Assembly: GCA_964344575.1 (NCBI GenBank)
Contig: CAYFOA010000020.1
Location: forward strand, 691-64,690
Source: an uncultured Rickettsiales bacterium
GTDB taxonomy: Bacteria; Myxococcota_A; UBA796; UBA9615
DNA: 64,000 nucleotides
Reading direction: 5' to 3'
Part shown: in pieces, positions 1 to 64,000 of the stretch
Numbering within the stretch: position 1 is the stretch's first letter
Layout: every line of letters starts with the position of its first letter
The notes under the pieces: model-generated
The model's input: the letters and a program-made list of their open reading frames with translations, nothing else
The model's database searches: none
Told to the model about the DNA's origin: nothing
Made by a program: the position numbers and the translations under genes

Positions 1-795
1 GAGACGCGCCTCATCGAGTTCGACTTCCTCGACCCCGACCCCCTCCCCGACCTCACCGGCACCGTCGTCTCCTCCGACCAGCCCGTCGCCGTCTTCTGCG
101 GCACCGACCTCTCCCTCTTCAGCGACGGCTGGGCCGTGGCCAACGGCGAAGACGACGGCCCCTGCTGCGCCGAGCACATCGAGGAGCAGGTCCTCCCCAC
201 CCGGGCGATGCGGAACACCTTCGTCGTCAGCCGCTCCGCCCAGCGCTCCACCACCACCCCCGAGAACGACATCTACCGCGTCATGGCGGGCGGGGTCGCG
301 GCCAACGTCACCACCTCGCTGGGCGGCGGCGACGGCTCCTTCAGCCTCGCCCCCGGCGAATACCGCGAGTTCATGTCGCAGGCCGGGTTCACGGTCGAGT
401 CCGACGCCCCCGTCCACGTCGCCCAGTACCTCGTCGCCGGCGGGGACGTGCCGTCGGGCTCCATCGGCGACAGCTCGATGCTCGTCGTCCCCCCCGTCGA
501 GCAGCGCCTCGACGACTACACCTTCACCACCGGCGAGGGCTTCGCGACGAACCACGTCGTCGTCTCGATGGTCGACGGCACCAGCGCCGAGCTCGACGGG
601 ACCGCGCTCAGCGCCGCCGGCTGCGACGGCCCCGCCACCGACGGCACGCTCTTCGGGGACACCTACGTCGCCTACACCTGCGACATCGCCGACGGCGTCC
701 ACACCGTCACCGCCGACGCGCCCGTCGCCATCTACGTCTACGGCTACTACTCCGCCGGCTCCTACGCCTACCCCGGAGGCGCCGGCCTGGAGTAG
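1..795 (+). CDS. IgGFc-binding-domain-like secreted protein, C-terminal part (runs in from the window edge)
   Basis: Frame +1 is open from base 1 to TAG at 793-795. Contains SDQPVAVF, VLVVPPVEQ...YTF and the terminal YGY..AGSYAYPGG motif typical of this family. Confidence 0.75.
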   Translation, partial: ETRLIEFDFLDPDPLPDLTGTVVSSDQPVAVFCGTDLSLFSDGWAVANGEDDGPCCAEHIEEQVLPTRAMRNTFVVSRSAQRSTTTPENDIYRVMAGGVAANVTTSLGGGDGSFSLAPGEYREFMSQAGFTVESDAPVHVAQYLVAGGDVPSGSIGDSSMLVVPPVEQRLDDYTFTTGEGFATNHVVVSMVDGTSAELDGTALSAAGCDGPATDGTLFGDTYVAYTCDIADGVHTVTADAPVAIYVYGYYSAGSYAYPGGAGLE

Positions 796-814
796 GTCCG
801 GGTGGAGTAACTCC

Positions 815-841
815 GGAACCCCGCGCATTCTCGGTGAGTAG
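815..841 (+). promoter_or_regulatory. Possible ECF-type promoter upstream of the ECF sigma gene
   Basis: GGAAC at 815-819, then AGTA at 837-840 (17-nt spacer), in the 80-bp gap before ATG 876. Motif resemblance only. Confidence 0.25.
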
Positions 842-875
842 TCCTCTGTGAACGCCCGATTCGCAGGGGACTCCG

Positions 876-1457
876 ATGCACCAAGCCGAGGCCAGGCCGT
901 TGCCGCCGACCGATGAACGCGCGCTGCTCCGACGACACCGGGACGGCGACCCCGATGCCTTCCGCGAGCTGATCGCCCTGCACGGGGGCGCCGTCTACGG
1001 GCTGCTGGGGCGCTACGGGCTGACCCCCGAGGAGCGCGACGACGTCTTCCAGGAGGTCTTCGTCCGCGTCCACCGCGCGTCGGCGACGTACCGGGAAGAC
1101 AAGCCGCTCAAGCCGTGGCTGTTCACCATCGCCGTCAACACGGCCCGCACCTGGATCGCGCGACGCCGCGGCCGCGAGCTCGCCGACGCCGACGGCTCCC
1201 GGTCGGCCCGCATGGTCGACCCCGCCCCCGACGGCGCCGCCGTCGCGGAGGCCCGGCAGGCCGTCGACCGGCTCGCCGCGGCCCTCGACGCCCTCCCTCC
1301 CGACCAGCGCGACGCCGTGCTGCTCTGCGGCGTCCACCAGCTGGCCTACGAGGACGCCGCGAAGCTCCTCGAGATCCCCCTCAACACCCTCAAGTCGCGC
1401 CTCCGCCGCGGCCGCCTCGCCCTCGCCCACGCCCTGAAGGAGGAGGCCTCCCGATGA
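876..1457 (+). CDS. ECF RNA polymerase sigma factor
   Basis: Region 2 (DVFQEVFVRV, KPWLFTIAVN) and region 4 (LAYEDAAKLLEIPLNTLKSRLRRGR); no region 3. Confidence 0.93.
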   Translation: MHQAEARPLPPTDERALLRRHRDGDPDAFRELIALHGGAVYGLLGRYGLTPEERDDVFQEVFVRVHRASATYREDKPLKPWLFTIAVNTARTWIARRRGRELADADGSRSARMVDPAPDGAAVAEARQAVDRLAAALDALPPDQRDAVLLCGVHQLAYEDAAKLLEIPLNTLKSRLRRGRLALAHALKEEASR

Positions 1458-3502
1458 CCGACGAACGCACCCTGATGGACGAGCTCCGCGAGGTCGACGC
1501 CCTCCTCCCCGGGCTCGCGGCCGAGGAGCCGCCGCCGGAGCTGGTGGAGGCCGTGCTGGAGCGCGTCGCCGCCACCCCCCTGCCGGCCGACGAGCTGGCC
1601 GGCGACCCGCCGCCCCGCCGGTGGCCCCGCCCCCCCCGGTGGCTCGCCGTGGCCGCGTCGCTCGTGGTCCTCGTCGCGGGGTCGACCTGGGTGATGATGC
1701 AGTTCGGCCACATGGACCGGCGCACCCCGCCCGCGTCGAAGGGCCTCTTCAACCTCTACGACACGGCCGACGCCGAGATCGACCACGTCGACTCCACCCT
1801 CGGCGGAGACGAGCCCGCCGTCGCCGCCGACGAGTGGCGCGCCCCCGATCCGTCGGAGGACCCGCTCGCCGGACTCGGCCTCGACACGGGCACGCTGGTC
1901 CAGGACCTCGACGGGCTCGGCGGCCTCGGCTACGTCAGCCTCGAGCCGGCCGTCCATCCGCCCCCGTCGGAGCCCCAGGCGCGCTACCGGATCCCCACGT
2001 CCCCCGCGCCGTCCGGGACGCCGGAGCCCACCCCCTCCCCCGGCTCGGAGTCCTACGCCCACGCCCCGGAGGAGCCCTTCCGGAAGGTCGCGGACCGGCC
2101 CCTGTCCACGTTCTCGATCGACGTCGACACCGCGTCGTACGCCAACGTCCGCCGCTACCTGAACCGCGGCGCCCTGCCGCCCGTCAACGCCGTCCGCGTC
2201 GAGGAGCTGATCAACTACTTCGACTACCAGTACGACGCCCCGTCGCTCGACGCCGACGTCCCCTTCAGCGTCACCACCGAGGTCGGCCCCGCCCCCTGGG
2301 CGCCGGACCACAAGCTCGTCCACGTCGGCCTCCAGGCCGCCGACCTGCCGGCCGACGCCGTCCCCCCGCGAAACCTCGTCTTCCTCGTCGACGTCAGCGG
2401 CTCGATGAACAGCTCCGACAAGCTCCCCCTGCTCGTCCGCGGCCTGTCGATGCTCGTCCCCCAGCTCGACGCCGACGACCGCGTCGCGATCGTGACCTAC
2501 GCGGGGAGCGCCGGCGTCGCGCTGCCGCCGACGTCGGGCGCCGAGGACAGCACGATCCTCGGCGCGCTGGACCGCCTCACCGCCGGCGGCTCGACCCACG
2601 GCAGCCAGGGCATCGTCACCGCCTACGAGCTCGCCCGCCGCTCCTTCCTCGACGAAGGCGTCAACCGCGTCCTCCTCGCGACGGACGGCGACTTCAACGT
2701 CGGCACCACGTCCGACGACGCCCTCGTCGAGCTGATCGAGCGCGAGCGCGAGTCCGGCGTCTTCCTCACCGTCCTCGGCTTCGGCACGGGCAACCTCAAG
2801 GACTCCAAGATGGAGGCCCTCGCCGACCACGGGAACGGCAACTACGCCTACATCGACTCCGCTGCGGAGGCCCACAAGGTGCTCGTCCGCGAGGCCGGCA
2901 GCACCCTCGTGACGGTCGCCAAGGACGTCAAGATCCAGGTCGAGTTCAACCCCGCGACGGTCGCCGCCTACCGCCTCATCGGCTACGACAACCGCCGCCT
3001 CGCGGACCGCGACTTCACCGACGACACCAAGGACGCGGGCGAGGTCGGGGCCGGCCACAGCGTCACCGCCCTGTACGAGATCGTCCCCGCCGGGGGCGCG
3101 GTCCCCGGCGACATCGAGCTCCGCTACCAGCGCGACAAGGAGCCCACCGCGGTCAGCACCGGCAGCGACGAGTGGATGTTCGTCAAGGTCCGCTACAAGA
3201 AGCCCGACGGACGCCGCAGCACCGAGCACGCGTGGCCCGTCACCGGCGAGACCGCGGCGCTCCGCGCCACCTCCGACGACTACCGGTTCAGCGCCGCGAT
3301 CGCGGGCTGGGGGCTCCTCCTGAAGGGCTCCCCCTACGTCGGCGACTGGACGATGGCCGACGCGTCCGACCTCGCCGGCAGCGCCCTCCGCCACGACCCC
3401 GCGGGGGACCGGCAGCAGGCGATGGAGCTGATGGACGTCGCGAGCCGGCTCGCCGGCTCCGGGCGGCCCGCGGCGGGGGCCGGCGGCTACCGCCCGCGCT
3501 GA
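1454..3502 (+). CDS. Membrane-anchored von Willebrand factor A protein (YfbK/DUF3520-like) with anti-sigma-like N-terminus
   Basis: ATGA overlap with the sigma stop. N-terminal EPPPELVEAVLERV, then TM WLAVAASLVVLV; STFSIDVDTASY, MIDAS DVSGSM, TDGDFNVG, YIDS..EA. Confidence 0.88.
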   Translation: MTDERTLMDELREVDALLPGLAAEEPPPELVEAVLERVAATPLPADELAGDPPPRRWPRPPRWLAVAASLVVLVAGSTWVMMQFGHMDRRTPPASKGLFNLYDTADAEIDHVDSTLGGDEPAVAADEWRAPDPSEDPLAGLGLDTGTLVQDLDGLGGLGYVSLEPAVHPPPSEPQARYRIPTSPAPSGTPEPTPSPGSESYAHAPEEPFRKVADRPLSTFSIDVDTASYANVRRYLNRGALPPVNAVRVEELINYFDYQYDAPSLDADVPFSVTTEVGPAPWAPDHKLVHVGLQAADLPADAVPPRNLVFLVDVSGSMNSSDKLPLLVRGLSMLVPQLDADDRVAIVTYAGSAGVALPPTSGAEDSTILGALDRLTAGGSTHGSQGIVTAYELARRSFLDEGVNRVLLATDGDFNVGTTSDDALVELIERERESGVFLTVLGFGTGNLKDSKMEALADHGNGNYAYIDSAAEAHKVLVREAGSTLVTVAKDVKIQVEFNPATVAAYRLIGYDNRRLADRDFTDDTKDAGEVGAGHSVTALYEIVPAGGAVPGDIELRYQRDKEPTAVSTGSDEWMFVKVRYKKPDGRRSTEHAWPVTGETAALRATSDDYRFSAAIAGWGLLLKGSPYVGDWTMADASDLAGSALRHDPAGDRQQAMELMDVASRLAGSGRPAAGAGGYRPR

Positions 3503-3611
3503 CCTGAAGGGTAATCCTCCGTTCCAGGCACCGTCACAAACGGGCCACGCAGACCCCTCCGATCGCCGCTGATACGCAATCGGCCGATCCAGACACCTAC
3601 TTCTGCTTCTT

Positions 3612-5534
3612 CTACTTCTCGCAGGTGTGGTGGTTCTGGGGGCGGGTGCGGTAGTCCTCGGAGTTGATGTCCGGGCAGTTGGCCTTGATCGCCTGCTTCA
3701 GCGCCGTCACCTGGTCGTGCTCCAGGGCCATCGACTCGAAGACGATGGGGAAGCTGTCGCCGGACGTCACCTGGGCCATCAGGTCGTCGTACTGCGAGCC
3801 CGTGCCGGTCTGCCAGATCGCCTCGAAGTTCGCCACGAAGTCGGCCACCAGCGCGGGGTACGCGGCGCCGTCGTAGAGGACGATGTTCTCCATCGTGTCG
3901 TGCTCGGCGTTGTTGCTGAAGTTGTAGCTGCCGGACAGCACCCGCTCGCCGTCCACGATGACGTACTTGTGGTGCATCTGCACCGCGTAGCTGTAGTGCC
4001 ACCGGTAGGAGTAGTACTTGTAGCGGAGGTCGACCCCGGCGTCGGCGAGCTGCCAGCCGAAGTGCAGCCCCTTGTCCTCGCAGTTGTTCATCTGGGTCGA
4101 CGTGCTCGCGTCGGCGACGCACTCCTCGTAGTCCTCGACCTCGTCCTCGAAGTAGCCGTCGCTGACGTACTCCTGGCCGTCCAGGTAGACCTTCACCTCG
4201 AGCGACGGGTCGGCCGCGATCGCCGCCTGCAGGCCGTCCGTGATCTGGCGGCTCCGCATGTGGCCGCTGGCGATCCAGATCGACTGCTCCGCGCTCAGGA
4301 AGAAGTCGACGACCTCGTCCCGGATCTCGCCGCTGCCCGACGTCGTCCGGAACGTCGGCCCGTGCCCGCTCGTGTACGTCGTCATGTTCGCGGACGTGAA
4401 CCACGACGGGCTCCCCTGCGCCGCCTCGACGTCGGCATCGGTCACCGGCTCGCGCTCGATCGGCTCGATGTCCTCGTTCCACTCGATCAGCCGGCCGTGC
4501 TCCCAGAGGTGGTCGAACTCCTGCTGGAACGCCAGGTTCAGCTTGTCGTCGCCGACCACGAACGCCGTGTTCTCGTCGTACCGCGTGCCCGCGCTGTAGC
4601 TCCAGTTCGCGCTCCCCGTGATCAGCGTCTCGCCGTCGATGAGCGCGTACTTGTGGTGCTGGATCTTGTTGACCCACCGCACCTCGATGCCGAGGTCCTC
4701 CAGCTGCCCGCTCCGGGTCCCCTCGGGGTCGTGCCGGTCCTCGCTGCCGGACTGGAGGATGGCCCGGATGCCGACCCCCCGCTCCACCGCGCGCCCCAGC
4801 GCGTCCTGGATGTTGGAGTCGCGGAAGCTGTACATCGCCACGTCGATGGACGTCGTCGCCGCGTCGACGAGCTCCGCCGTCTTCTGGAGGTGGCTCTGCG
4901 CGTACGGCTGGGGGCTGAAGATGACCTCCGCCGTCGCCCCCTCGGGGGGCTCGATGTCGCCGCCGTCCTCGCTGCCGCTGCACTCCACGGCCAGCTCGAA
5001 GGCGCCCGCGTCGCCGTCGATCCCGTCGACCACCACGAAGTACGTCTTGCCCGCCTCGACCTCGAAGCTGACGTCGTTGAAGCCGCGCTCCACCGCGTTC
5101 GCCGACTGGCACGTCCCGTCGCCCTGCTCCAGCACGAACAGGTCGTGGTTCAGCTCGCCCGGGCTCGGGTCGACGAACCGGATCGTCGCCGTCTCGGTCA
5201 CCGTCGGCCTGAACGCGTAGGCCAGCTCGGGGGCCTCGTAGTTGCCCACCGCCACGGGGTAGCCGTCGATCGCGTCGGTCGTCCCGCCGTTCCAGTCGGA
5301 CGTGTCCCCGGACCGCGTCTGGCCGCACATCAGGAAGTCCACCGGGGCGCAGTCGCCGGCCATGTTGGTCAGGTCGATCGGCGATCCGCCGTCGTCGCCG
5401 TCGGGGAAGTCGGTGTCGCCCCCCGGGTCGCCGCCGCCGGGGGTGCCGGCGTCGTTCGGGCACTCCTCGTTGGCGAGGAGCAGGGGGAGGAGGAGCGCAA
5501 AGGCGAGGACGGAGGGGCGGAGGAGAGCGGTCAT
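3612..5534 (-). CDS. Secreted phospholipase D-superfamily enzyme (two HKD motifs) with N-terminal beta-sandwich domain
   Basis: HHKYALIDG...TGSANWS and HHKYVIVDG...SGSYNFS. Signal-like start MTALLRPSVLAFALLLPLLL (ATG 5534 preferred over ORF-track 5615). Confidence 0.85.
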   Translation of the reverse strand: MTALLRPSVLAFALLLPLLLANEECPNDAGTPGGGDPGGDTDFPDGDDGGSPIDLTNMAGDCAPVDFLMCGQTRSGDTSDWNGGTTDAIDGYPVAVGNYEAPELAYAFRPTVTETATIRFVDPSPGELNHDLFVLEQGDGTCQSANAVERGFNDVSFEVEAGKTYFVVVDGIDGDAGAFELAVECSGSEDGGDIEPPEGATAEVIFSPQPYAQSHLQKTAELVDAATTSIDVAMYSFRDSNIQDALGRAVERGVGIRAILQSGSEDRHDPEGTRSGQLEDLGIEVRWVNKIQHHKYALIDGETLITGSANWSYSAGTRYDENTAFVVGDDKLNLAFQQEFDHLWEHGRLIEWNEDIEPIEREPVTDADVEAAQGSPSWFTSANMTTYTSGHGPTFRTTSGSGEIRDEVVDFFLSAEQSIWIASGHMRSRQITDGLQAAIAADPSLEVKVYLDGQEYVSDGYFEDEVEDYEECVADASTSTQMNNCEDKGLHFGWQLADAGVDLRYKYYSYRWHYSYAVQMHHKYVIVDGERVLSGSYNFSNNAEHDTMENIVLYDGAAYPALVADFVANFEAIWQTGTGSQYDDLMAQVTSGDSFPIVFESMALEHDQVTALKQAIKANCPDINSEDYRTRPQNHHTCEK

Positions 5535-5671
5535 GGCGAGGACCTCGGGGGGTGGAGACGCGTACGGGAGCGTTCTGACAGGCCCGGGTCGAGCCGCCGC
5601 TGCGCGCGCGTGCACAGTTGCGTGCGCGGCTGTGGAGGAGGTGTGGAGGTGTCCCCGAGTAGGATCGCCGC

Positions 5672-8600
5672 ATGCGCCCCGCCCGCCTCCTCGCCCTCGC
5701 CCTCGGACTCCTCCTCCCCGCCTCCGCGTCCGCCGACTTCGCGACCTGGGGGAGCGAGGCCGGGTTCCTCGCCGGGACCCTCACCGACGCCACCGTGGAC
5801 CCCGCCGGCGTCGTCACGATCCCCGTGGGAGGCGACTGGTTCGACCCCGCCTGGTCCCACCGCGCCGCCGTCACCGTCACCGACGGCTCGGGCACCGCGC
5901 TGACCGACTACTCCGTCCAGGTCACCGTCGACACCGCCGCCCTGATCGCCGCCGGCCAGCTCGAGGCCGACGGACGCGACCTCCGCTTCGTCGACGTCGC
6001 CACGGGCGCGCTCCTCGGCCACTGGGTCGAGTCCGGGATGGACACCGCGTCGACCCTGATCTGGGTCCTCGTCCCCTCGATCCCCGCCGGCGGCTCGACC
6101 GACCTGTGGATGTACCACGGCAACCCCGCCGCGACCGACGTCAGCGACCGGACCGCGGCGATGCTCGCCTTCGACGACTTCGACGACGGCACCATCGACG
6201 GCCTGTCGTCGCAGGGGCTCGACGGCAACCCCGACGAGACCTGGTCCGTCAGCAGCGGCGAGGCCTACAACACCAACGACGTCTACTCCCGCGCGTCCCT
6301 GCTCGTGGACGACGTCGAGCTCGCCGACGACTTCCGCATCGAGACGTCGGCCTACACCAACGACAACGACGGCCTCGGCGTCGTCACCCACGTCGACGCG
6401 ACCGGGGACGAGTACTACTTCGCCCAGACCTGGGGCGGCTCGACGTCCCGCAGCGGCATCGGCGAGGACGCCACCGAGGGGGACGCCGTGGTGAGCGCCG
6501 GCCTCTCGGTCTGCTGCGGCGACGTCCACACCTACGGCCTCATCGTCACCGGCGGCGAGCTGCGGATGCTCTTCGACGGCTCCGAGGTGGCGACGTACGT
6601 CGATCCCACCCCCAAGCCGGCCGGCCGCGTGGGGATCCTCTCCGCCCTCAACAACCCCGCCGGCTACTTCGACTACGTCCAGCTCCGGCGCTACGTCGAG
6701 CCCGAGCCGACCGCCGTGGTGAGCGGCTCCCAGCCCGGCGCCGGCGCGTCGGGGACGTGGGAGTCCGAGGTGTTCGACGGCGGCTGCCCGACCGTCGCGT
6801 GGTCCGAGCTGACGTGGACCGAGACCCTCCCCACGGGCGCCGACGTCGTCCTCGAGCTCCGCACCGGCGCGACCGCCGTCGTCGACGGCACGTGGTCGGC
6901 GTGGACGGGCCCCTACTCCGACTCCGCCGGGTCCGCCGTCTCTGCGCCCGGCGACCGCTACGCCCAGGTCCGGGCCACGCTGTCAGCGGCCCTCGGCGGG
7001 GACAGCCCCGAGCTGACCGACGTGAGCCTCGAGTACACCGCGGCCGCCGACGCGGACGGCGACGGGTTCGACTCCGTGGACTGCGGGGGGACCGACTGCG
7101 ACGACGACGACGACACCGTCTACCCCGGCGCCGAGGAGGTCTGCGCCGACGCGATCGACAGCGACTGCGACGGCAGCCTCGTCGACGAGTTCCCCGACAC
7201 CGACGGCGACGGCACCCCCGACTGCCTCGACCCCGACGACGACGACGACGGCTACCCCGACGCGGTCGACTGCGCCCCCCTCGACCCGACGATCCACCCC
7301 CTCGCGGCGGAGTCCTGCGACGCGATCGACAGCGACTGCGACGGCGACCTCGTCGACGGCTTCCCCGACTTCGACGGCGACGGCGACCCCGACTGCAACG
7401 ACCCCGACGACGACGACGACGGGATCGGCGACAGCGTCGACTGCGCCCCCTTCGACCCGGCCGTCTACCCGGGCGCCGACGAGGTCTGCGACAGCGTCGA
7501 CAACGACTGCGACGGCGACCTCGGCTGGGACGACTTCGACGGGGACGGCGACCCCGACTGCAGCGACGAGGACGACGACGACGACGGCTACCCCGACGCG
7601 GTCGACTGCGAACCCTTCGACGCGTCGATCCACCCCCTCGCGACCGAGGCCTGCGACTGCACCGACGCGGACGACGACGGCGACGGCCTCGGGGACGGCG
7701 CGGAGGCCGCGGCGGGGACCGACCCGCTGGACCCCGACACCGACGACGACGGCCTGACGGACGCCGAGGAGGTGGAGGCCGGCTCCGACCCCCTGGACGA
7801 CGACACCGACGACGACGGCGTGGGCGACGCGGACGAGGTCGGCGACGACCCGTCGGACCCCGCCGACAGCGACGGCGACGGCCTGTACGACTTCGAGGAC
7901 GCCGACGACGACGACGACGGCATCCCGACCGCGGACGAGGGAGACCAGGACACCGACGGCGACGGCGTCCCCAACCACCTCGACGACGACAGCGACGGCG
8001 ACGGCTTCTCCGACGCGGAGGAGGGCGGGGGCGACGCGGACGGCGACGGCGTCATCAACTCGCAGGACACCGACGCCGACGGCCAGGACGGCACCGACGA
8101 CGAGGACGGCGACGGGGACGCGGACGCGGACGGGATCCCCGACTACCTCGACGTGGACGACACCGACGGCCCCACCGCCGACGCCGACGGCGACGGCCTC
8201 ACCAACGCCGAGGAGCTCGAGCTGGGGACCGATCCCCAGGACGACGACACCGACGACGACGGCCTGAGCGACAGCGAGGAGGCGGGCGACGACGGCACGG
8301 GCACCGACCCCCTCGACGACGACACCGACGACGACGGCCTGACGGACGGCGAGGAGGCCGGCGACGGGGGCACCGGGACCGACCCCCTGGACGCCGACTC
8401 GGACAACGACGGGCTCGCGGACGGCGACGAGACCGACGTCCACGGCACCGACCCGCTGGACGACGACACGGACGACGACGGCTACGGCGACGGGGACGAG
8501 ATCGACGCGGGCACCGACCCCCTCGACCCGGACGATCCGGACGCGGCGGCCGACGACGACGACACCGGCGCGATCGGCGACGACGACGACGACGCAGACG

Positions 8601-8779
8601 ACGACGACTCGGCGGAACCCGGCCCGGACTGCGGCTGCGCGAGCTCGCTCGCGGACGGCGGCGGCGGCGCCCCGGCCGCAGCCCTCCTCCTGCTCCTCCT
8701 CCTCGGCGTCCGCGCGAGGACGCCAGAACGAGGAACGCCCCTCGATGGGGGCACCGAGGGGCGTTCTTCGTGTCCTTGA
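5672..8779 (+). CDS. Large surface protein: DUF2341-like domain, lectin-like domain, Cys/Asp metal-binding repeats, TSP3-like Asp repeats, MYXO-CTERM-like tail
   Basis: Signal peptide; GRDLRFVD...[19 protein letters not shown] (DUF2341-like); [24 protein letters not shown] repeats; [15 protein letters not shown] repeats; GCGCASS...[15 protein letters not shown]. Confidence 0.85.
7148..7640 (+). repeat. Coding tandem repeat, 171-nt (57-aa) period, about 3 copies
   Basis: gacgcgatcgacagcgactgcgacggc at 7148 and 7319; variant gacagcgtcgacaacgactgcgacggc at 7490. Confidence 0.85.
8728..8771 (+). terminator. Hairpin (17-bp stem with one G-T pair, 10-nt loop), probable intrinsic terminator
   Basis: acgaggaacgcccctcg (8728-8744) pairs with cgaggggcgttcttcgt (8755-8771). 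It lies within the last codons of the 5672-8779 ORF and has only a weak U-tract. Confidence 0.6.
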
Positions 8780-8835
8780 GCACTGGCGACTGAGGAGGAG
8801 GGGGATCCACCAGCCGCTCAAGGCGGTGCGCTCGG

Positions 8836-8952
8836 CTCCCTACGGCGGTGAGGGGGGAGGAGGGTTGCCGTCTCGTCAAACGAGAGCGGGGGCCTCGCGC
8901 GGTACGGGTGCTGTCTCCTCCGGCGTGAGGGGGGAGGGGGGTGCCGGCGTCT
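8836..8952. repeat. Imperfect about 38-bp G-rich direct repeat (2 copies, partial third at 8791)
   Basis: ctccctacggcggtgaggggggaggagggttgccgtct (8836-8873) vs ctcctccggcgtgaggggggaggggggtgccggcgtct (8915-8952); tgaggaggagggg at 8791. Confidence 0.5.
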
Positions 8953-9072
8953 TGCGACGACGGAGAAGCGCCCGGATGCTTGTCAAAGAGACGCCCGATC
9001 CGTGTGCAGGCTCCGTGCCAGATCCGAACGGACGTTCGCGTCCAGCGTTTGTCGATCGACGGGTCCGCAGGA

Positions 9073-9128
9073 TTTCAATCTGAATATCTCAATTTGAAAC
9101 CTTTGTCATTCCATTTCGAAACGTTTCA
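9073..9128 (+). promoter_or_regulatory. AT-rich control region: SigW-like ECF promoter overlapped by tandem near-palindromes
   Basis: TGAAACCTTT (9095-9104) with CGAA at 9117-9120 (16 nt after TGAAAC). Tandem TTTCAATCTGAAT (9073) and TCTCAATTTGAAA (9087). Palindromes TTTCGAAA (9114-9121) and GAAACGTTTC (9118-9127). Confidence 0.5.
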
Positions 9129-9190
9129 TATTGCAACGCTCGATCCGGGCCCCGGGAAGGGCTATTGTGGTCGGTACGCAGGAGGCCGCT

Positions 9191-9433
9191 GTGAAGGAGC
9201 TCGTGGAGCAGATGGTGAAGGCCTTGGTGGATCGGCCCGAAGAGGTCGTGGTGACCGAGGTGGAGGGGACGCACAGCAGCGTCATCGAGTTGAAGGTCGC
9301 CAAGGAGGACATCGGCAAGGTGATCGGCAAGAAGGGCGCCCACGCGCAGGCCTTGCGGACGATCATCACGGCCGCCGGCGGCAAGAGGAAGAAACGGTAC
9401 GTCCTCGAAATCCTCGAAGATCGTCATTACTAG
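9191..9433 (+). CDS. khpA: Single KH-domain RNA-binding protein (KhpA/YlqC family)
   Basis: GGAGG at 9181-9185 then GTG 9191. MKELVEQMVKALVDRPEEV...LKVAKEDIGKVIGKKG with intact GxxG loop; 80 aa. Confidence 0.9.
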   Translation: MKELVEQMVKALVDRPEEVVVTEVEGTHSSVIELKVAKEDIGKVIGKKGAHAQALRTIITAAGGKRKKRYVLEILEDRHY

Positions 9434-9466
9434 GAAGAGCGCGCGGGGGACGGGGGTTGTGCTCGC

Positions 9467-10066
9467 ATGACCCCGACGTTGAAGCTCGTGCCTGACCCCG
9501 CACCCGCCAAGCCGAAGACGAACGACGAGGACATCAAGCTCGTCGCGCGCACCGATCGCGATCGGGCCTTCTCGATGCTCGTCGACCGGTACCGGGATCG
9601 CATCTACTACCACGCGCTGTACATCACCAAGGACAGCGAGGAGGCGTTCGACGTCGCCCAGGACGTGTTCGTCCGCGGCTACCACGAGCCCCGGCTCTTC
9701 AACGACGAGTTCCGCACCAAGGCGTGGCTGTTCCGGGTCTGCACGAACCGCTGCTACAACATCGTCCGCGACCGGCACCGCCGCAGCGGCATCCTCGACC
9801 GGCTGGGCAAGGCCACGGTCGTCCTCCAGGAGCAGCACAAGGCCATCGACGACGTCATGGCGCGCGAGCTGTCCGAGGGAATGGCGGCGGCGATGGAGAA
9901 GCTCAGCCCGGAACATCGTACGATCCTCCTGCTGAGGTACTACGACGACCTGTCGTACAAGGAGATCGCGGACGTGCTGGACGTCAAACTGGGGACCGTC
10001 ATGAGCCGCCTCTCCCGGGCCAAGGTCCGGCTCGCGGCCGTCATCGGGGAGGATCTGCCCGCATGA
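9467..10066 (+). CDS. ECF RNA polymerase sigma factor (RpoE/SigW-like)
   Basis: AFDVAQDVFVR, KAWLFRVCTN, LSYKEIADVLDVKLGTVMSRLSRAK. Confidence 0.95.
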   Translation: MTPTLKLVPDPAPAKPKTNDEDIKLVARTDRDRAFSMLVDRYRDRIYYHALYITKDSEEAFDVAQDVFVRGYHEPRLFNDEFRTKAWLFRVCTNRCYNIVRDRHRRSGILDRLGKATVVLQEQHKAIDDVMARELSEGMAAAMEKLSPEHRTILLLRYYDDLSYKEIADVLDVKLGTVMSRLSRAKVRLAAVIGEDLPA

Positions 10067-10704
10067 ACTGTTGGCGCGTGGGGAACCTGATCGCCCCCTT
10101 CATCGACGACGAGCTCCCCGACGCGGAGAGCGACGCCGTCGCCACCCACCTCGAGCAGTGCGACGCCTGCGCCGAGTCCGTGGAAGCGGTGGCGTCCCTG
10201 CCCGAGTTCGAGCGCGTCGCCGTGGACCCGAAGGTCGAGAAGTCGCTCTTCGCCGAGTTCGACCGCTGCCTCGCCGAGCGCATCCGGCAGTCGCTGGTGC
10301 CCGCCGAGGACGAGGCCGCCGAGCTGGCCCCCACGGGGACGTTCGGGGGGCTCATCCGGCGCGAGGTCCGCGTCCCCGTCGCGCTCGTCGCCGCCTACGC
10401 CGGCGTCGCGCTGATGCTCGGCGGCGGCATCATCCTGAACTACCAACGGGTCGCCGACCTGCAGATCGCCGTCGGCGAGCGCGACGCGATCATCGACAGC
10501 ATGCGCGTCCGCCTCGCCGCCGCCGAGCGCGGCGACGACGACTTCACCCTCGTCTCCCGCGACGCCGCGCTCGACGAGCAGCCGAACGTCGTCTTCTTCC
10601 CGTCGGGCGTGACCACGACCGGCCTGCCCGCCGCCGCCGCCCAGCCGGTGATGCCGGCCTCCTTCCAGCTCGGCCCCGCCGAGTCGCCGCGGGTCGTTCA
10701 GTAG
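10063..10704 (+). CDS. Zinc-binding anti-sigma factor (zf-HC2/ZAS) with single TM helix
   Basis: ATGA overlap with the sigma stop; MNC...FIDDEL...HLEQCDAC (HxxxCxxC); TM VALVAAYAGVALMLGGGIIL. Confidence 0.9.
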   Translation: MNCWRVGNLIAPFIDDELPDAESDAVATHLEQCDACAESVEAVASLPEFERVAVDPKVEKSLFAEFDRCLAERIRQSLVPAEDEAAELAPTGTFGGLIRREVRVPVALVAAYAGVALMLGGGIILNYQRVADLQIAVGERDAIIDSMRVRLAAAERGDDDFTLVSRDAALDEQPNVVFFPSGVTTTGLPAAAAQPVMPASFQLGPAESPRVVQ

Positions 10705-10711
10705 CGGGCCG

Positions 10712-11971
10712 ATGCGCCACCTGACCGTCCTCGCTGCGGCGCTCTGCCTCTGCGTCCTTCACGTCGCCGCCGCGCTGGCCGAAGAGCCGCTCCGGGGGGA
10801 CTTCCCGCCCCGCGCCAACGACGAGGCGAACGCGCCCGGCGGCGATCTCGACGCGGCCGCCGCGGAGGATCTCGCCCGCCGCGTCCACGCCCTCCTCCTG
10901 GAGCGCCTCGGGCCCGACGTCGTCACCGACGCGGAGCTGTGGATGGGCGCCGTGCAGGGGATGCTCGACGTCGCCAACCGCGCCCACGCCGACGGCGTGT
11001 CCCGCACCCAGGCGGCCCTCCCCCCGGCCAACATGCTGATGAACGCGGACGACGCCTCCCGCCTCGGGGACGCGCTCCGGGGGAACCTCAGCGGCGTCGG
11101 GATCGAGTTCAAGCTCTACTCCCGCCCGGGCGTCCTGGTCGTCTCCCGCGTCCTCCCGGGGAGCCCTGCGGAGGCGGCGGGCATGCTCGCCGGCGACCGG
11201 ATCGTGGCGCTCGACGGGCGCGGCCTCGCGGGCCTCGACCTCCAGGGCGTCCTCGGCCTCCTCCAGGGCGACGAGGGGTCGCAGATCGCGGTCCAGTTCC
11301 AGCGCGGGGACGGCCTCGCGGTGGGTGCGTTCGCCGTCGGCGTACAGCGCGCGGCGTTCCAGGTCCGGTCCACCGTCGACGAGCTCCGGCACGGCGGCGT
11401 GGGCTACATCCGCGTCTTCGGCTTCCACCGGGGGACCCCCGTGGAGGTCAAGGAGGCCGTCGAACGGCTCGAGAAGCTGGGCGCCGATCGCTACGTCCTC
11501 GACCTCCGGAACAACCACGGCGGCGACCTCGTCGGCGCGTTCGGCGTGGCGGACCTCTTCCTCAAACGAGGCACCGTGCTCGGCCGGATCGTGGAGCCCG
11601 GCGTGGGCGAGCAGGACGTCGCCGCCGAGGCGAAGCCCGTCACCGACGCGAACCTCGTCGTGCTGGTCAACGCGTGGACCCACGGCGCCGCCGAGGCCGT
11701 CGCGGCGGCGCTCCAGGAGCACGACCGCGCCTACGTCATCGGCGAGCCGACGATGGGCTCGGCCCGCACCGAGACCCTCGTCCAGGTGGGCGATTCGCTC
11801 GTCCTGCGGATCGCGTCGGTGCGCCTCCTCACCCCCACCGGGCGGAGCTGGCAGAGCCGCGGCGTGCTCCCCGACCAGCCCTTCTGGGGCCCCGGCGACG
11901 AGGACGAGGGGTCGGCCAACGACCAGGCTTTCGACATGGCCGTCCACTACCTGGAGACCGAGGGGGGTTGA
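10712..11971 (+). CDS. S41/CtpA-like PDZ protein, predicted catalytically inactive
   Basis: Signal peptide; LSGVGI PDZ loop; GYIRV..F, DLRNNHGG, TPTGRS...GVLPD. VLVNAWTHGAAE aligns to VLVNxxSASASE, and EPTMGSA aligns to ExTFGKG. Confidence 0.85.
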   Translation: MRHLTVLAAALCLCVLHVAAALAEEPLRGDFPPRANDEANAPGGDLDAAAAEDLARRVHALLLERLGPDVVTDAELWMGAVQGMLDVANRAHADGVSRTQAALPPANMLMNADDASRLGDALRGNLSGVGIEFKLYSRPGVLVVSRVLPGSPAEAAGMLAGDRIVALDGRGLAGLDLQGVLGLLQGDEGSQIAVQFQRGDGLAVGAFAVGVQRAAFQVRSTVDELRHGGVGYIRVFGFHRGTPVEVKEAVERLEKLGADRYVLDLRNNHGGDLVGAFGVADLFLKRGTVLGRIVEPGVGEQDVAAEAKPVTDANLVVLVNAWTHGAAEAVAAALQEHDRAYVIGEPTMGSARTETLVQVGDSLVLRIASVRLLTPTGRSWQSRGVLPDQPFWGPGDEDEGSANDQAFDMAVHYLETEGG

Positions 11972-12034
11972 GGGGCCGCGACCCGGTCGCGTAGACTCCC
12001 GGTCTGCATCTGGGGGATGCAGCAAAAGGACCGG

Positions 12035-13612
12035 ATGGCCAAGAGAAAGTCGCGCAGCAAGGCAGCGAGCGAGTCCGCGGGAACGGATCTGCTGGCCCAG
12101 CTGGCAGGTCTCGGTTCCGACGGCCGGACCGGGACGCTGCACATCGACCGTCCGCGGGGCGCGCGCATCGACGTGCACCTGATGATGGGGTCGATCATCG
12201 CCGCGTCGGGGCAGGACGACGACAAGGCGCTCGGCCGGATCCTCGTGGCCACGGGGGTCATCGACCCCGACGCGCTCGAGACGATCACGATGGACATCAA
12301 GGGGGACGAGGACTTCGCCGACCTCCTCGTCGGCGCGGGCGCGGTCCCCGGCGACCGGATGATGGCGGCGGGCCGGATGCTCTTCCACGACAACCTCGCC
12401 CGCGCGCTCGGACCGGACGGCGCGGCCGCGGAGTTCGAGGAGCAGGACGCCGTGTTCCCCTCGAACATGCAGCTGGGGCTGGACCGGGACGAGCTGCTCC
12501 ACGGCGTCGCCGAGTGGAAGGGGCGCGCGGCCGCGTTCCTGAACGGCCTCGGCGAGGACGGCGTCCACGCGGCGACGGGAGACTGCCCCGACGGGACGTC
12601 GCCGGCGGTGTGGGAGCGGCTGGCGCAGGCGCGGCCCCTGTCCGAGCTGATCGAGCTGGTGGGGACGTCCTACGTTCACGCCGCCGAGATGCTCGCGGCG
12701 TGGCTCGAGTCCGGGGCGGTGGCCCCCGCCGAGGAGGACGACTACGCCAAGGCCGCCCGCGGCGGCTTCGTGAAGTCGTACGAGGTGCTCGACAAGGTCG
12801 ATCTCCAGGGCGTGGCGATCATCGGCGCCGAGGCGCCCGCGCCCCCCTCGGGCTCCAGCATGGAGGCGATCGAGGCGGTCGCCATGGACGACGAGGACTT
12901 CGAGGTCGAGCTCGGCGACGGCGAGAGCGCCGACATGGAGGCGCTGATCGCGGACGACAGCGCCGACGTGGCCGCGGACGTGGACGCGGACGGCGACTAC
13001 GACCCCGACGACGAGCCGACCATGGCGGCGGCCCGGCCGAACCTCGAGCAGACCCGCCCCGACCAGGCCGCGCTCCGGCCCGACGCCCCGCCGCCCGGCT
13101 CGGGCGACACGAGCGAGCTCGGCGACGACGACTTCGCGATCTTCGACGGCGGACCCAGCAGCGGCGAGCTCGACGCGGTCATCGACGAGACGGGGTCGAT
13201 CAAGATCGGCCGGAGCGGCGGCCCGTTCACGCGCGAGCAGCTCAACGAGTTCGAGGGCCGGATCAAGGTCTTCAACAACATCTTCCGGGTGATCTTCGAG
13301 ACGTTCGCCGAGCACATCACCGAGGAGAAGTCGATCCAGCGGTTCAACGCGCTGCTGGGGAGCGGGCAGCGGCAGTACCCCGAGCTGTTCCGCGATCTCA
13401 GCGTCGGCGAGGACGGCACCGTCCCCACGAGCCCCCTGATCAACAACCTCGCCGAGTGCCCCCCCGGCGACTACGGCGCGCTCCTGCACCAGGGGCTCTA
13501 CGAGCTGATCTTCAGCCACCTCTACGACGCGAAGGACATGCTCCCGGGCGAGGCCGAGTCGGAGATGATGGAGAAGATCGTCATCTTCGAGCGCCAGCTC
13601 CACCAGATGTGA
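12035..13612 (+). CDS. DUF4388/PatA-N-like protein with long acidic linker and helical C-terminal domain
   Basis: RTGTLHIDR...DVHLMMGSIIAAS...LGRILVATG..LLVGAG pattern; D/E-rich centre; C-terminal ELFRDLSVGEDGTV...LYELIF. Start placed at ATG 12035 (AAGGA upstream); 12017 is possible. Confidence 0.6.
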   Translation: MAKRKSRSKAASESAGTDLLAQLAGLGSDGRTGTLHIDRPRGARIDVHLMMGSIIAASGQDDDKALGRILVATGVIDPDALETITMDIKGDEDFADLLVGAGAVPGDRMMAAGRMLFHDNLARALGPDGAAAEFEEQDAVFPSNMQLGLDRDELLHGVAEWKGRAAAFLNGLGEDGVHAATGDCPDGTSPAVWERLAQARPLSELIELVGTSYVHAAEMLAAWLESGAVAPAEEDDYAKAARGGFVKSYEVLDKVDLQGVAIIGAEAPAPPSGSSMEAIEAVAMDDEDFEVELGDGESADMEALIADDSADVAADVDADGDYDPDDEPTMAAARPNLEQTRPDQAALRPDAPPPGSGDTSELGDDDFAIFDGGPSSGELDAVIDETGSIKIGRSGGPFTREQLNEFEGRIKVFNNIFRVIFETFAEHITEEKSIQRFNALLGSGQRQYPELFRDLSVGEDGTVPTSPLINNLAECPPGDYGALLHQGLYELIFSHLYDAKDMLPGEAESEMMEKIVIFERQLHQM

Positions 13613-14249
13613 GCGCGTAGCGCACCAGCTCGTCGAAGGCGTCGATCCGGACATCCGCGTCGTCCGGCGCGTCCGGCGTGAAGCCCCCCCAGGAGCACCA
13701 CACCGACGTCATCTCCGCGGCCGCGGCCGCCTCGACGTCCACGTCCGAGTCGCCCACGTAGATCGACTCCGCGGGGTGCGCGCCGATCTTCCCCGCGGCG
13801 ATGAGGAGCATGTCCGGCGCCGGCTTCTTGGGGAACCGGCCGCCGCCGAGCATGAAGCCGAAGTACTGCGCGAGGTCGAGCCCCTCGAGGATCTCCATCG
13901 CCGGGGCGTGGGGCTTGTTGGTGACCACCGCGAGGGCGACGCCGTGGTCCTGGAGGCGCTCCAGGCCGTCGACCACGCCGGGGAACGGGGCCGTCGTGTC
14001 GAGCATGATCCGGCCGTAGTGGGCGAGGAACTCCAACACCAGCGGCTCGTCGACGGACGCGCCGGGATCCACGGCCTCGAGGCACCGGGCCAGCAGCATG
14101 CGGGCGCCGCGACCCACGAACGTCGCGATCCGGTCCTCCGGCAGCGCCGGGTAGCCGCGGTCCTGGAGCGCCCGGTTGGCCGCCTCGGCGAGGTCCCCGC
14201 GGGAGTCGATCAGCGTGCCGTCGAGGTCGAAGAGCACGCCCCGGGTCAC
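13581..14249 (-). CDS. gph: Phosphoglycolate phosphatase-like HAD hydrolase
   Basis: GTG 14249 in GTGA overlap with the MTase stop; FDLDGTLIDS, VVTNK, KKPAPD, YVGDSDVD. Confidence 0.85.
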   Translation of the reverse strand: MTRGVLFDLDGTLIDSRGDLAEAANRALQDRGYPALPEDRIATFVGRGARMLLARCLEAVDPGASVDEPLVLEFLAHYGRIMLDTTAPFPGVVDGLERLQDHGVALAVVTNKPHAPAMEILEGLDLAQYFGFMLGGGRFPKKPAPDMLLIAAGKIGAHPAESIYVGDSDVDVEAAAAAEMTSVWCSWGGFTPDAPDDADVRIDAFDELVRYALTSGGAGARR

Positions 14250-15139
14250 GGTGTCCCCCGGACCTTGGCGCGGTTCGCCGCCATGCGGGACGTCGCCCGG
14301 TCGAGGTCGTCGAGGCTGTGCTCCCCGCGGACCACCGCCGCGACCCGCTCCCGCGCCCACCCGGCGTACTCCCCTTCCCGCTCGCAGATCGCCCACCGCC
14401 GCCCCAGCAGCTCGCACACCACGGCCGTCGTGCCGCTCCCTCCGAAGGGGTCGATCACGAGATCGCCGGGGTCGCTGCTCGCCGCCACCAGCCGCCGGAT
14501 CAGCTCCTCGGGCTTCTGCGTGGGGTGCGGCGTCTTCTCCGCCATGCCGTTGTTGAGGATGGGGATCTCGAGGACGTCGCGGGGGCGCGCGCCGCCGGGG
14601 TGGGGGCTCCACGACGTCCCCGCCGCGCCGGCCCCCCCGAACTGCGAGCTCGCCCCCTGCTTCCGCTCCGGGTAGCGCTTCGTGTGGGCGTTGTAGGGGA
14701 CCCGCACCGCGTCGACGTTCATCGTGTACGCGCGCCCCTTGCGGAGGTGCAGGAGCGACTCGTGGCTGCGGCCCCAGTCGTCGCGCAGGTTCCCCTTGTT
14801 GCGGTACGCCCAGACCAGCCAGCGGCACCCCGTGAAGAGGTCGCCGGCCGCCCACTTGAGGTCCGCGAGCGCCTCGCTGAAGCCCATGACGTAGGCGCTG
14901 CCGGTGGGGGCCAGGACCCGGGCGACGTCCTCCAGCCAGCCGCGCGCCCAGCGGACGTAGTCCTGCCGCGAGTCCCAGGTGTCCCACCACGCCTTGGCGA
15001 TGCCGTAGGGGGGGTCGGCGACGACGAGATCGACGGACGCGTCGGGCAACGAGGCCAGCCACGCGAGCGAGTCGCCGTGGAGGAGACGGCCGAGGTCCGT
15101 CTCGAGGAGGAGCGCCGGAGCGTCAGCCGCCGAAGACAT
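14246..15139 (-). CDS. Site-specific DNA amino-methyltransferase (N6-A/N4-C), beta-class order, orphan
   Basis: DPPY near the N-terminus; HPTQKPEELIRRLV; DPFGGSGTT near the C-terminus. No adjacent endonuclease gene. Confidence 0.92.
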   Translation of the reverse strand: MSSAADAPALLLETDLGRLLHGDSLAWLASLPDASVDLVVADPPYGIAKAWWDTWDSRQDYVRWARGWLEDVARVLAPTGSAYVMGFSEALADLKWAAGDLFTGCRWLVWAYRNKGNLRDDWGRSHESLLHLRKGRAYTMNVDAVRVPYNAHTKRYPERKQGASSQFGGAGAAGTSWSPHPGGARPRDVLEIPILNNGMAEKTPHPTQKPEELIRRLVAASSDPGDLVIDPFGGSGTTAVVCELLGRRWAICEREGEYAGWARERVAAVVRGEHSLDDLDRATSRMAANRAKVRGTP

Positions 15140-17258
15140 CGTCCAGGGCGGCGAGCGCCGGGTCGGGGTTGCGCGCGCGCCACCAGGTCCAGCCGGGGGC
15201 CGTCAGCCCGATCGCGTCGACGCCCCACGCCGCCGTCCGATCCAGGAACCAGGCGCGGAGGGCGTCCGGGGGGGCGCCGTCCCGGGCCCGGGCGGTCGCC
15301 TCGGCGAGGATCGCGTCGCCGAACTCCATCCGCGCCTCGACCCCGAGGAGCGGCGAGCAGTGGAGCCCCGCGTCCGGCATCGACAGCCCCACGAGGGCGA
15401 GCGCCTGGCTCACGAAGTCCGACGCGATCGTGCGCGCCTGGGCGTCCGCCTCGGCCAGCGCGGCGGCCACGTCGTCGCCCGCGGGGACGATCGCCTCGGC
15501 GTAGATCTTCGTCTTCGGCTCCGTCCCCGAGGGCCGGATGACGAGCCGGTGATCCGGGCCGAGCTGGAACGCGAGGACGTCCCGGGCGGCGCGGTCCGTC
15601 CCCGAGACGATCGGCCCGAAGACGCCGTCCTCGTCCTGCCGGTCGGCGAACGACGTCACCGCGCGCCCGCCGATCTCCGCCGGCGGCGTGGCGCGGAGCC
15701 TCTCCTGGATCCCGAGGATCCGCTGCCGCCCCACCGCCCCCGCCATCACCAGCGGCATCTGCACGTTCGCGACGGCGCCGTGGGCCCGGTACAGGTCGTC
15801 CAGCGCGTCGGCCAACGACGAGCCCGCCGCCTTCCGCTCGGCGCAGAGCTCGGCGAGCACGAGCGCCGGGGGGACGGCGTCCTTGTCGCGGATGTCGGGC
15901 GTCAGCATGAAGCCGTGGGACTCCTCCGTCCCGATGAGGACGTCGGCGAGCGATCCCTTCACGTCGCCGCTGCGGCCGGTGGTCTCCAGGTCGCGCATGA
16001 CGCTCGCGATGTACTTGCAGCCGACGAGCAGGTGCTCGACCACCTGCCCCCTCGCGGCCCGGACGACGCGGCTGAAGAGCGACGTCGTGACCTCGGTCTT
16101 GATGGCGATCTTCCCCGGCGGCGCCCCGTCGAAGCGGGCGGCGGCGACGAGGCTGCTGAGCTCGTTGCCCGTCACGAACCGCCACGGCGCGTCCTTCGTG
16201 GGGCCGGGGAACAGCCCCCCGATCCGGTCGGCGTCGGGGTCGGTGGCGAGGACGAGGTCGGCGTCGATCTCCTTCGCCAGCGCCTCCGCCTGGACCAGCG
16301 CCGAGGGGTACTCGGGGTTCGGGGCGCGGAACCGGACCTCGGGGAAGAGCCCGTCGTGGGGCTTCTGCGACGCGACGTAGTGGACGTCGAACCCCGCCCG
16401 CTCCAGCGCGTCGCCGACGGACTGGTCGCCGACGCCGTGGAGGTTGCTGAACACGATGCGGGCGCCCCGGGCCGTCCCCCGGAGGACCTGCGACGACTCC
16501 GCGAGGTACTCGTCGTGCAGCGACGCGGGGAGGAAGTGGACCCGCCCCGTGGCCACCGCGTCGTCCCAGTCCATCGTCCGGACGCTGTCGACGCGCCCCA
16601 CGAGGCCCACCATCTGCTCGTCGTAGGGCGGCACCTCCTGGGCGCCGTGCTCCGTGTAGAACTTCCCCCCGTTGTCGTCGGGGTGGTTGTGCGAGGCGCT
16701 GACGTTGAGCCCGCCGTGGGCGCCGAGGCGGCGGATGAGGAACGACAGCTCGGGCGTCGCGAGGTAGCGCGGCTCGGACGGCTCGACCATGTGGACGGTC
16801 CCCCCGTTGGCGACGTAGATCGCCGCGCTGGCCCGGGCCAGATCGACGGACGTCATGCCCAGCAGGGGGTTGGGGACGTCCTTCGGGAACGCGCCCCGCA
16901 GGTCCCGGAAGACGCGCACGTCGGCGGCGATCACGACCGTCAGGGGGACGTCCGCGCCGAAGCGCCCGAGCAGGAAGTCGACGTTCCCCTGCACCGACGT
17001 CCCCACCGTCCACGGGTTCATCCGGTTGGGGCCCAGCCCGACGGGGCCGCGCCGCCCGCCGGTGCCGAAGGGGAGGACCCGGTAGAAGCTGTCGAGGAGG
17101 GTGTCCCAGGCGCCCCGCTCGATGAGCGCCTCCAGCAGCGGCTGGTAGAGGGCGAACTGCGGCTCGGTGCGCCACCGGTGGATCGCCGTCGCCGCGGCCT
17201 CGGCGTGGGCGGGATCGGCGGCGAGGGCGCTCAGGGCCTCCTTCAGCGTCGTCTGCAT
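15123..17258 (-). CDS. Phosphoglucomutase/phosphomannomutase
   Basis: FGTGGRRG, phosphoserine loop SASHN, DPDADR, TEESHG, IRPSGTEPK. Start ATG 17258. Confidence 0.92.
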   Translation of the reverse strand: MQTTLKEALSALAADPAHAEAAATAIHRWRTEPQFALYQPLLEALIERGAWDTLLDSFYRVLPFGTGGRRGPVGLGPNRMNPWTVGTSVQGNVDFLLGRFGADVPLTVVIAADVRVFRDLRGAFPKDVPNPLLGMTSVDLARASAAIYVANGGTVHMVEPSEPRYLATPELSFLIRRLGAHGGLNVSASHNHPDDNGGKFYTEHGAQEVPPYDEQMVGLVGRVDSVRTMDWDDAVATGRVHFLPASLHDEYLAESSQVLRGTARGARIVFSNLHGVGDQSVGDALERAGFDVHYVASQKPHDGLFPEVRFRAPNPEYPSALVQAEALAKEIDADLVLATDPDADRIGGLFPGPTKDAPWRFVTGNELSSLVAAARFDGAPPGKIAIKTEVTTSLFSRVVRAARGQVVEHLLVGCKYIASVMRDLETTGRSGDVKGSLADVLIGTEESHGFMLTPDIRDKDAVPPALVLAELCAERKAAGSSLADALDDLYRAHGAVANVQMPLVMAGAVGRQRILGIQERLRATPPAEIGGRAVTSFADRQDEDGVFGPIVSGTDRAARDVLAFQLGPDHRLVIRPSGTEPKTKIYAEAIVPAGDDVAAALAEADAQARTIASDFVSQALALVGLSMPDAGLHCSPLLGVEARMEFGDAILAEATARARDGAPPDALRAWFLDRTAAWGVDAIGLTAPGWTWWRARNPDPALAALDDVFGG

Positions 17259-17331
17259 GGCCGGGAACCATACCCGCCCGCCCGACACACTGCCCTTGTT
17301 CGGGGCACGGGATTCCTTTACGTTGCGCGCG

Positions 17332-19140
17332 ATGTCGAAGCGAAGCCTCCTCCTCATGCTGTCGGGCGCGCTCTGCGCGACGCCCGCGTGGGCCGGCGGC
17401 GGGGACCCGACGCCCGACGCGTTCACCATCGACCCGGCGATGACCGTCCACCTCAGCACCCAGGGGCTCGAGGCGCTGGGCGACTCGATCGCGGGCGTGC
17501 TCCCCACCGGCATCGCCGTCACCGGCCTGTCCGGCGAGGTCGACTGCGACGAGGAGGAGGAGGGCGTCCTCAGCTACTCGACCGACGACATCCAGATCAA
17601 CCTCTTCACCGAGACCGTGCACCTCGTCCCCGAGGCGGACTCGCTCAACGTCGCCCTGACGATGACGCTGTGGAGCGAGCCCGCGGCGATCACCACGGCC
17701 GGGAACTGCATCGTCGACCTCGACGAGACGTGCACGCTGTCGCTCCCCCCGACCGCGCTCGACGTGGCCGTCGGCATCGACCTCATCCTCGAGAACGGCC
17801 AGCTCAACGCGCAGGTCGGCGAGCTGACGTTCGAGCACGGCAACTTCGGCAACCCCGTGGGCACCGGCTGCGTGCTCGGCGACGCGCTGGAGACGATGCA
17901 GGGCTACGGCGTCGACCTGATCGGGACGATCCTCGACTCGGTCCTCGACGAGCAGATCGCCGAGCTGGAGACCCAGCTGGAGGACGCGATCGGCGGCCTC
18001 ACCGGCGCGCTGGACCTCGGCGGCGAGCTCGACGTCCTCGGCACGCCGCTGGTCTACGACATCGAGGCGACGGGACTGGACATCAGCAGCACCGGGGTGG
18101 AGCTCCGCTTCAGCTCCGTGTTCAGCTCGCCCACCTACGGCACGTGCGTCCCGAACGACTCCGGGCCCTACCTCGCGTCCTCCCACGACGCGCCCCTGAT
18201 CACGGGCCTCATCCCCGACACGACGGTCCCCTACCACCTCGGGATCGTGGTCAACGAGGACATGATCAACCAGGCGCTGTACGCGGCCTGGCAGGGGGGC
18301 GCGCTGTGTCTCCAGCTGGCGGACCTCGCCGCGATCGAGCTCACCACCGACTACCTCGGCCTCGTCGAGGAGGACCTCGTCGCCGAGCTGTGGCCCGAGC
18401 CGAAGCCGCTCGACGTCCGCGTCGTCCCCGTCGGCCCGCCGGTCGTCGACTTCGGCGCCGGCCCGGGGCTCACGGCCCAGCTCGACATCGACGTCTACGG
18501 CGACGAGCTCGACCGGGACACCCGCTTCTGGAGCAACGGCGTCTACGCGGACGCCGGCTTCGACCTCCTCCTCGAGGACGGCACGCTCCTGATCGACCTC
18601 GACTTCGACCTCCAGTCCCACCTCGGCATCACCGTCTCGTACAACGAGTGGCTGCCGTCGGACATCCCCGAGGGGTTCGCGTCGCTGCTGCCGGACCTGG
18701 TCGGCGCGGCGCTGGACCTCGAGTCGCTGGTCCCCGAGTTCACGCTCCCCGCGATCTACGGCATCGGGCTGTCGGACCTCGACCTGCGGGCCGTGGGCAA
18801 CGAGTCGGACTACCTCGGGGTGTACGCCTGGGTGGACCCGTCGACGGCGACGCCGATCGAGATCGGACCCATCGAGCTGTCCGGGGTCGGCTGCGGGGAC
18901 ACCGACGAAGGCGGCGAGGTCACCATCCCCGGCTGCGACTCCGACGAGGAGGGGTGCGGCGGGGAGACCGGCTGCGGCGGCGACGAGGCCGGCGGCTGCG
19001 GCGACTGCAGCGGGGACGAGGACAGCTCCTGCGGCAGCTGCGCGGTCAGCGACGGCTCCATCGCCGGCTTCCGGCTGAACGCGTGGGGCGTGCTGTCGCT
19101 GCTCGTGCCGGCGGTGCTGGTCAGCCGGCGGCGCCGCTGA
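17332..19140 (+). CDS. Secreted protein with probable BPI/LBP (TULIP)-like fold and Cys-rich MYXO-CTERM-like anchor
   Basis: Signal MSKRSLLLMLSGALCATPAWA; VHLSTQGLEAL and NEDMINQALYAAWQGG resemble BPI/LBP segments; tail GC..C..CAVS...TM...SRRRR. Confidence 0.6.
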   Translation: MSKRSLLLMLSGALCATPAWAGGGDPTPDAFTIDPAMTVHLSTQGLEALGDSIAGVLPTGIAVTGLSGEVDCDEEEEGVLSYSTDDIQINLFTETVHLVPEADSLNVALTMTLWSEPAAITTAGNCIVDLDETCTLSLPPTALDVAVGIDLILENGQLNAQVGELTFEHGNFGNPVGTGCVLGDALETMQGYGVDLIGTILDSVLDEQIAELETQLEDAIGGLTGALDLGGELDVLGTPLVYDIEATGLDISSTGVELRFSSVFSSPTYGTCVPNDSGPYLASSHDAPLITGLIPDTTVPYHLGIVVNEDMINQALYAAWQGGALCLQLADLAAIELTTDYLGLVEEDLVAELWPEPKPLDVRVVPVGPPVVDFGAGPGLTAQLDIDVYGDELDRDTRFWSNGVYADAGFDLLLEDGTLLIDLDFDLQSHLGITVSYNEWLPSDIPEGFASLLPDLVGAALDLESLVPEFTLPAIYGIGLSDLDLRAVGNESDYLGVYAWVDPSTATPIEIGPIELSGVGCGDTDEGGEVTIPGCDSDEEGCGGETGCGGDEAGGCGDCSGDEDSSCGSCAVSDGSIAGFRLNAWGVLSLLVPAVLVSRRRR

Positions 19141-19576
19141 TCGGGACGATCACGGGCTCGCCGGCGTTCAGGCCGGCCGTCTTGACCTGGTCCAGCGTGT
19201 AGTCCGACAGGATCGCCAGCATCTTCATCCGGATCTCGTCCCACACCCCGACCTGGGTGCAGGCGCCGTGCAGCAGGCAGGAGTCGTCCCCGTCGTCCGA
19301 CTGGCACGGGACGAGGTTCCAGGGCCCCTCCACGATCTCCATCACCTGGCGGAACGTGATGTCCTCGGGGGCGCGGGCGATCTCGTAGCCGCCGCCCGGC
19401 CCGGTCTGCGAGCGGACGACGCCGCCGCGCACGAGCTCCTTCATGATCTTCGACAGGAACGCGCGCGGGATGGCCATGGTCTGGGCGAGTTCGTCGATGA
19501 GCACGCGGCGGCCGCGGTGGTGAGCCAGGTAGGACATCGCGCGCACCGCGTAGTCGGCTTTCCGGGAGACGTGCAC
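19121..19576 (-). CDS. Rrf2-family transcriptional regulator
   Basis: SRKADYAVRAM, FLSKIMKELVRGG...TGPGGGY, ITFRQVMEIVEG, three Cys (PC...SC...AC). Confidence 0.92.
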   Translation of the reverse strand: MHVSRKADYAVRAMSYLAHHRGRRVLIDELAQTMAIPRAFLSKIMKELVRGGVVRSQTGPGGGYEIARAPEDITFRQVMEIVEGPWNLVPCQSDDGDDSCLLHGACTQVGVWDEIRMKMLAILSDYTLDQVKTAGLNAGEPVIVPISGAAG

Positions 19577-19600
19577 GCCCGGAACCTAGCGTCGCGGACC

Positions 19601-20368
19601 CTACCCGTCGAGCCCCAGCTGATTCCGGACCGTCTCGCGATCGGACTCGAACTTGAGCGCGCTGAGCAGCGAGTCGAAGTTCTCGGGGTCGACGATGCGG
19701 GGGTGGAGGAAGACCAGGGCGTCGACGCGGTCGCGGCTGAAGCTGAACAGCTCGACGAGGCGGCTCGCCTGATCCGACGTGACCGTCGCCTCGGCCAGCT
19801 CGCGGGTGAGGACGTCCATCTTCCCCTCGGTGAACGAGACGCCGTCGATGGCGGTGATCAGCGCCCGGAACCGATCCGGGGCGAGGCCCGCGGGCTCGTC
19901 CTCGGCGCCCCCGGGCGCCGCCGAGGCGTGCGCGGCGTCGGCCTCGACGAGCAGCCCCTCGGAGCGGAGCCACGCGCGCAGCTCGGTGTCCTGCTGGAGC
20001 TTGCCGACCTCCAGCAGGGCGGACTGCAGCGCCCGGCGGGCCTCGTCGAGCTCGGCCTGGGCCTTGTCGCGGTCGACGCCCTGCTCGCCGCTCGCGATCA
20101 GGATCTGGAGCGCGGCGATGCGGTCGAGCGCCTGGGACAGGAGGCGGACCGCCTCGTCGGCGGGGGTCACCACGGGGACGGCGGCCTCGTCCAGGGCCGG
20201 CGCCTCGGCGGCCGCGGGGGCCTCCGGCGCGGGGGCCGCGTCGGGCGTCTGGAGCTCGAACGGCAGCTCCGGGGTGTCCCCCTCGTCCTTCCCCTCGTCC
20301 TCCGCGAAGACGGCGACCGGGGCGGTGAGGACCGCGGCGATCAGCAAAGCTCGAATCGAAGTCATCAT
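19601..20368 (-). CDS. Exported DUF4476-like protein
   Basis: Signal peptide; C-terminal SFTEGK...VTSDQASRLVELFSFSRDRVDAL...IVDPENF...FESDR pattern. Confidence 0.7.
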   Translation of the reverse strand: MMTSIRALLIAAVLTAPVAVFAEDEGKDEGDTPELPFELQTPDAAPAPEAPAAAEAPALDEAAVPVVTPADEAVRLLSQALDRIAALQILIASGEQGVDRDKAQAELDEARRALQSALLEVGKLQQDTELRAWLRSEGLLVEADAAHASAAPGGAEDEPAGLAPDRFRALITAIDGVSFTEGKMDVLTRELAEATVTSDQASRLVELFSFSRDRVDALVFLHPRIVDPENFDSLLSALKFESDRETVRNQLGLDG

Positions 20369-20415
20369 CCCTCGCGCGACCAACTACAGCACTCCCGGGA
20401 CCCGTGCAAGCGAGA

Positions 20416-21558
20416 TCACCCCTCGACGGCGGCCCAGATCGCCTCCAGCGCGGGGGCCCGCGAGGCCCACGTGTGTTCCGTCAACGCTGACGCGCGAGCC
20501 TCCCCGCCCATTCGATGGGCCCCCTCCGGATCGGTGAGGAGGTCGAGGAGCGCGGCCGCGAAGGCGTCGACGTCGCCGTCGTCCACCACGCGTCCGGTGA
20601 CCCCGTCCTCGATCAGCGGGCCGCCCGTGCGGCAGGCGACGGTGGGGAGGCCGAGGGCCATGCCGTTGAGCAGCTTGACGGGGAAGCCGCGGCAGACGGT
20701 GCGGGGGACGGCGGCGACGGTGGCTTCGCGCGCGAGGGCGCGGACGCGGGGCCAGGACGTCTCCGTGACGGCGTCGATCGCGATCCCTTGGCGGGCGGCC
20801 TGCGCGACCGTCGGGCCGAGGTCCGCCGAGGAGACGAGCCGGAGCCGGGCCGAGGGGAGCTGGCGGACGACGGACGCGAACGCGGCGAAGAGGATCGGGA
20901 GGTCCTGGTAGGCGTCGGGGTTGCCGAGGTAGACGACGGTCGGCGGGCCGTCGGGGATCGCGGGCTCCTCGGGGAAGTCCTCGGGGTGGATGGCGGGGGG
21001 CAGGAAGTGGGCGCGATCGGGGGGGACGCCGAGGCCGATGTGGGCGACGCGGGCGGCGTCGGAGATGCAGACGACGCGGTCGGCGGCGCGGGGGACGGTG
21101 GCGTCGAGGAAGCGTGCGGCCCGAGCGGCGACGTCCTGCGCGAAGCGACCCCCGACGTAGAGGTGGAGCTCGTCCTCCATGAGGTTGTGCGAGTGGTAGA
21201 GGACGGGCACCCCGGTGAGCCGGCGGACGGCGTACGCGGCCAACGGCGCCTCGTAGTTGTGGGCCTGGATCAGCGCCGGACGGACCTCCCGGACGACCTC
21301 GAGGAGCTTCCTCGTCAGCAGCGCGTCGAGCAGCGGCTTCGACCACGCCGGCCCCGCCCGCAGCTTCCGGTAGCCGGGCACGCCGCCGGCCCGATGCAGG
21401 GTCCCCGCGTCGTCCTCGACCCCCTCCTCGCCGAACGAGTACGCGACGACGTGGACCTCGTGCCCCCGCGCCGCCATCGCCCGCACGAGTCCCCGCACGT
21501 AGACCTGGGTGCCCTGCGTGGTCGGGTACGGGCACGCCACAACCTGGACGACCTTCAT
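20416..21558 (-). CDS. Glycosyltransferase family 4 (GT-B)
   Basis: MKVVQVVACPYP..QGTQVY, IQAHNYEA, GFPVKLLNGMALGLPTVA. ATG 21558 overlaps the upstream stop. Confidence 0.88.
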   Translation of the reverse strand: MKVVQVVACPYPTTQGTQVYVRGLVRAMAARGHEVHVVAYSFGEEGVEDDAGTLHRAGGVPGYRKLRAGPAWSKPLLDALLTRKLLEVVREVRPALIQAHNYEAPLAAYAVRRLTGVPVLYHSHNLMEDELHLYVGGRFAQDVAARAARFLDATVPRAADRVVCISDAARVAHIGLGVPPDRAHFLPPAIHPEDFPEEPAIPDGPPTVVYLGNPDAYQDLPILFAAFASVVRQLPSARLRLVSSADLGPTVAQAARQGIAIDAVTETSWPRVRALAREATVAAVPRTVCRGFPVKLLNGMALGLPTVACRTGGPLIEDGVTGRVVDDGDVDAFAAALLDLLTDPEGAHRMGGEARASALTEHTWASRAPALEAIWAAVEG

Positions 21559-23147
21559 CCGAGGTAGCCCAGGCTCTGGAGGCGTCGCGCGAGGGCTTCG
21601 GGATCTTCGGACGGGGGGGGATCGTTGACGGCGGCGGCTCGGCCCGCCGAGAGGTCGTCGAGCGAGTGGCCGGCCGCCTCCAGCCACGTCGGGAGAACGT
21701 CGGCGATTTCCATCGTCCGGCGACCCGCTTCGACGCCCGGCGCGCTCAGGAAGTAGATGCCGTCGCGGCGGTGCGACCCGCTCATGCCGCCGCCCTTGCG
21801 GCCGCGCCATTGCGACCTCGGGAGGCGCGCGTTCGGGGGGTCGCCCGGGCGGGACGGCAGGACGCAGTAGGAGTAGCCGCCGGGGGTCTCCAGCTCCAGC
21901 CACAGGTCCGGGCCGCGCGCCGCGCAGGGGCCCGGGTTGAGGTCCTCGTTGCGATGCACCGCGCGCACGACGCGGCCGCCGTCCGCGGGATCGCGCCAGT
22001 CGAGGAGGGCGCGCTCCAGGCGCTCGCGGACGTGGCCCGCCGCCTCCGGTTCGACGTTCAGCCGGACCGACGGTGCGTAGTCCAGCTCGTCGCTGAACGC
22101 CTCCGTCCGGACGAGGTCGATCGCCCCCCACCGGGCCCGCTCGTCGAGCCGCTCCAGCAGCCCCCGCGGCGCCCGCCGCAGCCCCGCCTCGAGCAGCTTC
22201 GCGGGGACCGCCCGCGCCACCGCCGCCCGGAGCGCCCCGGCCGTCCCCCCTCCCCCGTTCCACCGGAGGAACCCCTCCCGCGCCAGGAACGCGTTCAGGT
22301 GGAGCACCCGGTCCGACGCCCCGCCGAAGCCGTGGTCCGAGGCCACGATCACCGCGTCCCACCCCGGCCCCGCCTCCAGCAGCGCCCCGACCGCCTCGTC
22401 GAGCCGCCGGTAGACGGACCGGATCGCGTCGCCGTGCCGCTCCCGCAGCGTCGGGTCGTGGCGCGGGGAGCGCGGGTCGCAGACGTGCCAGAAGTGGTGG
22501 CTCGCCGTGTCCGCCTCGCCGAAGATGATGGCGAAGACGTCGTACGCCGGCCCGGCCTCGATCAGCGCCCGCGCGACCGCCTCCTTGTCGGCGATCCCCG
22601 CCAGCAGCGACGCGATCGCGGCGTCCTCCCAGCCCGGCCCCTTCCGGAGCTCCGAGAAGTCCGCGTACGTCAGATCGCGCCCTCCGAGGATCCGTCGCAC
22701 CCGGCCGTGCAGCCCGGGCGGGGCGTACGCCGAGGGCGGCACGGTCGTCGCCACGGGCGAGTCGAACCCGGAGATCTGGCCCCCCGTCAGCCGCTCCGGC
22801 GGCCACGTCGTGGGGAAGAGGAAGGTCCCCACGCGGAGCCCCCGGTCCGACAGCAGCCGCGGGATCGTCGGCACCGCCCGGTCCCGCGCGTCCACGAAGC
22901 GGAGGCGACCGTCCGAAGGGTCGCGCCGCACGAAGTCGAAGATCCCGTGGACGCCGACCCCCCGCCCGGTCAGGAACGACGACCACGCGGGCAGGGTCAT
23001 CGGCGGCAGGGTGCTCCGCAGGGGCCCGTGCGCCGACCGCTCCAGCAGCGACGCCAGCGCCGGCAGCTCGCCCCGCTCGATGCCTTCGAAGAGCAGCTCC
23101 GGGGTGGCCCCGTCGAGGCCGAGGATCAGCGTCCGCGGCAGCCTCAT
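21555..23147 (-). CDS. Alkaline phosphatase superfamily (type I phosphodiesterase/nucleotide pyrophosphatase-like) protein, cytoplasmic
   Basis: ILGLDGAT, LRSTLPPMTLPAW, DTASHHFW, ASDHGFG, GSHRRDG. Confidence 0.85.
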   Translation of the reverse strand: MRLPRTLILGLDGATPELLFEGIERGELPALASLLERSAHGPLRSTLPPMTLPAWSSFLTGRGVGVHGIFDFVRRDPSDGRLRFVDARDRAVPTIPRLLSDRGLRVGTFLFPTTWPPERLTGGQISGFDSPVATTVPPSAYAPPGLHGRVRRILGGRDLTYADFSELRKGPGWEDAAIASLLAGIADKEAVARALIEAGPAYDVFAIIFGEADTASHHFWHVCDPRSPRHDPTLRERHGDAIRSVYRRLDEAVGALLEAGPGWDAVIVASDHGFGGASDRVLHLNAFLAREGFLRWNGGGGTAGALRAAVARAVPAKLLEAGLRRAPRGLLERLDERARWGAIDLVRTEAFSDELDYAPSVRLNVEPEAAGHVRERLERALLDWRDPADGGRVVRAVHRNEDLNPGPCAARGPDLWLELETPGGYSYCVLPSRPGDPPNARLPRSQWRGRKGGGMSGSHRRDGIYFLSAPGVEAGRRTMEIADVLPTWLEAAGHSLDDLSAGRAAAVNDPPPSEDPEALARRLQSLGYLG

Positions 23148-23160
23148 CGCGCGGGCCCGG

Positions 23161-25158
23161 TCAGTCGCACAGCCCCTCGGCCACGTCGACGTACCCGAGC
23201 GACCGGAGCATCTCGCACGTCGCCGGGGAGACCTCCCCCTCGACCGTCGACCGGACCACCGCCTGCCCGCACCCCGCGGCCTGCAGGGCGTCGAGCTCGG
23301 TGCTCCGCCGATCGAGGAACGTGGCCGCGATCGGGTCGTCGGTGAGGTCGGTCTGCTCGCCGGGGTCCTGGGCGAGGAAGTACAGCTCCGTCTCCGGACG
23401 CGGCCACTCCGGCGGCCCCGCCTGGTTCTCGATCAGCTTCCACTCGGGGTCGCGCACCGCCCGGAGGGTGAACCCCTCGAACTCGGCCTCCGCCAGCGCG
23501 AGCCGGTCGCGCGGCTGCCTCAGCGCGTAGCCCCGCCGCATCGAGAACCCCTGCCACTGGGGGCCGTGGGGCGCGCCGGCGAGGTCGGCCAGCGTGGGGG
23601 CGATGTCGATCATGCGGACCTGGTCCTTCACCCGCGCGGGCGACTCGCCCGGGACGTGGATCGCCAGGGGCAGCCGGATCGCCTCGTCGTAGAGCCGGTT
23701 CCCGTGCCAGTAGCCGCCGTGCTCGAAGAACTCCTCACCGTGGTCGGAGGTCACCACCACGACCGTGTCCTCGGCCAGCCCCTGTGCCTCCAGCCAGTCG
23801 AGCAGCCCCCCGAAGTGCTCGTCCCAGTACGTCACCTCGCCCTCGTACAGAGCCTTGAGCGCGGGCGCCTCCGAGGCCGCGGGGTGGGGGTGCTCGACGC
23901 GGGCGTAGCCGGTGCCGTCGTAGGGGTGCGGGAAGTAGGGGTCGTGGGGGTCCATGTAGTGGACCATGAGGAACCACCGGGAGCGGCCGTGCCGGGTCAG
24001 CCAGCGCTGCGCCGCGGCGGTGACCTCCTCGCCGTCGCGGTAGTACCGCTCCACCTTCTTGCCGCGCGCGAGGAACCGCTCCGAGATCAGCCGCACGGCC
24101 TGGTACATGACCAGCCGGAACGACGCCTCCGACGCCCGGAAGGGGTACGCGGGGCGGAGGAACTCGAACGTGTCGAACCCCTGGTTGAAGCCCCACGAGG
24201 CGGTGACGTTGATGTTGTTGACGATCGCGCCCGTCGTGTAGCCGTGCAGCTGCAGCTGCTCGGGGAGCGTCTCCAGGGAGTCGGGGAGCGAGTCGGCCTT
24301 GCGGAAGGTCTGGTGGGTGCAGGGGACCGTGGACGTGAGCAGCGACGCGAACGCCGGACGGGTCCACGGCGACTGCCCGATCGCCTGCTCGTACAGCACC
24401 GACCGGCTCGCCCACGCGTCGAACTCGGGGGACGGGTTCCCGGGCGCGCCGTAGGCCCCGAGGGCGTCCGCGCGGAGCGTGTCGACGACCACGAGGAGCA
24501 CGTTCGGCCGGTCCTCCAGCGCCGTCGGCACGGGCCGCACGCTCACCTCGTTGGCCTGCCGGTTCTCCATGCACGTCCCCACCCCGAGGAGGAGCCAGAA
24601 GAGCAGCACCAGGCCGTAGACCTGCACCGCCCCCCGGGCCTCGTACAGGAACGAGAAGAAGGTCTTCGCGAGGGCGTTCCGGAAGACGACGTAGAAGACC
24701 CCCGAGAAGACCGCCAGCCCGAGGACGAGGCCGGCCGTCAGCGACGGCGGCGGCGGCGTCTCGCTGAAGAAGTCGCGCCTCAGGACGAACCGCCCGATCA
24801 GCAGCGACAACCCGATCGTCACCGCCAGGAACGACAGCGTCCACGCCCGCGCGGGCTCGGGGGGGCGGCGGCGGACGGCGGTGATCCCGGCGGCCCCCGC
24901 GGCCAACCCGCCCCCGAACGCGATGCCGATCAGGCCGTAGAGCAGGACCGCGTACACGAAGCCGGACCAGTCGTCCGTCGCCGCGGACCGGAAGTTGATG
25001 TACAGCGACTCGATCACGCCGACGAACGTGCCGCCCAGCATCGCCCCCAGGATCGGCGGCGGCACGGCCACGGCGAGCATCGACTTGAGCGACTGCTCCT
25101 CGGCGAGCTGGCGGCCCGCGCCGACGGGGCGGACGCGGGTGGCGAGGTGGTCAGTCAA
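23161..25158 (-). CDS. Membrane-anchored sulfatase-like hydrolase/transferase
   Basis: About 5 N-terminal TM helices; VVVDTLRAD, SPWTRPAF, HYMDPHDPY, TSDHGEEF.EHG. Start uncertain (TTG 25158 or ATG 25080). Confidence 0.85.
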   Translation of the reverse strand: MTDHLATRVRPVGAGRQLAEEQSLKSMLAVAVPPPILGAMLGGTFVGVIESLYINFRSAATDDWSGFVYAVLLYGLIGIAFGGGLAAGAAGITAVRRRPPEPARAWTLSFLAVTIGLSLLIGRFVLRRDFFSETPPPPSLTAGLVLGLAVFSGVFYVVFRNALAKTFFSFLYEARGAVQVYGLVLLFWLLLGVGTCMENRQANEVSVRPVPTALEDRPNVLLVVVDTLRADALGAYGAPGNPSPEFDAWASRSVLYEQAIGQSPWTRPAFASLLTSTVPCTHQTFRKADSLPDSLETLPEQLQLHGYTTGAIVNNINVTASWGFNQGFDTFEFLRPAYPFRASEASFRLVMYQAVRLISERFLARGKKVERYYRDGEEVTAAAQRWLTRHGRSRWFLMVHYMDPHDPYFPHPYDGTGYARVEHPHPAASEAPALKALYEGEVTYWDEHFGGLLDWLEAQGLAEDTVVVVTSDHGEEFFEHGGYWHGNRLYDEAIRLPLAIHVPGESPARVKDQVRMIDIAPTLADLAGAPHGPQWQGFSMRRGYALRQPRDRLALAEAEFEGFTLRAVRDPEWKLIENQAGPPEWPRPETELYFLAQDPGEQTDLTDDPIAATFLDRRSTELDALQAAGCGQAVVRSTVEGEVSPATCEMLRSLGYVDVAEGLCD

Positions 25159-26800
25159 CGTAGCCCAGGCCCCGGAGGCGCTCGGTCAGCTCGGCGGCGT
25201 CGCCGGCGGTGTGGTCGAAGGAGGCCTCCCCGTCGAAGCCGGCGGCCTCGACGTACCGGACGGGCGCCGTCGCCAGCCACTCCTCGGTGAAGGAGCCGGT
25301 CAGCACGCGGCCGTCGAGGTCGTCGGGGAGCGGCTCGCCGATCGCGTGGAGCACCGTGGGGGTGACGTCCCGGATGCGCGCCCCGTCGACGGCGACGCCC
25401 GCTGCGATGCCCTCGCCGTGCGCCATCCACACCCCTTCCATGCGATGGAACCCGTTGGCGGTGGCGCGGGAGTCGCGGAAGTGCTCCTTGGCGCCGAGCG
25501 TGGGGCGTCCCAGCACCGAGTAGTCGCGGCAGACGAAGAGCACGTCCGGCGCGTACTTCAGGTAGGGCCCCTCGTACAGCTCCTCGCGGTCCCACATCGA
25601 GTCCACCACCGGGGCGCCGTCGGGTCCCCGGAGGGCCGCCAGCTCCCGCTTGATCGTCGCCCGGACGTCGTCGTACTCCGCCTCCGTTCGCACGACGTCG
25701 CGGCAGATCAGGATCCCCTGGACCGGCACCGCGGGGAAGAACGCCTTCGTCTTGCTCCAGTCCACGGCGTCGGCGAGGTCGTTCTTGAAGCTGCTCCGCC
25801 CGCTCCGGATCTTCTGCCGGATGCCGTGCTGGACGCGGTCGGGGATCAGCGCCTTGACCGCGTGCGACTCGCCGATCTCCATCGCCCGGTAGAACGCTCG
25901 GCTGCGGAGCCGATTCCCCTTCTTGAGCACCAGCAGGCCGAGCGACTCGAGCCACGCGTTGACCTCGAAGTGGGTGTGCGTGGAGCCGAAGCCGTGGTCG
26001 CTGACCATGAAGAGGAGGAGGTCCGCGGGGCGCTCGTCGAGCAGCTTGACGAGCATGTCGTCGAAGCGGCGGTACATGCCCTCGATGCGGGGGCGGACCT
26101 CGGCGCTGTGGGGGTGATCGTCGAACCCCTCCCCCGTCGCCATGAACTTCCAGAAGAGGTGCCCGAGGCGGTCGTGGAAGACGAACGTGGGGAAGTAGAA
26201 GTCCCACGCCTCCTGCTCGTAGTAGCGCCAGAAGGCGTCGATGCGGGCGGCGAGCGAGGCGTCGAGGTCGTCCAGGAACGCCTTGGCGCCCTCGAGCTGC
26301 TCGACGTCGTACTTCGGGATGTCGACGTTGGTCCGGTACCCGGGGATCGCCTCGAGCAGCCGCTGTCCCTCGCCCTCGGGCCAGGCGAAGTCCCCGCCCC
26401 CCTCCGGCGCCATCATCCCGCACACGAAGACGCCGTCGACCTGCTCCGCGGGGTAGCTGACGGGGAAGTTGGTGACGCAGGAGCGGCGCCCGACGTCGCC
26501 GAGGAGGTTCCAGATCTTGCGCGACCGGATCGACCGCCCCGTGATCAGCGGCCGCCGCCGGTCCGCGTGGAACGACTCGCGGAAGTCGTAGACGCCGTGC
26601 TTGCCCGGGTTCTTGCCGGTGACGCAGGTGCTCCACGCCGGCGGCGTCGTGGGCGGGTTCGTCGACTCGAGGATCCCCGACGCCCCCTCGGCCCGCCAGC
26701 GGGCGAACCCGGGCATCAGCCCCCGCTCGCAGTAGCGGTCGAGCAGGTCGAAGGTCGCCCCGTCCAGCCCGAGGAGCAGCGCTCGTCGCTTGTTCGTCAT
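25151..26800 (-). CDS. Alkaline phosphatase superfamily (nucleotide pyrophosphatase-like) protein, cytoplasmic
   Basis: LLGLDGATF, LESTNPPTTPPAW, DRLGHLFW, VSDHGFG, GFHRMEG. Confidence 0.85.
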   Translation of the reverse strand: MTNKRRALLLGLDGATFDLLDRYCERGLMPGFARWRAEGASGILESTNPPTTPPAWSTCVTGKNPGKHGVYDFRESFHADRRRPLITGRSIRSRKIWNLLGDVGRRSCVTNFPVSYPAEQVDGVFVCGMMAPEGGGDFAWPEGEGQRLLEAIPGYRTNVDIPKYDVEQLEGAKAFLDDLDASLAARIDAFWRYYEQEAWDFYFPTFVFHDRLGHLFWKFMATGEGFDDHPHSAEVRPRIEGMYRRFDDMLVKLLDERPADLLLFMVSDHGFGSTHTHFEVNAWLESLGLLVLKKGNRLRSRAFYRAMEIGESHAVKALIPDRVQHGIRQKIRSGRSSFKNDLADAVDWSKTKAFFPAVPVQGILICRDVVRTEAEYDDVRATIKRELAALRGPDGAPVVDSMWDREELYEGPYLKYAPDVLFVCRDYSVLGRPTLGAKEHFRDSRATANGFHRMEGVWMAHGEGIAAGVAVDGARIRDVTPTVLHAIGEPLPDDLDGRVLTGSFTEEWLATAPVRYVEAAGFDGEASFDHTAGDAAELTERLRGLGYVD

Positions 26801-26820
26801 CGGCGTCGGCAATATGCCCC

Positions 26821-26858
26821 AAGAAGAGAGGGCCCGCCGGAAGCCGGCGGGCCCTCTC
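26821..26858 (-). terminator. Intrinsic terminator after the outer-membrane barrel gene
   Basis: Perfect 15-bp stem gagagggcccgccgg (26826-26840) / ccggcgggccctctc (26844-26858), 3-nt loop, followed by TTCTT on the minus strand. Confidence 0.85.
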
Positions 26859-26875
26859 CGATTCAGGCGCTCAGC

Positions 26876-27670
26876 CTAGTCCTCGTAGTCGTAGTCCGAC
26901 TCGAACTGGACCGACGCGCGGACCGTGAAGCTGAACCGGTAGGTCATGGTCAGCGACGTGTAGAGCGAGAACTGCGTCACCGTGGAGATGACGTCGAAGT
27001 ACTCGGGGTTGTTGGCCCGCGCGTACGCGAACTTGATGCCGAAGAACTCGCCGCCGAGGGCGAAGTTGTCGTTGAAGTAGTACTCGGCGCCGAAGGACAG
27101 CTTGAAGCCGAGGGGGCTCAGGAGCTGGCCGTCGTACGCGTTGAACTCGAGATCGACGTCGTCGAAGCTGTCGTTGTAGTCGTCGTCGTTGATCGAGCCG
27201 AAGTACTTGAAGAACGCGAGGTTCAGGAACGGGGGCGCCTTGCCCTTGGCCCGCTCGATGAAGAAGAACTTCGCGCCGATCTCGAGGCCGAACTGCAGCG
27301 CCGAGCCGGTGTCGTTGTCGACGAGGTCGTCGTCGACGTCGTCCGGGTCGTGGTCGTGGGTGTAGGCGAGGCGGTACATCCCGAACCCGAGGTAGGGGAC
27401 GATCTGGTCGCCGCGGCCGAAGCCGACGCCGAAGTGGATGTTGATCCCGGGCTGCGGGAGGCCGCCCTTGCCCCACGCCGGGCCCTGCCCGAGCGCGGTG
27501 CCGTCGCTGCCCGGGTTGATGCCGCGGCCGCTGCCGAACGTGACGACGTCGCCCATCTCCCAGGTGTTGATCAGGTTGAGTGAGACCGCGTTGGCGTCGC
27601 TCGGGGCGCCGATGACGACCATGCTCCCAGCGACCAGCACGGTCGCGACCAGCTTCGTGAACTTCTGCAT
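26876..27670 (-). CDS. Outer-membrane beta-barrel protein (OmpA/OmpW-like size)
   Basis: Signal peptide ending DANA; alternating amphipathic strands (GFKLSFGAEYYF, FALGGEF, YTSLTMTYRF); acidic loops. Start ATG 27670 within the long ORF-track frame. Confidence 0.75.
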   Translation of the reverse strand: MQKFTKLVATVLVAGSMVVIGAPSDANAVSLNLINTWEMGDVVTFGSGRGINPGSDGTALGQGPAWGKGGLPQPGINIHFGVGFGRGDQIVPYLGFGMYRLAYTHDHDPDDVDDDLVDNDTGSALQFGLEIGAKFFFIERAKGKAPPFLNLAFFKYFGSINDDDYNDSFDDVDLEFNAYDGQLLSPLGFKLSFGAEYYFNDNFALGGEFFGIKFAYARANNPEYFDVISTVTQFSLYTSLTMTYRFSFTVRASVQFESDYDYED

Positions 27671-27789
27671 CTTCTTCCCTCTCCGTGTGGGTGCTGGCGT
27701 CGAGCCGCTGCCGTTCGCCCGGGGCCAAGCGGGCGTGCCTCTCGTACGCGGGGCGGGTGATATCAACAATCCGCGCGGGATTGCAAGCC

Positions 27790-29739
27790 CTACCAGAGGG
27801 GAGAACCGTCGAGATCCGAAGGCAGGGGGACCCCGAGACCCTTCAGGAACGTCGGGGCGAGGTCTTCGATTCCCGGATCCTCGAGGGAGACCGGCCGGCT
27901 CACGAAGAGGACTCCGTGCGTGTCCGTCGCCGAGCTCGCCGCGTGATCGCCCGACCATTTCTTGTCGTTGTCCTCGAACTGCGTCGGGCCCATGCCCCCC
28001 AGCTTGGTCGCCCACGACGTCTGGTAGCCGTCCGCGAACGCCAGCTGCAGGTCCGGCGGCGCCACCCCGCCGGGGTGCAGCGTCCGCCCCTCGTGGACGT
28101 CGACGAAGACCTGCGCGCCGGTCTGGGGGTCCGTGAGGGCCTTCAGCTTCGTCGCGATCTCGGCGACCAGGGCGTCGTACTCGGCGCCGAAGCCGACGAC
28201 GCCCTGCTGCTCCCGCCCCTGGAGGTTGACGTAGATCTGGCCGGTCCCGACCGCGTACGCCCGCGTCGCGCTCCAGTCGCCGGGGACGTAGTAGCCCTCG
28301 TCCGCGAGCCAGCGGTTGACGTGGAACTGGCGGGCGAAGCCCCCGAAGCCGTGGTCGCTCATGAGCACCAGCGTCGTGTCGGGCGGCAGCTTCGCCCGGA
28401 CCTCCCCCACGATCGCGTCCATGCCGTCGTACACGCGGTCGATCGCGTCGCCGTGCTTCGCCGCCAGCGCCGCGTCGTAGCGGGGGTGGGTGGGGTCCGT
28501 CAGCCGCCACAGCATGTGCGCCACGCGGTCGGTCCCCGTCCACACCGAGACGAAGAGCGGCGGCGGGCCGGCGTCGAGCGCCGCCAGCGCCATCGTCCGG
28601 CGCTGCTCCATCACCTCGGCCACCTCCTCGAGGAACACGTCTTCGGGGACCTGCTCGGTGTTCAGGGCCTGCGTGTCCTCCTCCCAGCCGACCGTCTTGT
28701 AGCGGCCGGCGACCGCCGCCAGCTCCTCGGCGAGCGAGGGCGGGTGGGACAGCGGCACCCAGGGCTCGGCGGGGTCGGCGCCGACCGGCGTCATGTAGAC
28801 GTGGACGCGGTCTGCGTTCGCCTCGATCACGCGGAACCGGACCTGGCCCTTGGCGATCGTCGTGGGGCCGGCGGGGAGGTCGACCACGAGCCAGTCCGAC
28901 CACGCCCCCGTGGGCACCTCGAAGGCCACCGTGGACGTCGCGATCTCCAGCACGCCGGGCTTGCCGTCGACCAGCCGGAAGCCCACCGCGAGGCTGCCGC
29001 GGGCGCCCGACGTCGACCGCACGGGCCCCTCGATCCGGCCCGCGGCGGCGCCGTTCGTCATCGTCAGCGGCTCGGCCCGGACGCCCCCCAGCGACGGCGG
29101 CTTCCCCCCCGCGAAGTCCGTCGAGAAGATCGTCGAGGTCGAGTTCGTGGGGCGCAGGTCGGGCAGCCCCAGCCCCGACGCGACGCCGCCGTTCGTGACC
29201 TCGTCGGGCGGCCACGAGTAGGGGACGTTGACGATGCGGACGCCCACCCCCGCGTCGCTCGCGAGCTTCCAGAACGGCTCCCCGCGCCGCAGGTTCCGCC
29301 CCCCGATCGACCCCTCCGGCTCCCCGTAGACGTCGAACCGCGGGGGGAGGTACTCGACGAACCCCATCTTCGGGAGGTACGTCCGCGGATCGCGGGCGAG
29401 GAAGTCGTAGACGCCGTGCTTGCCCGGGAGCGTCCCCGTGGCGAACGTCGTCCACGCGACGGGCGACTGGGGCGGGGTCGTCGACCGGAGCTCCGCGAAC
29501 GTCCCCTCGTCGGCCAGCGCCTTCAGGTGGGGGAGCTCCCCCTTGGCCCAGCGGGCGCGGACGAGGTCGGGATCGACGCCGTCGAAGCCGAGGACGACGA
29601 ACCGCTCGGACGGCGTGGCGACGAACGGCGCGGGCGTCGCGTCGGGATCGGCGTCCCCTCCCCCGCAGGTCGAGGCGAGGACGGCCGAGACCGCCCCGCC
29701 GGCGACGACGGCTAGGAGGAGGGCTGCTCGACCCGACAC
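27790..29739 (-). CDS. Exported alkaline phosphatase superfamily (nucleotide pyrophosphatase-like) protein
   Basis: GTG 29739 with hydrophobic leader; VLGFDGVD, LRSTTPPQSPVAW, DRVAHMLW, MSDHGFG, SGDH. Confidence 0.82.
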   Translation of the reverse strand: MSGRAALLLAVVAGGAVSAVLASTCGGGDADPDATPAPFVATPSERFVVLGFDGVDPDLVRARWAKGELPHLKALADEGTFAELRSTTPPQSPVAWTTFATGTLPGKHGVYDFLARDPRTYLPKMGFVEYLPPRFDVYGEPEGSIGGRNLRRGEPFWKLASDAGVGVRIVNVPYSWPPDEVTNGGVASGLGLPDLRPTNSTSTIFSTDFAGGKPPSLGGVRAEPLTMTNGAAAGRIEGPVRSTSGARGSLAVGFRLVDGKPGVLEIATSTVAFEVPTGAWSDWLVVDLPAGPTTIAKGQVRFRVIEANADRVHVYMTPVGADPAEPWVPLSHPPSLAEELAAVAGRYKTVGWEEDTQALNTEQVPEDVFLEEVAEVMEQRRTMALAALDAGPPPLFVSVWTGTDRVAHMLWRLTDPTHPRYDAALAAKHGDAIDRVYDGMDAIVGEVRAKLPPDTTLVLMSDHGFGGFARQFHVNRWLADEGYYVPGDWSATRAYAVGTGQIYVNLQGREQQGVVGFGAEYDALVAEIATKLKALTDPQTGAQVFVDVHEGRTLHPGGVAPPDLQLAFADGYQTSWATKLGGMGPTQFEDNDKKWSGDHAASSATDTHGVLFVSRPVSLEDPGIEDLAPTFLKGLGVPLPSDLDGSPLW

Positions 29740-30905
29740 CGGCCGGCGAGGGCGCCGAAGCGGGCGTCCTCGGGGAAGTCGCGGAGCGCGCGCGTCAGCC
29801 CGTCGGCGAGCTCGTCGGCGCGATCCAGGGTGCACATCGAGACGAGCAGATCGAACCGCCACGTCGGGTCGTCGGGGCGCGCCTCGGCGGCCATCCGGTA
29901 GTGCGCCAGCCCCTCGGACTCGCGCGCCTGGCGGGACAGCGTCATCGCCAGGAGGTGGTGCAGCGCCGGGTCGCCGTCCGACGCCTTGAGCGCCGCCCGC
30001 GCCGCCGCCTCGGCGTCCTCGTACGCGCCCAGCGCGAGGAGCTGCCCCGCCGCCGCGGTCAGCGCCGCGCGGTCCGGCTGACCGTGCTGGACGACCTGCG
30101 CCAGCGCCCGCGTCGCCTCCTCGGTCTTCCCCAGGCGGGCCAGCGCCACGCCGCGGTACCACGAGTCGAGCCCGCCCCCCGCGGTGCTCGCGCCCGCCTC
30201 CGAGGACGCCGCCACGAGCCCGTCCCAGTCCCCCGCGGCGGTCAGCCGCTCGAAGAGGTCCCGCCGGTAGGCCCCCACCTCGGGGGCCCGCTCCACGGCC
30301 CGCCGGGACGCCGCCAGCGCCCCCCGCGCGTCCCCCAGCTCGGCGCAGAGGAGCGCCAGCTGGTGGGCCGACTCCGCCGACGGCCGCGCCCCCTCCAACG
30401 CCTCCAGCGCGGTGCGCGCCCCGGCGAGGTCCCCCTTGGCGATCAGCACGTACACGCGCGCCCGGCGCACCGGGACCTCGGCGGCCAGCGTCCGCTCCAG
30501 CTCGGCGACGATCTTCTCCGCCTGGGCCACGCGGCCGCTGTCGAGGTAGAGGTTGACGAGCTGGATGCCGACCCACGCGTCGGGCCGCTGGCGGAGGCTC
30601 CGCCGCAGCGCCCCCTCGGCCTGGAGGGAGCGTCCGGACGCCGCCGCCGCGATCCCGAGCAGGTGGAGGGCGTCGGGATCGCGCGGCCGCTCCCGGAGCA
30701 GTCTCCGGGCGTCGGTCCGGGCGCCGTCGGCGTCGCCCGCGCGGAGCCGGAACCACGCCTGGGCGAGGCCGTCCCAGCGCCGCATGGCGTCACGCAGACC
30801 GGCCATGGGGACGCCGTCGAGGCCGTCGGACGAAGGGGGAGTGGTGGCTCCGGCAGACGCGGGAACCGCCAGGATCAGGACGAGCAACAGCAGAAAGGTA
30901 CGCAA
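29712..30905 (-). CDS. Exported tetratricopeptide-repeat protein
   Basis: Likely TTG 30905 after CAGGAG; signal peptide VPASA; repeated ALHLLG..A / AHQLA / LHHLLA TPR-like helices. Confidence 0.72.
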   Translation of the reverse strand: MRTFLLLLVLILAVPASAGATTPPSSDGLDGVPMAGLRDAMRRWDGLAQAWFRLRAGDADGARTDARRLLRERPRDPDALHLLGIAAAASGRSLQAEGALRRSLRQRPDAWVGIQLVNLYLDSGRVAQAEKIVAELERTLAAEVPVRRARVYVLIAKGDLAGARTALEALEGARPSAESAHQLALLCAELGDARGALAASRRAVERAPEVGAYRRDLFERLTAAGDWDGLVAASSEAGASTAGGGLDSWYRGVALARLGKTEEATRALAQVVQHGQPDRAALTAAAGQLLALGAYEDAEAAARAALKASDGDPALHHLLAMTLSRQARESEGLAHYRMAAEARPDDPTWRFDLLVSMCTLDRADELADGLTRALRDFPEDARFGALAGRCRVEQPSS

Positions 30906-31015
30906 CAGCAGCTCCTGGGGCCGCCCCACGATACCAGAGCAGTCCCCCGATCCGACGCCCGACGCGCCCGCGGCATTCAAGGCGACCCCTCGATCTGCGT
31001 GCTACCTTCCGCTCC

Positions 31016-32134
31016 GTGACGCAGACGCTGTACAGCGACGAGATCGGCCTTGACGAGGGGCAGGTGATCGCGGGCCGGATCCGCCACTCCGACGGCGGGG
31101 AGCTCCGCGGCCCGTACACGATGGAGCTGTACCCCACGATGACGTGCAACATCGACTGCGTCTTCTGCGACACGACGTACCGCAAGGGGAAGCAGACGGG
31201 CGAGCTGACGGCCGACCAGTACTGGAAGATCCTCGACGACGCCGCCGCGATGGGCGTCCGCCGCGTCTTCATCCTCGGCGGCGGCGAGCCGATGGTCCGG
31301 AAGGACGTCACCCCCGAGCTGATGCGCCGCATCAAGGCGCACGGCATGGAGGGCCACATCGCGACGAACGGGACGCTCTTCGACGACGCGATGATCGACC
31401 AGGTGATCGAGACGGAGTGGGACGAAATCCACCTCTCCCTGGACGCCCCCGATGCGGCCGTCGCCGACTACCTCCGGGGCCGCAAGGGCGTCTTCGACCA
31501 GGTCGCCAAGGCGATGTGCCGGATCCACGGCCGCAAGCACTTCCGGTTCGGCCGCGGCCCCCAGGACGCGCCGCGGATGCTGATCCACGCGGTCGTCACG
31601 AACAAGAACCACCGGATGTTCGCGGACATGGTCCGGTTCGCCCACGCCGTCGGCGCGTACCGGGTCAACTTCGACTACATCATCGCCTACCGCCCCGAGC
31701 AGCACGCCCTGAAGCTGAACGACGACGAGCGGGCGGAGATCCCGGAGTACGTGGAGGAGGGGATGGCCGTCGCGGAGGAGCTCGGCATCATCACGACGCT
31801 CGAGCACTTCCTCCGCCCGTCGACGATGGACCGCGGGAACATGACGTTCGAGTTCGCCCAGGAGGGCCCCCGCGACGCCGCGAACGCCCCCTGCCTCAAC
31901 CCCTGGTACTACCTCGTCGTCCACCCCGACGGGAAGACCTCCCCCTGCTGCGTGATCCCGGGGGTCGGCGACGACGTCCGCGACGGCCTGACCGACGTCT
32001 GGAACGGCGGCGACGGCACCTTCTTCGGCGACCTCCGCCGGAACATGGTCGACAAGGAGATGACGGACCTGTGTCGGAACTGCACCTACTCGATCATCTC
32101 GCGGAACGACTACATCCGGGAGTACCTGCAGTGA
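31016..32134 (+). CDS. Radical SAM protein with C-terminal SPASM/twitch domain
   Basis: CNIDCVFC, GGGEP, C-terminal CLNPW...DGKTSPCC...CRNC. Confidence 0.92.
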   Translation: MTQTLYSDEIGLDEGQVIAGRIRHSDGGELRGPYTMELYPTMTCNIDCVFCDTTYRKGKQTGELTADQYWKILDDAAAMGVRRVFILGGGEPMVRKDVTPELMRRIKAHGMEGHIATNGTLFDDAMIDQVIETEWDEIHLSLDAPDAAVADYLRGRKGVFDQVAKAMCRIHGRKHFRFGRGPQDAPRMLIHAVVTNKNHRMFADMVRFAHAVGAYRVNFDYIIAYRPEQHALKLNDDERAEIPEYVEEGMAVAEELGIITTLEHFLRPSTMDRGNMTFEFAQEGPRDAANAPCLNPWYYLVVHPDGKTSPCCVIPGVGDDVRDGLTDVWNGGDGTFFGDLRRNMVDKEMTDLCRNCTYSIISRNDYIREYLQ

Positions 32135-32919
32135 CGGGCACCGGGCAGCCGATCAACCTCAACCTCGAGCTGACGGACCTCTGCAACATCAAGTGCCGGA
32201 TGTGCGGCCAGGCGGACAACCCCAAGGTCCACAACCTCCAGCCCAACTCGTTCATGAAGTGGGACGTCTGGAAGGCGTCGATCGACGCGCTGGAGCACTA
32301 CACGGACGAGGTCTCGCTGTGCCCCCACTGGCTCGGGGAGCCGACGCTGCACCCCGAGTTCGACCGGTTCGTCCGCTACGCCTTCGAGCAGAACGAGGGG
32401 AACCGGCTCTTCCGCCACTTCAAGCTCCACACCAACGGCTCGCTGCTGTCGGACGAGCGGATCGAGACGCTCCTGGAGTGCGCGAACCTGGACACGATGG
32501 CGGACGACACGTTCCGCTTCGTCCACTTCTCCGTCGACGCCTTCACCCCCGCCGTCTACGAGCAGATCAAGAAGTTCGACTACGGCGCCCGCGTCTACCG
32601 GAACATCGTCCGCCTGATCGAGCAGCGGGAGGCGCGGGGCCTGAAGTGGCCCTACGTGACCAACGCGTTCATCGTCATGCCCGAGAACCAGCACGAGGCG
32701 GGGTGGTACCTCGACTACTGGCGGACGACCTTCGAGCGGCTCGGCGTCGAGTGGACGATCTTCTACGACTGGCCCGACCGGACGGTGGACAACGTCTACT
32801 ACCGGCGGCTGCACCAGGCAGACCAGGCGGCGGCCGACCGGCTCCACCGGATCGTCCTCGACCGGCTCGGCGTGCTCGGGATGGACGAGGCCGGCAACTT
32901 CGTGGAGGACAGCTTCTGA
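32131..32919 (+). CDS. Radical SAM protein lacking its own SPASM domain
   Basis: GTGA overlap; ELTDLCNIKCRMC, WLGEPTLHP, LHTNG, FSVDA; stops at TGA 32917-32919. Confidence 0.88.
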   Translation: MTGTGQPINLNLELTDLCNIKCRMCGQADNPKVHNLQPNSFMKWDVWKASIDALEHYTDEVSLCPHWLGEPTLHPEFDRFVRYAFEQNEGNRLFRHFKLHTNGSLLSDERIETLLECANLDTMADDTFRFVHFSVDAFTPAVYEQIKKFDYGARVYRNIVRLIEQREARGLKWPYVTNAFIVMPENQHEAGWYLDYWRTTFERLGVEWTIFYDWPDRTVDNVYYRRLHQADQAAADRLHRIVLDRLGVLGMDEAGNFVEDSF

Positions 32920-33284
32920 TGGCGACCCACGGCGACGATCGCCGCCCCTGCTCGGGGCTCTGGAACACGCCGATGGTCTACGTCAACGGCGACGTCACGA
33001 CCTGCTGCCTCGACCAGCACCTCGACAACTGCCTCGGCAACATCACGGAGCAGCCCTTCGAGGAGATCTGGAACGGCCCCACCAACCACGGCTGGCGGGT
33101 CGCCCACGCGCTGGACCGGTACGCCGAGAGCGGCCCCTACTGCGCGGAGTGCAACTGGCGCAGCGCCGGCGCGATGCCCCACGACAAGGTCGTCGCCTAC
33201 CTCGAGCACACCGGAGAGACCGAGGTCGTGCAGCTCTATCGCAAGCGATGGAAGCTTGGCTCCAATGGGGCGGCGGACACCTGA
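32919..33284 (+). CDS. Stand-alone SPASM/twitch Fe-S domain protein
   Basis: TGATG overlap with GGAGG upstream; PCSGLW...NGDVTTCCLD...LGNI....FEEIWNG...CAEC. Confidence 0.82.
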   Translation: MATHGDDRRPCSGLWNTPMVYVNGDVTTCCLDQHLDNCLGNITEQPFEEIWNGPTNHGWRVAHALDRYAESGPYCAECNWRSAGAMPHDKVVAYLEHTGETEVVQLYRKRWKLGSNGAADT

Positions 33285-33389
33285 TTCGCTCAAATCGGGC
33301 TCCCGTTTCGCGCTTGCTTTGGATATCCTAGGGGTGTTTTTGCACCCCTTTCGCAAGGACGAACCAGGGGGCTGGTTGGAGGGCGCGCC

Positions 33390-34232
33390 GTGGCGGTGGA
33401 CGGCGATCGACGACGGTTCATGCGTGAACCCTGCTTGATCTCGGCGTACCTGCGGGTCGGGTCGCGCATCCACGAAGGCACGCTCGTCAACATCTCCAAC
33501 AATGGTGGCTACTTTGCGTCCAAGCGTCCGGTCGAGCCGGGGAGCCGCGTGCAGCTCCGGTTCCGCCACCCCTGGACGGAGGAGACGGTCACCGCCCGCG
33601 GCATCGTCATGCGGTCGATCGGCGCGGGGAGCCGGGAGGGGCCGCAGCCGGGGCTGGGGATCGCGCTGCTGGACTCGCTCTCGGACCTCGAGGACGAGCC
33701 GGATCCCACGTCGGGGACCTTCTCGGTGCCCGTCGCCCAGGAGGTGGAGCGGCTGACGGCGCAGGCGCGGGCGCGGACGGCGGCCCGGCTCAAGGCGGCG
33801 TCGCGGCCGGGGAGCAAGGTCGGCATCCCCGCGGTCTCGGGGACGGGCTCGCACCCCAAGGTCAAGGCCCACCAGATGCGCCAGGCCCGCTACAAGACGG
33901 ACCGGCTGACGGTGAACTTCTACGGCGCCGGCCGCCGCGACTCGGTGGGGCTGCTGTCCGACATCAGCGTGGGCGGGCTGCACGTCCTGACCCGCGACCC
34001 GCCGGAGATGAACCGCCTCGTCCGGCTCGAGATCCTCGACGAGGGGCGCCCCTCGCTGAAGATCGCGGGCAAGGTCACCTGGTCCGAGCCCGAGGACACG
34101 CCGGAGCGGAAGGCCGGGTTCGGCATCCGCATCCTCCACTTCCTGTCGGCCGACGACGAGAAGCGGTGGGACGGCTTCCTCGAGGCGATGCGGGCCCGCA
34201 GCACCTCCGGAGCGTACGCGCAGCCCGGCTAG
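33390..34232 (+). CDS. Tandem PilZ-domain protein
   Basis: First domain RRRFMR...NISNNG; second domain MRQAR...DISVGG...GKVTW...GFGIRI. Confidence 0.8.
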   Translation: MAVDGDRRRFMREPCLISAYLRVGSRIHEGTLVNISNNGGYFASKRPVEPGSRVQLRFRHPWTEETVTARGIVMRSIGAGSREGPQPGLGIALLDSLSDLEDEPDPTSGTFSVPVAQEVERLTAQARARTAARLKAASRPGSKVGIPAVSGTGSHPKVKAHQMRQARYKTDRLTVNFYGAGRRDSVGLLSDISVGGLHVLTRDPPEMNRLVRLEILDEGRPSLKIAGKVTWSEPEDTPERKAGFGIRILHFLSADDEKRWDGFLEAMRARSTSGAYAQPG

Positions 34233-34253
34233 AGAGCGGTTAGGCTGCGCGGC

Positions 34254-35225
34254 ATGCAGCAGCCTCAGGGCGAACACCTCCTCGTCACCGGCGGCGCCGG
34301 GTTCATCGGCAGCACGCTGATCCGCCGGATCGCGGACGACAATCGGATCGTCATCCTCGACACGTTCGGGCGGAACGCGCTCCGCTACCACCCCGGGCTC
34401 GCCGACCACCCCCACGTCACCGTGGTCGAGGGGTCGGTGCTGGAGCGGGGAGACGTCGACCGGGCCATCGAGGGCGCCACGATGGTCGTCCATTGCGCCG
34501 CCGTGGCCGGGATCGACAGCGTCGGGACGCACCCCACGCGGACGATGTCGGTCAACGTGATCGGGACCTGGAACGTGCTCGAGGCGGCCGTCGCGGCGGG
34601 ACGGATCAAGCGGTTCGTCGACTTCTCCACCTCCGAGGTCTTCGGGCAGCACGCCTGGAAGGTCAGCGAGGAGGACGCGACGACGGTGGCGCCGCCGGGC
34701 GAGTCGCGCTGGACCTACGCCGCGTCGAAGCTCGCGACCGAGCACATGGCGCACGCCTACCACGCCGAGTACGGGCTCCCCGTGGTCTGCCTCCGGCCGT
34801 TCAACGTGTACGGGCCGCGGCAGGTCGGCGAGGGGGCGATCCACCACTTCATCCGGCGCGCCGTGGAGGGGGCCCCGCTGACGATCTACGGCGACGGGAC
34901 CCAGGTCCGGGCGTGGTGCTACGTGGACGACATGGTCGACGCGCTGTGCCGCTCCCTGGTCAAGAGCGCCGCCGTGGGCCAGTCGTTCAACGTCGGCAAC
35001 CCCCGGGCGAGCCTCACCGTCGCGCAGCTCGCCCACGAGGTCGTCCGCGCCGCGGGGAGCGACTCGCCGGTCACCCACATCGAGCGGGAGGGGCCCGACG
35101 TCGAGCTCCGCGTGCCCGACATCGACAAGGCCCGGCGCCTCCTCGGGTACGAGCCCCAGGTCGACCTCCGCGAGGGGCTGCGGCGCACGATCGACTGGTA
35201 CCGCGCCCTGGAGAGCGCCGCTTGA
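34254..35225 (+). CDS. NAD-dependent nucleotide-sugar epimerase/dehydratase (ArnA/UXS-like SDR)
   Basis: TGGAGFIG, FSTSEVFG, RWTYAASK, RPFNVYGP, VRAWCYVDD. Confidence 0.92.
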   Translation: MQQPQGEHLLVTGGAGFIGSTLIRRIADDNRIVILDTFGRNALRYHPGLADHPHVTVVEGSVLERGDVDRAIEGATMVVHCAAVAGIDSVGTHPTRTMSVNVIGTWNVLEAAVAAGRIKRFVDFSTSEVFGQHAWKVSEEDATTVAPPGESRWTYAASKLATEHMAHAYHAEYGLPVVCLRPFNVYGPRQVGEGAIHHFIRRAVEGAPLTIYGDGTQVRAWCYVDDMVDALCRSLVKSAAVGQSFNVGNPRASLTVAQLAHEVVRAAGSDSPVTHIEREGPDVELRVPDIDKARRLLGYEPQVDLREGLRRTIDWYRALESAA

Positions 35226-36310
35226 TCCGGCTCGCCAAGCCGCTCCTCGGGGCCGAGGAGGCCGCCGCGGTCGCCGCCGTGCTGGAGAGCGGGTGGCTGG
35301 TCCAGGGGCCGCGGGTGGCGGAGTTCGAGGGGCTGCTCGCGGGCGTGATCGGGACGAAGCACGTGGTCGCGTGCAGTTCGGGGACGACGGCGCTGCAGCT
35401 CGGGCTGGCCGCGCTGGAGCCGACGCCGACGCGCGTCGCGGTGCCCGCCTACACGTTCCCCGCGACGATCAACGCGGTGCTCCTGGCGGGGATGGCGCCG
35501 GTGCTCGTGGACGTGGATCCGTCGACGTTCAACCTCGACCCCGACGACCTGGAGCGGGTGCTGCCGGACGTCGACCTCGTCATGCCGGTCCACCAGTTCG
35601 GGCTCCCCGCCCCGATCGGGGGGCTGCAGGACCGGATCGCGGTGCTGGAGGACGCGGCCTGCGCGCTCGGGGCGGCGCTGGACGGGGCGGACGCGGGGAC
35701 GCTGGGGGCGGCCGGCTGCTTCAGCTTCCACCCCCGGAAGATCATCACCACCGGCGAGGGGGGCGCGGTCTCGACGGACGACGACGCGCTGGCGGAGCGA
35801 ATGAGGCTGCTCCGGAACCACGGCATGACGCGGTTCGAGGACGGGACGCGGGGCTTCTCGGCGGCCGGCTACAACTGGCGGCTGTCGGAGATCCACGCGG
35901 CGGTGGGGGTGGTCCAGATGGGGCGGCTCGACGACCTGCTGGCGGACCGGCGGCGGATCGCGGCGGGGTACGAACAGCGCCTCCGTCCCCTGGCCGGGGA
36001 GCTCGGCCTCGCCCTCCCCCGCGTTCCGGACGGCGCCACCCCGACGTGGCAGTCCTACGTCGTCCGCGTCCCCGCCGGACGGTCCGTCCCCGAGGTCCTC
36101 GCGTCGATGCGCGCAGCCGGCGTCGAGGCGTCCACGGGCGCGACCGCGCTGCACCTCGAACCGGCCTACCGCGACGTCCCCGGCTGCCGCCGTCCCCTCC
36201 CCGGCACCGACGACGTCGCCGCCCGCGCCGTCGCCCTCCCCGTCCCCACGGGGCTGTCCGACGCCGATCTCGACGCCGTGGCGGCAGCCCTCCGAGCCGC
36301 GATCGAGTAG
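35222..36310 (+). CDS. DegT/DnrJ/EryC1/StrS sugar aminotransferase
   Basis: TTG 35222 overlapping the upstream TGA; SSGTTAL, LEDAACALG, FSFHPRKIITTGEGG, GYNWRLSE. Confidence 0.92.
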   Translation: MIRLAKPLLGAEEAAAVAAVLESGWLVQGPRVAEFEGLLAGVIGTKHVVACSSGTTALQLGLAALEPTPTRVAVPAYTFPATINAVLLAGMAPVLVDVDPSTFNLDPDDLERVLPDVDLVMPVHQFGLPAPIGGLQDRIAVLEDAACALGAALDGADAGTLGAAGCFSFHPRKIITTGEGGAVSTDDDALAERMRLLRNHGMTRFEDGTRGFSAAGYNWRLSEIHAAVGVVQMGRLDDLLADRRRIAAGYEQRLRPLAGELGLALPRVPDGATPTWQSYVVRVPAGRSVPEVLASMRAAGVEASTGATALHLEPAYRDVPGCRRPLPGTDDVAARAVALPVPTGLSDADLDAVAAALRAAIE

Positions 36311-36322
36311 GATTCGCGCCGC

Positions 36323-36859
36323 ATGAAGGCGTTTGCGTCGCACGGATCGGGGGAGTTTTCGATCGAGGACTTCCGCAGCCTCGGCACCGGCGTGGTCTTC
36401 GAGGCGGGGGCGCTGGTCTTCCACCCCGAGACGATCTCGCTCGGCGACAACGTCTACGTCGGCCACCACGCGATCCTGAAGGGGTACTACAAGGGCCCCG
36501 GCATGCGGATCGGGCGGGACACCTGGGTCGGGCAGCAGTGCTTCTTCCACTCCGCCGGGGGGCTGACCATCGGCGAGGCCGTGGGGATCGGGCCGGGGGT
36601 CCGGATCATCACGTCGAACCACGAGGATCCGGGGCCGGGGCGGCCGATCATGGACGGGGCCATCCGGTTCCGTCCCGTCTCCGTCGGCGACGGGACCGAC
36701 CTCGGCGTCGGCTGCGTGATCCTCCCCGGGGTGACCGTCGGCAAGGGCGTCCAGGTGGGCGCGGGCGCGGTGGTGGCGGACGACGTCCCCGATCTCGCCG
36801 TCGTCGCCGGGGTCCCCGCCCGGATCCTCCGCTACCGCGACGGCCGGGAGGCGCGCTGA
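36323..36859 (+). CDS. Hexapeptide-repeat (left-handed beta-helix) sugar acyltransferase
   Basis: ITSNH, IGEAVGIGPGV, ILPGVTVGKG..VGAGAVV, VVAGVPAR. Confidence 0.9.
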   Translation: MKAFASHGSGEFSIEDFRSLGTGVVFEAGALVFHPETISLGDNVYVGHHAILKGYYKGPGMRIGRDTWVGQQCFFHSAGGLTIGEAVGIGPGVRIITSNHEDPGPGRPIMDGAIRFRPVSVGDGTDLGVGCVILPGVTVGKGVQVGAGAVVADDVPDLAVVAGVPARILRYRDGREAR

Positions 36860-36860
36860 C

Positions 36861-37763
36861 GTGAACGACGTCGCGATCTCCGCCCGAGGCCTCCGCAAGG
36901 TCTACGTCACCGGCTTCTTCCGCAACAAGTTCGTCGGGTTGGAGACCCTCGACCTCGACGTGAAGCGGGGCGAGACCTTCGGCCTCATCGGCCCCAACGG
37001 CGCCGGCAAGACGACCACGATCAAGCTGCTGATGGGGCTGAACTTCCCGACCGCGGGGACGGCCTCGATCTTCGGCCACCCCATCGGCAGCCTGGAGGCC
37101 CGCCGCCGCGTCGGCTACCTCCCCGAGCGGCCCTACTTCTACGACTACCTGACGGCGTCGGAGTTCCTCCACTTCTACGGCCAGCTCCTGGGGCTGGACC
37201 GGGCCACCCGCGTCCGGCGGATCGGCGAGCTCCTGCCGCTCGTCCACATGGAGCGGGCGCGCGACGTCCAGCTCCGCAAGTTCAGCAAGGGGATGCTCCA
37301 GCGGGTCGGCCTCGCGCAGGCGCTGATCGGCGAGCCCGAGCTGGTGGTCCTGGACGAGCCGAGTTCCGGGCTGGACCCGATGGGGCGCCGGCTGATCCGG
37401 GAGGTCATCGAGTCGCTGAAGGCGAAGGGGACGACGGTCCTGCTGTCGTCGCACATCCTGTCCGACGTGGAGGAGGTCTGCGACCGCGTCGCGATCCTCG
37501 CCCGCGGCACGCTCCAGCAGCTCGCCCGCCCCTCGGACCTCGTCGGCGAGTCGCTGCACGGCGTGGAGGTCCAGCTCGAGGAGGACGGCGATCGGACGAC
37601 CCACCTCGCCGAGGACCAGGCCGCCGCCGACGCCCTCGTGAGGGCCGCCCTGGAGCGGGGCGCGTCGGTCGTCCGGCTCACGCCCCAGCGACAGAGCCTG
37701 GAGCAGCTCTTCGTCGACGAGATGACCGCGGTCGACCGGCAGACGCGGGAGAAGCCGACGTGA
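36861..37763 (+). CDS. pilH: ABC transporter ATP-binding protein (PilH-like)
   Basis: GPNGAGKT, GYLPERPYFYDYLT, FSKGMLQR, LDEP. Followed by a PilI-like permease and pilD as in deltaproteobacterial pil loci; symbol rests on this context. Confidence 0.7.
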   Translation: MNDVAISARGLRKVYVTGFFRNKFVGLETLDLDVKRGETFGLIGPNGAGKTTTIKLLMGLNFPTAGTASIFGHPIGSLEARRRVGYLPERPYFYDYLTASEFLHFYGQLLGLDRATRVRRIGELLPLVHMERARDVQLRKFSKGMLQRVGLAQALIGEPELVVLDEPSSGLDPMGRRLIREVIESLKAKGTTVLLSSHILSDVEEVCDRVAILARGTLQQLARPSDLVGESLHGVEVQLEEDGDRTTHLAEDQAAADALVRAALERGASVVRLTPQRQSLEQLFVDEMTAVDRQTREKPT

Positions 37764-38524
37764 AGGTCTGGGCCATCGCGCTGAACACCTTCCGGGAGGC
37801 CGTGCGGGACAAGATCCTGTACACGCTGCTCTTCTTCGCCTTGCTCATGATCGGCGCGTCGGTGCTCGTCGCGGAGCTCGCCGTGGGCGAGTACGAGAAG
37901 ATCCTCCGCGACCTCGGCCTCACTGCGATCAACGCGTTCGGGATGCTGATCGCCGTCTTCGTCGGGATCGGGCTGGTCTACAAGGAGATCGAGCGGAAGA
38001 CCATCTACACGATCGCGAGCAAGCCGATCGCGCGGTGGCAGTTCGTCGCGGGCAAGTACCTCGGGCTGGCGGGGACGCTGGCCCTGGAGGTGTTCGCGAT
38101 GGGGGTCGGCTTCGCGCTGATGCTGATGCTGACGGGGAGCAGCGGCGCGATCGAGTCGATCCCGGCGATCTGGCTGACGTGGGTGGAGCTGCTGGTGGTG
38201 ACGGCGATCGCGATCGTCTTCAGCTGCTTCAGCACGCCCACGCTGTCGGCGCTCTTCACGATCGGGCTGTGCGTCATCGGGCGGCTGACGGCGCCCCTGA
38301 AGGAGTTCGCGGAGCAGGGCGACAACGAGGCGTTCCAGCAGTTCGCCGCGGTGGTCTACCGGATCCTCCCCGACCTCCAGACGTTCAACCTCCGCGCCGA
38401 GGCGGCCTACGGCCGGGCCTGGGAGTGGGAGTACGTGGCCTACGCGACGGGCTACGGGGCGCTCTGGGCGGGGCTCCTGCTGGTCGTCGCCGCGGCCGTC
38501 TTCCAGCGCCGGGACTTCAAGTAG
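37760..38524 (+). CDS. pilI: ABC transporter permease (PilI-like)
   Basis: AIALNTFREAVRDK, KEIERKTIYTIASKP..R..F..GKYLG; about 6 TM; symbol rests on context. Confidence 0.7.
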   Translation: MKVWAIALNTFREAVRDKILYTLLFFALLMIGASVLVAELAVGEYEKILRDLGLTAINAFGMLIAVFVGIGLVYKEIERKTIYTIASKPIARWQFVAGKYLGLAGTLALEVFAMGVGFALMLMLTGSSGAIESIPAIWLTWVELLVVTAIAIVFSCFSTPTLSALFTIGLCVIGRLTAPLKEFAEQGDNEAFQQFAAVVYRILPDLQTFNLRAEAAYGRAWEWEYVAYATGYGALWAGLLLVVAAAVFQRRDFK

Positions 38525-39172
38525 GTGGCGGGCGGCGGGCGGCGGATCGCGATCCTGGCGGCGGCCTGCCTGCTCGTGGTGGTGGTCCGGCTGTCGTGGC
38601 AGGGGACGTCCGAGTTCCGGGCCGGGGAGCGGTTCGCCGAGGCCGGGGACGTGCACGAGGCCTGCGTCCGGTACGGGCGGGCGATCCACCTCTACCTGCC
38701 GCTGAGCCCGCTGCCCGGCAAGGCGGGCGGGCGGATCCTGGGGCTCGCCGACGGCGTCGCGGAGACGGAGCCGCGGCTGGCCCGCTTCTGCCTCGAGGAG
38801 CTGCGCGGCGGGCTGCTCGCGATCCGCTCGACGTGGCAGCCGCGCGCCGACCTCGTCGCCGAGGCGGAGGAGCGGCTCGTCCCCCTGATGATCGACGACC
38901 CGCGGGGGGCCTGGCCCGACCCGCAGCTGCCGGCGGCGGAGCGCGAGGCGATCGCGGCGGCGGCGCTGGCGGAGCGGGAAGACCCGGCGCTGCTCTGGGT
39001 CCTCGTGATGGGGGTGGGGTGGGTGCTCTGGATCGGCGGGGCGGCGCTGGCGATCGTGCGGGGGGTGCCGAGCTCCGCGCAGGCGCCGGTCGACTGGGGG
39101 GTGGTGCTGCGGTTCGGCGGCGCCGCCGTCGTCGGCTACGGGCTGTGGCTGGCGGGCGTGGCGTTCGCGTGA
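38525..39172 (+). CDS. Hypothetical membrane protein with helical (TPR-like) middle
   Basis: GTG directly after the permease stop; N-terminal TM and two C-terminal TM segments. Confidence 0.65.
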   Translation: MAGGGRRIAILAAACLLVVVVRLSWQGTSEFRAGERFAEAGDVHEACVRYGRAIHLYLPLSPLPGKAGGRILGLADGVAETEPRLARFCLEELRGGLLAIRSTWQPRADLVAEAEERLVPLMIDDPRGAWPDPQLPAAEREAIAAAALAEREDPALLWVLVMGVGWVLWIGGAALAIVRGVPSSAQAPVDWGVVLRFGGAAVVGYGLWLAGVAFA

Positions 39173-39187
39173 GGAGACGAGGCTGAG

Positions 39188-40303
39188 ATGGCGGTTCCGT
39201 TGCTGGACTTGAAGGGGCAGTACGCCTCGCTGAAGGACGAGATCGACGCGGCGATCGCGGGGGTGGCGGAGTCGCAGTACTTCATCAACGGACCCGAGGT
39301 GAAGGCGTTCCAGGAGGAGGCGCGCGCGTTCCTCGGGGCGAGCCACGCGATCGGCTGCGCGAGCGGCTCCGACGCGCTGCTGCTGGCCCTGTGGGGGCTC
39401 GGCGTCGGCCCCGGCGACGAGGTGATCACGACGCCGTTCACCTTCTTCGCCACCGCCGGGGCGGTCTCGCGGCTCGGCGCGACGCCGGTGTTCGTCGACA
39501 TCGAGCCGGGGACGTTCAACATCGACCCCGCCGCGATCGAGGCGGCGGTCACCGACAAGACCGTCGGGATCATCCCGGTCCACCTCTTCGGCGTCTCCGC
39601 GGACATGACGGCGATCGGCGCGCTCGCGCAGCGGTACGGGCTGTTCGTGGTGGAGGACGCGGCCCAGTCCATCGGCGCGACCTGGCGGGGGGCGCAGACG
39701 GGGACGCTGGGGGACGCCGGCTGCTTCAGCTTCTTCCCGTCCAAGAACCTGGGCGCGTGGGGCGACGGGGGGATGGTGACGACGATGCGGGACGACCTCG
39801 CGACGACGGTCGGCCGGCTGGCGAAGCACGGCAACTTCCCGCGGAAGTACATGCACGCGATCGTGGGCTGCAACTCGCGGCTGGACGCGCTCCAGGCCGC
39901 GATCCTGCGCGTGAAGCTGCGCCACCTCGCGGACTGGTGCGAGGCGCGGCGGGAGCGGGTGGGACGCTACCGGGCGCTGGTCGCGGAGGCCGGGCTGGGG
40001 GACCGCGTCACCTTCCAGGAGGTCCCCGACGAGGCGGTCGCGGTGTTCCACCAGTGCGTGGTCCGCGTGCCCAACCGGGACGACGTCGCCGCCCTCTTCA
40101 AGGAGCGCGGCGTCGGCCACGCGATCTACTACCCGCTGTGCCTGCACCTGCAGGAGTGCTACGCCGGCCTGGAGTACGCGCCGGGGTCGATCCCGCACGC
40201 CGAGCGGGCGACCGAGGAGGTGCTGGCGCTGCCTATCTACCCGGAGCTGACGGAGGCCCAGCAGGCCGAGGTCGTCGGCACGCTGGCGGCGGCGCTTGCC
40301 TGA
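39188..40303 (+). CDS. DegT/DnrJ/EryC1/StrS sugar aminotransferase (second copy)
   Basis: VPLLDLKGQY, ASGSDAL, VEDAAQ, FSFFPSKNLGAWGDGG, NSRLDALQA. Confidence 0.95.
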   Translation: MAVPLLDLKGQYASLKDEIDAAIAGVAESQYFINGPEVKAFQEEARAFLGASHAIGCASGSDALLLALWGLGVGPGDEVITTPFTFFATAGAVSRLGATPVFVDIEPGTFNIDPAAIEAAVTDKTVGIIPVHLFGVSADMTAIGALAQRYGLFVVEDAAQSIGATWRGAQTGTLGDAGCFSFFPSKNLGAWGDGGMVTTMRDDLATTVGRLAKHGNFPRKYMHAIVGCNSRLDALQAAILRVKLRHLADWCEARRERVGRYRALVAEAGLGDRVTFQEVPDEAVAVFHQCVVRVPNRDDVAALFKERGVGHAIYYPLCLHLQECYAGLEYAPGSIPHAERATEEVLALPIYPELTEAQQAEVVGTLAAALA

Positions 40304-41141
40304 CGCGTACGTCCCGACGCCCCGGGAGTGGTGGACGCTGCTGGCAGCCGCGGTCTTCGTCGGCGCCTGCGTGGGCAGCTTCCTCAACGTCGTCGCGGCG
40401 CGGCTGCCGGAGGGGCGGAGCGTGTCCCACCCGCCGTCGGCGTGCCCCCACTGCCGCCACCCGATCCGGCCGTGGGACAACGTCCCGGTGCTGGCGTGGC
40501 TCTGGCTGCGGGCGAGGTGCCGGGACTGCGGGGAGCCGATCTCGGCCCGCTACCCCCTGGTGGAGGCCGGCTGCGCGGCCCTGTGGGGGCTCGTGTTCGT
40601 GGTGCAGGTCCCCGATCCGGCGGCGCTCGCGGACCCCGCCGCGGCGCTGCTCCCGCTGGTCGCGTGGGAGGTGTTCTTCTCGGCGCTGCTGGCGATGTCG
40701 CTGGTGGACGCGGACCACTTCATCATCCCCGACGAGATCTCCCTCCCCCTGATCCCTCTGGGCATCGCCGCGGTGGCGATGCTGGACGCGGCGGGGCTGG
40801 GGGAGGTCGGATTCGTGCAGTCGGTGTTCGGCGCGATCGCCGGGGCGGGCGTGATGCTGGCGATCCGCTGGCTGGGCGGCGTGATGTTCCGGCGCGAGGC
40901 GATGGGGATGGGGGACGTCAAGCTGATCGCGGGGATCGGCGCGTGGATGGGGCTCCACCCCGCGATCTTCCTGACGATCTTCGGGGGCTCGGTGATCGGC
41001 GCGGTGGTCGGGATCACGGTCTCGATCGTCCGCCGCGGCAAGCCCCCGATGCTCCCGTTCGGCCCCTACCTGTGCGCCGGCGCGCTGCTCGCGTTCGTGG
41101 CCGGGGACCGCATCATGGCGGCGCTGCTGCCGGCGGTCTGA
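40296..41141 (+). CDS. pilD: Prepilin peptidase / N-methyltransferase
   Basis: GSFLNVV..RLP, CPHC...C..C zinc motif, SLVDADH, MGMGDVKL, PFGPYL. Confidence 0.95.
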   Translation: MPDAYVPTPREWWTLLAAAVFVGACVGSFLNVVAARLPEGRSVSHPPSACPHCRHPIRPWDNVPVLAWLWLRARCRDCGEPISARYPLVEAGCAALWGLVFVVQVPDPAALADPAAALLPLVAWEVFFSALLAMSLVDADHFIIPDEISLPLIPLGIAAVAMLDAAGLGEVGFVQSVFGAIAGAGVMLAIRWLGGVMFRREAMGMGDVKLIAGIGAWMGLHPAIFLTIFGGSVIGAVVGITVSIVRRGKPPMLPFGPYLCAGALLAFVAGDRIMAALLPAV

Positions 41142-41151
41142 GGGTGCCCGG

Positions 41152-42093
41152 CTAGGGGCAGTCCACCGTGAAGGTCGCCGCGAAGCTCACCGCGTTGGCG
41201 AAGTCCGACGGCCCGGTGTTGTAGAGGAACGTGCTCCCCGCGCCGTAGTCGCCGGCGAGGCCGGTGGGGGAGCTGGGGTCCGCGTCCCCGTTCTCCTCGG
41301 GGTTGAAGTACGTGATCATCGTCGGCTGGTACTGGCTCGAGCTCCCCTCGCCGTAGAACAGGGGCGCGTCGGCGAGACCCTCGGCGGCGCTGCCCGCGAT
41401 CGTCGAGTCCCAGAAGATGATCCCCGCGTAGACCAGCCCGAACTCGTCGTACTGGGTGGTCAGCTCCGGCTGGTTGAGGCCGCCGTTCTGGGCGTAGTCG
41501 GTCCCCGCCCCCCCGTGGTCGCCCGCCGAGACGAAGACGCCCTGCGCGAAGTCCCCGTTCCCGTCCGGCGGCGGGGTGATGAAGTTCTCGCCGAAGTCGA
41601 ACCCCTCGGCGACCAGCTCGGCGGGGTCGCAGTGGTCCGGGTCGGCCGCCGGGTCGGTGACGTCGTCCCACGACGCCGAGCCGATCTCGAACGACGCCGA
41701 ACAGAGCGGACAGTCGCTGACGACCCCCGATCCCTGGAAGAGCAGCCCCGAGCCGCTGATCTGCTGCTCGCAGTTCAGCTGGCCGTTGTCGATGTCGATC
41801 CAGTACCGCATCGAGTACAGGATCTCGAGATCGCAGGTGATCGCCTCGCTGACGTCGTCGTCATCATCGGAGAAGTCGTCGTCGTCGGAGAAGTCGTCGT
41901 CGTCGGACAGGTCGTCGTCGTCGGAGAAGTCGTCGTCGTCCGCCGCGTCGTCGTCGTCGTCGCCGCCGGCGTCGTCGTCGTCGGTCGAGTCGTCGTCGTC
42001 GTCGCCGCGGCTGCTCCCCCGCAGGGGCGGACAGCCCACGATCAGGACGGCGCCGGCGATGGCGAGGAGGGCGTGAAGGACGGGCTTGGGCAT
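41152..42093 (-). CDS. Lipoprotein with Asp-rich tandem repeat linker and Cys-containing C-terminal domain
   Basis: Lipobox LIVGC; GDDDDDSTDDDDAGG...(FSDDDD)n; CxxC (CPLC). Confidence 0.78.
   Translation of the reverse strand: MPKPVLHALLAIAGAVLIVGCPPLRGSSRGDDDDDSTDDDDAGGDDDDDAADDDDFSDDDDLSDDDDFSDDDDFSDDDDDVSEAITCDLEILYSMRYWIDIDNGQLNCEQQISGSGLLFQGSGVVSDCPLCSASFEIGSASWDDVTDPAADPDHCDPAELVAEGFDFGENFITPPPDGNGDFAQGVFVSAGDHGGAGTDYAQNGGLNQPELTTQYDEFGLVYAGIIFWDSTIAGSAAEGLADAPLFYGEGSSSQYQPTMITYFNPEENGDADPSSPTGLAGDYGAGSTFLYNTGPSDFANAVSFAATFTVDCP
41852..42006 (-). repeat. Coding microsatellite/minisatellite: 18-nt unit encoding (F/L)SDDDD x4 plus (GAC)n runs
   Basis: ggagaagtcgtcgtcgtc-type unit repeated at 41869-41940 on the plus strand. 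Confidence 0.85.
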
Positions 42094-42135
42094 GAGGCCT
42101 CCAGGGCGTCGATCATCGCGCCGGAGGCGGCGCGG

Positions 42136-42984
42136 TCAAGGGGCGGGATCCGGCCCGAGGAACGCCGCCAGCGTCCTCCAGTACGTCTCGCCGCCGCGGT
42201 ACCAGGTGTCGTTGTGCGTCCCCCCGGGGACGACGAGGAGGTCCGCGACGCCGCCCGCCGCGGCGTGGAGGCGGCGGCCCATCGACAGCGGGATCAGCTC
42301 GTCCCGATCGCCGTGCACCACGAGCACGGGGGCCTCGATCCCCGCCATCCGGACCTCGCTGTCGAAGGTGTACGCGACCAGCCGCCGGGCCAGGGGGAGG
42401 TTCGTCGCCGCCGCCATCTCGGCCAGGCTCGTGAACGTCGACTCCACGATCAGCCCGTCCACGGGGACGTCCGACGCCGCCCGGATCGCCACCGCCCCGC
42501 CCAGGCTCCGGCCGTGGGCGACCACCCGCTCCCCCCGCGGCTCCGCCCGCCGCCGCAGCTCCGCCAGCGCCGCCCGCGCGTCCGCCGCCAGCCCCTCCTC
42601 CGACGGCCGCCCCTCGCTGTCGCCGTAGCCGCGGTACTCCGCCGTCAGCACGCTCACGCCGAGGTCGTGGAGCAGCCGCGTGTGCTCCAGGCGATCCGCC
42701 ATCGTGCCCGCGTTGCCGTGCCACGAGACCACCGCGGCTTCTCGCGGCGCCGGCCCCCCGTACGGCACCCACCACGCCTGCGTCCGCGTCCCGTCGTCCG
42801 CCGTCAGCCACACGTCCTCGTAGGCGAGGCCGACCGCGGCCGGCGTCCGGTCCTGCCCCCGCGCCGGGTAGAACAGCATCGAGTTCGTCAGCTCGCGGAG
42901 CAGGGTGGGCAGCATGGCGAGCACCAAGATGGCACCCGCGGCCGCGAGCGCAACCGCCGCGCGGCGCCGCCGGGGGCCGGTCAC
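42136..42984 (-). CDS. Alpha/beta hydrolase (BEM46/ABHD13-like) with N-terminal anchor
   Basis: MLFYP, WHGNAG, EYRGYGDSEG.PSE.GL..D, HGRSLGG, HGDRD, HND; GTGA overlap with the rluA stop. Confidence 0.88.
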   Translation of the reverse strand: MTGPRRRRAAVALAAAGAILVLAMLPTLLRELTNSMLFYPARGQDRTPAAVGLAYEDVWLTADDGTRTQAWWVPYGGPAPREAAVVSWHGNAGTMADRLEHTRLLHDLGVSVLTAEYRGYGDSEGRPSEEGLAADARAALAELRRRAEPRGERVVAHGRSLGGAVAIRAASDVPVDGLIVESTFTSLAEMAAATNLPLARRLVAYTFDSEVRMAGIEAPVLVVHGDRDELIPLSMGRRLHAAAGGVADLLVVPGGTHNDTWYRGGETYWRTLAAFLGPDPAP

Positions 42985-43595
42985 CAGCCCTCCGGCTCGG
43001 GCAGCTCGAACGCCAGCCGCTCCCCCGTGACGGGGTGGTCCAGCTCCAGCGCGTAGGCCTGCAGCCGGAGGCCGCCGCGCTCGCCGAACCCGTACACCAC
43101 GTCCCCGACCACGGGCATCCCCTCGGCCGCCGCCTGGAGCCGGATCTGGTGCGTCCGGCCGGTCTCCAGCCGAACCTCCAACAGCGCCCGCGCCCCCCGC
43201 TGCGCCAGCTTCCGCCAGCGGCTCACCATCGGCTTCCCGGGGCCGTCCGGGAGCGCCACCCGCTCCTTCCCCCGGCGCCCCTCGACGTGCCGCCACTCCC
43301 CCTCGTCCGCGGCCGGCTCGCCGTGGACGAGCACCCGGTACTTCCGGACCGCGAGCCGCTCGCGGAACGCCTTCGCGAGCCCCCGGTTGGCGTGCTCGTG
43401 CAGCCCCACCACGAGCAGCCCCCGGGCGGCCGCGTCGAGTCGGTGGTGGAAGGCCACGTAGGTCACGCCGTCCAGCGCCCGGAGCCACGGCTCGAGCGTC
43501 CCCTCGGCCCCCCGCCGGGTCGACTGGACGGGCATCCCCGGCGGCTTGTGGACCACCGCGAGCCACCGGTCCCGGTACAGCACCTCGGGGGTCAC
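42981..43595 (-). CDS. RluA-family RNA pseudouridine synthase
   Basis: VHKPPG, HRLD catalytic motif, LETGRTHQIR, VVGD.VYG. Confidence 0.9.
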   Translation of the reverse strand: MTPEVLYRDRWLAVVHKPPGMPVQSTRRGAEGTLEPWLRALDGVTYVAFHHRLDAAARGLLVVGLHEHANRGLAKAFRERLAVRKYRVLVHGEPAADEGEWRHVEGRRGKERVALPDGPGKPMVSRWRKLAQRGARALLEVRLETGRTHQIRLQAAAEGMPVVGDVVYGFGERGGLRLQAYALELDHPVTGERLAFELPEPEGW

Positions 43596-43622
43596 GGGAC
43601 CGTCCCGCTACAATGGAGGCCG

Positions 43623-44723
43623 ATGCACATCCACGAGCTCCTCATGTACGCCGTCAAGCAGGGCGCCTCGGACCTCCACATCGCGGCGGGCGAGGTCCCC
43701 GCGCTGCGGCTGCACGGCGAGATCCACCGCATCCAGGCGCCCCCCATCGGTCCCGACGACTGCAAGCGCTTGCTCTTCTCCATCATGAACGAGCGGCAGA
43801 AGTCCCACTTCGAGGAGACCCTGGAGGCCGACTTCTCGGTCGGCCTGGAGGGCGTCGCCCGCTTCCGCGTCAACGTCTTCTACCAGGGCCGCGGCATCGC
43901 CGCCGTGTTCCGGACCATCCCCGACAACGTCATCCCCCTGGAGAAGCTCAACCTCCCCCAGGCGGTCCGCGACATCGCCGACTACAAGCGCGGCCTCGTC
44001 CTCGTGACGGGCCCCACGGGGTCGGGCAAGTCGACGACCCTGGCGGCCATCCTCAACCACATCAACAAGACGCGGCGGGAGCACATCCTCACCATCGAGG
44101 ACCCCGTCGAGTTCGTCCACCACCCCGACAAGTGCATCATCAACCAGCGCGAGCTGGGGGCGCAGACGAAGTCCTTCAACAACGCGCTGCGCGCCGCGCT
44201 CCGCGAGGACCCCGACGTCATCCTCATCGGCGAGATGCGCGACCTGGAGACGATCCAGCTGGCGCTGACCGCCGCGGAGACCGGCCACCTGGTCTTCGGC
44301 ACGCTCCACACCAAGGGGGCGAAGGACACGATCGACCGGATCATCGACGTCTTCCCCAGCGAGCAGCAGGCCCAGGTCCGGACGATGCTGTCGGGCTCGC
44401 TCCAGGCGGTCGTCTCGCAGACGCTGCTGAAGAAGGCGCGGGGCAAGGGGCGGGTCTGCGCCTGCGAGATCATGCTGGTGACGTACGGCATCCGGAACCT
44501 CATCCGCGAGAACAAGGTGTTCCAGATCCCGTCGCTCATGCAGGCGAGCCGGGGCGCCGGCATGCGGACGCTCGGGGACCACCTCCTCGAGCTGGCGCAG
44601 AAGGGCGACATCACCCGCGAGGCGGCCATCGACGCGTCGGGCGATCCGGACCTCTTCAGCGGCGCCCCCGAGGAGCCGACCTCGCGCTCCACCACCGGCG
44701 CCCGCCGCCCCGTCCGGCGGTGA
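43623..44723 (+). CDS. pilT: Type IV pilus retraction ATPase
   Basis: GASDLH, RFRVNVF, GPTGSGKST, EDPVE, LREDPD, AETGHLVFGTLH, GIRNLIRE. Confidence 0.95.
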   Translation: MHIHELLMYAVKQGASDLHIAAGEVPALRLHGEIHRIQAPPIGPDDCKRLLFSIMNERQKSHFEETLEADFSVGLEGVARFRVNVFYQGRGIAAVFRTIPDNVIPLEKLNLPQAVRDIADYKRGLVLVTGPTGSGKSTTLAAILNHINKTRREHILTIEDPVEFVHHPDKCIINQRELGAQTKSFNNALRAALREDPDVILIGEMRDLETIQLALTAAETGHLVFGTLHTKGAKDTIDRIIDVFPSEQQAQVRTMLSGSLQAVVSQTLLKKARGKGRVCACEIMLVTYGIRNLIRENKVFQIPSLMQASRGAGMRTLGDHLLELAQKGDITREAAIDASGDPDLFSGAPEEPTSRSTTGARRPVRR

Positions 44724-44926
44724 CGCTGACCCTGAACGGGGAGCCCGTCGAGGTCCCCGACGAGCTCGACGTCGTCGCCCTCCTGCGCCACCTCGGCCGC
44801 GACCCCGACACCGAGTCGATCGCCGTCGCCGTCAACCTCGACGTCGTCCCCAAGGCCGAGCACGCGACGCGGACGCTGACCGAGGGGGATCGGGTGGACA
44901 TTGTGACCGCCGTCGGAGGGGGGTAG
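44720..44926 (+). CDS. thiS: Sulfur carrier protein
   Basis: GTGA overlap with pilT; LNGE...AVAVN..VV...[14 protein letters not shown]. Confidence 0.93.
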
Positions 44927-44957
44927 GGTTCCGCTCCCTTCGGACCGCGGAGCCCCC

Positions 44958-45734
44958 ATGTCCTTCTCCATCGGCGACCACCACTTCACCTCCCGCCTCA
45001 TCGTCGGGACCGGCAAGTACCCCACCTTCGACGTCATGAAGGCCGCGCTGGACGCGTCCGGCGCCGAGCTGATCACGGTCGCGCTGCGCCGGATCAACCT
45101 CGACGCGCCCCCCGGCGAGGGCCTCCTCGACCACATCGACACCGCCCGCTACCGGCTGCTCCCCAACACCGCCGGCTGCTTCACCGCGGAGGACGCGATC
45201 CTGACGGCGCGGCTCGCCCGCGAGGCGCTGGGGACCGACCTGATCAAGCTCGAGGTCATCGGCGACCCGAAGACGCTGTTCCCCGACAACGAGGCGACGC
45301 TGGCCGCCGCGAAGACGCTGATCGACGACGGCTTCACGGTCATGCCGTACTGCATCGACGACCCCATCGTGTGCCGCAAGCTGGTCGAGCTCGGCTGCCC
45401 CGTCGTCATGCCCCTCGCCGCGCCGATCGGGTCCGGGATGGGCATCCGCAACAGCACCAACCTCCGCATCATCCTCGAGACCGTCGACGTCCCCGTCATC
45501 GTGGACGCGGGCGTGGGGACGGCGTCGGACGCGGCCGTCGCGATGGAGCTGGGCGTGACCGCGGTGCTGATGAACACCGCCATCGCCAAGGCGGACGACC
45601 CCGTCAAGATGGCCCGGGCCATGCGCCAGGCGACCGAGGCGGGGCGGCTCGCGTACGAGGCGGGGCGGATCCCGCGGAAGCTGTACGCGACCGCGTCGTC
45701 GCCCGAGCAGGGGATCGTCTTCGCGGGCGAGTAG
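44958..45734 (+). CDS. thiG: Thiazole synthase
   Basis: [42 protein letters not shown]. Confidence 0.97.
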
Positions 45735-45737
45735 CGC

Positions 45738-46301
45738 GTGCGCCGCCGCGTCGCCTTCGTCCATTACGCGATCACCGACCGCGCCGCCGGCGATGTCGTC
45801 CCGCGCCTGGGCGAGTTCGCCCCCGGCACCCTCGCCGTCCAGCTCCGCGACAAGGCTCTCCCCCCGGACGAGCGCGCACGGGAGGCGGAGCGGCTGCGGG
45901 AGGCCACCGCGGCGGCCGGACACCTGCTGCTGATCGGGGGGGGGGACGAGGCGCTGGCCCGCGCCGTCGGCGCCGACGGCGTCCACGTCCCCGCCGCGGC
46001 GCCGCCCCCCGACGCGCCGGACCTCCTCGTCGGTCGGAGCTGCCACGACGCCGTCGAGCTGGCCGCCGCCCGCGACGCCGCCGTCGACTTCGTCACCCTG
46101 TCGCCCGTCCTCGCCTCCCCCGGCAAGGGCGCGCCCCTCGGCTGGGACCGGTTCGAGGAGCTCGCTGCCGCCTTCCCCGGTCCCGTCTTCGCCCTCGGCG
46201 GCGTCGGCCCCGCGGACCTCGACGAGGCCCGCCGCCGCGGCGCCGGGGGCGTCGCGGGGATCCGCGCCTACGCGAGGGGCGGCGACCTCACTCGGACATG
46301 A
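45738..46301 (+). CDS. Thiamine phosphate synthase / TenI-like TIM barrel
   Basis: VQLRDK, GADGVH, GRSCH, ALGG, GVAGI. Lacks the usual ND motif, so thiE versus tenI is unresolved. Confidence 0.8.
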   Translation: MRRRVAFVHYAITDRAAGDVVPRLGEFAPGTLAVQLRDKALPPDERAREAERLREATAAAGHLLLIGGGDEALARAVGADGVHVPAAAPPPDAPDLLVGRSCHDAVELAAARDAAVDFVTLSPVLASPGKGAPLGWDRFEELAAAFPGPVFALGGVGPADLDEARRRGAGGVAGIRAYARGGDLTRT

Positions 46302-48540
46302 CGCGGCCGAGGAGGGCGCGGACCGGCTGGTAGTGCTTGACCATGATGACGGTCCGCTCGGCGTTGCGGGCGACCTCCTCGGGCACGCTCCCCAGCAGCA
46401 CCACGCGGCCGAAGCCCTGGCCGGTCGCGCCGAGCACGATGGCGTCGTGGTCGAGCGAGGCATCGAGGATGCCGCCGCTGACGGAGCGGTGCCGGATGAC
46501 GCGCGCCTCCACGGGCACCGGCGGCGCCTCGCCGGCCGGCGCCTCCTCCGCCCCGACCCCCCGCAGCCGCCTCGTCTCCTCGGCCAGCCGGTTCTCCTCG
46601 GACTGGATCTTCTCGGGGGGAGCGGTCTCGGGGACGACCGCGGCGATCGTGATCGATCCTCCCCGCGCCCGGGCGATGCCGCCGGCGTACCGCTCGATCC
46701 GGACGTCGTGGGCGCTGCCCCGGGTCGACAGGAGCAGCCGCTCGGGGGGGGCGTCGCCGACGAACCGGACGAGGATGACGTCGCAGCGGGCGAGGCGGAG
46801 CACGTCGTCGGTGACCTCGCCGAGGATGCGGCGGGCCGTCGACGTGTAGCCCTTCCAGCCGAGGAGGACGACGTCGCAGCTCCGCTCCGCGGCGGTCTCC
46901 AGGATCGCGCGGCTGGCGCTGTGCCCGATCCGCACCAGGGTCGTGACGCCCACGCCCCGCGCCAGCGCGACCTGGCGCGCCCGCTCGAGCAGGGGCGCCT
47001 CCCGCTCCAGGGACTGGTCCTCCATCGTCGGCGGGAGCTGTTCGGGCACCTCGACGACGCGCAGCACGACGATCTGGCCGTCCCGCTCGTGGGCGATGTC
47101 CGCGGCGAGCTCGATGAGCCGATCGACCGTCGCGGGGTTGGCGATCGGCACGAGCACCCGGAACCCGGCGGCGGGGGCCGACGACCGCTCCAGCGCGATG
47201 CGGGACGGCGCGCCCGGGAGGACCTCGCCGACGTCCTGCCGGCCCTTCCACGCGAGGAAGCCGACCAGCCCCACGAAGACCGCCCCGACGGCGAGCAGGA
47301 GCGGCCGGACGTGGCTGATCTGCGTCAGCAGGTAGAGGTTGGCGACGACCCCGAGGGCCGGCAGCAGGGGGACGAAGGGGACGCGGAAGGGGCGCTCCAG
47401 CGCCGGGTACATGCGGCGGTGGAGGATCAGGGCGACGTTGACGAGGATCAGGACCGTCAGGAGCACGACGTCGGCGAAGTGTGCGAGCTCCTCCAGGGGC
47501 AGGCTGATCGCGAACGTCCCGATCGCGCCGCTGACGAGCAGCACGGCGATCACCGGCGTCCGCGTGTCGGCGTTGATCGCGCCGACCTCCTCGGGGAGGT
47601 GGCCCAGCCGGCTCATCGACAGGGCGACGCGGGATCCGGCCATGATCGACGCGTTCGACGCGGAGATCATGGAGAAGAGCGCCCCGGCGACGATCACGGT
47701 GCCGCCGATGGGGCCGAGGAACAGGTTGGCCGCCTCGCCCATGGCGGCCTCGTCGTACTCGGTCAGGTTCGCGGCCACCACGACGAGCACGACCAGCGAG
47801 TACAGGAGCGTCACGACGCCCATCGAGATGAAGATGGCGCGCGGGATCGTCCGGGTGGGATCCCGGACCTCGCCGGCCGTCGCGGCGATGGCCGAGAACC
47901 CGAAGAACGTGATGAACACGAGCGCCGCCGTGCTCCCGATCATCAGGTAGTCCTGGCTGAAGCGGGCGACGACCTCCGCCCCGTCGACGTGCCCGAGGCC
48001 GCCGAGGACGAACCACAGGAGCAGCACGACCTTGCCCAGCGTCACGACGATCTGGAAGCTCCCGCTCTCCTTCGTCCCCTTGACGTTGAGCAACGCGAGC
48101 GCGACGAGCCCCACGATGCCGGCCCCCCACTCGACCGGCGGGTGCCAGATGAACTCGTTGAAGTAGCTCGACAGGCTGGCGATGTAGAACCCGCAGGACG
48201 AGCAGTAGCCGAGCAGCAGGCACCAGCCGACGAGGTACGCGACGGGCGGCGAGAACGTCCGGCGCGCGTACAGGTAGCCCTCCCCCGACTCCGGGTAGAT
48301 CGAGGCGAACTCGCAGTAGGTCAGCGCGGTGAAGGTGGCGACCAGCGCGGCGAGCAGGAAGGAGACGATGGCGGCGGAGCCGACGTAGCCGACGGCGAGG
48401 CCCGAGAGCGTGAAGATGCCCGCGGCGACCATGGTCCCGATGCCGATCGCGAGGACCGACACGAGCCCGAGATCCCGCGACAGCTCGGCCTGGATGGCGC
48501 CCGACTCCGGCGCGGGGTCGGGCCGCAGGGACTCCGTCAT
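46288..48540 (-). CDS. APC-family amino acid permease fused to two universal stress protein domains
   Basis: GIGTMVAAGIF, YPESGEGY, FFGFSAIA..AGEV..P; then VLVPIANP, ILET..ERSCDVVLLGW, IVLGATG...GSVPE. Confidence 0.9.
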   Translation of the reverse strand: MTESLRPDPAPESGAIQAELSRDLGLVSVLAIGIGTMVAAGIFTLSGLAVGYVGSAAIVSFLLAALVATFTALTYCEFASIYPESGEGYLYARRTFSPPVAYLVGWCLLLGYCSSCGFYIASLSSYFNEFIWHPPVEWGAGIVGLVALALLNVKGTKESGSFQIVVTLGKVVLLLWFVLGGLGHVDGAEVVARFSQDYLMIGSTAALVFITFFGFSAIAATAGEVRDPTRTIPRAIFISMGVVTLLYSLVVLVVVAANLTEYDEAAMGEAANLFLGPIGGTVIVAGALFSMISASNASIMAGSRVALSMSRLGHLPEEVGAINADTRTPVIAVLLVSGAIGTFAISLPLEELAHFADVVLLTVLILVNVALILHRRMYPALERPFRVPFVPLLPALGVVANLYLLTQISHVRPLLLAVGAVFVGLVGFLAWKGRQDVGEVLPGAPSRIALERSSAPAAGFRVLVPIANPATVDRLIELAADIAHERDGQIVVLRVVEVPEQLPPTMEDQSLEREAPLLERARQVALARGVGVTTLVRIGHSASRAILETAAERSCDVVLLGWKGYTSTARRILGEVTDDVLRLARCDVILVRFVGDAPPERLLLSTRGSAHDVRIERYAGGIARARGGSITIAAVVPETAPPEKIQSEENRLAEETRRLRGVGAEEAPAGEAPPVPVEARVIRHRSVSGGILDASLDHDAIVLGATGQGFGRVVLLGSVPEEVARNAERTVIMVKHYQPVRALLGRVMSE

Positions 48541-49436
48541 CGCGTCCTCGCCCGTGGTCCGCGCTCAGCATAGGCGCAGTCGTCCCGGCCGAGGTCCCGG
48601 AGGACGAGGCCGCTCCGGATCTCCGAGGCCAGCTCGTCGTCGGGCGCCAGGCCCCGGCTCAGCGCCTCCCGGTACAGCTCGTCGGCCTCCACCGGGCACC
48701 CGCGCCGGAGGTGGATCGCCGCCAGCGACGGCGCGACATGGACCAGGCGCGGCTCCTCGACGCGCACCCCCTCCAGCAGCGCCCGCGCCCCCTCCTCGTC
48801 CTGCATCGCGAGCAGCGCCTTGCCCAGCGCCGCCCGGATCTCCAGGTCGTCCGGAGCCAGCCGGTGCGCGATCTCCAGGTGCCGGTGCGCGTGCACGTAG
48901 AGCTTCAGCTCGAGGTACTGGTTCCCCAGCAGCCGCCGCATCAGCGCCGATCGGGGCGCCTTGGCGACGCCGTCCTCGTACCGCTGCACGGCCGCGAACA
49001 CGTCCCCCTTCGCGTACGACAGGTAGACCAACCCCGCCACCGCCCACGCGTTGGTGGGGTCCAGCTCGACCGCCCGGTCGAGCGCCCGCCGCGCCTCCTG
49101 CTCCTGCGAGATCACCGCCCGCCCGTACAGGTACCAGGCCAGCGAGTCCTCGCCGGCGGCCTCGGCGGCCTCCCGGTAGCGGGCCGTGAACGCATCCCCG
49201 TCCATCGATCCCCGGAGCGCGTCCTGGTGGCCCCGGTGCGCCATCGGCGACCTCGGGTGCTCGGCGATCAGCGCCGCGAACGCCGCCTCCGGATCGTCGG
49301 CCTCGGCGGCGTCGAGGATGAGGGGGAGCGCCACGGTCTCGGCGTCGGTGTTGGCGCCCGGCTCGGCGGAGAAGACCCCGCAGCCGCTCAGGGCGACCGC
49401 GATCGCTACCAGACGTAGGTGGCTTCGTCGTAGCAC
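48537..49436 (-). CDS. TPR lipoprotein
   Basis: Likely GTG 49436; lipobox ALSGC; AWYLYG..., A.ELDP.NAWA, LGNQY, LGKAL TPR motifs. Confidence 0.75.
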   Translation of the reverse strand: MLRRSHLRLVAIAVALSGCGVFSAEPGANTDAETVALPLILDAAEADDPEAAFAALIAEHPRSPMAHRGHQDALRGSMDGDAFTARYREAAEAAGEDSLAWYLYGRAVISQEQEARRALDRAVELDPTNAWAVAGLVYLSYAKGDVFAAVQRYEDGVAKAPRSALMRRLLGNQYLELKLYVHAHRHLEIAHRLAPDDLEIRAALGKALLAMQDEEGARALLEGVRVEEPRLVHVAPSLAAIHLRRGCPVEADELYREALSRGLAPDDELASEIRSGLVLRDLGRDDCAYAERGPRARTR

Positions 49437-49705
49437 GCGACCCCGCCGCGCAGCTCGTCGCAGGAGCTGTTGGCCACGCACCGGACCCCGGCCCGCGACT
49501 GCTCCTTCTGCCAGTCGTCCTCGTAGTGGTCGAGGTACGCCTGGCAGCCCGACGTGCAGTCCTCGATGCCCCAGTCGGTCCGCTCCACGCCGCAGTCGTC
49601 GAGCAGGTGACGGCAGGCGTTGCGGCAGTCCGGCTCGCACCCGGACAGCAGCAGCAGGACGGCGGACAGCGCCGCGGCGCGGGCTACCAGCGGAAGTACG
49701 GACAC
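49406..49705 (-). CDS. Small Cys-rich lipoprotein
   Basis: GTG 49705; lipobox LSGC; C-x3-C...C...C-x3-C...C...C...C. Confidence 0.7.
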   Translation of the reverse strand: MSVLPLVARAAALSAVLLLLSGCEPDCRNACRHLLDDCGVERTDWGIEDCTSGCQAYLDHYEDDWQKEQSRAGVRCVANSSCDELRGGVACYDEATYVW

Positions 49706-50049
49706 TGGTGCTGGAGATCCTCGCAGGTGGCGTTGAACGCCTCCTCGCTGTAGTCCTGCTCGGCGACGCAGTTGATGAACGCGAGCGCGTCGCTCTGCCC
49801 CTCCATCCCGTAGCGGTTGCCGTCGTCCAGGTCGCTCCGCTCCTCGGTGGTCGTGTACAGCGCCGTCGAGCACTGGGTCACGCAGTCGCTGATCGCCTTG
49901 TCCTGGTCGGTCGTCGTGGGGTTGACGGGCGGCTGGTTGCAGCCGTCCGCGCCGTAGAACTGGCTGCAGGCCCCCTCGCAGGTGTAGGTCTCGCACCCCA
50001 CGAGGAGCGTGGCCGCGGCGAAGAGGAGGACGAGGGGGAGCCGACGCAT
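49684..50049 (-). CDS. Small Cys-rich lipoprotein (similar Cys layout to neighbour)
   Basis: MRRLPLVLLFAAATLLVGC; same Cys layout as 49406-49705. Confidence 0.8.
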   Translation of the reverse strand: MRRLPLVLLFAAATLLVGCETYTCEGACSQFYGADGCNQPPVNPTTTDQDKAISDCVTQCSTALYTTTEERSDLDDGNRYGMEGQSDALAFINCVAEQDYSEEAFNATCEDLQHQCPYFRW

Positions 50050-50067
50050 CGCGGGGGATGATACGTC

Positions 50068-51246
50068 CTAGGCGCGATCGCGCAAGGCGGCGCGGTACAC
50101 GGCTTCGGTCTGGGCGGCGATCGTGGGCCACGCGAAGTGCTTCTCGATGAACGCCTTCCCCCGCGCCACCATCCGGCCCCGGCGGCCCTCGTCGCCGAGG
50201 AGCTCGTGGACCTTCCGCGCCAGCCCCGCGTGGTCCCCGTACCGGACCAGCACCCCGGCCCGGGCCTGGGCCACGAGCTGACCGCAGCCGCAGTCGTCGC
50301 TGACCACCGCGGGCGTCCCGCAGAGCAGCCCCTCGAAGGGGACGAGGCCGAAGATCTCGTCCGTCGAGGGGTAGACGAGGAGGTCCGCGTCGGCCAGCGC
50401 GGCGAGCCGCTCCGGCCCGGTCAGCAGCCCCGTGAAGAGCACCCGGTCCCCCAGCTCCAGCTCCGTCGCCTGCGCCTCCAGCGCCTCCCGGACCCCCATG
50501 TCGTTCCCCGCCACCACGAGGACCACGTCCTGGGGCAGCCGGGCCGCCGCGGCGAGGAGGTGGTCGACCCCCTTCCGGGGCGTCAGCTTCCCCAGGTACA
50601 GCACGATGGGCCGGTCCCGGAGGCCCCGCGCGGCCCGGAACGTCCCCCGCTCCGGCAGCTCCTCGAACTCCCCCAGCTCCAGCCCGTTGTAGACGAGGTG
50701 GACGTCCTCCGACGCCACCCCGGCGCGGGCGAACTGGTTGAGCTCGGCCCGGCTGACGGCGATCCAGCGGTCCACCGCGTCCATCACCGGCCGGCCGAAC
50801 ACCGCGTGCCAGACCTCCTTCGCCTTCTGCTTCCGCTCCAGCGGCAGGAGCGTCCCGTTCGGCGTCATCACGACGGGGAGATCGCGGCGCCGCGCCTCGG
50901 CCACGGCGGCGTTGTTGAGGAGGTGCCAGAAGCCGTGGAGGTGGACGACGTCCGCGTCCGCCAGCGCCTCGGCGACCGCCTTCTTGAGCCCGAGGGGGAG
51001 GAAGAGCTGCTGGTCGTAGGCGAGCCGGTTGGACGCGTTCCGGAGGCGGTGGACGGCGACCCCGTGGACGTCGTGCCGGCCCGCAGGCAGGCGCGACGTC
51101 CGGTCCCCCGCGTCGGTCGTCACCACCGTCACCCGGTGGTCCCGCTCCTGCAGCGCCCGGGCCAGCCCGTACGCCAGCCGGGGGATGCCGCCGTACGCCC
51201 ACGCCGGGTAGAAGTAGGGCACGACGTGGACCACGTGGAGCGACAC
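50068..51246 (-). CDS. Glycosyltransferase family 4
   Basis: VVHVVPYFYPAWAYGG, VHLHG, YLGKLTPRKG, EIFGLVPFEGLLCGTP. Confidence 0.92.
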   Translation of the reverse strand: MSLHVVHVVPYFYPAWAYGGIPRLAYGLARALQERDHRVTVVTTDAGDRTSRLPAGRHDVHGVAVHRLRNASNRLAYDQQLFLPLGLKKAVAEALADADVVHLHGFWHLLNNAAVAEARRRDLPVVMTPNGTLLPLERKQKAKEVWHAVFGRPVMDAVDRWIAVSRAELNQFARAGVASEDVHLVYNGLELGEFEELPERGTFRAARGLRDRPIVLYLGKLTPRKGVDHLLAAAARLPQDVVLVVAGNDMGVREALEAQATELELGDRVLFTGLLTGPERLAALADADLLVYPSTDEIFGLVPFEGLLCGTPAVVSDDCGCGQLVAQARAGVLVRYGDHAGLARKVHELLGDEGRRGRMVARGKAFIEKHFAWPTIAAQTEAVYRAALRDRA

Positions 51247-51269
51247 GGCGTCGCAGGATAGCCGCGGAT

Positions 51270-51297
51270 TTGACACCGTGGGGCCGAGCGGCAACCT
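51270..51297 (+). promoter_or_regulatory. Possible sigma70 promoter for the GT2 operon
   Basis: Perfect TTGACA at 51270-51275, 16-nt spacer, weak -10 CAACCT at 51292-51297. Confidence 0.35.
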
Positions 51298-51327
51298 TGT
51301 CCTCGGACCCTACGGGTCCGCCCCGTC

Positions 51328-52101
51328 ATGCCCGCCCCGACGCCCCAGCACGCCCCCCGGAAGGACGCCGCGCCGCGCCGCCTGCGCCTCGTCGGGGAGC
51401 GGACCGTCGTCCTCATCCCGTGCCTCGACGAGGCCCCCCGCATCGCCGGGCTCGTCCACCGCCTCCGCGAGCTGTACCCCGAGGCGGACGTCCTCGTGGT
51501 CGACGACGGCAGCTCCGACGGGACCGGGGACGTAGCCGAGGAGGCGGGCGCCGGCGTCCTCCGCCACCCCTACAACCTCGGCTACGGCGCGGCCCTGCAG
51601 ACCGGCTACAAGTACGCGCTGGAGCAGGGCTACGAGCGGCTCGTCCAGATGGACGGCGACGGGCAGCACCCCCCCGAGGAGCTCGCCACGCTGCTGCGGG
51701 CGCTGGACGACCCGGAGACCAACCTCGTCGTCGGCTCCCGCTTCCTGGGCCGGGCGGACTACCGGATCCCGCCGCTGAGGCTGGTCGGCATCCGGCTCTT
51801 CGGGCGGCTGACGGGGTGGCTGGTGCGGACCCGCGTGACCGACCCCACCTCCGGCCTCCAGGCGATGGACCGCGACGTCCTCCGCTTCTACCAGCAGGAC
51901 TTCTACCCCTGGGACTACCCCGACGCCGACATGCTCCTCCGCGTCCACTACGCCGGGTTCCGCTTCCGCGAGGTCCCCGTGACCATGCTCGGCGGCCCCC
52001 CGGGGAAGTCGATGCACCGCGGGATGAGGCCGCTGTACTACGTCTACAAGCTGCTGCTGTCGCTCGCCCTGACCGCCCTGTCCGGCCCGGAGGACGTCTG
52101 A
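51328..52101 (+). CDS. GT2 polyprenol-phosphate glycosyltransferase (DPM1/ArnC-like)
   Basis: VLIPCLDE, VVDDGSSDGT, HPYNLGYGAAL, QMDGDGQH, VVGSRF, TDPTSG. Confidence 0.92.
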   Translation: MPAPTPQHAPRKDAAPRRLRLVGERTVVLIPCLDEAPRIAGLVHRLRELYPEADVLVVDDGSSDGTGDVAEEAGAGVLRHPYNLGYGAALQTGYKYALEQGYERLVQMDGDGQHPPEELATLLRALDDPETNLVVGSRFLGRADYRIPPLRLVGIRLFGRLTGWLVRTRVTDPTSGLQAMDRDVLRFYQQDFYPWDYPDADMLLRVHYAGFRFREVPVTMLGGPPGKSMHRGMRPLYYVYKLLLSLALTALSGPEDV

Positions 52102-52463
52102 AGGTCCTCCCGCTGGTCGCGTCGATCGCGCTGGCGCTGGCCGTCATCGAGCTCGTCCGGCGACGTCGCCTCCGCGAGGAGTTTTCCTGGCTGTGGGTCC
52201 TCGGCGCGGGCGGCGCGCTGATCCTGTCGGTCTGGGAGGGCGGCCGGACGGGGCTCGGGTCGCTGCTGGGGACGTCCCCCGAGTCCGCCGTCCTGACGCT
52301 CGCCCTGCTCTTCCTCGTCCTCGTCCTGCTCGACATCTCGACGAAGGTCAGCCGCCTCGCCAACCAGCAGAAGAACCTGGCCCAGGGGCTCGCCCGGCTG
52401 GAGAAGCGGCTCGGCGATCTCGAGGCCGAGACCGCCGCCGCGAACGCCGACGACGATGGCTGA
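52098..52463 (+). CDS. DUF2304-like small membrane protein
   Basis: ELVRRRRLREEFSWLW...ISTKVSRL...LAQ.LA motif. No in-frame ATG/GTG nearby; CTG 52098 assumed. Confidence 0.75.
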   Translation: MKVLPLVASIALALAVIELVRRRRLREEFSWLWVLGAGGALILSVWEGGRTGLGSLLGTSPESAVLTLALLFLVLVLLDISTKVSRLANQQKNLAQGLARLEKRLGDLEAETAAANADDDG

Positions 52464-54399
52464 CGCGACCTTCCGGAAGCGCCTCCTGGCCGGGTCGCTC
52501 GTCGCCGTGGGGGCGCTCTTCCTGCCCTTCCTGGGGGTCCCCTGGGAGTACGACGACAAGGTCGAGATCGTCCTCAACCGCGTCCTCCGGCACCCCGGCG
52601 ACGTCGGCGAGATGGTCGCCTACAACCCCTTCCGGGTGCTCCTCCTGTACACGTTCGCGGGGGACCTCTGGGCGTGGGGGATCGACCGGCCCGGGGGCTT
52701 CCGGTTCGTCAACGTCGTCATCCACGGCGTCAACGTCGCGCTGGTGTTGTCGCTGCTCGACCGGCTGGGGCGGGACGCCCGGGACCCGCGGCTGTTCGTG
52801 GCCGCGGGGACGATCCTCTTCGCCGTCCACCCCCTCGCGATCGAGTCGGTCACCTACGTGTCGGGGCGCTCCTCCAGCCTCGCGACGACGTTCGTGCTGG
52901 CCTCGGTCCGGGCCTACGTCGGCTACCTCGAGACGGTGCGGCGGTCCGAGGCGACGACGGCGTGGGAGGCGTCGTGGTGGCGGCGGGCGAACCTCGCCGT
53001 GGGGGGCGTCGTCGGCGCCGGGGTCGTCGCCGGGATCCCGGCCGCGGCGCTGGCGTCCGCGGGCGTCGTCGAGCCGGGGCGGGCGACGACGCTGGCGCTG
53101 GGCGGGGCGGGGGTCCTCCTCGTCGTCGCGGCGGCCGCGCTGGCCCCCCGGTGGCGGGCCCTGAAGGAGGCCGGGGCGAGCGCGGATCGGGCCGACGTCG
53201 TGCGCGCGGGACGTTTCTACACGGCCGCGTGGGTCGCGTTCGTGCTGGGCTGCCTGACGAAGGAGATCGCGGCGATGGTCCCCGCGGTCCTCTTCGTGCT
53301 CGAGGGGACCGTGGCGCAGCGGTCGTGGGCGGGCGCGGCGCGGGCGCTCCGGGGGCGGCTGTTCCCGTTCTTCGCCATCCCCGCGTTCCTCCTCGCCCTC
53401 CGGACGGCGGCCTACGGGTACGTCGCCTCGCCCACCTGGATCCGCCCCTGGGACGTCAACCTGCTGACCCAGATCGAGGCGGTCGGCCACTACGTCCGGC
53501 TCTGGGTGGTCCCCTACCCGCAGTCCATCTTCCACGACCTGCCCGAGGTCGCCGTCCCCGGCACGCCCCGGACGTGGGTCATCGCCGTCGCGCTCGTCGC
53601 CGCCACCGTCTGGGCGATCCGGCGCCGCGCCGACGCCCCCGCCGTCGCGTTCGGCGTCCTCACCATCGTCGTCACCCTCGCCCCGACGTCGTCGGTCTTC
53701 GCGCTGAAGGAGACGATGGTCGAGCACCGCACCTACCTCCCCAGCGTCGGCTACGCGTTCGTCGTCGCCTGGCTGTTCGGGACGGTGCTGCCGGACCGGC
53801 TCCCGACCCGCGCGACCGCCGCCGCCCTCGGGATCGTCGCCGGCGCCTACGCCGTCCTCCACGTCTCCTACGACCTGCTGTGGCGCTCCGAGGAGGGGCT
53901 GTGGACCCACGCCGTGACGGTCAACCCGGACGCCTCGGACGGGTGGCGGAACCTCGGCGACCTCTTCGCCGGCGAGGGGCGGCTGGACGAGGCGGCGATC
54001 GCGTACGGGGAGGCGATCCGGGCGCGCCCCGCCAACGTCGAGGCGCGCGGCTCGCTGGGCATGACGCAGGGCCGGCTGGGGGCGTGGGACGACGCCGAGG
54101 CGACGCTGCGGGAGACGATCCGCCGCTCCGAGTGCTACACGCCGGCGCTGAACAACCTGGCCCTGCTGCGGTCCAAGCGGGGGGACGAGGTCACCGCCAT
54201 CGACCTGTACGACGCCAGCTTGCGGTGCAAAGCTGAGAACCCGATGGCACACCTCGGGCTCGGACACCTCTACTACGGCGGCGCCGAGCGCGACCGCGCC
54301 AAGGCGGCCGAGCACTACGGCCGGTACCTGGAGCTGGCCGATCCGCTGTCCCGCGACGTCCCCATCGTCAAGGAGCGCATCCTGGAGTTGACCTGGTGA
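52456..54399 (+). CDS. TMTC-like GT-C membrane glycosyltransferase with C-terminal TPRs
   Basis: Loop-1 YDD, FAVHPLAIESVTYVSGRS, VEHRTYLPS, W.SE..LW..A, then TPRs (NLG..., ALNNLA, AHLGLG). Confidence 0.85.
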   Translation: MADATFRKRLLAGSLVAVGALFLPFLGVPWEYDDKVEIVLNRVLRHPGDVGEMVAYNPFRVLLLYTFAGDLWAWGIDRPGGFRFVNVVIHGVNVALVLSLLDRLGRDARDPRLFVAAGTILFAVHPLAIESVTYVSGRSSSLATTFVLASVRAYVGYLETVRRSEATTAWEASWWRRANLAVGGVVGAGVVAGIPAAALASAGVVEPGRATTLALGGAGVLLVVAAAALAPRWRALKEAGASADRADVVRAGRFYTAAWVAFVLGCLTKEIAAMVPAVLFVLEGTVAQRSWAGAARALRGRLFPFFAIPAFLLALRTAAYGYVASPTWIRPWDVNLLTQIEAVGHYVRLWVVPYPQSIFHDLPEVAVPGTPRTWVIAVALVAATVWAIRRRADAPAVAFGVLTIVVTLAPTSSVFALKETMVEHRTYLPSVGYAFVVAWLFGTVLPDRLPTRATAAALGIVAGAYAVLHVSYDLLWRSEEGLWTHAVTVNPDASDGWRNLGDLFAGEGRLDEAAIAYGEAIRARPANVEARGSLGMTQGRLGAWDDAEATLRETIRRSECYTPALNNLALLRSKRGDEVTAIDLYDASLRCKAENPMAHLGLGHLYYGGAERDRAKAAEHYGRYLELADPLSRDVPIVKERILELTW

Positions 54400-55781
54400 T
54401 GCGCGTGGACGTGGCGCTGGTGCGAGGCCCCGAGGCGCGGACGGCGATGCCCCTGCCGCCGCTGGGGATGCTGTACGTCGCCGCGGCGCTGGAGCGGGCG
54501 GGGCACCGCACAGCGGTCGTCGACGCCCCCGGCGAGGGGCTCGGGCAGGCGGAGTTCCTGGAGCGCGTCCGGATGCTCGGGGCGCCGGTGATCGGGCTGT
54601 CGGGGATGACGCCAATGCGCGACCGGATCGCGCGCGACGCCGCCCTGGTCCGCCCCCTGTGCGACAAGCTGATCCTCGGCGGCGTCCACGCGACCCGCTT
54701 CGGCGACCGCGTGTTCGACGAGATCCCCGAGCTGGACGCGCTGGTGTGCGGCGAAGGCGAGGCCCCCGCGGTCGCGCTGATGAACGGCGGCTGGGACGAC
54801 CCGCCCCCCGGGGTCCGCCTCCGGACCGGCCGCGACCGCCCCTTCGTCCCCGCCCCCGTCCCCCAGGACCTCGACGCCCTCCCCCGCCCCGCCCGCCACC
54901 TCGTCCCCCACGCCCGCTACCGCTACGTCTTCCAGACCCGCCCCGGGTTCACGACGATGATCAGCAGCCGCGGCTGCCCCTTCCGCTGCACGTTCTGCGA
55001 CAAGACGGTCAGCGGCAGCCCGTGGCGGGCCCGGAGCGCGGGCGACGTGGTGGACGAGATGGAGGCGCTGGTCCGGGACTTCGGCGTCGGCTCCGTCTGC
55101 CTCTTCGACGACAACTTCACCCTCCGCCGGAGCCGCGTCGTCGACATCTGCGAGGACCTGATCCGGCGCGACGTGGGGCTGCACTGGAAGTGCGAGGCGC
55201 GGGTCGACGGCGTCACCCCCGAGCTCGCGAAGCTGATGGCCCGGGCGGGCTGCAAGACGGTCGCCTTCGGGGTCGAGTCGGGCAACCAGGAGAGCCTCGA
55301 CGTCCTCAAGAAGGACCAGACCGTGGAGCGGGCCGCGGACGCGATCGCCGCCTGCCGGGACGCCGGGATCGAGACGGTCGCCTACGTCCTCGTCGGCATC
55401 CCCGGCGAGACCCCCGAGACCAGCCTCGAGACCCTCCGCTTCGCCCGCCGCGCCGGCGTGGACTTCATCCAGTTCTCGACGCTGTCCCCGTTCCCCGGGA
55501 CCGAGCTGTACGACGAGGCGAAGGCCCGCGGCTGGTACCGGCGGACCCGGGTGACCAACCCGGTCGACGCGGAGGAGCGCCGCGCCACGCTGATGCCCCC
55601 AGGGTGGACCGAGGACGACCTCGCGCGGACGCTCCGGAAGCTCTACGGCGGCTTCTACCTGCGCCCCCGCTACCTCGCCCGGCAGGCCGTCCGGGCGCAC
55701 CAGACGGGGATGCTCGTCCCCCGGGCGCGGCTCGGGCTGGAGGTCGCGAGGTGGTACCTGGGGAGCCGCCAGGTGGCCTGA
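54396..55781 (+). CDS. Cobalamin-binding (class B) radical SAM enzyme
   Basis: PPLGMLYVAA, ILGGVHAT, VCGEGE, SRGCPFRCTFC, FDDNF, GVESG, VGIPGET. Confidence 0.92.
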   Translation: MMRVDVALVRGPEARTAMPLPPLGMLYVAAALERAGHRTAVVDAPGEGLGQAEFLERVRMLGAPVIGLSGMTPMRDRIARDAALVRPLCDKLILGGVHATRFGDRVFDEIPELDALVCGEGEAPAVALMNGGWDDPPPGVRLRTGRDRPFVPAPVPQDLDALPRPARHLVPHARYRYVFQTRPGFTTMISSRGCPFRCTFCDKTVSGSPWRARSAGDVVDEMEALVRDFGVGSVCLFDDNFTLRRSRVVDICEDLIRRDVGLHWKCEARVDGVTPELAKLMARAGCKTVAFGVESGNQESLDVLKKDQTVERAADAIAACRDAGIETVAYVLVGIPGETPETSLETLRFARRAGVDFIQFSTLSPFPGTELYDEAKARGWYRRTRVTNPVDAEERRATLMPPGWTEDDLARTLRKLYGGFYLRPRYLARQAVRAHQTGMLVPRARLGLEVARWYLGSRQVA

Positions 55782-55790
55782 CCGGCCCGC

Positions 55791-56534
55791 TCAGTCGGCG
55801 ACGACGAGGCTCCCCTTCGGCCCGATCCGGTACTTCTCCCCGAGCTCGCCGAGGTCGTCCTTCCGGTCGGTGACCTTCCACCCCCGGGCGTGCAGCGCCT
55901 CGAGGATGGCGTCGTGGACGCGGCGGCTGTCCTCCTCGGGGTCGGCGAAGCGGTCGAGGAGGACGTCGCGGGCGGAGTCGTCGCCGACCTGGCCGAGGAG
56001 CCGGACCGACTCGTAGCGGACGTCCGCGTCGAAGTCGGCGACGCTCGGGATCAGCGCCGCCGTCAGCCGTTCGTCCTCGGGGTAGTCGGCGAGCAGGCCG
56101 ATGACCCGGAGCTTCTTCTGGGGCTTGAACGCGGCCAGCCGCGCCTGCTCCGCGCTCAGGACGCGGAGCAGCTCGGTCACCACCACCTCGTCGGCGACCA
56201 CGCGCATCAGCGCGAACATCGGCAGCGTGATGTTGATCGACCGGTCGTTGTGCTCCTGCACGAACGGGAGGATCGCGCCCCCCTTGGCCGCCAGGAGGTC
56301 GACGACGTACTCCTTCTCGGCGACGTCCTCGCGCTTCTTGTCCGAGACCATGTCGAAGCGCCGGAAGAGCGCCGCCGTCGCTTGCGGCGTGTCCAGCTGG
56401 GCGAGCGCCTCGATGACGAACATCCGGTCTTCGTGCTGGTAGTTCCGCGAGACGAGCTTGCCGACCATCTTGTCGAACTGCCGCTGCTCGCGAGCGGCGG
56501 CCGAGAAGCCGCCGAACAGGTCCTTCAGTCCCAT
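55791..56534 (-). CDS. HEAT-repeat-like hypothetical protein
   Basis: ATG 56534 (MGLKDLFGG); DFDADVRYESVRLLG, SRRV..AILEAL helical repeats. Confidence 0.7.
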   Translation of the reverse strand: MGLKDLFGGFSAAAREQRQFDKMVGKLVSRNYQHEDRMFVIEALAQLDTPQATAALFRRFDMVSDKKREDVAEKEYVVDLLAAKGGAILPFVQEHNDRSINITLPMFALMRVVADEVVVTELLRVLSAEQARLAAFKPQKKLRVIGLLADYPEDERLTAALIPSVADFDADVRYESVRLLGQVGDDSARDVLLDRFADPEEDSRRVHDAILEALHARGWKVTDRKDDLGELGEKYRIGPKGSLVVAD

Positions 56535-56716
56535 GGGGTGTCTCCGCGTGCCCGGTCGGCCGGCGCCGGGGCGCCGGTATTGTGACCATCCGGGACCACT
56601 TGGCAAGCCTCAGGAGCGTTGCTGTGCGCGACGCCCCTGTGATAGACAAGCGACCGGCCGGACCCATGAACGGTCTACCCACGCGCGGGCGCTCGCGCGA
56701 AGGAGCAGCGATTTCG

Positions 56717-58231
56717 ATGAGCGGAGCCGCCCCCCCCCGTCGCCTTCGGACCGCCGGCCTCGCCGCCGCGCTCGTGCTCGTGGCGACGTCGTTCGTGCAG
56801 TGCGTCGTCTCGCCGGTCACGCCGACCCAGCCCGGCGACCCCGTCGCCGTCATCACGGTCCTCGCGGAGCTCCCCGAGATCCAGCTCGGGGAGGCGATCG
56901 ACCTGTCCGGCGAGGACTCCCGGCTGGGCGACGACACCGACGGCCTCGGCCTCGAGCTGTCCTACTTCTGGGCCATCGACAGCCAGCCCGCCGGGTCGCT
57001 CCTGATCGACGAGAGCCTCCAGGCGCCGGACGCGCCGCTGGGTGACGACGACGACAGCGCCGGCGACGACGACGACGACGACGACGACGGGGCCCCCGAA
57101 GGGGCCGGCGACAGCACCTCGGTCGTCCGCCTCATCCCCGACGTCCAGGGGCTCTACGGCATCACCCTGCAGGTCAGCGACGGCGAGCGGGTCAGCGACT
57201 TCGCCCACGTCGTCATCAGCGTCGGCGGCCGGAACACCTGCCCCGACGCGGACGCGGGCGCCGACCTCGTCGCCCAGACGGGCGTCCCCGTGACGCTGGA
57301 CGGCTCCGCCTCGTCCGATCCCGACATCGACGACGAGGAAGGCGACGACGACGACGACGGAGAGGGCCAGTCGCTGGTCTACCTGTGGCACCTGAGCCTG
57401 ACGCCCTCGGACTCGCTGCTCGACGACGGCGACATCTTCTACCAGGGCACCGCGAGCCCGGTGATCATCCCCGACGTCCCCGGGACGTACATCCTCCAGC
57501 TGCGGGTCGACGACGGGCTCTGCACGTCGCTGCCGGACTACGTGACGGTCCAGGCGAGCAACGGCAACCAGGCGCCGATCGCGGACGCCGGGCAGTCCCA
57601 GATCCTGACCCCCTGCGCCCCCACCGAGGTGAACCTCGACGGGTCGGCGTCCTTCGATCCCGAGGGCTCCAGCGTCGAGTTCGAGTGGCACTTCACGTCG
57701 GTCCCCAACGGGTCCGGCGTCAGCGACGCGTTCCTCGACGGGCAGTACACGGTGGCCCCGGCGTTCAACTGGGACGTCCCCGGCATCTACACCCTGGAGC
57801 TCCGCGTCAGCGACGGGCAGGTCCAGTCCGAGCCCGACTACGTGGCCGTCCAGGCGGTGCCGTCGCTCCCCAACGGGGCGCCGGAGGCGTTCGCCGGCGA
57901 CGACGTGCTCATCGAGGCGTCGGCGGCGTGCAGCAGCGACCCCTACGGCGGCGGCAGCTGCAACCCCTGCGGCACCCGGAGCGTGGTGCTCGACGCCACC
58001 GGCAGCTACGACCCGGACGGGGACCCGCTGAACTTCCAGTGGGACCTCCAGAGCGGCGAGGCGGACATCCTCGGCGTCGAGTCGAACACGCTGGAGGTCG
58101 ACCTCCCGTCGCTCCCGGTGAGCTACGGCGGGACCTCGACGGCGGTCGTCACGATGGCGCTGACGGTGTTCGACTGCCGGGCGGCGGACGACGACACGGT
58201 GACCATCACCTACACCTGCTACGGCTACTAG
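56717..58231 (+). CDS. Exported PKD/Ig-like repeat protein
   Basis: AAGGAG RBS then ATG 56717; repeated NxAPxAxAG...LDGSAS.DP....Y.W...P..PG.Y...L.V.DG units; poly-Asp inserts; Cys-rich last domain. Confidence 0.82.
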   Translation: MSGAAPPRRLRTAGLAAALVLVATSFVQCVVSPVTPTQPGDPVAVITVLAELPEIQLGEAIDLSGEDSRLGDDTDGLGLELSYFWAIDSQPAGSLLIDESLQAPDAPLGDDDDSAGDDDDDDDDGAPEGAGDSTSVVRLIPDVQGLYGITLQVSDGERVSDFAHVVISVGGRNTCPDADAGADLVAQTGVPVTLDGSASSDPDIDDEEGDDDDDGEGQSLVYLWHLSLTPSDSLLDDGDIFYQGTASPVIIPDVPGTYILQLRVDDGLCTSLPDYVTVQASNGNQAPIADAGQSQILTPCAPTEVNLDGSASFDPEGSSVEFEWHFTSVPNGSGVSDAFLDGQYTVAPAFNWDVPGIYTLELRVSDGQVQSEPDYVAVQAVPSLPNGAPEAFAGDDVLIEASAACSSDPYGGGSCNPCGTRSVVLDATGSYDPDGDPLNFQWDLQSGEADILGVESNTLEVDLPSLPVSYGGTSTAVVTMALTVFDCRAADDDTVTITYTCYGY

Positions 58232-58244
58232 GCGGAGCGCGACG

Positions 58245-59636
58245 ATGAAGACCTCTGGACGCACCCTGCTCGCCGCCGCCGCGCTCCTCGCGCTCGCCCC
58301 CCTCATCACCCACTGCCCGGCGCCGGTGGGGCCACTCCAGAACGTCGTCACGGCGCTCAACAACACGGCCCCCGTGGCCCGCGCCGGCGACGGCGGCGAG
58401 GCGGCCATCGGCGCTCCCCTGACGCTCGACGGGACGGCGTCGTACGACCCCGACGGGGACGAGATCATCTACATCTGGTCGGTGGACACGGCCCCCGAGG
58501 CGAGCGAGATCGGGGCCAACCCGTTCAGCGCCAACGAGGACCGGAACGCCGGCGTGGTGACGGTCAACCTCGACGTCGAGGGCGTCTACATCTTCGCCCT
58601 CGTGGTCGAGGACCCCAGCGGCGCGCAGTCGGACACGGACCACGTCATCTACGAGGCGAACTCGGCGCTCGAGCCGCCGGTGGCCGACGCCGGCCCGAAC
58701 GTGACCGGACTGGAGGGGGACGAGGCCTGCCTCGACGGCAGCAACTCCCACGACCCCGGCGGCGCCGAGCTGACGTTCGACTGGTCGATCGTGAGCGCCC
58801 CGGAGGCGTCCGGACTGACCACGGCGGACCTCGTCGCGACCGACGCCGAGGCCTGCTTCGAGCCCGACGCGCCGGGCACGTACGCGATCGCGCTGGTGGT
58901 GGACAACGGGCTCCAGGAGTCCGAGCCGGACTTCGCGTTCGTGGCGGCGGGGTCGACGAACCAGGGGCCGACGGCGGTGGCCGACGTGGTCAGCGCGGCG
59001 TCGTGCGACTACATCATCCTGTCGGGCGCCGGCTCCACGGACCCCGAGGACGACGAGCTCTTCTTCAACTGGGACCTCCTCGTCGTTCCCCCCGGCAGCA
59101 CGACCCCGCTGGGGCAGGAGGCGTTCGACGATCCGCAGGCGGAGGAGGCCCGCTTCTACGCCGACGTCGAGGGCGAGTACACGGTCCAGCTCGTCGTCAA
59201 CGACGGCGAGGGCTACAGCACGCCGGTGTTCCTCGAGGTGGACGTGGACATCACGACGGCGAACGAGCCGCCGGTGGTGGCGACCTCGCCGGACGCGTAC
59301 TACTCGTCGCCGTCGCCGACCTGCACGACGGACGCGTACGGCAACTGCACCTCGTGCCCGAACTGCGGCGCGGTGACGGTCCCGATGGACGCCCTCGGCA
59401 CGACCGACCCCGACGGCGACAACGTCCACATCACGTGGGAGATCCTCCAGGGTCCTGACAACACGGGTCTGTCGACGGACGAGGGGTGGGAGAACGAGCT
59501 CACCCTCCCGGGCCCGCCGGGGAGCTGCACGTCGTCGGTGGCCACGCACCAGGTCCAGGTCCAGGTGACCGCCACGGACTGCGTGGGCGACACCGCGACC
59601 GGCCTCATCACGGTCGTCTACGACTGCGGCGGCTGA
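58245..59636 (+). CDS. Exported PKD/Ig-like repeat protein (paralog of 56717-58231)
   Basis: NTAPVARAG, PPVADAG, GPTAVA, NEPPVV units with LDG..S.DP; CTTDAYGNCTSCPNC in the last domain. Confidence 0.85.
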   Translation: MKTSGRTLLAAAALLALAPLITHCPAPVGPLQNVVTALNNTAPVARAGDGGEAAIGAPLTLDGTASYDPDGDEIIYIWSVDTAPEASEIGANPFSANEDRNAGVVTVNLDVEGVYIFALVVEDPSGAQSDTDHVIYEANSALEPPVADAGPNVTGLEGDEACLDGSNSHDPGGAELTFDWSIVSAPEASGLTTADLVATDAEACFEPDAPGTYAIALVVDNGLQESEPDFAFVAAGSTNQGPTAVADVVSAASCDYIILSGAGSTDPEDDELFFNWDLLVVPPGSTTPLGQEAFDDPQAEEARFYADVEGEYTVQLVVNDGEGYSTPVFLEVDVDITTANEPPVVATSPDAYYSSPSPTCTTDAYGNCTSCPNCGAVTVPMDALGTTDPDGDNVHITWEILQGPDNTGLSTDEGWENELTLPGPPGSCTSSVATHQVQVQVTATDCVGDTATGLITVVYDCGG

Positions 59637-59655
59637 CCCGCGGTACGCTCCCCGC

Positions 59656-61395
59656 GTGGGGAGGCTGCTCCTTCTTCTTCCGCTGCTGACGGGGCTGACG
59701 GGCTGCGTCGACGGTGAGGTCCGCGAGCTGGCGCCGCGGGACGTGCGGCTGGGGATCGCCGCGACCGCCCCGACCACGACGCTCGAGCTCCCGCCGGCCC
59801 CGACGTCCCCGGCCGGGGCCCTGCAGGGAGAGCCGTCGGACGATCCCGCGCGGCTCGACGTCGCCGGGACGTGGGACACGCTGCTGGTGCGGCGGGTCCC
59901 CGACGAAGGGACCCTGGCGTGGTCTCCCGCCCTCCCCCCGGACGCGACGGTCACGCGCGACGGCGACCTCGTCCGCGTGCACGCGCCGTCGGCCGTGGGC
60001 CGGACCTTCACCCTGACGGTGGGGCGGCCGGACGGCACCTCCCTCCCGCCGGCCGCCGGGACGCTCGGCGGCCTCCCCGGGCGGGGCGACTTCCCCGCCT
60101 GGCCGGCCGCGGACGCTTGCGGCGATCGCGTGTTCCCCGCCCAGCTCGCCGACGGCCACGTGGGGTGCCGCGGCGAGGGCGCGCTGGACACGTGGCGGAC
60201 CCCGTCGGGGCGATCGGCCGCGGTCCGGCTGACGCGCGAGGGGGCCCGGCCGGGCACGGTGACCCCGGCGACCACGGGGGCCGCGCTCAGCGGGGGGCCG
60301 GCGACCGGCCTGGTGTCGACGCGCGCCGCGGCGTCAGACGGGCCCGATCTCGGGGGGCTCGTCCCCGGCGGCGGCCCCCCCGCGCGGCGGCTCGCGAACG
60401 CCTCCCGGCTCGGCGCGTGGCGCCCGTTCGAGGTGGCGGCGGGGCGGTTCATCGGCGACCGCCCGCTGCGGGGCCGTCCCGCGTCCGACGGCGTCCGCGT
60501 GGCGCTCCCCCGGGCCGATCGGGTGGAGGTCGGCGACTGGACCGGCGGCGCCCGCGTCCAGGTCCCCGCGCGGCCGTCCGACGTCGAGCAGCCGGTGGCC
60601 GTCCGCGGTCGCTGGCTGGCGATCGTGGAGGGCCCGATCGGCGACGAGACCCTCCGCCTCCACGACCTCGAGCGACGCCACCCCCACGCCGCCCCCGTGG
60701 GCGTCCGGCGGCCCCGGGATCCGGTGTTCGCGGGCCCCTGGCTGGGCTGGCTGAACGCCACCGCGCTGCGCGTCCTCTCGACCGACGGGGGGCGCTCCTG
60801 GACGAGCGACGTCGCCGCCGCCGCGGGCGCCCCGGCGGCCTTCGACGACTGGATGCTGGTGGCCCGCCGCGGCGGCGGTGTCCACGCGGTGCACCTCCCC
60901 ACGGGGCTCCACGCCGCCATCGAGACGGGCGCCGCGCTGACGGAGCTCCGGGGGAGCGGCGCGGGCCGGTTCACGACGCGCCAGCAGCCGTCCCCCGGCG
61001 ACGCGCGGCTGGTCACCTGGGACGCCGCCGTGCGCGTGTTCGAGGAGGACGGCGGCGCGTCGTGGGGGGCACCGCTGCAGCGGGTCGCGGGCGGCCACGG
61101 GGGGAGCGGTGGGGTGGTCCCCGCCGGCGGCGCCCGGACCATCGCGTTCGACCCCGGCCCCGGCGGGGGCACCGTCCAGACGTGGCGGTCCGCCGGGGCG
61201 ACGTCCTGCGTCGTCGGCCTCGACGGGGGCCCGACGCCGCCCCCGGCGGGCGAGGGCTGGCAGGATCTCGCCGTCCTGCCCCCGCGCCCCGAAGCCCGCC
61301 CCGCCGACCGCGTCGTGACCGTGATCTTCGCCGCCGCCGCGGGCGTGTGCGTGGCCGACGCGGTCCGGTTCGTGCCCCACGGAGGCCCGCGATGA
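59656..61395 (+). CDS. Hypothetical lipoprotein, possible propeller region and C-terminal Golvesin/Xly-type CBM-like domain
   Basis: Lipobox LTGC; ends GWQDLAVL...VADAVRF. Low-complexity composition makes domain calls weak. Confidence 0.55.
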   Translation: MGRLLLLLPLLTGLTGCVDGEVRELAPRDVRLGIAATAPTTTLELPPAPTSPAGALQGEPSDDPARLDVAGTWDTLLVRRVPDEGTLAWSPALPPDATVTRDGDLVRVHAPSAVGRTFTLTVGRPDGTSLPPAAGTLGGLPGRGDFPAWPAADACGDRVFPAQLADGHVGCRGEGALDTWRTPSGRSAAVRLTREGARPGTVTPATTGAALSGGPATGLVSTRAAASDGPDLGGLVPGGGPPARRLANASRLGAWRPFEVAAGRFIGDRPLRGRPASDGVRVALPRADRVEVGDWTGGARVQVPARPSDVEQPVAVRGRWLAIVEGPIGDETLRLHDLERRHPHAAPVGVRRPRDPVFAGPWLGWLNATALRVLSTDGGRSWTSDVAAAAGAPAAFDDWMLVARRGGGVHAVHLPTGLHAAIETGAALTELRGSGAGRFTTRQQPSPGDARLVTWDAAVRVFEEDGGASWGAPLQRVAGGHGGSGGVVPAGGARTIAFDPGPGGGTVQTWRSAGATSCVVGLDGGPTPPPAGEGWQDLAVLPPRPEARPADRVVTVIFAAAAGVCVADAVRFVPHGGPR

Positions 61396-63404
61396 GCCGC
61401 CGCCGCGGCGCCGCCATCGTCTTCTGCCTCGCGTGGTTCTTCGCCATCGCGTTCTTCGCCGCCCGCGACGCCCGCCCGCTGTGGCTGATGGGGGGGTGGC
61501 TGACGACCACCGGCCCCGGCGTCCTCGCCGCCGGCGCCGTGCTCCTGTCGGCGTGGGGCTGGGGCCGCCCCATCCGGCGGGCGCTGCTGCCGACGGTCGC
61601 CGCGGAGGACCGGATCGCGCGCTGGATCATCGACACCGTCCTCGGCCTCGTCGTCCTCCAGACGGCCGCCGTCGTCCTCGGGAGCTTCGGCTGGATGGGG
61701 CCCGGCGCGGGCCGCGCGATCGTGGCCAGCGGCCTCGTCCCCCTGGTCGTCGTCCCCCGCGAGCGCCCCCCCGCCATCGAGGACCGGGGCCGCCCGTTCT
61801 CGGGCTGGTGGATCGCCGCCGCCGCGCTCGTCGCGCCCGGCGTGATCGCGATCGGCGGCCCCCTCATCGCGGCGGACGAGGGCCAGTACCACCGCCGCTT
61901 CGTCGAGCACCTGCTGACCACCGGCGCCTTCCCCGGGGACGCCGACGACGCGCTGAGCGGGTTCGCCCAGGGGATGCACGCGCTGGGGGCGCTGGCGGCG
62001 AGCTTCGCCGGCGTCGACGCCCTCCGCCCCCTCGCCTTCGGGATGGGGCTGGGCGGCCTCGTCCTCGGCGAGCGGCTGGCGCAGCGCCTCTTCGGGCGGC
62101 TCGCGGGCGGCCCCTACCTGCTCATCGCGTGCGGCGCGGCGACGGCGCTCCGGGTGGCGCCGACGTTCAACACCGACCTGACGCTGGCCCCGTTCGTGGG
62201 CGTCGGCGCGTGGCTGGCGCTGGACTGGGCGCGGGCCCCCGACCGGCCCGGCGGCCACCCCTGGGCCCTGGCGCTGGTCGGCGGCGCGGCGCTCTCGATC
62301 AAGTACACGGCGCCGGTCTACCTGGGGCCGTTGTACGCGATCGTGCTCGTCGCGCTCCTCCGCGGCGACCGCGCGGGGCCTGGGCGGGCGCTCGGCGCGT
62401 GGGTCGCGGCGGCGCTGCTCCCGGCGGTGTTCGCGCTGCCCTGGCTGGTCAAGAACCACCTCGTCGCGGGCCACCCGCTGTGGCCGATCCTGGGGATCGA
62501 CGCGCCGGCGGGGCTGGAGGCGGCGTTCACGTTCAACATGACCGCCAACTACGGCCCCGGGGGCGGCCTGGAGGCGGCGCTCCGGGCGCCCTGGGACCTG
62601 TTCGGGATCGGCCGCGAGTTCGACCGACGCCTCTACCTCGGCCGCCTCAACCCGTGGCCGCTGGTGGCGCTCCCGGGGCTGCTCCTGGCGCTGCGGTTCC
62701 GGCCCGAGGCGCGGGCGACGGCGATCGCGGCGCTGGTCGGGCTCCTGATCTGGGCGGGACCCCTCCGCCGGGTCGTCTACCTGCTGCCGCTGTGGCCGAT
62801 CCTGGCGGCGCTGACGGCGGGCGGGATCGTCGAGATGATGCGGCTGATCCCCCAGCCCACGCTCCACCACGCGGGGATCGCCGGCTCGGTGCTCCTGGGC
62901 GCGGTGGCGGCGGCCGAGGTGGCGGCGCCGTGGAGCGATCACGCCGCCCTGGCGCCCGTCGCCTGCGGCGAGATCGACCGCGAGGCGGCGGCGGAGGAGG
63001 TCCTCCCCGACGCCCGGATCCTCCGCTGGCTCCGCGAGAACGGGGCCGGCGACGAGGCGATCGCGATGCTCTGGGGGTGGCACGCGTGGGACCTCCGGGG
63101 CCGCGTGATCTGGATCGGCGCGGAGGACTTCACCCCGCTGCGGCGGACGCTGGTGGAGGCCGGGGACGCGGACGCGGCGGCGGCGCTGCTCCGGGATCGC
63201 GGGGTCCGCTGGATCGTCCACCGCCGCTACCGCTTCGTCCGCGCGGCCTACCCGACGGTGTCGGACGAGGCCTTCGAGCGGGCGTTCGAGCGGCCCGTCC
63301 AGATCGGCGACGAGCTGGTCGACAGCCACGCCACGCGGCGCTTCGTCCACGGCAACCTGGCGGTCTTCGAGCTGGACGAAGTTGAAGATCCGACACCGGA
63401 TTGA
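61392..63404 (+). CDS. Multi-pass GT-C-like membrane glycosyltransferase
   Basis: ATGA overlap; many TM helices; loop motif DEGQYH, SIKYT, PWLVKN...GHP.WP, RRVVYLLP. Confidence 0.7.
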   Translation: MSRRRGAAIVFCLAWFFAIAFFAARDARPLWLMGGWLTTTGPGVLAAGAVLLSAWGWGRPIRRALLPTVAAEDRIARWIIDTVLGLVVLQTAAVVLGSFGWMGPGAGRAIVASGLVPLVVVPRERPPAIEDRGRPFSGWWIAAAALVAPGVIAIGGPLIAADEGQYHRRFVEHLLTTGAFPGDADDALSGFAQGMHALGALAASFAGVDALRPLAFGMGLGGLVLGERLAQRLFGRLAGGPYLLIACGAATALRVAPTFNTDLTLAPFVGVGAWLALDWARAPDRPGGHPWALALVGGAALSIKYTAPVYLGPLYAIVLVALLRGDRAGPGRALGAWVAAALLPAVFALPWLVKNHLVAGHPLWPILGIDAPAGLEAAFTFNMTANYGPGGGLEAALRAPWDLFGIGREFDRRLYLGRLNPWPLVALPGLLLALRFRPEARATAIAALVGLLIWAGPLRRVVYLLPLWPILAALTAGGIVEMMRLIPQPTLHHAGIAGSVLLGAVAAAEVAAPWSDHAALAPVACGEIDREAAAEEVLPDARILRWLRENGAGDEAIAMLWGWHAWDLRGRVIWIGAEDFTPLRRTLVEAGDADAAAALLRDRGVRWIVHRRYRFVRAAYPTVSDEAFERAFERPVQIGDELVDSHATRRFVHGNLAVFELDEVEDPTPD

Positions 63405-63428
63405 CCCTCATGGATCCGTTCGTATACT
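63401..63428 (+). promoter_or_regulatory. Sigma70 promoter of the tRNA gene
   Basis: TTGACC (63401-63406), 16-nt spacer, TATACT (63423-63428), then a GC-rich discriminator-like stretch. Confidence 0.75.
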
Positions 63429-63442
63429 CCGAGCCCCCGCCT

Positions 63443-63529
<87 letters not shown>

Positions 63530-63532
63530 TGA

Positions 63533-63564
63533 CGAAGGGCCGTCCCGATGGGGGCGGCCCTTCG
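63533..63564 (+). terminator. Hairpin terminator after the tRNA
   Basis: cgaagggccgtccc / ggggcggcccttcg (14 bp, one G-T pair), GATG loop. Confidence 0.75.
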
Positions 63565-63584
63565 ACGTTCTAGACTCCCCCGGC

Positions 63585-64000
63585 ATGCGCGCCGCGCTCC
63601 CCTCCCTGCTGCTCCTCGCCGCCTGCGCCGCGCCCGTCCCGCAGACGACCGCGCCGCGCGAGCCGCTGATCCACGTCGACGTCCCCGCGAAGGTGGCCGA
63701 GGGGACGGCGTCGGGGTCGTTCAAGGCAGACTGGAGCTTCGACCTCGTCGCTTCCGAGGAGTGGTCCGCGCACGTCCACGTCATCCCCCAGGGGCAGCTC
63801 GTCCCCCCCCACCGGCACCCCGAGAACGACGAGCTCGTCTTCGTGGCGGCCGGCACGGGCGAGTGGCAGAGCTGGACCTCGGACGGCCCCGTCGGCGGCG
63901 ACCGCGGCCCCGGCGCCGCCCTCGTCGCCCCCGCCGGCGTCGTCCACAGCATCCGCAACCGCCGCCCCGAACCCCTCGCCACGGTCGTCGTGCAGCGCCC
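63585..64000 (+). CDS. Cupin-domain lipoprotein, N-terminal part (runs off the window; absent from the ORF track)
   Basis: ATG 63585 MRAALPSLLLLAAC; PPHRHPENDELVFVAAGTG and PAGVVHSIRN cupin motifs. Confidence 0.85.
   Translation, partial: MRAALPSLLLLAACAAPVPQTTAPREPLIHVDVPAKVAEGTASGSFKADWSFDLVASEEWSAHVHVIPQGQLVPPHRHPENDELVFVAAGTGEWQSWTSDGPVGGDRGPGAALVAPAGVVHSIRNRRPEPLATVVVQR

What the first reader, a model, noticed from the sequence alone, without database searches (positions are those of the whole stretch)
9191..11971. Candidate new envelope-signalling module: ECF sigma + ZAS anti-sigma + catalytically dead CtpA-like PDZ protein
Seen directly: the S41-like gene begins 7 bp after the anti-sigma stop. 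Aligning to the S41A consensus, the catalytic Ser (SAS*ASE) is Gly325 (GGC at 11684, THG*AAE) and the catalytic Lys 25 residues later (TFGK*G) is Ser350 (TCG at 11759, TMGS*A). The signal peptide, PDZ carboxylate loop (LSGVGI), DLRNNxGG and TPxGRS..GV.PD motifs remain and the ORF is intact. Established: Prc/CtpA proteases use a Ser-Lys dyad and can trim periplasmic anti-sigma tails. Inference: a pseudo-protease that binds C-termini (e.g. the anti-sigma tail ...SPRVVQ) and acts as a shield, sensor or adaptor, functionally like RseB but from an unrelated fold. I do not know a described system of this kind.
Basis: partly seen in the sequence, partly recalled or inferred. Interest (0 to 1): 0.78.

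Follow-up and report, generated by a model that had tools for sequence, protein, structure and literature searches.

The report
Dead CtpA-like protease partnering an anti-sigma factor
A periplasmic protein with the full CtpA protease fold but no catalytic residues sits in one operon with a stress sigma factor and its membrane anti-sigma factor across a whole bacterial class, and most likely grips the anti-sigma factor's conserved tail instead of cutting it.

Summary
Gene 10712-11971 encodes a signal-peptide PDZ/S41 protein with Gly325, Ser350 and Glu354 in place of the Ser-Lys-Gln catalytic residues of CtpA/CtpB. It starts 7 bp after a ZAS anti-sigma gene, which overlaps an ECF sigma gene.

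This is not decay or a sequencing error. All 50 orthologue clusters of the window's family have Gly at the Ser position and none has Lys. dN/dS is 0.09-0.25. The AlphaFold model (pLDDT 89.7) matches solved CtpA (TM 0.83).

The sigma has one orthologue in 140 of 151 genomes of the class. In eight families the order is sigma, anti-sigma, S41, PATAN/DUF4388 protein. Of 55 sigma-linked S41 genes, 46 lack Lys, 44 lack Ser and all lack Gln. Only two sister families of the window's own order keep Ser and Lys. The dyad was therefore lost at least twice.

Anti-sigma factors next to an S41 gene end in clade-conserved C-terminal motifs on a predicted disordered tail. Those without an S41 gene mostly do not.

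Best reading: a protease-derived clamp on the anti-sigma tail that controls anti-sigma stability. Binding, and the direction of its effect, are inferred and untested. I found no described equivalent.

The parts
9191..9433 (+). KhpA-like KH-domain RNA-binding gene (80 aa from GTG 9191). It is a conserved neighbour of the module and probably not part of its mechanism.
   Evidence: PF13083 at 80.6 bits. It is the only small KhpA-type gene in the genome. It is co-oriented with sigma in family f1 and divergent in f2/f3 and other families.
9433..9460 (+). ECF-type promoter candidate: GGAAGA (9433-9438), 17 nt spacer, GTTGT (9456-9460). It ends 6 nt before the sigma ATG.
   Evidence: GGAA[TG]D-N16-17-GTY lies upstream of sigma in 28 of 31 distinct loci, against 1.8% of shuffled sequences. 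Promoter function is inferred.
9467..10066 (+). ECF (group 4) sigma factor, 199 aa.
   Evidence: Sigma70_r2, Sigma70_r4_2 and TIGR02937 at 96.7 bits against a cut-off of 42.9. There is a single orthologue in 140/151 genomes of the class.
10063..10704 (+). Class I ZAS anti-sigma factor, 213 aa. It has a cytoplasmic zinc-motif domain (C3, H29-x3-C33-x2-C36), one transmembrane helix and a periplasmic juxtamembrane helix.
   Evidence: zf-HC2 at 30.2 bits. C3, H29, C33 and C36 are invariant in 25 orthologues. The AF2 model has helices 3-78 and one long helix 106-160.
10546..10701 (+). Periplasmic tail of the anti-sigma factor (residues 162-213). It is predicted disordered and carries a PVFLPxxAP-type motif and the extreme C-terminal motif ESPRVVQ (10681-10701).
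   Evidence: pLDDT is below 50 for residues 162-165 and 167-213. The C-terminal consensus [DE][GS][PL]R[VI][VI][HR] holds in 25 distinct orthologues.
10712..11971 (+). Periplasmic S41/CtpA-fold pseudo-protease, 419 aa. It has a signal peptide (about residues 1-23), N-terminal helices, a PDZ domain (about 124-200; 11081-11311), an S41 core (230-389; 11399-11878) and a C-terminal helix.
   Evidence: Pfam. AF2 pLDDT 89.7 and pTM 0.81. Foldseek best match is CtpA 8sxg_A, TM 0.83.
11684..11686 (+). Gly325 (GGC) at the position of the catalytic Ser.
   Evidence: It is invariant in 50/50 family members.
11759..11761 (+). Ser350 (TCG) at the position of the catalytic Lys.
   Evidence: In the family this position is S26, A9, V8, T4, G1, R1, E1 and never K.
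11771..11773 (+). Glu354 at the position of the triad Gln.
   Evidence: Gln is replaced in all 55 sigma-linked S41 genes of the class-wide locus survey. Ten of the 50 f1 protein clusters read Gln here, as do four f1 loci of the survey, so the loss is not absolute within f1.
12017..13612 (+). PATAN/DUF4388-domain protein, 531 aa, with no signal peptide. It is the last gene of the conserved cluster.
   Evidence: PF14332 with E 3e-5. It lies on the same strand downstream of sigma in 88/94 loci from 12 families.

Best explanation
The window carries a class-wide signalling operon. An autoregulated ECF sigma factor is held at the inner membrane by a zinc-motif (ZAS) anti-sigma factor. The short periplasmic part of that anti-sigma factor is one helix followed by a roughly 50-residue disordered tail ending in a conserved C-terminal motif. 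The next gene encodes a secreted protein with the complete CtpA/CtpB architecture: dimerisation helices, PDZ with an intact carboxylate-binding loop, and protease cap and core. It lacks the Ser, Lys and Gln needed for hydrolysis. I propose that it uses the ancestral substrate-capture apparatus (PDZ groove plus the narrow tunnel) to hold the anti-sigma tail without cutting it. It would then act as a co-anti-sigma factor that sets how accessible the anti-sigma factor is to real site-1 proteases. The genome has at least three intact CTP paralogues and an RseP-type site-2 protease. A signal that frees the tail, for example competing exposed C-termini, would then start regulated proteolysis and release sigma. 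Shown here: the loss of catalytic residues, its conservation under purifying selection, the fold, the synteny, and the association between S41 presence and conserved tail motifs. Inferred: physical binding of the tail, the direction of the effect (shield, or adaptor that delivers the tail), and the nature of the signal.
For: Catalytic residues replaced. W322, T323 and G325 are invariant and no Lys occurs in 50 clusters at 43-70% identity. dN/dS is 0.09-0.25 overall and 0.05-0.15 in the dead core. The model has the full CtpA fold and lies closer to the CtpB 'active state' (4c2c, TMq 0.63) than to its 'resting state' (4c2e, 0.51). It also lies closer to some H. pylori CtpA conformers (0.82) than to the 'all-resting' entry (0.59-0.62). 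The PDZ carboxylate loop G124/G128/G130 is invariant. A Ser-less CtpB still binds a C-terminal peptide and closes into the active conformation (PMC3808539). One orthologue is present in 25/25 genomes of the order, always in the same cluster. The anti-sigma tail is predicted disordered yet ends in a conserved motif. Class survey of 94 loci: 54 anti-sigma factors with an S41 neighbour have clade-conserved tails. These are ..YTPxRG[TS][FL], SYAPVQQ[TM][FY], P[AIL][GE]Y, N[VL]VH and [SG][PL]R[VI][VI][HR]. Of 20 without an S41 neighbour, 17 have unconserved polar or acidic ends. The dyad was lost independently at least twice within the sigma-linked clade, so the conserved function does not need catalysis. 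Three paralogues with intact Ser/Lys/Gln and an M50 protease are present in the genome.
Against: The association of tail motif with S41 presence rests on few independent evolutionary events (S41 loss in f5, f10, f6, f11 and part of f4). One locus (L140) keeps the tail motif without an S41 gene. In the window's family the last residue is His/Arg/Gln, which is atypical for CTP-type PDZ ligands that prefer non-polar ends. Operon membership could equally mean that the protein is an output of the sigma factor rather than its regulator.
Confidence: 0.6

Rival explanations
1. The pseudo-protease is an output of the sigma regulon rather than a regulator of the anti-sigma factor. It would bind other periplasmic C-termini, or form mixed oligomers with the active CtpA paralogues through the conserved N- and C-terminal dimerisation helices. 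It would thereby tune turnover of envelope proteins such as cell-wall hydrolases.
For: The gene lies in the autoregulated operon. The N- and C-terminal helices used by CtpA/CtpB for oligomerisation are kept in the model. Three intact CTP paralogues exist in the genome. CtpA is known to degrade cell-wall hydrolases (abstracts of PMC6050968 and PMC11021448).
Against: It does not explain why conserved anti-sigma C-terminal motifs occur where the S41 gene is present and are mostly absent where it is missing. It also does not explain why the S41 gene always sits immediately after the anti-sigma gene.
Confidence: 0.2
2. The protein delivers rather than shields. As an adaptor, it captures the anti-sigma tail and hands it to an active protease, so it is needed for activation of the sigma factor and not for its repression.
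For: The evidence is the same as for tail binding. Adaptor-dependent CTPs are established (NlpI-Prc and LbcA-CtpA structures among the fold matches). In P. aeruginosa, CTPs act both positively and negatively on anti-sigma levels (10.1101/2023.03.13.532344; PMC10392083, listed).
Against: Known adaptors are TPR lipoproteins, not dead paralogues. No partner protease is encoded in the cluster.
Confidence: 0.12
3. The protein is still a hydrolase that uses a repositioned or unconventional catalytic set.
For: Family-invariant polar residues exist (H239, E245, D302, T323, R366). Sister families keep Ser and Lys.
Against: The nucleophile position is Gly in 50/50, and Gly or Ala in 43 of 55 sigma-linked S41 genes across the class. 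The base position is variable and never Lys outside f2/f3. T323 is the ancestral S/T at position -2 and is also present in active CTPs. H239 also occurs in the Ser/Lys-bearing relatives. The Gln is replaced, and Q338E alone abolishes CtpB activity.
Confidence: 0.04
4. The gene is a decaying relic with no function, or the substitutions are assembly errors.
For: All sources are metagenome-assembled genomes.
Against: The ORF is intact in every locus, and identical substitutions appear in 50 independent clusters and 15 species genomes. dN/dS is far below 1 and 50 columns are invariant.
Confidence: 0.02

Closest known systems
RseA-RseB-DegS-RseP control of sigma-E in E. coli
   Same: A membrane anti-sigma factor has a periplasmic partner protein encoded in the sigma operon that governs access of the site-1 protease. 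PDZ domains read exposed C-termini as the stress signal (review PMC8103513).
   Different: RseB has an unrelated fold. RseA is not a ZAS protein. The PDZ sensor sits on the active protease DegS. Here the PDZ belongs to a dead S41 protein, and the candidate ligand is the anti-sigma factor's own C-terminus.
Prc and CtpA acting on cell-surface-signalling anti-sigma factors in Pseudomonas (10.1101/2023.03.13.532344; PMC10392083)
   Same: S41 C-terminal processing proteases modulate the level of an ECF anti-sigma factor. CtpA seems to prevent Prc-mediated proteolysis of the anti-sigma factor.
   Different: Those enzymes are catalytically active housekeeping proteases encoded elsewhere. Their proteolytic activity is required for signalling (section heading).
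CtpB in the SpoIVFB / pro-sigma-K pathway of B. subtilis (PMC3808539)
   Same: The fold is the same. The PDZ gates a narrow tunnel, and binding of a C-terminal peptide closes the enzyme even in the S309A mutant. The pathway ends in sigma activation by intramembrane proteolysis.
   Different: CtpB is active with Ser309-Lys334-Gln338. Its substrate SpoIVFA is not an anti-sigma factor. The genes are not in one operon with the sigma factor.
IRBP (retinol-binding protein 3), the vertebrate non-catalytic S41 homologue (PMC10120077)
   Same: An S41 peptidase fold lost the catalytic Ser and took on a binding function. IRBP chains are among the sequence matches of this protein.
   Different: IRBP is eukaryotic, has four tandem domains, lacks the PDZ domain and binds retinoids. 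It has no link to transcription control.
NCBIfam pair GFO_1088 ECF sigma (NF058625) / GFO_1087 putative carboxy-terminal peptidase (NF058627)
   Same: The adjacent numbering of these curated families suggests an ECF-S41 gene pair elsewhere (inference from names only).
   Different: Scores are far below the cut-offs (82 against 130 bits, and 34 against 455 bits). The window's proteins are not members. The catalytic status of that family was not examined.

Membership tests
MEROPS S41A / C-terminal processing peptidase (CtpA, CtpB, Prc) | Peptidase_S41 domain (PF03572) above the gathering score | tested here: met
   115.1 bits against a cut-off of 24.
MEROPS S41A / C-terminal processing peptidase (CtpA, CtpB, Prc) | PDZ domain inserted before the protease core, with a carboxylate-binding loop | tested here: met
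   PDZ_6 at 48.4 bits over residues 143-198. G124, G128 and G130 are invariant.
MEROPS S41A / C-terminal processing peptidase (CtpA, CtpB, Prc) | Overall CtpA/CtpB fold | tested here: met
   Foldseek 8sxg_A, E 2e-30, TM 0.83 normalised by target, on a model with pLDDT 89.7.
MEROPS S41A / C-terminal processing peptidase (CtpA, CtpB, Prc) | Nucleophilic Ser | tested here: not met
   Gly325. Gly in 50/50 orthologues.
MEROPS S41A / C-terminal processing peptidase (CtpA, CtpB, Prc) | General-base Lys about 25 residues downstream of the Ser | tested here: not met
   Ser350. No Lys in any of the 50 orthologues.
MEROPS S41A / C-terminal processing peptidase (CtpA, CtpB, Prc) | Triad Gln four residues after the Lys | tested here: not met
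   Glu354. Q338E abolishes CtpB function (PMC3808539).
MEROPS S41A / C-terminal processing peptidase (CtpA, CtpB, Prc) | NCBIfam TIGR00225 'prc' subfamily cut-off | tested here: not met
   184.6 bits against a cut-off of 218.6.
MEROPS S41A / C-terminal processing peptidase (CtpA, CtpB, Prc) | Proteolytic activity | not testable with these tools
   This needs an enzyme assay.
ECF (group 4) sigma factors | Sigma-2 and sigma-4 domains only, with a match to the ECF superfamily model | tested here: met
   PF04542, PF08281 and TIGR02937 at 96.7 against 42.9 bits. No ECF-group (ECF Hub) assignment was possible.
Class I ZAS anti-sigma factors | N-terminal anti-sigma domain with H-x3-C-x2-C plus an upstream Cys/His ligand | tested here: met
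   zf-HC2 at 30.2 against 22.2 bits. C3, H29, C33 and C36 are invariant. The four-helix N-terminal domain is modelled at pLDDT 87-96. Zinc binding was not tested.
RseB family | RseB/MucB fold or sequence family | tested here: not met
   Pfam and NCBIfam give no RseB/MucB match, and the fold is S41. Only a functional analogy is proposed.

The most novel reading that the evidence does not exclude
The sigma-linked S41 proteins are a class-wide family of protease-derived 'tail clamps' that sense envelope state by competitive displacement. The anti-sigma C-terminus would occupy the PDZ and tunnel of the dead protease. In most clades that C-terminus ends in ..RG[TS]F or ..QQ[TM][FY], which resembles the aromatic C-termini of outer-membrane proteins. 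Accumulating unassembled proteins with similar ends would displace it, expose the anti-sigma factor to active CTPs and RseP, and switch on the sigma factor. Catalysis was discarded independently at least twice because holding, not cutting, is the selected activity.
Probability: 0.3. Interest if true: 0.85.

Novelty: new variant of a known kind. Interest (0 to 1): 0.68.

Why it matters
Control of ECF sigma factors by regulated proteolysis is a central model of bacterial trans-envelope signalling. The known accessory proteins are either active proteases or unrelated shields such as RseB. Here a pseudo-enzyme derived from the protease family itself is a fixed, operon-encoded partner of an anti-sigma factor across a whole class, and catalysis was lost repeatedly. 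That would add a bacterial counterpart to iRhom- or IRBP-type pseudo-proteases. It would give a natural series (Ser/Lys-bearing, half-dead and dead orthologues in one gene context) for studying how a protease becomes a receptor. It would also provide a compact sigma / anti-sigma / clamp set with a defined peptide ligand that could be reconstituted as an orthogonal switch.

Tried and rejected
1. Sequencing error or recent decay: rejected by 50/50 conservation and dN/dS.

2. Ser350 or Thr323 as a new nucleophile: rejected. Position 350 is variable, and T323 is the ancestral S/T also present in active CTPs.

3. Lipoprotein signal: the LAAALC and LCLC contexts do not fit a lipobox, so cleavage by signal peptidase I after ALA23 is assumed from inspection.

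4. NG86 dN/dS on distant pairs is uninformative. GC3 of 0.94-0.96 compresses dS to about 0.6-0.75, so only the closest pairs were used.

5. A single loss on the f1 stem from an active ancestor was my reading. It was revised after the class survey showed dead versions in five further families.

6. My first search used N4 spacing and found nothing. N3 is the correct spacing.

7. A genome-wide scan for GGAATA-N16-17-GTY to define the regulon gave 10 hits against 0 for the reversed control. The downstream ORFs were mostly unconvincing, so this was dropped.

8. ECF-group assignment: the classification paper has no mention of S41 or PDZ in the text and no supplements are held.

9. PDB sequence search with the DUF4388 protein gave nothing.

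Full report
**1. What is in the window**

The region has about 73% G+C. Five genes lie on the + strand.
- A KhpA-like KH gene at 9191-9433. The GTG start sits behind AGGAGG, and the ORF finder's longer TTG start at 9131 is not supported by orthologues.
- An ECF sigma factor at 9467-10066.
- An anti-sigma factor at 10063-10704, whose ATG overlaps the sigma stop (ATGA).
- A PDZ/S41 protein at 10712-11971, starting 7 nt after the anti-sigma stop.
- A DUF4388 (PATAN) protein at 12017-13612, 45 nt further on.

**2.

HMMER alignment to P. aeruginosa CtpA (7RPQ) puts Gly325 at the catalytic Ser, Ser350 at the Lys and Glu354 at the triad Gln. The codons are GGC at 11684 and TCG at 11759. All other S41 and PDZ motifs are present. 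The AlphaFold2 model built on 50 orthologues is confident (pLDDT 89.7, pTM 0.81). Its best structural matches are CtpA of P. aeruginosa and H. pylori (TM 0.81-0.84) and then CtpB.

The model is closer to the entry described as the active state of CtpB (4c2c, TMq 0.63) than to its resting state (4c2e, 0.51). It is also closer to some H. pylori conformers (0.82) than to the all-resting entry (0.59-0.62). I could not inspect model coordinates, so nothing can be said about side-chain geometry.

**3. It is a stable pseudo-enzyme**

A search of 5.8 billion proteins returned a sharply bounded family. Fifty-one clusters (P0002-P0052) score 261-603 bits at 43-74% identity, and the next hits are true CtpA enzymes at 152 bits. 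I aligned 50 full-length members, counting the window's own protein, for the residue counts below.
- W322, T323 and G325 are invariant.
- The Lys position reads S/A/V/T/G/R/E and never K.
- R352 is nearly invariant.
- For the closest gene pairs dN/dS is 0.09-0.25. It is 0.05-0.15 in the dead core, even though GC3 of 0.94-0.96 compresses dS.
- The window's genome (8.34 Mb, 98% complete) has five other S41 paralogues. Three of them have intact Ser/Lys/Gln. It also has an RseP-type M50 protease.

**4. The link to the sigma / anti-sigma pair**

Every locus with enough flank has the order KH, sigma, anti-sigma, S41, DUF4388. This covers 12 loci from species genomes and about 20 from metagenomes. 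All 25 species genomes of the order have exactly one orthologue.

A motif GGAAT(A)-N16-17-GT(C/T) lies upstream of sigma in 28 of 31 distinct loci, against 1.8% of shuffles. This is a typical ECF promoter shape. In the window it lies at 9433-9460, between the KH stop and the sigma ATG.

The anti-sigma factor has an invariant C3...H29-x3-C33-x2-C36 motif. Its model shows a four-helix cytoplasmic domain and one long helix (106-160) that spans the membrane and continues into the periplasm. Residues 162-213 fall below pLDDT 50. Within that otherwise variable tail, a PVFLPxxAP motif and the extreme C-terminus [DE][GS][PL]R[VI][VI][HR]-COOH are conserved in 25 distinct orthologues.

**5. Sister families keep the dyad**

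In the two other families of the same order (f2 and f3, 36-38% identity), the same sigma / anti-sigma / S41 / DUF4388 cluster is present, with the KH gene divergent. There the S41 protein keeps Lys in 10 of 10 and Ser in 9 of 10. One f2 locus has Ala at the Ser position. Gln is already Glu or Asp. Their anti-sigma tails end differently: P[AIL][GE]Y in f3 and N[VL]VH in f2. In CtpB, Q338E alone abolishes activity (PMC3808539). Whether these Ser/Lys-bearing versions are active is therefore open.

**6. The module is class-wide**

The sigma factor has a single orthologue (41-57% identity outside the window's order) in 140 of 151 sampled genomes of the class. I fetched 94 loci from 12 families. The main results were:
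- **PATAN gene:** it follows sigma on the same strand in 88 of 94 loci.
- **S41 present:** an S41 gene lies between the anti-sigma and PATAN genes in f1, f2, f3, f71, f7, f8, most of f9 and about half of f4.
- **S41 absent:** it is missing in f5 (0/22), f10 (0/8), f6 and f11. In f10 no ZAS anti-sigma gene was detected either.
- **Catalytic residues:** of 55 sigma-linked S41 genes, the Ser position is Gly in 39, Ala in 4, Gln in 1 and Ser in 11. The Lys position is Lys in only 9, all in f2/f3. Gln is replaced in all of them apart from four f1 loci, and ten of the 50 f1 protein clusters also read Gln there. Only 8 of the 55 have both Ser and Lys.

A maximum-likelihood tree separates canonical CTPs, the window's order (f1 sister to f2+f3) and a clade of the other five families, with 99-100% support. 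Rooted on the canonical enzymes, this needs at least two independent losses of the dyad, plus the Ser->Ala change in one f2 locus. One loss is on the f1 stem and one in the other clade. A plausible order of events is an early loss of Gln followed by separate decay of Lys and Ser. That order is inference.

**7. Tails track the S41 gene**

The 54 anti-sigma factors with an S41 neighbour and a readable end all carry a clade-conserved C-terminal motif:

| Families | C-terminal motif |
|---|---|
| f4, f7, f9, f71 | ..[YH]TPxRG[TS][FL] |
| f8 | SYAPVQQ[TM][FY] |
| f3 | P[AIL][GE]Y |
| f2 | N[VL]VH |
| f1 (window) | [SG][PL]R[VI][VI][HR] |

Of 20 ZAS anti-sigma factors without an S41 neighbour, 17 end in unconserved polar or acidic residues. 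Three end in an aromatic residue, and one of those (L140) looks like a recent S41 loss. The number of independent evolutionary events behind this association is small. It is suggestive, not proof.

**8. Mechanism**

Established knowledge (PMC3808539):
- CTPs capture a substrate's free C-terminus in the PDZ groove.
- This closes the enzyme and threads the unfolded chain through a tunnel about 7 Å wide to the Ser/Lys/Gln site.
- A Ser->Ala CtpB still binds the peptide and closes.

A version lacking all three catalytic residues but keeping the PDZ loop, cap and core should therefore hold a tail without cutting it. The conserved disordered tail of the co-encoded anti-sigma factor is the obvious ligand, since it is exposed in the same compartment. 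I rate this at 0.6.

Whether the clamp protects the anti-sigma factor (RseB-like) or presents it to an active protease cannot be decided here. The signal cannot be decided either. Competitive displacement by other exposed C-termini is attractive, because most clades' tails end like outer-membrane-protein C-termini. That is speculation.

**9. Comparison with what is known**

Literature searches found:
- active CTPs acting on anti-sigma factors (Prc/CtpA in Pseudomonas cell-surface signalling);
- CtpB in the sigma-K pathway;
- IRBP as a non-catalytic eukaryotic S41 homologue.

They found no operon-encoded dead S41 partner of an ECF/anti-sigma pair. The ECF reclassification paper does not mention S41 or PDZ neighbours in its text. 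The NCBIfam family names GFO_1088 and GFO_1087 hint at an ECF-S41 pair in Bacteroidota, but the window's proteins are far below those cut-offs.

Earlier notes of this scan record the same kind of gene trio in another genome (Gly and Val at the dyad, not followed up). They also record an anti-sigma factor fused to a dead S41 domain. These are leads, not independent evidence.

**10. Verdict**

The feature is a new variant of a known kind of system, namely anti-sigma control by CTP-family proteins. The source organisms are uncultured, high-G+C MAGs of 4-10 Mb labelled Deltaproteobacteria or Proteobacteria in the records. Any test must therefore be heterologous.

Noticed in passing
window 12017-13612; loci L089-L168: The PATAN/DUF4388 protein is the most constant neighbour of this ECF sigma. 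It lies on the same strand downstream in 88/94 loci of 12 families. This includes family f10, where neither a ZAS anti-sigma gene nor an S41 gene was detected and it directly follows sigma. It may be a cytoplasmic regulator or the prime target of the sigma factor. Its C-terminal domain of about 140 aa has no Pfam or PDB match.
   Followed up: partly
window 9073-9136: Three overlapping or tandem TTTCA-N3-TGAAA palindromes lie upstream of the KhpA-like gene. Only two other sites with one mismatch or fewer exist in the 8.3 Mb genome. Related copies (GTTTCA-N3-TGAAAC) lie upstream of the KH gene in all 13 family loci examined. The binding factor is unknown. A sigma-70-like CTAnAAT box follows.
   Followed up: partly
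window 9191-9433: The KhpA-like KH gene is the only small KhpA-type gene of the genome. It is 63-92% identical across the class and stays beside the sigma gene. It is co-oriented in family f1 and divergent in f2, f3 and several other families.
   Followed up: partly
window 9456-9469: The ECF-type -10 element ends 6 nt before the sigma ATG in this genome, whereas other loci have 45-120 nt of leader. This suggests a leaderless sigma mRNA here, or dependence on the upstream KH promoter.
   Followed up: no
own genome C162:1398-1889 (L050): A 531-aa S41 paralogue keeps the Ser but has Met at the Lys position and Ser at the Gln position. This is a second possibly non-canonical S41 protein in the same genome.
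   Followed up: no
L093 (family f2), S41 gene: The Ser nucleophile is replaced by Ala while the Lys is retained. This is an intermediate state between the Ser/Lys-bearing and fully dead orthologues.
   Followed up: partly
window 5672-8779: A large secreted protein of 1035 aa lies directly upstream. It is highly acidic and has a DUF2341 domain and many bacterial TSP3 (thrombospondin type 3) calcium-binding repeats. It is not conserved next to the module in relatives.
   Followed up: no
window 14246-15139 (- strand): An ORF with a DPPY motif typical of N6/N4 DNA methyltransferases lies next to a HAD phosphatase-like ORF (about 13581-14250, - strand), convergent with the module. This is seen only in the ORF translations.
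   Followed up: no
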